From: an uncultured archaeon
Lineage (GTDB): Archaea > Asgardarchaeota > Jordiarchaeia > Jordiarchaeales > Jordiarchaeaceae
NCBI GenBank assembly: GCA_964510585.1
Contig: CAZECW010000043.1
Location: forward strand, 1 to 13,760
Direction: 5' to 3'
DNA length: 13,760 nt
Below the pieces are notes generated by a model. It did no database searches, was not told the origin of the DNA, and saw nothing but the letters and a program-made list of their open reading frames with translations. Positions 1 to 13,760 of this stretch are shown piece after piece (the first letter of the stretch is position 1; the number at the start of each line of letters is the position of its first letter). The position numbers and the translations under genes were made by a program.

Positions 1-860
1 GTGCTTGTTCCCATTCTCGTCGAGGTACCAGAAGGTTACGTGCCCAACCGTCGTAGCCCTCGATCCTACTTTCGGCGATTGCGGGATGTCGAATGGATGT
101 ACCTGCCTATGTATTTGATCATTTCCCTGCGGTTGTTTATCGTGTCCTCAAGCTCTCACGTAGAAACCCTTGGGATACTCGTGGAAGAGGCGGTGGATGA
201 GTGAACGGTCCTCGCGAGTGTCGTCGACGCGATCCTTCAAGTTTGTGAGCAGATGATACTTACTGCCAGGCCCTTTACGCAGCATCCTGTAGGGGGGAAG
301 ACTTTCATATCCATCCATTCGCCATTTTGTTTGAATCCCCCTCGGTCACCAGGGTGTGGATGTGTGGGTTCCACTTCATGTCTTTGCCGTAGGTGTGGAG
401 CACTGCTATCACGCCGGGGGGTTACCTCTTTTCCCAAGGTTCATTCAGTCACTTGGGTGATGGCGAGGATGGCGCAGTCCATGAGGACCTTCAGGAGCTT
501 TGTGGTTGGCCTAAAAACAGTGGTCTTTAGCTCATCTTGAATCGTCAGCACTATGTGGTGGTGTTTGACTTTGAAGGTCTTCCTAATTGTGGTCGGTCCA
601 CTTGTTGGTGAAAATCCTGCTGCAGTGGATGCAGATTCTTTATTGAGTTGCATCCATGGTAGAGGGTCTTCTCTGATCCACACTTGGGGCAGCGGAACAT
701 TTTGAATCTCTTCTTCCCGCATTTGAGCATCTTTTGGTCTTCCTTCACCTCGACTTCCCTTGGGTTCTATTCTGTGCTTCAGCTTGTATGTGTCCCAGTT
801 GTGGTTGTTGGAGGAGATGTGGTTTATTGTGATCCTTTTGTTGGGCTTGTTTTCAAGCCG
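1..860 (-). pseudogene. IS91-family (HUH/Y2 rolling-circle) transposase pseudogene, multiple frameshifts, runs off the left edge of the window
   Basis: Stitching minus-strand frames gives, in order: KMLKCG..FRCPKCG..GCNS(R)ICIHC (IS91 N-terminal Zn-binding domain), VKHHHIVLTIQDEL, PGVIAVLHTYGKDMKWNPHIHTLVTEG (HUH motif HIH), AWQYHLL, FHEYPKGFYVRA, MIKYIGRYI(R)HPAIAESRIEGYDG..VTFWYLDENG (YxxxY catalytic tyrosines). At least eight indels or stops break the frame. The 5' boundary is approximate. Confidence 0.9.
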
Positions 861-1245
861 GTTCTGGGTCTAATTGCTTTTTGCACACGAAAATCTGGTT
901 CACTTGTATCGATTTAAGGAGTGTGGTGGCCCGAAACGTATACTTCCCGTTTACGGTAAAAAACCTTAACCGAAAAATATCCCAAAAATTCTGCGGATCT
1001 ATCGCCCGTAGGGCGCTGAGGAACGAACACCCATACGCTGGCGACGAGCCTGACGCTGTCAAAGCTGGTTGGACTGAGCCAACCGAAGTTCCGAATGGAA
1101 AGGCCGTATGGAAAAATACATATTTCCAGAGGCGGTTAAAAAGGCTCCCAAAGAAGGCATCGATTTGAGTAAAAAGCGGAGCCCAGGTTTGTGGCTGCGG
1201 TTCTGGTGGCTGATCACCAGCCAAAACCAGTTTTGAACGCACGTT

Positions 1246-2085
1246 TCATTTCCAAATACTGACGGTATCATATGTCACTGGGCTGCGATTTTTTGTACAT
1301 TCTGAGGGTTTTATTTTAAATTGTAGCTGACTAGCGGAAGTATCTATCCATCCGCTTTTTGTCCGATGGTTGCCGCTTTTTCTTTGGAGTTCTACACGAC
1401 CTATTAATAAACTTCCTCTTGGTGTTATTCTTACGTCGCCTTTACAGTAAATATCAAGCACATCTTTGGTGGGCAGAACATAATAATAAGCCAAGCCTTC
1501 TTGTCGCTTAACTATGATAAAAAATTCAATGTTTTCATCGCCGATAAATATGTCTTTTAGAATTTTCACTTTGTTTTCATTAAAGAATCTTATCATGTTT
1601 TCTATGGTTTGCTGTTCCATTTGATTTAGGAACGTTCTCCTTCCTTTGCTGAGTTTACCTGGTGACGTCCCTAAGAGTTCAGCCTCACTTTTGAGTTCTT
1701 CAATCGAAACAGGATTGCCCTTTACATCAACCTCACCAACAAACTTCTTTAAAGCTATGTATACATCTTTTGGTATTGACCATTTTTGGGCATAAAAATC
1801 TACATGCTTTCTTTCAACATGATTATAATCAAATCCGATATCAACATCAAATTCCTTTGCAGATATTAAGATACGTCTGCCGTTAGATGTTATGGCTATA
1901 TCTGCCTTTGCTCGAGGGGGACACTTGGATGCGGAGTATAACTCTAAACGTAAACCAGACAAATCTCCTATAGCTTTGATTATTTTCTTGCCAACTTCAT
2001 CATTGGTGTTTATTGCATTTATGATTCTATCTTCAGCTTTTAGGCCTCTTCTTGCTGCTTTCGAAGCCAACTTTTTATCCTCCAT
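1246..2085 (-). CDS. Type II restriction endonuclease, HinP1I/MspI-like family (279 aa)
   Basis: Colinear similarity to R.HinP1I as I recall it: ASKAARRGLKAE18DRI, KAD62I, ISAK77, YNHVERKHVDFYAQKW, LKKFVGEV, RRTFL, and the C-terminal ITPRGSLLIGRVELQRK...QLQFKIKPSE (HinP1I: LSPRGSINFGRVTIQRK...MLQFKIDPTE). Confidence 0.88.
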   Translation of the reverse strand: MEDKKLASKAARRGLKAEDRIINAINTNDEVGKKIIKAIGDLSGLRLELYSASKCPPRAKADIAITSNGRRILISAKEFDVDIGFDYNHVERKHVDFYAQKWSIPKDVYIALKKFVGEVDVKGNPVSIEELKSEAELLGTSPGKLSKGRRTFLNQMEQQTIENMIRFFNENKVKILKDIFIGDENIEFFIIVKRQEGLAYYYVLPTKDVLDIYCKGDVRITPRGSLLIGRVELQRKSGNHRTKSGWIDTSASQLQFKIKPSECTKNRSPVTYDTVSIWK

Positions 2086-2280
2086 CTATTGTTAATGCTT
2101 CTGAGATTATAGCGAGCACACTCTATAGGTTTATCGGTTGTCTCTAATTATCGTCTATAATATGGAGAGCATTTAATTTTGGTTCTGGATAATTATATCT
2201 TATTAATCATTCAAATATCGCACCGCTTCTTTGAATCAGTGCGTTTGCCTGTAAATCTTTTTAATGCCATGCCGTGATAA

Positions 2281-4431
2281 TTAGCAGCATAAAACGTTCT
2301 TAAGTAGAGAGTAGAGTTCACGCAGAATTGTTGAATCTTCAATTCCAATGATTTCAAACAAAGTTTTATCCATTTCTAATCTAAAGTCTTCCCACAGTTG
2401 AAACACTAGTGGCTCTAATTTTCTTTCAGCCATTTTATCTAGGTTATTGGCAAGCTCTTGCAGTGCATGTTTATCTAATAAGTTTACATTGATAACTGGC
2501 ATCCTTAGGTAGTCTTCCTCCAAGAATCGTGTCCATCTCTCGCTTATTTTCCTACTCGCAACAATGAAATATGCAATAAACAGTGAGCTATTGAACCATA
2601 ACGCTAAAGCTTTGTCCTTAAGATCATCATTAAATGTTGATATATAGAAATTTTTAGATGCTGTTAAGGGTTCTTGTGTGTAGCATGCAAAAACGCCACG
2701 TTTGCTGAAAGATGGGTCAATCTTGTCAGGTAAAAATATGCGCCCGAAAGGCTTTTTCACATTTATTTGCCTATTCACATGGCTATACCAATATCGTCCA
2801 AATGCTCTTACCGCTGGTTTTGCGGTGGAGTGTAGCTTCCCCCACCTGATATACTCAGCAATATCAGGAGGTAGTTCTGACTCATTTTTTGGAGGGATTG
2901 AAAAAAAGTAGTGCTTAACCAATGGGATAATACAGTCTACATATAGTTCTGGTTTTCTCAAAGCAGGAGTTATAAACTCTCTATCGATATGAAGCTCCAT
3001 TTCCGTATCGTTGTTTTTTATCAATATTTCCTCAGCATTCTCAGCAACAATTCTCCAATATTTATTTGGAATAAGGAAGAATTCGGGGCCATACATTTCA
3101 ATGCCTCGCACAATTCGTTTTTCGTTGAAAGCATCTGACCAAGTAGCCACCACGCCTCTTTTAGCTGCCTGTGCAAAGATCTTAGTTATCAGTTCTCTCA
3201 ATGGATTTTGACCAAAGAGGGTTAACCAATTCATGTGCCAAGGATATGGAACTTTTGAAATGTTGACCCAGTTTAGGCGGCTATTCGTTAACCTGGCCCC
3301 TTTAAATATATTAGAAAGTTCTTCTAATAGATTTAAATCGTAGGAGTCGATCGTTAAAAACGCTGTTTCAAAATCAGTTTTTCTTTTATTTGCTATTAAT
3401 ACCAGTTCTTTAAATCCGCTGTCGATTGAAAACGACGGTTCGAAAAAGTCCACCATAGCTTGGATCCAGTATTTATCCTTAAGCAGAGCTTTAGCCGCTT
3501 CACCATACAAAGTGTAAAATGTCGACACAGGAAGGACTGATACTAACAAACCATCTTCTTCCAAAAGATAGTCCATCAAAAAAAGCGATATTAATTGAAG
3601 ATTCTGTTGTCTTCTTTTAACATACTTATCGTATCCCAATTTTTGAACGAATTTAGTTAGGAAGACTCTATAGTCTTTATCAAGGATTTCCCACCTTGTA
3701 AACGGAGGATTTGTGAGAATCACATTAGCCTTAGGAACCATTTCTTTTGATAGCTCAGTATAAGACTCGGTATATGACAAGAGAGATTGTGATGTTGGCG
3801 TTTGATAAACCATTTTAAAGGCATCTCCAACGATTATCTTAGCCTTTTGGTATTCTCCTTTTAAAGCATGTGCCACTGCTGAATATGCTACCAATGCGGA
3901 GAGAGGATGAGGCTCAATCCCCCAGATTTTGTTGATATGTGATGGTGGAAGTTCTTTTATGGCTTCAGATAACGTTAATCCAGAACCAAGGAAAGGGTCT
4001 GACAGTATTAAGGGGCGTTCATATCTCTTCGCGTACTCTAAAGCAAGAAGTGCCATTAGTCTCAATCCGATTGGCTTAGTATAATAAGCTGCCAGCCTCT
4101 TTCTGTTAGCGGGAGCTATTAACCTCGCCACTTTGATCTGGCTTTCAAAAATATCTTCTAATGCTAACGTTTCCTGTTTGTGGGTCACAAGTTCTTCTAG
4201 CACGAAGATATCCTTCTGAGGCAGCGATGCAAGCGACTTTAAAGGAGCGAAATTTGTTAACTTAATTAGAGTCGAAATATCCGGCATATTTGTTGATTTA
4301 AGAATAGCTGCCAAGGAAGTGACGATAATTTCTAAGGCTGCAGCTGAATCTATGACGTCCCTCACTTTAAGAATGGCCAATAAGCGTTTTATTAACTCTT
4401 TATTTTTTATCTCTTTAAACATTTTCAGCAT
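2281..4431 (-). CDS. Gamma-class amino (N6-adenine or N4-cytosine) DNA methyltransferase with C-terminal target-recognition domain (716 aa)
   Basis: Motif order X (AAYYTKP), I (DPFLGSG), II (WGIE), III (IIVGDAF), IV (ILTNPPF), then DGLLVSVLP. The long C-terminal region resembles TaqI/Eco57I-type TRDs (KALALWFNSSL...YLRMPVI). No fused nuclease domain is apparent. Confidence 0.9.
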   Translation of the reverse strand: MLKMFKEIKNKELIKRLLAILKVRDVIDSAAALEIIVTSLAAILKSTNMPDISTLIKLTNFAPLKSLASLPQKDIFVLEELVTHKQETLALEDIFESQIKVARLIAPANRKRLAAYYTKPIGLRLMALLALEYAKRYERPLILSDPFLGSGLTLSEAIKELPPSHINKIWGIEPHPLSALVAYSAVAHALKGEYQKAKIIVGDAFKMVYQTPTSQSLLSYTESYTELSKEMVPKANVILTNPPFTRWEILDKDYRVFLTKFVQKLGYDKYVKRRQQNLQLISLFLMDYLLEEDGLLVSVLPVSTFYTLYGEAAKALLKDKYWIQAMVDFFEPSFSIDSGFKELVLIANKRKTDFETAFLTIDSYDLNLLEELSNIFKGARLTNSRLNWVNISKVPYPWHMNWLTLFGQNPLRELITKIFAQAAKRGVVATWSDAFNEKRIVRGIEMYGPEFFLIPNKYWRIVAENAEEILIKNNDTEMELHIDREFITPALRKPELYVDCIIPLVKHYFFSIPPKNESELPPDIAEYIRWGKLHSTAKPAVRAFGRYWYSHVNRQINVKKPFGRIFLPDKIDPSFSKRGVFACYTQEPLTASKNFYISTFNDDLKDKALALWFNSSLFIAYFIVASRKISERWTRFLEEDYLRMPVINVNLLDKHALQELANNLDKMAERKLEPLVFQLWEDFRLEMDKTLFEIIGIEDSTILRELYSLLKNVLCC

Positions 4432-4461
4432 CCTATTTTTTATATAATTCTCTGGGCGTAC

Positions 4462-4477
4462 AAAAGTTTTTAGTGCA
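4462..4477 (-). promoter_or_regulatory. Repeated 16-bp motif TGCACTAAAAACTTTT (BRE/TATA-like), copy 1, upstream of the MTase
   Basis: Minus strand reads TGCACTAAAAACTTTTGTACGCCC. The 16-mer ends 30 nt before the MTase ATG at 4431, a spacing compatible with an archaeal BRE-TATA promoter. It is identical over 16 bp to the copy at 13384-13399. Confidence 0.6.
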
Positions 4478-4558
4478 TTTTTAAACAGAAAGATTGGAGT
4501 AGTGCTTCAGCGCAACACACCAAACGCTTTTACTGTATGTATTCAATTTTGACCAATT

Positions 4559-5065
4559 TTAGGTCGTAATAATTTCTACAAAATTTTTGAAGGTTTCGGA
4601 CTTTTCTATAGCTTTTTTGATATCCACCTCTTCCTTTGCTAATCTTTTGTAGATTTCGGGACTTTTAATGTATTGTTTGCCCCTTTTCTGCATTAGTTCC
4701 CTAAGTTCCCCTTCTGGATTTATTATTTCCTCTGGATTGTTTACAGAGAGCCCTGCAAGGATCCACGACTCTACACTTCTTTTTACAGCGATTACCTGTG
4801 ACTGTAATATTTGACTTTCTAGTTGCCTGACTTTTCTTGTTATTTTGTTTATGAGGGCGGTTGTATCTCTACCCGCTCTATGGAGATCTTTAAGTATTAT
4901 GGCTTTATCAAATTCCCCCGTTAGAGCTTTTAGAAGGCGGCTTACCTTTTCTGGTCTATTCCCTCTCATAGGGTGTACTTTACATTTAACCTGGAGTTTT
5001 TCGACAATGCCTTCAACGAAACCTCTGTCGGTTAAGCCTTCAACTATTATTAAGGTGCTGTTCAT
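4559..5065 (-). CDS. Small TOPRIM-fold protein (DUF4276/DUF4435/OLD-TOPRIM-like putative nuclease), 168 aa
   Basis: N-terminal IIVEGLTD TOPRIM motif, ILKDLH (DxH at the DxD position) and SVESWILAG. The preferred start ATG at 5065 overlaps the ATPase stop as ATGA (5062-5065), indicating translational coupling. The ORF track start at 5095 is probably too long. Confidence 0.8.
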   Translation of the reverse strand: MNSTLIIVEGLTDRGFVEGIVEKLQVKCKVHPMRGNRPEKVSRLLKALTGEFDKAIILKDLHRAGRDTTALINKITRKVRQLESQILQSQVIAVKRSVESWILAGLSVNNPEEIINPEGELRELMQKRGKQYIKSPEIYKRLAKEEVDIKKAIEKSETFKNFVEIITT

Positions 5066-6174
5066 GGCGTTCCACCGACTATCCCAGATAACCATGCTTC
5101 GCCTAGGGTGCCTCCTTCCTCCAAAAACCGCTTTACGCGCTCCATCTCACTAGTGGTGGACAACTTTTTCACTTTGGTTTCCAAGTCTTCTTTTCCTACC
5201 AAGTAAACTTCTTCTGGTCTGACGTAATCCAGCAGATATGGTGAATGTGTCATTATAACAACTTGGGATGGGGAATCCCTAGCTAGGCTCATCAAAGTCT
5301 CAAGCAAATAAGGATGTATACAGTTCTCAGGCTCCTCCAAAACCACAAGACTGAAACCACCGTATAAAGCGGAGATTATGGCAAGAATACGCAAAGTACC
5401 ATCAGAAATATTATGAGGCTCTAGAGGCTCATCTAAACCTTTAATTTTAATCCATATCTCAACGCTAGTTCCTTCTATGTGTGGGATAATCTCCTCAACT
5501 TCGGGAATCATGCTACGCAATGTTTCTTCGATGCGTCCAAAATCCTTTCGCCTCTCAGTATAAAGATAAAGCAAATAACGAGCCAAATTTTCACCATGGT
5601 ACTTCAGGAAAGGTTGTTCGGCAACAGAATTTTCAAGCCGAAGAATATCTGGAGCAAATGAATGAACAGAAATCTTTCCTATACTAGAGGCCAAATGATA
5701 AATTTCTGCTTCCATATCTGAAGGTAGAGAAGTTAATACGCTTTTAGAAGTCATTCTACCATAATAAGCTTGTCCACCCCCGGAAATTAAACCCCCTCTT
5801 GTCTCACCCTTAATACGAACACCGTACTCACTGCCATCATGAGTTATAACTGGTTCATTAGCCATTAATATTTGTTCAAAATATCTTTCATTAGTCAATT
5901 CTAGCCTGTATCCATACTTAGTACTTCCAATAAGCATTTCCAACACAATATGTACTCCTACGGCAGGGTTAAAATTAAAAGATAAGTCCCTCAAGCGTTT
6001 ATAGCCTTCCAAAGCGGGTATCCCCTCTTTTGCATGTTTTGCTACCAATCGAAAAACCTTTGCAATGTTGCTTTTGCCGCTGGCATTCGGCCCTATGAAA
6101 ACATTTACTTTTCCCAGTTCTATATCAACATTCTTGAGGCTTAGAAAGTTTTTAACATGAAGTCGTGTAAACAT
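5062..6174 (-). CDS. ABC-superfamily ATPase (AAA_15/AAA_21, OLD/AriA-like), about 370 aa
   Basis: Starts MFTRLHVKNFLSLKNV, a typical N-terminus for this family. Walker A GPNASGKS, signature ISDGT, Walker B/D-loop VVLEEPENCIHP, H-loop MTHSPY, conserved C-terminal LGEAWLSG. Confidence 0.9.
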   Translation of the reverse strand: MFTRLHVKNFLSLKNVDIELGKVNVFIGPNASGKSNIAKVFRLVAKHAKEGIPALEGYKRLRDLSFNFNPAVGVHIVLEMLIGSTKYGYRLELTNERYFEQILMANEPVITHDGSEYGVRIKGETRGGLISGGGQAYYGRMTSKSVLTSLPSDMEAEIYHLASSIGKISVHSFAPDILRLENSVAEQPFLKYHGENLARYLLYLYTERRKDFGRIEETLRSMIPEVEEIIPHIEGTSVEIWIKIKGLDEPLEPHNISDGTLRILAIISALYGGFSLVVLEEPENCIHPYLLETLMSLARDSPSQVVIMTHSPYLLDYVRPEEVYLVGKEDLETKVKKLSTTSEMERVKRFLEEGGTLGEAWLSGIVGGTP

Positions 6175-6382
6175 GGTTTTGACAAACTCCGTGCATTTAA
6201 CTTTTAAAACACCCAATTTAAACATTGTTACTAAACATTACAACACTCAAATCGATTTTTTGTTTGAGTCATGAGCTGGACTGTACATGAACCGATAGAT
6301 TAACCCATGTGGATACAACTTCTTATTTTTGCGCACCTATACAATTACTCTTCCAATAATTTTTCTAGATTATTCGAGCATA

Positions 6383-6398
6383 AAAAGCTTTTAGTGCA
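6383..6398 (-). promoter_or_regulatory. Repeated 16-bp motif, copy 2 (TGCACTAAAAGCTTTT), upstream of the ATPase-TOPRIM pair
   Basis: 15/16 match to copies 1 and 3. It is followed by TAT, giving a TATA-like TTTTTAT. It lies about 200 nt upstream of the preferred ATPase start, in the gap after the radical SAM gene. Confidence 0.5.
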
Positions 6399-6488
6399 CT
6401 TTGGATATTAGATTATCAACTAACCTTTGTACGGCTTGCCTCAAAGCTAGGGAGGCAGAAATCTCTAAACTCCTACTTTTAGTGTTTC

Positions 6489-7550
6489 CTACAGTATACA
6501 GTTGCATGAGACTAGTTCCCAGACGCCGCTTGTGCCAGGGGGATTCAGTAATCCTTTACTGACCAGCTTCTGCCACATGTCTGATGTCTCCTTGCAAAGG
6601 GCTATGTGTTTCTCATATCCGTTTTCTCTAAGTTTCTTTATAATGTGAGTGTATATTTCGATTCTTAACTCCGTGTTTAACTTGAGTCCCCACCCAGTTT
6701 TTTCACTTTTATCAAGATACTTAAGCCACTCCCTATCTTTTATAAACCTCAACGTTTTTGTTAACCCTCTCAAACTTCCAATAGTTATTCTTTCAGGTTT
6801 TAAACCATATTCCTTAAGCATCATTTTTATGAGTACAGCGTAGTCTATTCTCCAGCCATCAATGGGAATTATGGGATCTAAGCGAATCCTAAATGTGAAT
6901 CCTTTTCCTTGGAGAAGCTTAGATGCTTCTAAACGCTCATTTGGAGGCGCTGCTCCCTTTTCGTAGAGTTGGGAAACTCTAGGAGGGTTAACCGAAAATG
7001 CGATTATGAAGAATTCATTTAAGCCTTTATCTTCCAGAAGTGGGGCTACGTGGCGGACACCACCCTTTGTCAGCAGTAGAATCTTATGGTTTGGATGACA
7101 CTCTAGCACCGGTAGTACAGCTTCAATCAGTGCTCGGGTCCAGTCTGGCATAGCTAAACTGTCAGTTAGCTCACCAGCATTTAGCAGAACCCTTAATCCT
7201 TGACTGTCAGCCCACCCCAGAAACTGATCAAGAATCCTAGAAGCATCCGCTAAATTCTTCATTTTTGGAGCCTTATTACCAAAAAAAGTCCCATTAAGAT
7301 AGCAGTAGCTACAGTTAAACGGGCAACCTATGAGTGGCTTAAATTCCCAGAAATGAGGACAAACAATATCCCCAGCCGGCTTACTAAACAAAGCAATAAA
7401 GCTAGAATAAAAAAACCTTCTAGGAACACTAACTTCCATATAAGCACCTTTCTCCAACACTCCCTTGCCTTCACGCCCAAAGTAAGAATGTAAGCTAGAT
7501 GCATCCCTAACCAACTCGTCCCTACGAACATAATAGTGTGCAACACTCAA
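6489..7550 (-). CDS. Spore photoproduct lyase (SplB)-like radical SAM protein (353 aa, TTG start)
   Basis: CxxxCxxC motif GCPFNCSYCYL, followed by AGELTDSLA, LLLTK, AFSVNP...YEKGAAPPNERLEA, RLDPIIP..GW, ITIGSLR and ALCKE, colinear with the SPL fold. Confidence 0.88.
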   Translation of the reverse strand: MSVAHYYVRRDELVRDASSLHSYFGREGKGVLEKGAYMEVSVPRRFFYSSFIALFSKPAGDIVCPHFWEFKPLIGCPFNCSYCYLNGTFFGNKAPKMKNLADASRILDQFLGWADSQGLRVLLNAGELTDSLAMPDWTRALIEAVLPVLECHPNHKILLLTKGGVRHVAPLLEDKGLNEFFIIAFSVNPPRVSQLYEKGAAPPNERLEASKLLQGKGFTFRIRLDPIIPIDGWRIDYAVLIKMMLKEYGLKPERITIGSLRGLTKTLRFIKDREWLKYLDKSEKTGWGLKLNTELRIEIYTHIIKKLRENGYEKHIALCKETSDMWQKLVSKGLLNPPGTSGVWELVSCNCIL

Positions 7551-8150
7551 AACTTATAACCCCTTAAGAATTCTAAAACAGACTACTATAACCGTTGAAG
7601 GACTATGTTATTAATTGTTCTATAAACATCTTTACTTTTTCGAGAATCTTTATGAGGGAAAGAAGGAAGAGCTGAGGGGTCGATAGAAGGATAAATAGGA
7701 TTTTATCGATTTTTGATGACACGATGTATTAGGTATGTATTTTTTGGTGTTTGGTATGTAGGAGTGTTTTTCTTAAATCTTCTAATACGTCTTGGAATTG
7801 GAAAAGAAGGAGTATATAGCCTCCTTCACAAGTAGTCAACAAACAAAAACACATACTCCCTGTGCAAAAAACATGCCTATAACATTAGGTCCTATTAATC
7901 TCCAAAAAATTAATAGAGAATATAAATGCTGATATTAATCCTGTTTCTGGAAGAGTTTAATACTGTCCATAGTTTCACGAATAATTCTTATATTCTTCTT
8001 TGATCTAATTGATATTTAGAACCAAAAAAGTATAATGGAAAGAGGAATTAGTGAACATTAAACATGATTAGCGATTTTATCTTTTTTGGGACATATGTCA
8101 TTATGTTTATGCGTCTTTCTTGTTTCGTCAGGTTATAATTTATCTATCCA

Positions 8151-10430
8151 GTGAAAAGACAGAAGATGAGGGTCGGTTTTATCTTGTTTATCAAAAAATG
8201 GGAAGACTATTTTAAATGTCCAGAAAAATGTACCTTTGAATATTTTAAAAAAAGTAGATTAGATGGTAAACCCATTGCATATGCTTTAAGCCAAGCAGAT
8301 GAAGAACTCTTGGCGCACTATGAATTCAAAACTAGTAAAACAGTACTCCCCTGTTTAAATCCATTTATTGGAAACAATCATCAGAAGCTGGAGAACTGGC
8401 TCTTGGAAAATTTTACGGATTTACTTAAAGAAAGATCTGCTTTGGAGGAAGAATCTGTAAACGTCTTAAAAAAAGAGTTTATTGATTTTCGTATGCATCT
8501 TTTCGAATTGTTGTATACGCATTCAATGTCGGAATCGCACAAGATTCTATTCTTTAAAAAACAGTTGAAGAAAGAAGGTTTAGATCCTAGCATTGTAGAT
8601 GAAATTGCTAGATATCTAATTCCGGGAAGCACCCTATTTCTTCTTGAGCTATATCTCGGAATCTTATTTGATAGTACAAATATGTATGCCCTTAAGAAAG
8701 TTCAGGATACCATTACTAAACTTAAAAGGGACAAATTAAAGGAAGTTCTTGGAAAACCCGAATTATTGGTTACACCCTGGAAGCATCAAAATGAAGCTGT
8801 AGAAGCTTGGTTCAAATCAGGTCGGCGAGGAATTATAGAGATGGCCACTGCAACTGGCAAAACCTTAGTGGGGCTGAAAGCCGCCCTGGATTTATGGAAG
8901 AGAAACGAGAATGAGAAATTAGAAGTTCTTGTTCTAACGCATTCTATTGCAATATTAAATCAGTGGAGAAGAGAAGCAATAGATAAATTAGGCTTCATCG
9001 ACGACCCCCTTTTAGATTATAAAATACCGTTATGTTACAAAGGTTTCAGAATTTCATTTAACACTCTACAAACCGTTTACAAAGCTCCTCAAAATTACTA
9101 TGCGGATCTTTTAATAGTAGACGAAGTACATCATGCAGCAGCTATACAATTCAGGAAGGCTCTTGAACTGCCATGTAAATGGAAGATGGGACTTTCAGCC
9201 ACAATTGAAGGCAAAGAGCGACCATACTATCTGGAAAAAAATTTAGGACGTATAGTTTATACACTTTCCCTTAGTGATGCCATCGAGAGAGGCATTATAC
9301 CAGAATTTGAATGGAATATTTATGTGACATATTTGAGTGTTGAAGAAGAATATGAGTTCAAAGAAATCTCCAAAAAAATCCGTGACCTCTTTGACAAGAT
9401 ATCTCAAGACGAAAAAAATATTGAAAGTATTTCCAATGGAAAAATTAAGCGACTTGAAACTCTATCAGATTTTGTAAGATTGATTGAAAAGGCCAGATAC
9501 GAGGGAAAAGAAATTCCAGATGAGTGGAAAATCTTGAGAGCACTAATATTTCAAAGGCGCAGAATTCTATATACCTCCAGTCCAAAAATAGATAGAGCAC
9601 TGGAAATTGCAAGTAGAGAGGCAACCGAGAAGAAGTGCGTAATTTTCACTATGGATATAGAATCATGTGAAAAAATCGCTGAAGCGCTTAAGCCTTTTAA
9701 CGCGTTATTTGTGCATTCTGGAATCTCCGATAAAGAAAGAGATAATAGACTCAGAAGTTTCAGAGAATCTCCGAGAGGTGTGCTTGTCGCACCGAAAATG
9801 CTAGACGAAGGCATCGATGTACCTGATGCAGAAGTTGGGATAAATGTAGCTTCGTCCAAGACGAAATTACAGTTAATTCAAAGAATAGGGAGAATCCTCA
9901 GGAAAAAATCAGGCAAGAAACCCGTTTTCCATCATTTCGTAGCGATACCTAGCGAAAAGGAATTCATCTTGCAGGAAGATGGGCTTAACTACTTGGAAGA
10001 ACTATCATGGGTACTAGATACAGCACTTCGTATGGGCGTTAAGATAAGAATACCTGATAGCGAAATTAAAATAACTGAACTCCACGAGAAATCTGAAGAA
10101 TTTGTAGGAAAGTTATTAAAACAGGGAGTAAAGATATCCGTCGGAAGCTATGGAGTTATTAGGATGGATAACATTCTATCACAATTTAAAGAACCAGTGA
10201 AAAATAGACTGATGAAAATGCTTGAGGAGGAGACAGAGAATCTTACGGACGAAAAATGGCATGAATTGTTACTTAAAGCTCACCGTGAAGAAGAGAAGTT
10301 AGAAGGCGATCAATTAAATTTGCCCGGAAACTGGTGGTTATTAATAGCAGGTGGAAGGAACCCTAAAATTATAAAAGAAATCATAGGGAAATCTCTCGGC
10401 ATAACCTACGAGGATAATCCAGAAGAGTGA
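8151..10430 (+). CDS. SF2 DExH helicase/translocase (ResIII/XPB-like) with about 205-aa unknown N-terminal and about 160-aa C-terminal extensions (759 aa)
   Basis: Q motif PWKHQNEA, motif I MATATGKT, motif II IVDEVHH, motif III GLSAT, motif V MLDEGIDVPD, motif VI QRIGRILR. The start could be GTG 8151 or ATG 8166. Confidence 0.9.
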   Translation: MKRQKMRVGFILFIKKWEDYFKCPEKCTFEYFKKSRLDGKPIAYALSQADEELLAHYEFKTSKTVLPCLNPFIGNNHQKLENWLLENFTDLLKERSALEEESVNVLKKEFIDFRMHLFELLYTHSMSESHKILFFKKQLKKEGLDPSIVDEIARYLIPGSTLFLLELYLGILFDSTNMYALKKVQDTITKLKRDKLKEVLGKPELLVTPWKHQNEAVEAWFKSGRRGIIEMATATGKTLVGLKAALDLWKRNENEKLEVLVLTHSIAILNQWRREAIDKLGFIDDPLLDYKIPLCYKGFRISFNTLQTVYKAPQNYYADLLIVDEVHHAAAIQFRKALELPCKWKMGLSATIEGKERPYYLEKNLGRIVYTLSLSDAIERGIIPEFEWNIYVTYLSVEEEYEFKEISKKIRDLFDKISQDEKNIESISNGKIKRLETLSDFVRLIEKARYEGKEIPDEWKILRALIFQRRRILYTSSPKIDRALEIASREATEKKCVIFTMDIESCEKIAEALKPFNALFVHSGISDKERDNRLRSFRESPRGVLVAPKMLDEGIDVPDAEVGINVASSKTKLQLIQRIGRILRKKSGKKPVFHHFVAIPSEKEFILQEDGLNYLEELSWVLDTALRMGVKIRIPDSEIKITELHEKSEEFVGKLLKQGVKISVGSYGVIRMDNILSQFKEPVKNRLMKMLEEETENLTDEKWHELLLKAHREEEKLEGDQLNLPGNWWLLIAGGRNPKIIKEIIGKSLGITYEDNPEE

Positions 10431-10823
10431 ATAAAATTTTACATAAAGCAGAAATTATTAAGAATATTTAGACTTCTTAATGCCTTCGGGACACGCTATC
10501 TTATTGTAGTGATGATAGGGCTGCTGTTGTGATTTCTATCAATCCTTCGATTCCAAGCGTGATTCTCACAAGAGCCGCCACCAAAACGTTGTAATCCCTT
10601 ATTTTGTTAAGAACTCTCCAGCGATCTCATAACCATTGTAAAACTATGATTTTCTTATTTCAGTTTATATCGGCAAATATGATTGTCAAGCAAAAAATAA
10701 GAAATTTATTATTTATTAAAATGAATTAAAAAATAATTATTGCTTTTCCATTTTTCTTTATTATTTTAGAAAAAAAATTAATATAAACAAAGAAATTTCA
10801 TAGAATTTAAAGACAAATTACCT

Positions 10824-11747
10824 TTATGCCTCTTTTTCTTTACGTTTAGTACAAAATATAACGCCTCTTCCAACTCTAAAGTTAAGTGTTTCTGCTTCTT
10901 CTAGTGGGAAAGAGTTCTCGTATTCTATTACTGTGCTAATCCATAGTTTATGTAATTTCCATAATAGATTTTCTACGTCTTTTGGTACATCAATTAGTTT
11001 AAGCCCTATTTCTTTAGCATCGAAGAGTGTTATTGGAGCGCTGTGAGATTTATAACCTTCACATAGCTTCTTTGCTATTTCTTTAGCTTTCTCGCTATCA
11101 CCCTTAAACATTCTTCTCGTCAGTAGTTTTTCGGCTAAGCTTTTTATGTATTCCGATAATCTTTCAAAATCTCTCAATTCTGTTATGGGTATTCTATTGA
11201 GGGTTTCTTTCAACACATCAAGCTTCATTTCTCCTAAATCCATTTTTGCGATCATCTCTATTGATTCTACAAAAGTTCGTACTGGGACATAACGCTTAGT
11301 TTCTGGGCTTTCGATCATGAGTTCTACGGGGCCAAGTTCTGAAGCCGGAAGCATTACTATTTCATCCGCTGCGCATGTCAAAAGTGTAGCAGCACTTTTA
11401 GCATATCGAGGAATGATAATTGTTAACTTTTTAGTAGCACACTCTTGAAGTAAAGTCCCTATGATGTAAGCCTGGTCTGGGTCGCCCCCATGAGAAAAAA
11501 GAATCACATCAATATTCGATTTTTCCTCAATCACAGATATAGCATCATAAATCTCGTCGACGTCAGGTTTCGATATTTCCCTATTAAAACTAAATAACAT
11601 AGGAAGAACGACAGTCTTTCTAACATTTTCAAGTTGTTTAAGTAAAGGTTCGACTTCTTTCTTGAAATGTTCCAACGGTTCAGGTAGCATAGGTATGTAT
11701 CCACTTTCACTGTACTTAAGTTTTTCAAACTCTAGCCCCTTCCTCAT
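10824..11747 (-). CDS. SDH-type (ClpP/crotonase-class, DUF114/SDH_sah-like) serine protease (307 aa)
   Basis: IDVILFSHGGD, IIPRYAKS118AATLLTCAADEIVM, ELGPVE142, SH235SAPITLFDAKEIGL match the family's Ser, Asp and His motifs, with Glu at the Asp position. Confidence 0.85.
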   Translation of the reverse strand: MRKGLEFEKLKYSESGYIPMLPEPLEHFKKEVEPLLKQLENVRKTVVLPMLFSFNREISKPDVDEIYDAISVIEEKSNIDVILFSHGGDPDQAYIIGTLLQECATKKLTIIIPRYAKSAATLLTCAADEIVMLPASELGPVELMIESPETKRYVPVRTFVESIEMIAKMDLGEMKLDVLKETLNRIPITELRDFERLSEYIKSLAEKLLTRRMFKGDSEKAKEIAKKLCEGYKSHSAPITLFDAKEIGLKLIDVPKDVENLLWKLHKLWISTVIEYENSFPLEEAETLNFRVGRGVIFCTKRKEKEA

Positions 11748-12316
11748 GAAATTTTCTGAGATTTAAATTCTTCGGCTAATTCTAGGGCACAATTTAATTA
11801 GCGTCACCTTCTGTGGGTGGTGTAGTTTTGCAACTTCTACCCAACCTTTTATGCCTAGAATAGGATTTTTTCGAAATCCAAGTGCCGATTTTAGGATTAA
11901 TTTGAAAGCTTCTTTCGCAGACCGAAAACACACAACAGGTTATGCCCAGTTAACAGTGCCTGTGAATGAAGCGAAGACACCACCTAGAATTTTGAGGAGA
12001 AAAATTAAAACAAAGATTCTTCGAATTTATCATCTTGTTATGGTGTGGCTTGCTTCACATCCCCGTTTCCAAAATTTTTTAACATTAATATATTAAAAAT
12101 ATGGCAATATGAAGGTGAAAACTGGAGGGGTTTCTCCAGCCGTCCACAGAGATGCTTCCGAAAATAAAGGAGCTTTATCTGAACATATGGCACATCCTTA
12201 GCCCAGCCGCGTAAGTCCTAACACTAATGTTCGAGAAGGTGATTCAAATAGTTCTTAGTCAAACAGAAATCATTTGTTTAGATATTACTCTAAGTGATAT
12301 GTGGCTAATTTTAGAA

Positions 12317-13183
12317 TTAAACAATCTCAATGAGTTGTATGGCTTTTTTATATCTTTGTCCTATTTGTCCTTTTTTTTCGCATAAGTTTTCTATAGTAGG
12401 ACGATCAAATAGTTGTATTTGTGGTGTTTCGTCAAAGATTTTTAATAATTTTTCTTCAGTTAGCTTTAAAACCTCTTCTCTCTGCATTTTATTTTTTAGT
12501 GTAATTAGAGCAACAGTAGATATTTTGGCTTTGTCCGATGTTTTATCATTTTTAAGTTTCTCGGCTAGTTTTGATATATTTTCCACAAATTTGCCTATAT
12601 CATCTATCTCCAAAGTCTTTTTAATTTCGCCTACATGGACTTTTTTTAAATTTTCGGTAATCGGAAACTCTTCCGCGTAAACATCTACTTCAATATCTCC
12701 AAAATTGGGATAAAAGCAATTTTTCCATACGCCACCCACAATTTCTCTTAGAAATCCCCTCATAAGTGGCTCTAGCGCATATCCCTTGGATATCTTTACA
12801 ATTTCCTTTAATTTATCCGGATTCCTAACCCATCTGGCCGTGAGTCTAGTGTCCGCTTCTCGGGTAATAATTACACCAAAAATCTCAGCTAACCTAAGAA
12901 TATTATCTATAATATCTCGAAGCCCTATAATTTTTCCAAGTGAACTCTTTCTCTTTAACAGCCAAGCCGTAATTTTTCCACCAAAAAGAAATGGCAATTC
13001 AAAACCCATACCCTTAGCTAAATTGACTATGCACTCTTTAAGTTTTGCGTTCTCCTCTTTTGTGAGTTTGTCGGCTCCTTCATTCCTAGCTTTACGAAGT
13101 AAAATTGCACAATCTTTTAAATAATTTATGAGTTCGAAAATCTTTTCATCCTCAAACTCTTTAATATCCATATTAAAACACAT
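12317..13183 (-). CDS. PD-(D/E)xK restriction-endonuclease-like protein with helical N-terminal domain (288 aa; start may be ATG 13171)
   Basis: The C-terminal half carries KGYALE138, DIEVD167VYA and VHVGE186IK188, followed by DIGKF, a spacing typical of Mrr-like/REase-fold nucleases. Confidence 0.7.
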   Translation of the reverse strand: MCFNMDIKEFEDEKIFELINYLKDCAILLRKARNEGADKLTKEENAKLKECIVNLAKGMGFELPFLFGGKITAWLLKRKSSLGKIIGLRDIIDNILRLAEIFGVIITREADTRLTARWVRNPDKLKEIVKISKGYALEPLMRGFLREIVGGVWKNCFYPNFGDIEVDVYAEEFPITENLKKVHVGEIKKTLEIDDIGKFVENISKLAEKLKNDKTSDKAKISTVALITLKNKMQREEVLKLTEEKLLKIFDETPQIQLFDRPTIENLCEKKGQIGQRYKKAIQLIEIV

Positions 13184-13383
13184 CCTAATCTATTTTAATA
13201 GATATACTACAAGTTATTCCTTTTTTTTGGTTTTTGGTGGTTATAGGCTGGGATTTTCTCCAGAGATTGATTTGAGCTTCAGTTGTAAATGGAGTCATAT
13301 TAAGGCTTCTTTTGGCGAAATGAAAAATGAAACGATTAAAATTATATGCAAGAAAAGCCTACCAGAGGCGTTTTCGACCAATT

Positions 13384-13399
13384 TGCACTAAAAACTTTT
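13384..13399 (+). promoter_or_regulatory. Repeated 16-bp motif, copy 3 (TGCACTAAAAACTTTT), pointing toward the IS481-like end
   Basis: Exact 16-bp match to copy 1. Similarity continues beyond it (TACGTCC here versus GTACGCCC in copy 1). No downstream ORF occurs before the IS end at 13517. Confidence 0.5.
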
Positions 13400-13516
13400 T
13401 ACGTCCGCTTTTTCTAGCTGGAAACGTTCAAATTTATACAATTGTCTCCTTTTAATAAATTATTCTGTGATTATTGAAAAAACGTAACCAATAACCTAGT
13501 TGTGACAACGAGTCTA

Positions 13517-13541
13517 TGTAGAAGTTAGGGACATTTGTCAC
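13517..13541 (+). repeat. Putative right terminal inverted repeat of the IS481-like element
   Basis: Begins with TGT, and the minus strand reads GTGACAAATGTCCCTAACTTCTACA, a pattern resembling IS481-family right ends. The partner IR is outside the window, so it cannot be confirmed here. Confidence 0.65.
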
Positions 13542-13759
13542 CCCTTGCTGTTAATTGGTAGGATGTCCTTTAATTTAAACGCTTCTACGAACCCCTCAAA
13601 CCAAGAGGAGTTTGGTGGAACGCCGAACCGCTCATAGGGAGTCTGGAGGGTTATCCGGTTCACGCAGTGGTTCTCAAACTCCAGGAAGGCCTGGGTCTTC
13701 CGCTCCAGGTCTTCGCGGGAGCTGTAGCCCGATGTTTTGAGGATGGCCTTGAGTTCCTT
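13538..13759 (-). CDS. C-terminal 73 aa of a DDE (integrase-core, IS481-like) transposase, partial
   Basis: KELKAILKTSGYSSREDLERKTQAFLEFENHCVNRITLQTPYERF...SKG* resembles the end of rve domains (consensus ..S.EEL...L..F...YN..R.H..L...TP.ERF). Missed by the ORF track because the start is outside the window. Confidence 0.75.
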   Translation of the reverse strand, partial: KELKAILKTSGYSSREDLERKTQAFLEFENHCVNRITLQTPYERFGVPPNSSWFEGFVEAFKLKDILPINSKG

Positions 13760-13760
13760 C

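What the first reader, a model, noticed from the sequence alone, without database searches (positions are those of the whole stretch)
1246..4431. HinP1I-family restriction enzyme paired with a gamma-class amino-methyltransferase instead of a C5-cytosine MTase
Established: HinP1I (GCGC) and MspI (CCGG) recognise adenine-free sites and are protected by m5C MTases. Seen: the only adjacent MTase has NPPF in gamma order and no PC/ENV motifs of C5 MTases. Inference: either the nuclease has shifted to an A-containing site, or this gamma-class enzyme writes N4-methylcytosine (plausible in a thermophile avoiding m5C deamination), or the pair is a recent mosaic. Either of the first two would be a new R-M architecture and potentially a new specificity.
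Basis: partly seen in the sequence, partly recalled or inferred. Interest (0 to 1): 0.75.

Follow-up and report, generated by a model that had tools for sequence, protein, structure and literature searches.

The report
Archaeal HinP1I-like restriction enzyme with amino-methyltransferase
A conserved two-gene restriction-modification cassette of archaea pairs a HinP1I-type nuclease, which probably still cuts GCGC, with a large TaqI/BseCI-like amino-methyltransferase, which would then have to protect the site by N4-methylcytosine instead of the usual 5-methylcytosine.

Summary
Window 1246-2085 (-) encodes a HinP1I-family nuclease: Pfam 87 bits, and the predicted fold matches HinP1I-DNA at TM 0.81. 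Window 2281-4431 (-) encodes a 716-aa gamma-class amino-methyltransferase with motif I before an invariant TNPPFTRW. It has no PC or ENV motif, and no C5 methyltransferase gene was found in the 96%-complete assembly.

The pair is not a recent mosaic. The same methyltransferase family sits beside a HinP1I-family nuclease in at least 13 independent loci, in unrelated genomic contexts. These come from Bathyarchaeia, Sulfolobales, Desulfurococcaceae, Korarchaeum, Stygiolobus and the Asgard Freyrarchaeum.

Across the nuclease family, partners fall into three methyltransferase classes: C5 (one a full M.HhaI homologue, hence GCGC), beta-class SPPY, and this gamma class. The residues that read G1 and C2:G in HinP1I are kept family-wide and do not track partner class. 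The methyltransferase's C-terminal half is as conserved as its catalytic core.

I therefore favour GCGC protected by m4C (about 0.55) over an adenine-bearing site with m6A (about 0.3). Neither the site nor the methylated base could be determined here. The neighbouring ATPase and Toprim genes are a separate system. I rate this a new variant of a known kind, of moderate interest.

The scan's earlier notes on this cassette concern this same window only.

The parts
1246..2085 (-). R gene: 279-aa HinP1I-family PD-(D/E)XK restriction endonuclease (P0001). Catalytic E18, D62 and S75-x-K77. Y87 corresponds to the HinP1I Phe91 wedge, R92 to K96, H89 to Q93 and K236 to K223.
   Evidence: Pfam PF11463 at 87.2 bits. 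PDB 1ynm by sequence. AF2 model against 2fkc_A at TMt 0.81. Family alignments.
2281..4431 (-). M gene: 716-aa gamma-class amino-methyltransferase (P0002). Residues 1-104 form a helical N-terminal domain. The Rossmann core carries motif I (DPFLGSG, 145-151) and motif IV (TNPPFTRW, 240-247). Residues from about 380 to 716 form a conserved C-terminal DNA-recognition half. The database form (P0042, 713 aa) starts at the second ATG, window 4422.
   Evidence: (motif invariant in 34 homologues). The fold is nearest BpuSI, CamA and M.BseCI, with TMt about 0.68-0.70 for the last two.
2086..2280 (-). 195-bp spacer between M and R. A TATA-like CTATAAT lies at window 2106-2112, 21-27 nt upstream of the R start, which suggests R has its own promoter (inference only).
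   Evidence: Sequence read.
4432..4558 (-). Upstream region of M. An A/T-rich TATA-like stretch (TTATATAAAAA) lies at about 4437-4447.
Evidence: Sequence read.

Best explanation
This is a self-contained, horizontally mobile Type IIP restriction-modification cassette.

The upstream gene makes a monomeric gamma-class amino-methyltransferase built like M.TaqI, M.BseCI and CamA. It has an N-terminal helical domain, a Rossmann core with motif I before TNPPFTRW, and a large C-terminal recognition domain. The downstream gene makes a HinP1I-fold nuclease. By analogy with HinP1I, it binds a short palindrome as a monomer, wedges an aromatic residue (Y87) into the DNA, and nicks one strand after the other using E18, D62 and S75-x-K77.

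Shown here:
- the family membership of both proteins;
- the conserved pairing of the two families;
- the independence of the pair from the neighbouring genes.

Inferred:
- the nuclease still recognises GCGC, or a site with that core;
- because GCGC has no adenine, the methyltransferase protects it by writing N4-methylcytosine.

On this reading the cassette is the third methylation chemistry that HinP1I-type nucleases use. The other two are M.HhaI-like m5C enzymes in bacteria and small beta-class SPPY enzymes in DPANN archaea.
For: Pairing. The methyltransferase family and a HinP1I-family nuclease are adjacent in L002, L003/L004 and L005, L008 and L009, and L010, L011 and L023. They are also adjacent in L035-L037, on the P0175 contig and in L076. 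Orientation is tandem or convergent, and the flanking genes are unrelated.

Patchy distribution. The pair was found in 1 of 6 genomes of the own genus and 4 of 400 of the phylum searched. This fits a mobile R-M module.

Site. The HhaI paper (PMC7026639) says HinP1I K96 reads G1, and K223 with Q93 reads the C2:G pair. In 132 family representatives the equivalents are R64/K63, K127 and Q101/H27. The equivalents of Q236 and K238 are also kept. None of these varies with partner class.

Sister clade. L021's partner is a full-length M.HhaI homologue (377 bits, recognition domain included), so L021 very probably cuts GCGC. Its subclade is sister, at 99% SH-aLRT, to the gamma-linked P0162 subclade.

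Methyltransferase. The C-terminal half is 44-46% identical and the catalytic core 45-49% identical between enzymes whose nuclease partners are only 23-27% identical. This argues for one specificity across the family.

No alternative protector. No C5 methyltransferase was found in the assembly.

Precedent. Gamma-class Type I M2 subunits with NPPY write m4C, and m4C is reported in Type IIG-like systems (PMC5100572). A GCG(m4C) motif was seen by PacBio in Asgard archaea (PMC11529989).
Against: The methyltransferase's catalytic motif is NPPF. In the only gamma-class case dissected (PMC5100572), NPPF subunits made m6A and NPPY subunits made m4C.

Its Pfam matches are to N6-adenine families. Every close solved structure (CamA, M.BseCI, BpuSI, MmeI) is an adenine methyltransferase.

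Only three of HinP1I's base-reading residues could be taken from a held paper. In P0001 two of them are substituted (K96 to R, Q93 to H). The beta9-beta10 loop and a roughly 30-residue insert (about 120-147) differ from HinP1I, so a changed or lengthened site is possible.

L021 and the gamma-linked nucleases are only about 30% identical.

Several beta-class PF01555 genes elsewhere in the genome could in principle protect GCGC.

No methylome or cleavage data exist for any member.
Confidence: 0.55

Rival explanations
1. The pair is a cognate Type II R-M system, but the nuclease lineage has drifted to a palindrome that contains A:T pairs. Candidates are a CG-core site such as TCGA or ACGT, a 5-6 bp site such as GCWGC, or a flanked xGCGCx site. 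The methyltransferase is then an ordinary N6-adenine enzyme, as its NPPF motif and its structural relatives suggest.
For: NPPF is invariant in 34 homologues. Pfam matches are to N6_Mtase and Eco57I. The nearest solved folds are all m6A enzymes, including M.BseCI (ATCGAT) and CamA. In PMC5100572 NPPF subunits were the adenine-specific ones. P0001 has H89 and R92 where HinP1I has Q93 and K96, plus an extra insert and a longer recognition loop.
Against: The K/R and Q/H exchanges also occur in nucleases partnered with C5 or M.HhaI-like enzymes, and within one gamma-linked clade (P0031 has Q). They therefore do not mark a specificity switch. Three deeply diverged nuclease clades share one evenly conserved methyltransferase family. 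All would then have had to shift to the same new site.
Confidence: 0.3
2. The methyltransferase and nuclease are components of a larger multi-gene defence system. On this reading they work with the adjacent ABC-type ATPase and Toprim protein (MADS- or PARIS-like), and perhaps the radical SAM enzyme, rather than as a stand-alone R-M pair.
For: All five genes are co-oriented in window 1246-7550. PADLOC gives weak matches to mad2 (32 bits), mad3 (96 bits) and mad4 (34 bits). NCBIfam gives MAD3 and MAD4 hits.
Against: None of the homologous loci examined has the ATPase, Toprim or radical SAM genes next to the pair. The NCBIfam scores are far below the cut-offs (97.5 against 420; 25 against 160). 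The ATPase scores much better against HEC-01A models (167 bits), a separate two-gene candidate system.
Confidence: 0.05
3. The nuclease is not restrained by the neighbouring methyltransferase. GCGC would be protected by an unlinked beta-class m4C enzyme, or the nuclease is inactive, and the large methyltransferase is a solitary enzyme with another role.
For: Orphan copies of the methyltransferase exist (L006, L007). One locus has a broken nuclease beside an intact methyltransferase (L036). The genome holds several PF01555 genes.
Against: The tight linkage across phyla and in both orientations is hard to explain without a functional dependency. The catalytic residues of P0001 are intact. Orphan methyltransferases and decayed nucleases are the usual fate of R-M cassettes.
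Confidence: 0.07

Closest known systems
HinP1I restriction-modification system (R.HinP1I G^CGC with the C5 methyltransferase M.HinP1I) and the structurally related MspI
   Same: Same nuclease family and fold (PF11463; 2fkc_A at TMt 0.81). The catalytic E18, D62 and x-K arrangement is the same. The aromatic wedge is kept, as are the QRK(G/S)G and QLQFK recognition strands, so monomeric sequential nicking is probable.
   Different: Sequence identity is only about 23%. S75 replaces Q81 in the catalytic motif; S is the majority state in the family. K96 becomes R and Q93 becomes H. There is an extra insert of about 30 residues and a longer beta9-beta10 loop. The partner is a 716-aa gamma-class amino-methyltransferase, not a C5 enzyme.
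M.BseCI (ATCGAT), CamA (CAAAAA) and M.TaqI (TCGA): monomeric gamma-class N6-adenine methyltransferases with a C-terminal recognition domain
   Same: Motif I precedes motif IV (NPPF/Y). The whole-chain fold matches at TMt about 0.68-0.70, including the C-terminal domain. The enzyme is a single polypeptide with no separate specificity subunit.
   Different: Sequence identity is about 15-17%. P0002 has an extra helical N-terminal domain of about 100 residues and is about 140 residues longer. Its partner nuclease belongs to a family whose known and inferred sites lack adenine, so the target base may be cytosine N4.
M2 subunits of m4C/m6A Type I systems such as PacII (PMC5100572)
   Same: Gamma-class amino-methyltransferases of the N6_Mtase family with an NPP(Y/F) motif IV that methylate cytosine N4. 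They show that this fold and motif do not imply adenine.
   Different: Those are Type I subunits that need an S subunit and a second M subunit, and they carry NPPY. Here there is a stand-alone Type II enzyme with NPPF and its own recognition domain.
M.HhaI/HhaI-type GCGC systems, and the beta-class SPPY methyltransferases paired with HinP1I-like nucleases in DPANN archaea (L012, L013)
   Same: They are partners of nucleases of the same family, presumably protecting the same GCGC core.
   Different: The folds and chemistries differ: C5 methylation, or small beta-class amino-methylation.

Membership tests
HinP1I restriction endonuclease family (PF11463) | Profile match above Pfam's gathering score | tested here: met
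   87.2 bits against a cut-off of 25, E 1.4e-24. The same family was found in the genome search.
HinP1I restriction endonuclease family (PF11463) | Two-sheet HinP1I/MspI fold over the whole chain | tested here: met
   AF2 model with pLDDT 93.9. 2fkc_A gives E 4e-18 and TMt 0.81 over 265 columns. 1ynm gives TMt 0.76. MspI 1sa3 gives 0.54.
HinP1I restriction endonuclease family (PF11463) | Catalytic E18, D62 and (Q81)-x-K83 | tested here: met
   E18, D62 and K77 are present, with S75 in place of Q81. In 132 representatives the counts are E 123, D 131, K 130, and S 95 against Q 33.
HinP1I restriction endonuclease family (PF11463) | Base-reading residues K96 (G1), and Q93 with K223 (the C2:G pair) | tested here: inconclusive
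   K223 is kept as K236. K96 is R92 and Q93 is H89. The same exchanges occur in members partnered with C5 enzymes. The full contact list of the HinP1I-DNA paper was not available.
HinP1I restriction endonuclease family (PF11463) | Recognition of GCGC and cleavage G^CGC | not testable with these tools
   This needs cleavage mapping. Word-avoidance analysis was uninformative.
Gamma-class DNA amino-methyltransferases (TaqI/BseCI/CamA type) | Motif I (FxGxG) N-terminal to motif IV ((D/N/S)PP(Y/F)), followed by a C-terminal recognition domain | tested here: met
   DPFLGSG at 145-151 and NPPF at 241-244. The C-terminal domain is folded and conserved. CamA and M.BseCI match at TMt 0.67-0.70.
Gamma-class DNA amino-methyltransferases (TaqI/BseCI/CamA type) | Profile match to N6_Mtase or Eco57I | tested here: met
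   The match is marginal for P0002: 21.8 against 20.4, and 26.0 against 25.3. 27 of 34 family members match each profile at E up to 0.01 (best 1.3e-8 and 7.1e-9).
Gamma-class DNA amino-methyltransferases (TaqI/BseCI/CamA type) | Methylated base is adenine N6 | not testable with these tools
   Motif IV does not decide the base: NPPY gamma-class enzymes write m4C (PMC5100572).
C5-cytosine methyltransferases (PF00145) | PC (motif IV) and ENV (motif VI) motifs; PF00145 profile | tested here: not met
   P0002 has no PC or ENV string. There is no PF00145 match in the window's proteins or in the whole assembly.
MADS (methylation-associated defence system) | mad2, mad3 and mad4 equivalogs above the curated cut-offs, and conserved co-occurrence | tested here: not met
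   MAD3 scores 97.5 against 420 and MAD4 25.2 against 160. mad2 scores 32 bits. The ATPase and Toprim genes are missing beside the pair in all homologous loci examined.
Type IIG fused restriction-modification enzymes (Eco57I/BpuSI type) | N-terminal PD-(D/E)XK nuclease domain fused to the gamma-class methyltransferase | tested here: not met
   Residues 1-113 of the model are almost entirely helical, with no beta-sheet. BpuSI aligns poorly (TMt 0.35, rmsd 15.8). The nuclease is a separate gene.

The most novel reading that the evidence does not exclude
A widespread, uncharacterised family of stand-alone Type II gamma-class methyltransferases writes N4-methylcytosine at GCGC. These enzymes are about 700 aa long, carry an invariant TNPPFTRW motif and have a TaqI/BseCI-like fold. 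On this reading they are the thermophile-compatible replacement for M.HhaI-type m5C protection of HinP1I-family nucleases. They would also show that neither motif IV nor fold class predicts the target base of amino-methyltransferases.
Probability: 0.5. Interest if true: 0.6.

Novelty: new variant of a known kind. Interest (0 to 1): 0.5.

Why it matters
If the methyltransferase writes m4C at GCGC, genome annotation pipelines that call every NPPF gamma-class enzyme 'N6-adenine' would be wrong for a whole archaeal family. That family is present in Bathyarchaeia, Thermoproteota, Korarchaeia and Asgard lineages.

The three partner classes of one nuclease family would then form a clean natural experiment. 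One restriction specificity would be served by m5C, beta-class m4C or gamma-class m4C, according to lineage and perhaps temperature.

A GCGC-specific m4C methyltransferase and thermostable HinP1I isoschizomers could also be useful reagents.

If the site instead contains adenine, the family would offer a HinP1I-fold enzyme with a new specificity.

Tried and rejected
1. Recognition-site avoidance. GCGC is under-represented in the own genome (observed/expected 0.71) and in the pair-bearing Thermogladius genome (0.79). It is equally depleted in two genomes without the pair (0.69 and 0.67). The G013 control rests on only 41 GCGC counts. The signal is therefore generic and says nothing about the site. 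TCGA and ACGT are not depleted in the own genome (1.00 and 0.99).

2. GCGC count in the window. There are 13 matches against 16.4 expected, so no signal.

3. Literature.
- The two HinP1I structure papers are not held, so only three base contacts could be taken second-hand from PMC7026639.
- MaeII (A^CGT) uses m5C and gave no lead.
- The archaeal R-M survey (PMC10609329) and the Blow et al. supplements gave no entry for this family.
- Supplementary Table S11 of PMC11529989, which links GCG(m4C) to genes, is not held.

4. Reaching Asgard genomes through L076 failed because the record is not held. The look-up of the Geoglobus acetivorans homologue returned nothing.

5. The MADS or multi-gene reading was rejected on context and scores.

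6. A sequence search of P0002 against solved structures found nothing. Only the fold search did.
Full report
**What is in the window**

The window is a whole 13.76-kb contig (C43) of a 3.78-Mb, 41.7% G+C, 96%-complete assembly. Judging from the nearest homologues, it is a Bathyarchaeia-like archaeon.

On the minus strand, window 2281-4431 encodes P0002 (716 aa). After a 195-bp spacer, window 1246-2085 encodes P0001 (279 aa).

P0001 matches Pfam R-HINP1I at 87.2 bits against a cut-off of 25 and the HinP1I chain 1ynm by sequence. Its AlphaFold model (pLDDT 93.9) is most like the HinP1I-DNA complex 2fkc_A (TMt 0.81 over the whole chain). Next come apo-HinP1I and MspI.

P0002 has DPFLGSG at 145-151 and NPPF at 241-244, and no PC, ENV or SPP string. 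It passes the Eco57I and N6_Mtase profiles only marginally. Its model (pLDDT 89.5) has three parts: a helical N-terminal domain, a Rossmann core and a large C-terminal domain. The best solved matches are BpuSI, CamA and M.BseCI, with TMt 0.67-0.70 for the last two over their whole length.

In addition, no C5 methyltransferase profile match exists anywhere in the assembly.

**Is the pairing real?**

Yes. Homologue lists for the two proteins share contig lengths and adjacent locus tags. Direct inspection shows the methyltransferase family next to a HinP1I-family nuclease in many places:
- a 209-kb metagenomic contig, between dapB and ribosomal protein genes (L002);
- a Sulfolobales MAG (L003/L004);
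- a provirus-like region (L005);
- a Bathyarchaeia MAG (L010);
- the complete genome of Thermogladius sp. KZ2Tp1 (L011);
- Stygiolobus (L023);
- three further genomes of the own phylum (L035-L037);
- a Logan contig (P0175);
- a Candidatus Freyrarchaeum guaymaensis MAG (L076).

More distant methyltransferase homologues (42-44% identical) in an ENA metagenome contig (L008) and a Korarchaeum MAG (L009) face a convergent protein of about 250 aa that has no precomputed Pfam hit. These proteins (P0162, P0163) align with P0001 and share every catalytic and recognition motif.

The flanking genes differ in every locus. The ATPase, Toprim, radical SAM and helicase genes of the window never accompany the pair. 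The cassette is therefore a two-gene unit that happens to sit in a defence island here.

It is rare and patchy: 1 of 6 genomes of the own genus and 4 of 400 of the phylum searched. Orphan methyltransferases (L006, L007) and a broken nuclease beside an intact methyltransferase (L036) also occur. This is what a mobile R-M module looks like. 'Recent mosaic' is refuted.

**What do HinP1I-type nucleases pair with elsewhere?**

A scan of species genomes and representative proteins gave three partner classes:

1. C5 methyltransferases, in bacteria (L014-L018, L021, L022, P0265) and one archaeon (L019).
2. Small beta-class PF01555 enzymes. The two complete ones carry SPPY and come from Nanoarchaeota and Pacearchaeota (L012, L013). 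A marine contig (L075) holds a truncated one whose motif IV lies off the contig.
3. The P0002 family.

L021's partner is a full-length homologue of M.HhaI (377 bits). The match includes the recognition segment GKGGQGERIYS...LSAYGGG, so that system almost certainly targets GCGC.

In a maximum-likelihood tree of 132 family members, the L021 subclade is sister, at 99% SH-aLRT, to the gamma-linked P0162/P0163/L023 subclade. The P0001 clade and P0175 lie nearby. The premise that this nuclease family is always protected by m5C is therefore too narrow, and the gamma-class pairing arose in, or spread to, at least three nuclease lineages.

**Which site and which base?**

This could not be determined directly. 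The indirect evidence leans towards GCGC.

The HhaI structure paper states that in HinP1I K96 reads G1, and K223 with Q93 reads the C2:G pair (PMC7026639). Among the 132 representatives:
- the K96 position is always basic (R 64, K 63);
- the K223 position is K in 127;
- the Q93 position is Q in 101 and H in 27;
- the QLQFK strand (HinP1I Q236 and K238) is almost invariant.

P0001 has R92, K236 and H89. The K/R and Q/H exchanges also occur in members partnered with C5 and M.HhaI-like enzymes. P0031, from P0001's own clade, has Q. Nothing at these positions tracks partner class.

On the methyltransferase side, motif IV is an invariant TNPPFTRW in 34 homologues. The C-terminal half is as conserved (44-46% identity) as the catalytic core (45-49%) between enzymes whose nuclease partners share only 23-27% identity. 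When specificity diverges, the recognition domain normally diverges faster than the core. Even conservation suggests a single target for the whole family.

If that target is GCGC, which has no adenine, an amino-methyltransferase can protect it only through N4-methylcytosine.

There is precedent:
- Gamma-class Type I M2 subunits with NPPY write m4C, and m4C is reported in Type IIG-like systems (PMC5100572).
- A GCG(m4C) motif was detected by PacBio in Asgard archaea (PMC11529989). The responsible gene is named only in a supplement that is not held.
- A member of the present pair is encoded in an Asgard Freyrarchaeum MAG. It is not the genome whose methylome was read.

**What speaks against this**

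- In the one dissected gamma-class case, the NPPF subunits were the adenine-specific ones.
- All close structural relatives of P0002 are m6A enzymes.
- P0001 carries an insert (about residues 120-147) and a longer beta9-beta10 loop than HinP1I, which could add or change contacts.
- The GCGC-anchored L021 nuclease is only about 30% identical to the gamma-linked ones.

I therefore put GCGC with m4C at about 0.55 and an adenine-bearing site with m6A at about 0.3.

Word avoidance did not help. GCGC is depleted to a similar degree in genomes with and without the pair.

**Comparison with what is known, and verdict**

The nuclease is a member of the HinP1I family: profile, fold and catalytic residues are met, while site and cleavage are untested.

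The methyltransferase is a gamma-class amino-methyltransferase of the TaqI/BseCI/CamA architecture. It is not a C5 enzyme. It is not a Type IIG fusion, because its N-terminal domain is almost entirely helical with no beta-sheet. It is not a MADS component, because scores are far below the cut-offs and its neighbours are not conserved.

The pairing is conserved but, as far as the held literature shows, uncharacterised. REBASE could not be consulted. It is best described as a new variant of a known kind: an ordinary Type IIP architecture with an unexpected class of protecting enzyme, whose target base is open.

Interest is moderate (0.5). A simple expression-and-methylome experiment would settle a question that bears on how amino-methyltransferase base specificity is predicted.

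Noticed in passing
window 4559-6225 (-): An AAA_21/ABC-type ATPase (387 aa; PADLOC HEC-01A at 167 bits, mad3 at 96 bits, AriA at 101 bits) overlaps by 34 nt a 178-aa Toprim/DUF4276 protein (mad4 at 34 bits). This is a split OLD-, PARIS- or MADS3-4-like two-gene candidate defence module. It is not conserved beside the R-M pair elsewhere.
   Followed up: partly
window 6489-7550 (-): A radical SAM protein with weak similarity to spore photoproduct lyase (PF20903 at 40 bits; TIGR04070 at 55 bits against a cut-off of 400) sits in the defence island. Its role is unknown.
   Followed up: no
window 8151-10430 (+): A 759-aa SF2 helicase matches PADLOC PbeA at 218 bits and the dnd restriction-enzyme domain TIGR04095 at 159 bits, below the cut-off. 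No phosphorothioation genes were seen in the window.
   Followed up: no
window 10824-11747 (-): An SDH-type ClpP-like serine protease (PF01972 at 72.6 bits) lies next to a 288-aa ORF (12317-13183) with no family match.
   Followed up: no
window 1-1245: This G+C-richer region (up to 53%) holds only short broken frames. One frame (551-748, -) gives a weak hit to the IS91 transposase zinc-binding domain (20.6 bits, below the cut-off). This is consistent with a decayed transposase at the edge of the island.
   Followed up: partly
L037 (G229:C84:8000-24430) 3876-10665: One P0002-family methyltransferase (694 aa) is followed by two HinP1I-like nuclease paralogues (307 and 301 aa, 40% identical). A 678-aa coiled-coil-like protein separates them. 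The 307-aa copy differs at the recognition segment (NLGVDKRW).
   Followed up: partly
L008 5817-6011 and L009 5841-6014: In the convergent form of the cassette, a 57-64-aa ORF overlaps the start of the methyltransferase gene. It matches MazE/AbrB in L008 and may be a controller protein. The window's tandem form has no such ORF.
   Followed up: no
own genome C115, C44, C5, C41, C212, C28: Several beta-class PF01555 amino-methyltransferase genes are present, and no C5 methyltransferase gene. The genome seems to rely wholly on amino-methylation.
   Followed up: no

Follow-up and report, generated by a model that had tools for sequence, protein, structure and literature searches.

Spore photoproduct lyase (SPL; SplB, with G. 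thermodenitrificans structures 4FHC-4FHG and equivalog model TIGR04070) is an exception among radical SAM enzymes in that it lacks the GGE motif. Its named SAM-binding residues are S142, D143, K174 and S195, and clostridial SPLs carry an alternative donor cysteine, C77, at the position of S76 in the solved structure. Lipoyl synthase (LipA/LIAS) holds an auxiliary Fe-S cluster by a cysteine that precedes beta-1 and by a C-terminal tail. Pairs of TcmP with a three-Cys-motif protein (NCBIfam TIGR04474 with DUF5131/"phage Gp37/Gp68"; PADLOC candidates PDC-M41 and PDC-M30) are two-gene, sometimes fused, systems of mobile or defence DNA; their TIGR04474 component is the methyltransferase-fold protein TcmP, whose canonical partner, according to the family description, is DUF5131. 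Prokaryotic viperins are radical SAM enzymes in immunity. They and Ophion OpnA resemble the locus described here in that a radical SAM enzyme occurs in a defence context, so radical SAM enzymes in immunity are not new in themselves. Viperins and Ophion, however, act on free nucleotides or in an rSAM-PHP-PRTase system, and have neither an SPL-type fold nor a TcmP partner. Searches of the literature on TcmP, on DUF5131, on SPL-like proteins with defence, and on EVE with radical SAM found no functional study.

The window, by which we mean the entire 13,760-nucleotide stretch of archaeal DNA analysed, encodes on its minus strand (6489 to 7550) an intact SPL-fold radical SAM protein of 353 amino acids with a TTG start, a member of what we designate family A. 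Our preferred reading, to which we give a probability of roughly 0.6, is that this is a complete member of a family normally partnered by TcmP in a DNA marking or processing module, and that the copy here is a widowed subunit in a rearranged defence island.

Pfam models for SPL (PF20903, 40.2 bits against a cutoff of 27) and Radical_SAM (PF04055, 30.4 against 29.5) give matches that are weak yet over threshold, while the canonical SPL model TIGR04070 is not reached, with 55 bits against a cutoff of 400 and only profile positions 84-253 aligned. The top PDB match of the AlphaFold2 model (pLDDT 89.7) is SPL, with a Foldseek E-value of 1.6e-13 and a VIA Z score of 23.4 (rmsd 2.5 Å over 257 residues), the next family scoring 15.3. 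The two proteins have in common a partial TIM-barrel radical SAM fold and a CX3CX2C motif followed by Y-C-Y-L, at a sequence identity of only about 18-20%. SPL residues S142/D143, K174 and S195 align with T129/D130, K162 and S186; E197, R206, W233 and Y237 are found in both proteins, and the pair Y82/Y84 is the counterpart of Y96/Y98. A125-G126-E127 together with T129-D130 appears to be the SAM-binding region. The window protein differs from SPL in its N-terminal domain, in a 33-residue C-terminal extension ending in CNC, in four extra conserved cysteines, and in having Ala184 (Ser in 91% of family A) where SPL has the lesion-binding R193. The SPL beta-hairpin carrying R304/Y305 lies beyond the reach of the sequence alignment. 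Family A, unlike SPL, is partnered by TcmP, and the window gene, unlike that of SPL, is archaeal, accessory, and island-borne. As had been proposed from the sequence, this is a radical SAM protein of SPL fold without being a canonical SPL, and the motifs then described are all present: the cluster motif C76-x3-C80-x2-C83 with YCYL, CPHF (C64), ALCKE (C319), and the terminal SCNC (C349 and C351).

The absence of the SPL donor cysteine, also part of the original prediction, is borne out. HMMER aligns LNAGELTDS with FEAA(S)TSD of G. thermodenitrificans SPL, placing E127 opposite residue 140, a Cys in the wild type, so that A-G-E stands where SPL has its donor Cys140/141. All 108 of 108 relatives share Glu127, which lies within A-G-E, 43 residues past the cluster, at the site of the GGE SAM-binding motif of radical SAM enzymes. 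The exchange of Cys for Glu is family-wide and looks more like the ordinary GGE motif than like a local adaptation; Glu127 is probably ancestral and SAM-related rather than a replacement catalytic residue, which corrects a tempting view of it as a special adaptation. A donor cysteine may be present elsewhere in the window protein, and C64 is a candidate. This invariant residue occurs in the loop before beta-1, 12 residues ahead of the cluster motif, and would lie near the S76/C77 position of SPL, a mapping that is not residue-resolved (the profile-to-PDB alignment begins at SPL residue 85).

If C64 were the alternative donor, the protein, which retains the SPL fold, the tyrosine pair, and the contacts to SAM, could be pictured as a true repair lyase for spore photoproduct or for a similar thymine lesion caused by UV or heat. 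We consider this extremely improbable. The shortfall against TIGR04070, the replacement of C140, and the loss of R193 all speak against it, as do a host that is an archaeon and does not sporulate, the accessory, island-borne nature of the gene, and a near-obligate partner, TcmP, for which SPL chemistry has no use. Canonical or clostridial SPL sequences were sought in 12 genomes (L028, its class, and its phylum) and none was found.

All four extra cysteines are present in 101 of 113 relatives. Their layout resembles that of LipA, with C64 placed shortly before the cluster and C349/C351 in a conserved tail, and structural alignments to LipA/LIAS extend to the last residue, 353, of the window protein (Z 14.4-15.1). 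The two have no sequence motif in common, but their architectures may be analogous. On a bolder version of this analogy, a LipA-like auxiliary Fe-S cluster, bound by the four cysteines on the substrate side of an SPL-type pocket for DNA, would work with TcmP, in some genomes within PAPS-reductase/SMC-ATPase operons, to install a self-mark on DNA by radical insertion or rearrangement, and the window copy would remain active through the N6-type methyltransferase or the helicase nearby. We regard that scheme as quite unlikely.

Homology searches found 243 homologues of the window protein, with archaeal names. Thirteen positions are invariant in 108 sequences (C64, C76, C80, C83, G126, E127, D130, K162, E197, R206, R223, D225 and Y237), and the signatures of the family are IVCPHF, CPFxCxYCYLxGT, NxGExxDS, RxRxDP, LCKE and a C-terminal CNC. 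The window protein carries every signature tested, namely C64, CX3CX2C, G126-E127-x2-D130, RxRxDP, LCKE and CNC. Family A is distinct, patchily spread, accessory, and island-borne: it occurs in seven of 61 related genomes, the window's own included, and in one of five congeners, at 42% identity. Its neighbours include ParB_N proteins (20 loci), EVE proteins (at least five loci), type IIG restriction-modification systems (five loci), and a PAPS-reductase plus SMC-ATPase operon (five loci), and beyond these BrxABC of BREX, type I restriction-modification, and toxin-antitoxin genes. With this distribution and this company, the close homologues do not sit in the mainly housekeeping or repair surroundings that the original prediction had named as the finding that would tell against it. 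Cultured phage genomes gave no match to the family; plasmids gave two distant bacterial matches, and IMG/VR gave four distant matches at 34-37% identity.

The proteins encoded beside the relatives are TcmP, scoring 65-219 bits on TIGR04474 against a cutoff of 53 and matching the PADLOC candidates PDC-M41A and PDC-M30A. TcmP has a small amino-methyltransferase-like fold, with a SAM motif I of DxFAGxG and a D-P motif IV as in amino-methyltransferases. The tcmP gene is adjacent to or fused with the radical SAM gene at 79 of the 96 loci that could be judged, lies within 6.5 kb at nine more, and is absent at eight. Among loci with adequate flanks in the clade of the window (identity of 44% or more), TcmP is missing only from the window and L105; the upstream flank of L070 is too short for its operon arrangement. 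A TcmP neighbour designated B was considered as a cluster-less radical SAM paralogue and rejected, the single-linkage joining having come from the TcmP-radical SAM fusion proteins that exist among the relatives. We take the normal working partner of family A to be the methyltransferase-fold TcmP. In their two-gene or fused organization and in their occurrence in mobile or defence DNA, the relatives resemble the PDC-M41 and PDC-M30 pairs, although the radical partner in family A is an SPL-fold CX3CX2C enzyme. PADLOC models gave no match to the window's radical SAM protein, the radical-partner models of PDC-M41 and PDC-M30 included, and the window has no TcmP, so neither component of these candidates is matched there.

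A model of the complex between the window's radical SAM protein and TcmP of L138, its 83%-identical relative, reached an ipSAE of 0.89, where the best of three controls reached 0.01; this mark was attained by 58 of 80 solved complexes versus two of 110 mismatched pairs. Across runs at least 94% of contacts agree, with a partner pLDDT of 86 or higher. The predicted interface is confidently modelled. The interface residues W233 and Y237 are conserved in SPL too, though SPL has no TcmP, so their retention says little.

We propose that the CX3CX2C motif of family A binds a [4Fe-4S] cluster that would cleave SAM, and that the resulting 5'-deoxyadenosyl radical would take a hydrogen from a DNA nucleotide in an SPL-like pocket. 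TcmP may contribute target recognition, a methyl-transfer step, or both, and a second metal site may be held by the four extra conserved cysteines. The pair would in this way produce a DNA mark or carry out a processing step that serves mobile and defence loci, and the window copy would be an intact gene left behind by rearrangement in an island that shuffles its cassettes. DNA as the substrate is suggested by the fold and the neighbours only. Family A is a large group of SPL-shaped radical enzymes that move through defence islands of archaea and bacteria together with a methyltransferase-like partner, in the company of EVE readers, ParB, restriction-modification, BREX, and sulfur-activating genes. 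Should the pair write or edit a DNA mark by radical chemistry, it would represent an epigenetic or immune chemistry of a new kind. The window itself adds little on the chemistry of the family, because the module is broken here.

A different substrate is conceivable. TcmP might be an RlmJ-like methyltransferase and the radical SAM protein an RlmN/Cfr-like enzyme, the two modifying rRNA or tRNA, with the island setting incidental. The small amino-methyltransferase-like fold of TcmP would suit such a role, RlmN appears among the second-tier structural matches (Z 15), and in two archaeal lineages the gene or the pair lies 3' of a gene for the translation factor EF-2 or aIF5B, which is not a defence context. 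The structural match to SPL, however, far exceeds any other, the genes that recur nearby encode DNA proteins (ParB, EVE, restriction-modification, BREX and PAPS-reductase/SMC), and the distribution is patchy even inside a genus, unlike that of core RNA-modification genes. We judge an RNA-modifying role very unlikely.

The host is archaeal, as had been supposed: the genome encodes ribosomal protein S8e, a control that registers only in archaea, while an archaeal 16S sequence was not assembled in the genome. The defence-island setting also holds up. Genes for restriction, methyltransferase, ATPase/Toprim, helicase, and protease functions surround the radical SAM gene, and five congeners lack the entire contig except for dispersed repeats and its last 240 nucleotides; the defence island that makes up the contig is specific to the strain. 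On the minus strand are a type II restriction endonuclease of the R.HinP1I family (1246 to 2085), a 716-residue DNA methyltransferase of the Eco57I/N6-adenine type (2281 to 4431), a Toprim/DUF4276 protein similar to MAD4/HEC-01B (4559 to 5095), and, overlapping its gene by 34 nucleotides, its partner AAA_21/ABC ATPase (5062 to 6225), similar to HEC-01A, MAD3, AbiLi and AriA. This ATPase-Toprim pair resembles HEC-01, MAD3-4, AbiL and PARIS. Divergent from the radical SAM gene, on the plus strand (8151 to 10430), is an SF2 helicase similar to PbeA (218 bits) and to dnd_restrict_1 (TIGR04095, 159 bits against a cutoff of 600). No HKD nuclease motif could be recognised in its N-terminal 200 residues, and no DndC/D/E or PbeB-D genes accompany it in the window. 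An SDH Clp-like protease is also among the neighbours, and neither an Rfam scan nor a tRNA scan found anything in the window. A specific link between the radical SAM protein and the helicase was considered and rejected, the helicases beside relatives being only 23-31% identical to this one in partial alignments.

The original prediction thus had the fold, the loss of the cysteine, the host, and the island right, but it missed the TcmP module and its deletion here. In L138 an intact tcmP for a protein of 323 amino acids, ending in GKQKPLTSYL*, stops 6 nucleotides from the stop of the radical SAM gene. In the window only the last 11 codons and the stop survive (6447 to 6482, plus strand, LGRQKSLNSYF*), in the same convergent arrangement with the radical SAM gene that the intact tcmP of relatives has, and the AAA_21/ABC ATPase now occupies the place where tcmP would be expected. 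Nucleotide homology to L138 stops at 6450 on this side. No further tcmP pseudogene was found in the window, nor any TcmP in the genome (completeness 96.1%) by profile, tblastn, or TIGR04474 searches. Directly abutting the remnant is an 81-nucleotide truncated 5' end of a multicopy element (6366 to 6446, plus strand), which therefore marks a deletion or rearrangement junction. The genome holds six other copies of this element, five of which share at least 70 to 110 additional nucleotides that are missing in the window, and these five longer copies lie 70-110 nucleotides from contig ends. A second dispersed repeat, MITE-like and unstranded (7719 to 7874), falls in the 600-nucleotide spacer upstream of the radical SAM gene and has six or seven other copies in the genome, with copies in congeners too. 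The two repeats bracket the conserved cassette. A truncated mobile element forms the junction at which tcmP has been deleted, and the window clearly illustrates how defence cassettes are excised and rejoined at short repeats present in many copies. Because the assembly is a MAG and mis-binning of islands is frequent, a tcmP may reside elsewhere in the cell.

The radical SAM gene itself shows no decay. It keeps 56 of the 58 columns with at least 90% conservation among 108 relatives, and relatives conserve its start, its GGGG ribosome-binding site, and its first 36 residues. A conserved 5' region (7551 to 7631, minus strand), with a TTTATA-like box and that ribosome-binding site, is a putative promoter; nucleotide homology to L138, the closest relative, ends at its upstream limit, 7631. 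The dN/dS relative to L138 is 0.11, an average that includes time before the tcmP deletion and says nothing on present constraint. An undecayed gene may nonetheless still be in use. Family A may also act without TcmP, since in Hecatellales/Bathyarchaeia (L036, L039 and L041) it is stably solo beside EF-2 in several MAGs. The window enzyme might accordingly be functional alone, or re-wired to the 716-residue methyltransferase, the ATPase-Toprim pair, or the PbeA-like helicase, and directed at DNA. In L020, another archaeon, a 43%-identical orthologue of that methyltransferase adjoins a radical SAM-TcmP pair, and in L007, L008 and L087 the family A gene lies directly 3' of a type IIG restriction-modification gene, with tcmP 4.7-6.4 kb away in L007 and L087 and a contig too short to tell in L008. 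No conserved operon ties the gene to any window neighbour, however, mobile repeats separate it from them, the helicase resemblance is that noted above, and L105 remains the only other clade member with adequate flanks to lack tcmP. Continued solo function appears unlikely to us.

Under the preferred reading of a widowed subunit, the window protein alone probably cannot perform the reaction of the pair, and with its partner deleted it is doubtful that this copy serves in immunity. The same allele, unchanged, is found in hot-spring metagenomes of different studies, an observation that would suit a functional solo enzyme. None of the public runs listed as holding it is an RNA run. The window is in this respect a dated natural experiment, in which a hot-spring population has become fixed for a radical SAM gene that lacks its TcmP. 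The identical junction between tcmP remnant and multicopy element, with 0 differences, occurs in contigs of an independent metagenome study.

The predicted radical SAM gene at 6489-7550 (minus strand) is a real one, encoding a protein of 353 aa (P0001) from a TTG start; the long form is taken as the gene, since its start codon is conserved in relatives along with a GGGG ribosome-binding site, some 80 nt of sequence upstream of it and the first 36 residues. P0001 has the cluster motif C76-x3-C80-x2-C83, followed by Y-L, and further cysteines in CPHF (C64), LCKE (C319) and a terminal CNC (C349, C351). Its assignment as a radical SAM enzyme resembling spore photoproduct lyase (SPL) holds: it passes the thresholds of the Pfam models SPL (40.2 bits against 27) and Radical_SAM (30.4 against 29.5), and the best match to its AlphaFold2 model (pLDDT 89.7) is SPL (Foldseek E 1.6e-13; for the predicted structure, Z 23.4 and rmsd 2.5 A over 257 residues), with MqnE, RlmN and LIAS next at Z 15. 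Against the canonical SPL model, TIGR04070, it scores only 55 bits, where the cut-off is 400. P0001 is a member of a separate family, not a stray SPL. This family, a new variant among SPL-like radical SAM enzymes, comprises at least 243 proteins, mostly archaeal, and a literature search found no functional study of it. In 108 full-length members, C64, the three cluster cysteines, G126, E127, D130, K162, E197, R206, R223, D225 and Y237 are invariant, while C319, C349 and C351 are 93-97% conserved. All four extra cysteines occur in 101 of 113 members, several of the exceptions being cut by contig ends.

The original prediction placed a glutamate where SPL has its hydrogen-donor cysteine, and the HMMER alignment to the solved SPL of G. 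thermodenitrificans agrees: LNAGELTDS pairs with FEAA(S)TSD, which puts Glu127 opposite residue 140, the donor position. In SPL itself, which has no GGE motif of the usual kind, S142/D143 bind SAM in its stead, the SAM carboxylate is held by K174 and S195, and the lesion is contacted through R193; in clostridial SPLs the donor cysteine has moved to the position of S76 (PMC3467042). In the same alignment T129/D130, K162 and S186 of P0001 match S142/D143, K174 and S195, and R193 falls opposite Ala184, a position occupied by Ser in the family. E127 lies within A-G-E, 43 residues past the cluster motif, where radical SAM enzymes normally carry GGE; from this we infer that E127 was inherited as the glutamate of GGE and did not arise as a new catalytic residue. 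C64, which is invariant, belongs to the loop that precedes beta-1 and, by a mapping coarser than residue level, comes near in sequence to where SPL has S76; it could conceivably act as donor. That P0001 is a true repair lyase of the spore photoproduct type seems to us scarcely credible. Alternatively to a donor role, C64, C319, C349 and C351 might together make one metal site. Such a site would recall LipA, whose auxiliary cluster is bound by a cysteine motif ahead of beta-1 together with the C-terminal tail; structural alignments of the P0001 model to LipA/LIAS reach residue 353.

The relatives gathered came from 52 loci in genomes, 80 in metagenomes and several contigs with exact matches. 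The gene beside the radical SAM gene nearly always comes from one family, the methyltransferase-like "three-Cys-motif partner protein" TcmP (TIGR04474, 65-219 bits against a cut-off of 53); the idea that it is a paralogue of the radical SAM protein was rejected on this match. Among the 96 unique genes whose flanks allow a judgement, TcmP is adjacent or fused in 79 (the fusion proteins span 606-712 aa), within 6.5 kb in 9 and absent in 8. TcmP carries methyltransferase motif I (DxFAGxG) and an invariant D-P motif, and matches the PADLOC candidates PDC-M41A and PDC-M30A. A predicted complex of P0001 with the TcmP of its closest relative reached an ipSAE of 0.89, the best of three controls 0.01; 58 of 80 solved complexes attain the mark applied, as do 2 of 110 mismatched pairs. 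At least 94% of contacts agree between runs, and the partner's pLDDT is 86 or more. The model supports, rather than shows, binding. In places the module is tandemly duplicated as radical SAM-TcmP-radical SAM'-TcmP (locus L037, 7844-11842, and L020/L022), and in some loci there is a second SPL-like radical SAM gene, which keeps GExxDS without the extra cysteines.

Within the window's own clade (at least 44% identity), TcmP is missing despite adequate flanks only in the window and one other locus, L105; the flank upstream in L070 does not reach far enough for that locus's operon arrangement. The closest relative, L138 (83% identical in both amino acids and nucleotides), has an intact 323-aa tcmP, convergent with the radical SAM gene and 6 nt from its stop. 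Nucleotide homology to L138 runs from window position 7631 to 6450, then ends. At 6447-6482 (plus strand) a tcmP remnant reads LGRQKSLNSYF-stop, against GKQKPLTSYL-stop in L138, and the 81 nt immediately to its left (6366-6446) are the start of a multicopy element; five other copies of it in the genome run on for at least 70 to 110 nt beyond that point, near contig ends. Homology break, remnant and truncated element together mean, therefore, that the window lost its tcmP in a rearrangement at the end of a mobile element. The junction is no assembly artefact, for a second, independent metagenome study of hot springs yielded contigs in which it is identical throughout. No tcmP was found elsewhere in the genome (96.1% complete, 4.8% contamination) by profile, tblastn or TIGR04474 search. 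Our preferred reading, to which we assign a probability of roughly 60%, is that the window gene codes for one subunit, bereft of its partner, of an uncharacterised radical SAM-TcmP module that probably modifies DNA, in a defence island whose cassettes are shuffled; the window copy is an incomplete example of that module. The gene is undecayed: 56 of 58 conserved columns are retained (relatives have a median of 1 deviation), and its dN/dS against L138 is 0.11, a value that averages over time before the tcmP deletion too. That it encodes a solo or re-wired enzyme, still functional, is possible, if rather unlikely.

Recurrent neighbours of the family are DNA-centred. ParB_N lies directly upstream in 20 loci, EVE occurs in at least 5, type IIG restriction-modification enzymes in 5 and Eco57I-like methyltransferases in 6, and others include BrxABC, type I restriction-modification, toxin-antitoxin genes and a ParB-bearing element. 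An operon-like order of PAPS reductase, TcmP, small ORF, SMC-like ABC ATPase, small ORF and SPL-like radical SAM gene is complete in L002 (5720-11026) and L003 (5849-11014) and partial in L067, L070 and L071, from Bathyarchaeia and metagenomes; in PADLOC the reductase matches BrxP best, then SspD, then DndC, and the ATPase is LmuB/DndD-like. This arrangement suggests that the pair is tied to sulfur- or adenylation-type DNA modification machinery. A conserved island in L007 (3650-13260), L008 and L087 comprises EVE-TcmP, three small genes, a type IIG enzyme (346 bits) and, 33 nt past it, the radical SAM gene, which shares its orientation with the restriction-modification enzyme, not with TcmP; L007 and L008 have a helicase as well. 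In a bacterial cluster among the ESM Atlas rows for P0001 (Thermodesulfobacteriota, 533 aa), the SPL-like domain is fused to GMT-wHTH (PF22560) in 35% of members, another hint of DNA targeting.

The family occurs in 7 of 61 related genomes, the window's own counted, and in one of five congeners (42% identity). It is therefore accessory, and its members do not sit mostly in housekeeping or repair contexts, the outcome that the original prediction had named against itself. Counter-evidence comes from two archaeal lineages. In L036, L039, L041 and L047 (Hecatellales/Bathyarchaeia) the gene stands straight after EF-2, with no TcmP in up to 10 kb, so it can persist without that partner; the L047 copy is divided between two ORFs. 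A further subclade (L026, L035) has TcmP and comes after aIF5B. These contexts are housekeeping-like, unlike the island contexts elsewhere, and leave room for a domesticated or RNA-directed role; that the enzyme is an RNA modifier we judge improbable.

The host is archaeal, as had been proposed: its genome encodes ribosomal protein S8e, for which the same search was positive only in archaeal controls. The defence-island setting is likewise borne out. The window, which is one entire contig of 13.76 kb, encodes an R.HinP1I-family restriction endonuclease, a 716-aa Eco57I/N6 methyltransferase (2281-4431), an overlapping ABC-ATPase and Toprim/DUF4276 pair (HEC-01, MAD3/MAD4, AbiL, PARIS-like), a PbeA/dnd_restrict_1-like SF2 helicase (8151-10430) and an SDH Clp-like protease, and five congeners lack the contig except for short dispersed repeats and its last 240 nt. 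The helicase has an all-helical 200-residue N-terminus and no recognisable HKD nuclease motif; with no dnd or pbe partner genes on the contig, it is an orphan of its system type. An unrelated archaeon, also uncultured, has a full-length orthologue of the methyltransferase, 43% identical, next to a radical SAM-TcmP cluster (L020, 4938-7088), where the window's adjoining restriction endonuclease has no counterpart.

Short dispersed repeats (815-963, 1164-1261, 4453-4511, 6366-6446, 7719-7874, 10485-10599 and 13384-13399) part every gene cassette of the island. A 129-aa ORF at 853-1242, mostly covered by the first two and matching no family, is probably not a gene. The repeats are multicopy in this genome and its congeners, often at contig ends, and a core, CGTAAAAAGTTTTTAGTGCA, recurs at 4455-4477 and 6372-6398 and, inverted, at 13384-13399; they resemble the termini of a mobile element, itself missing from the assembly, through which the cassettes would be shuffled.
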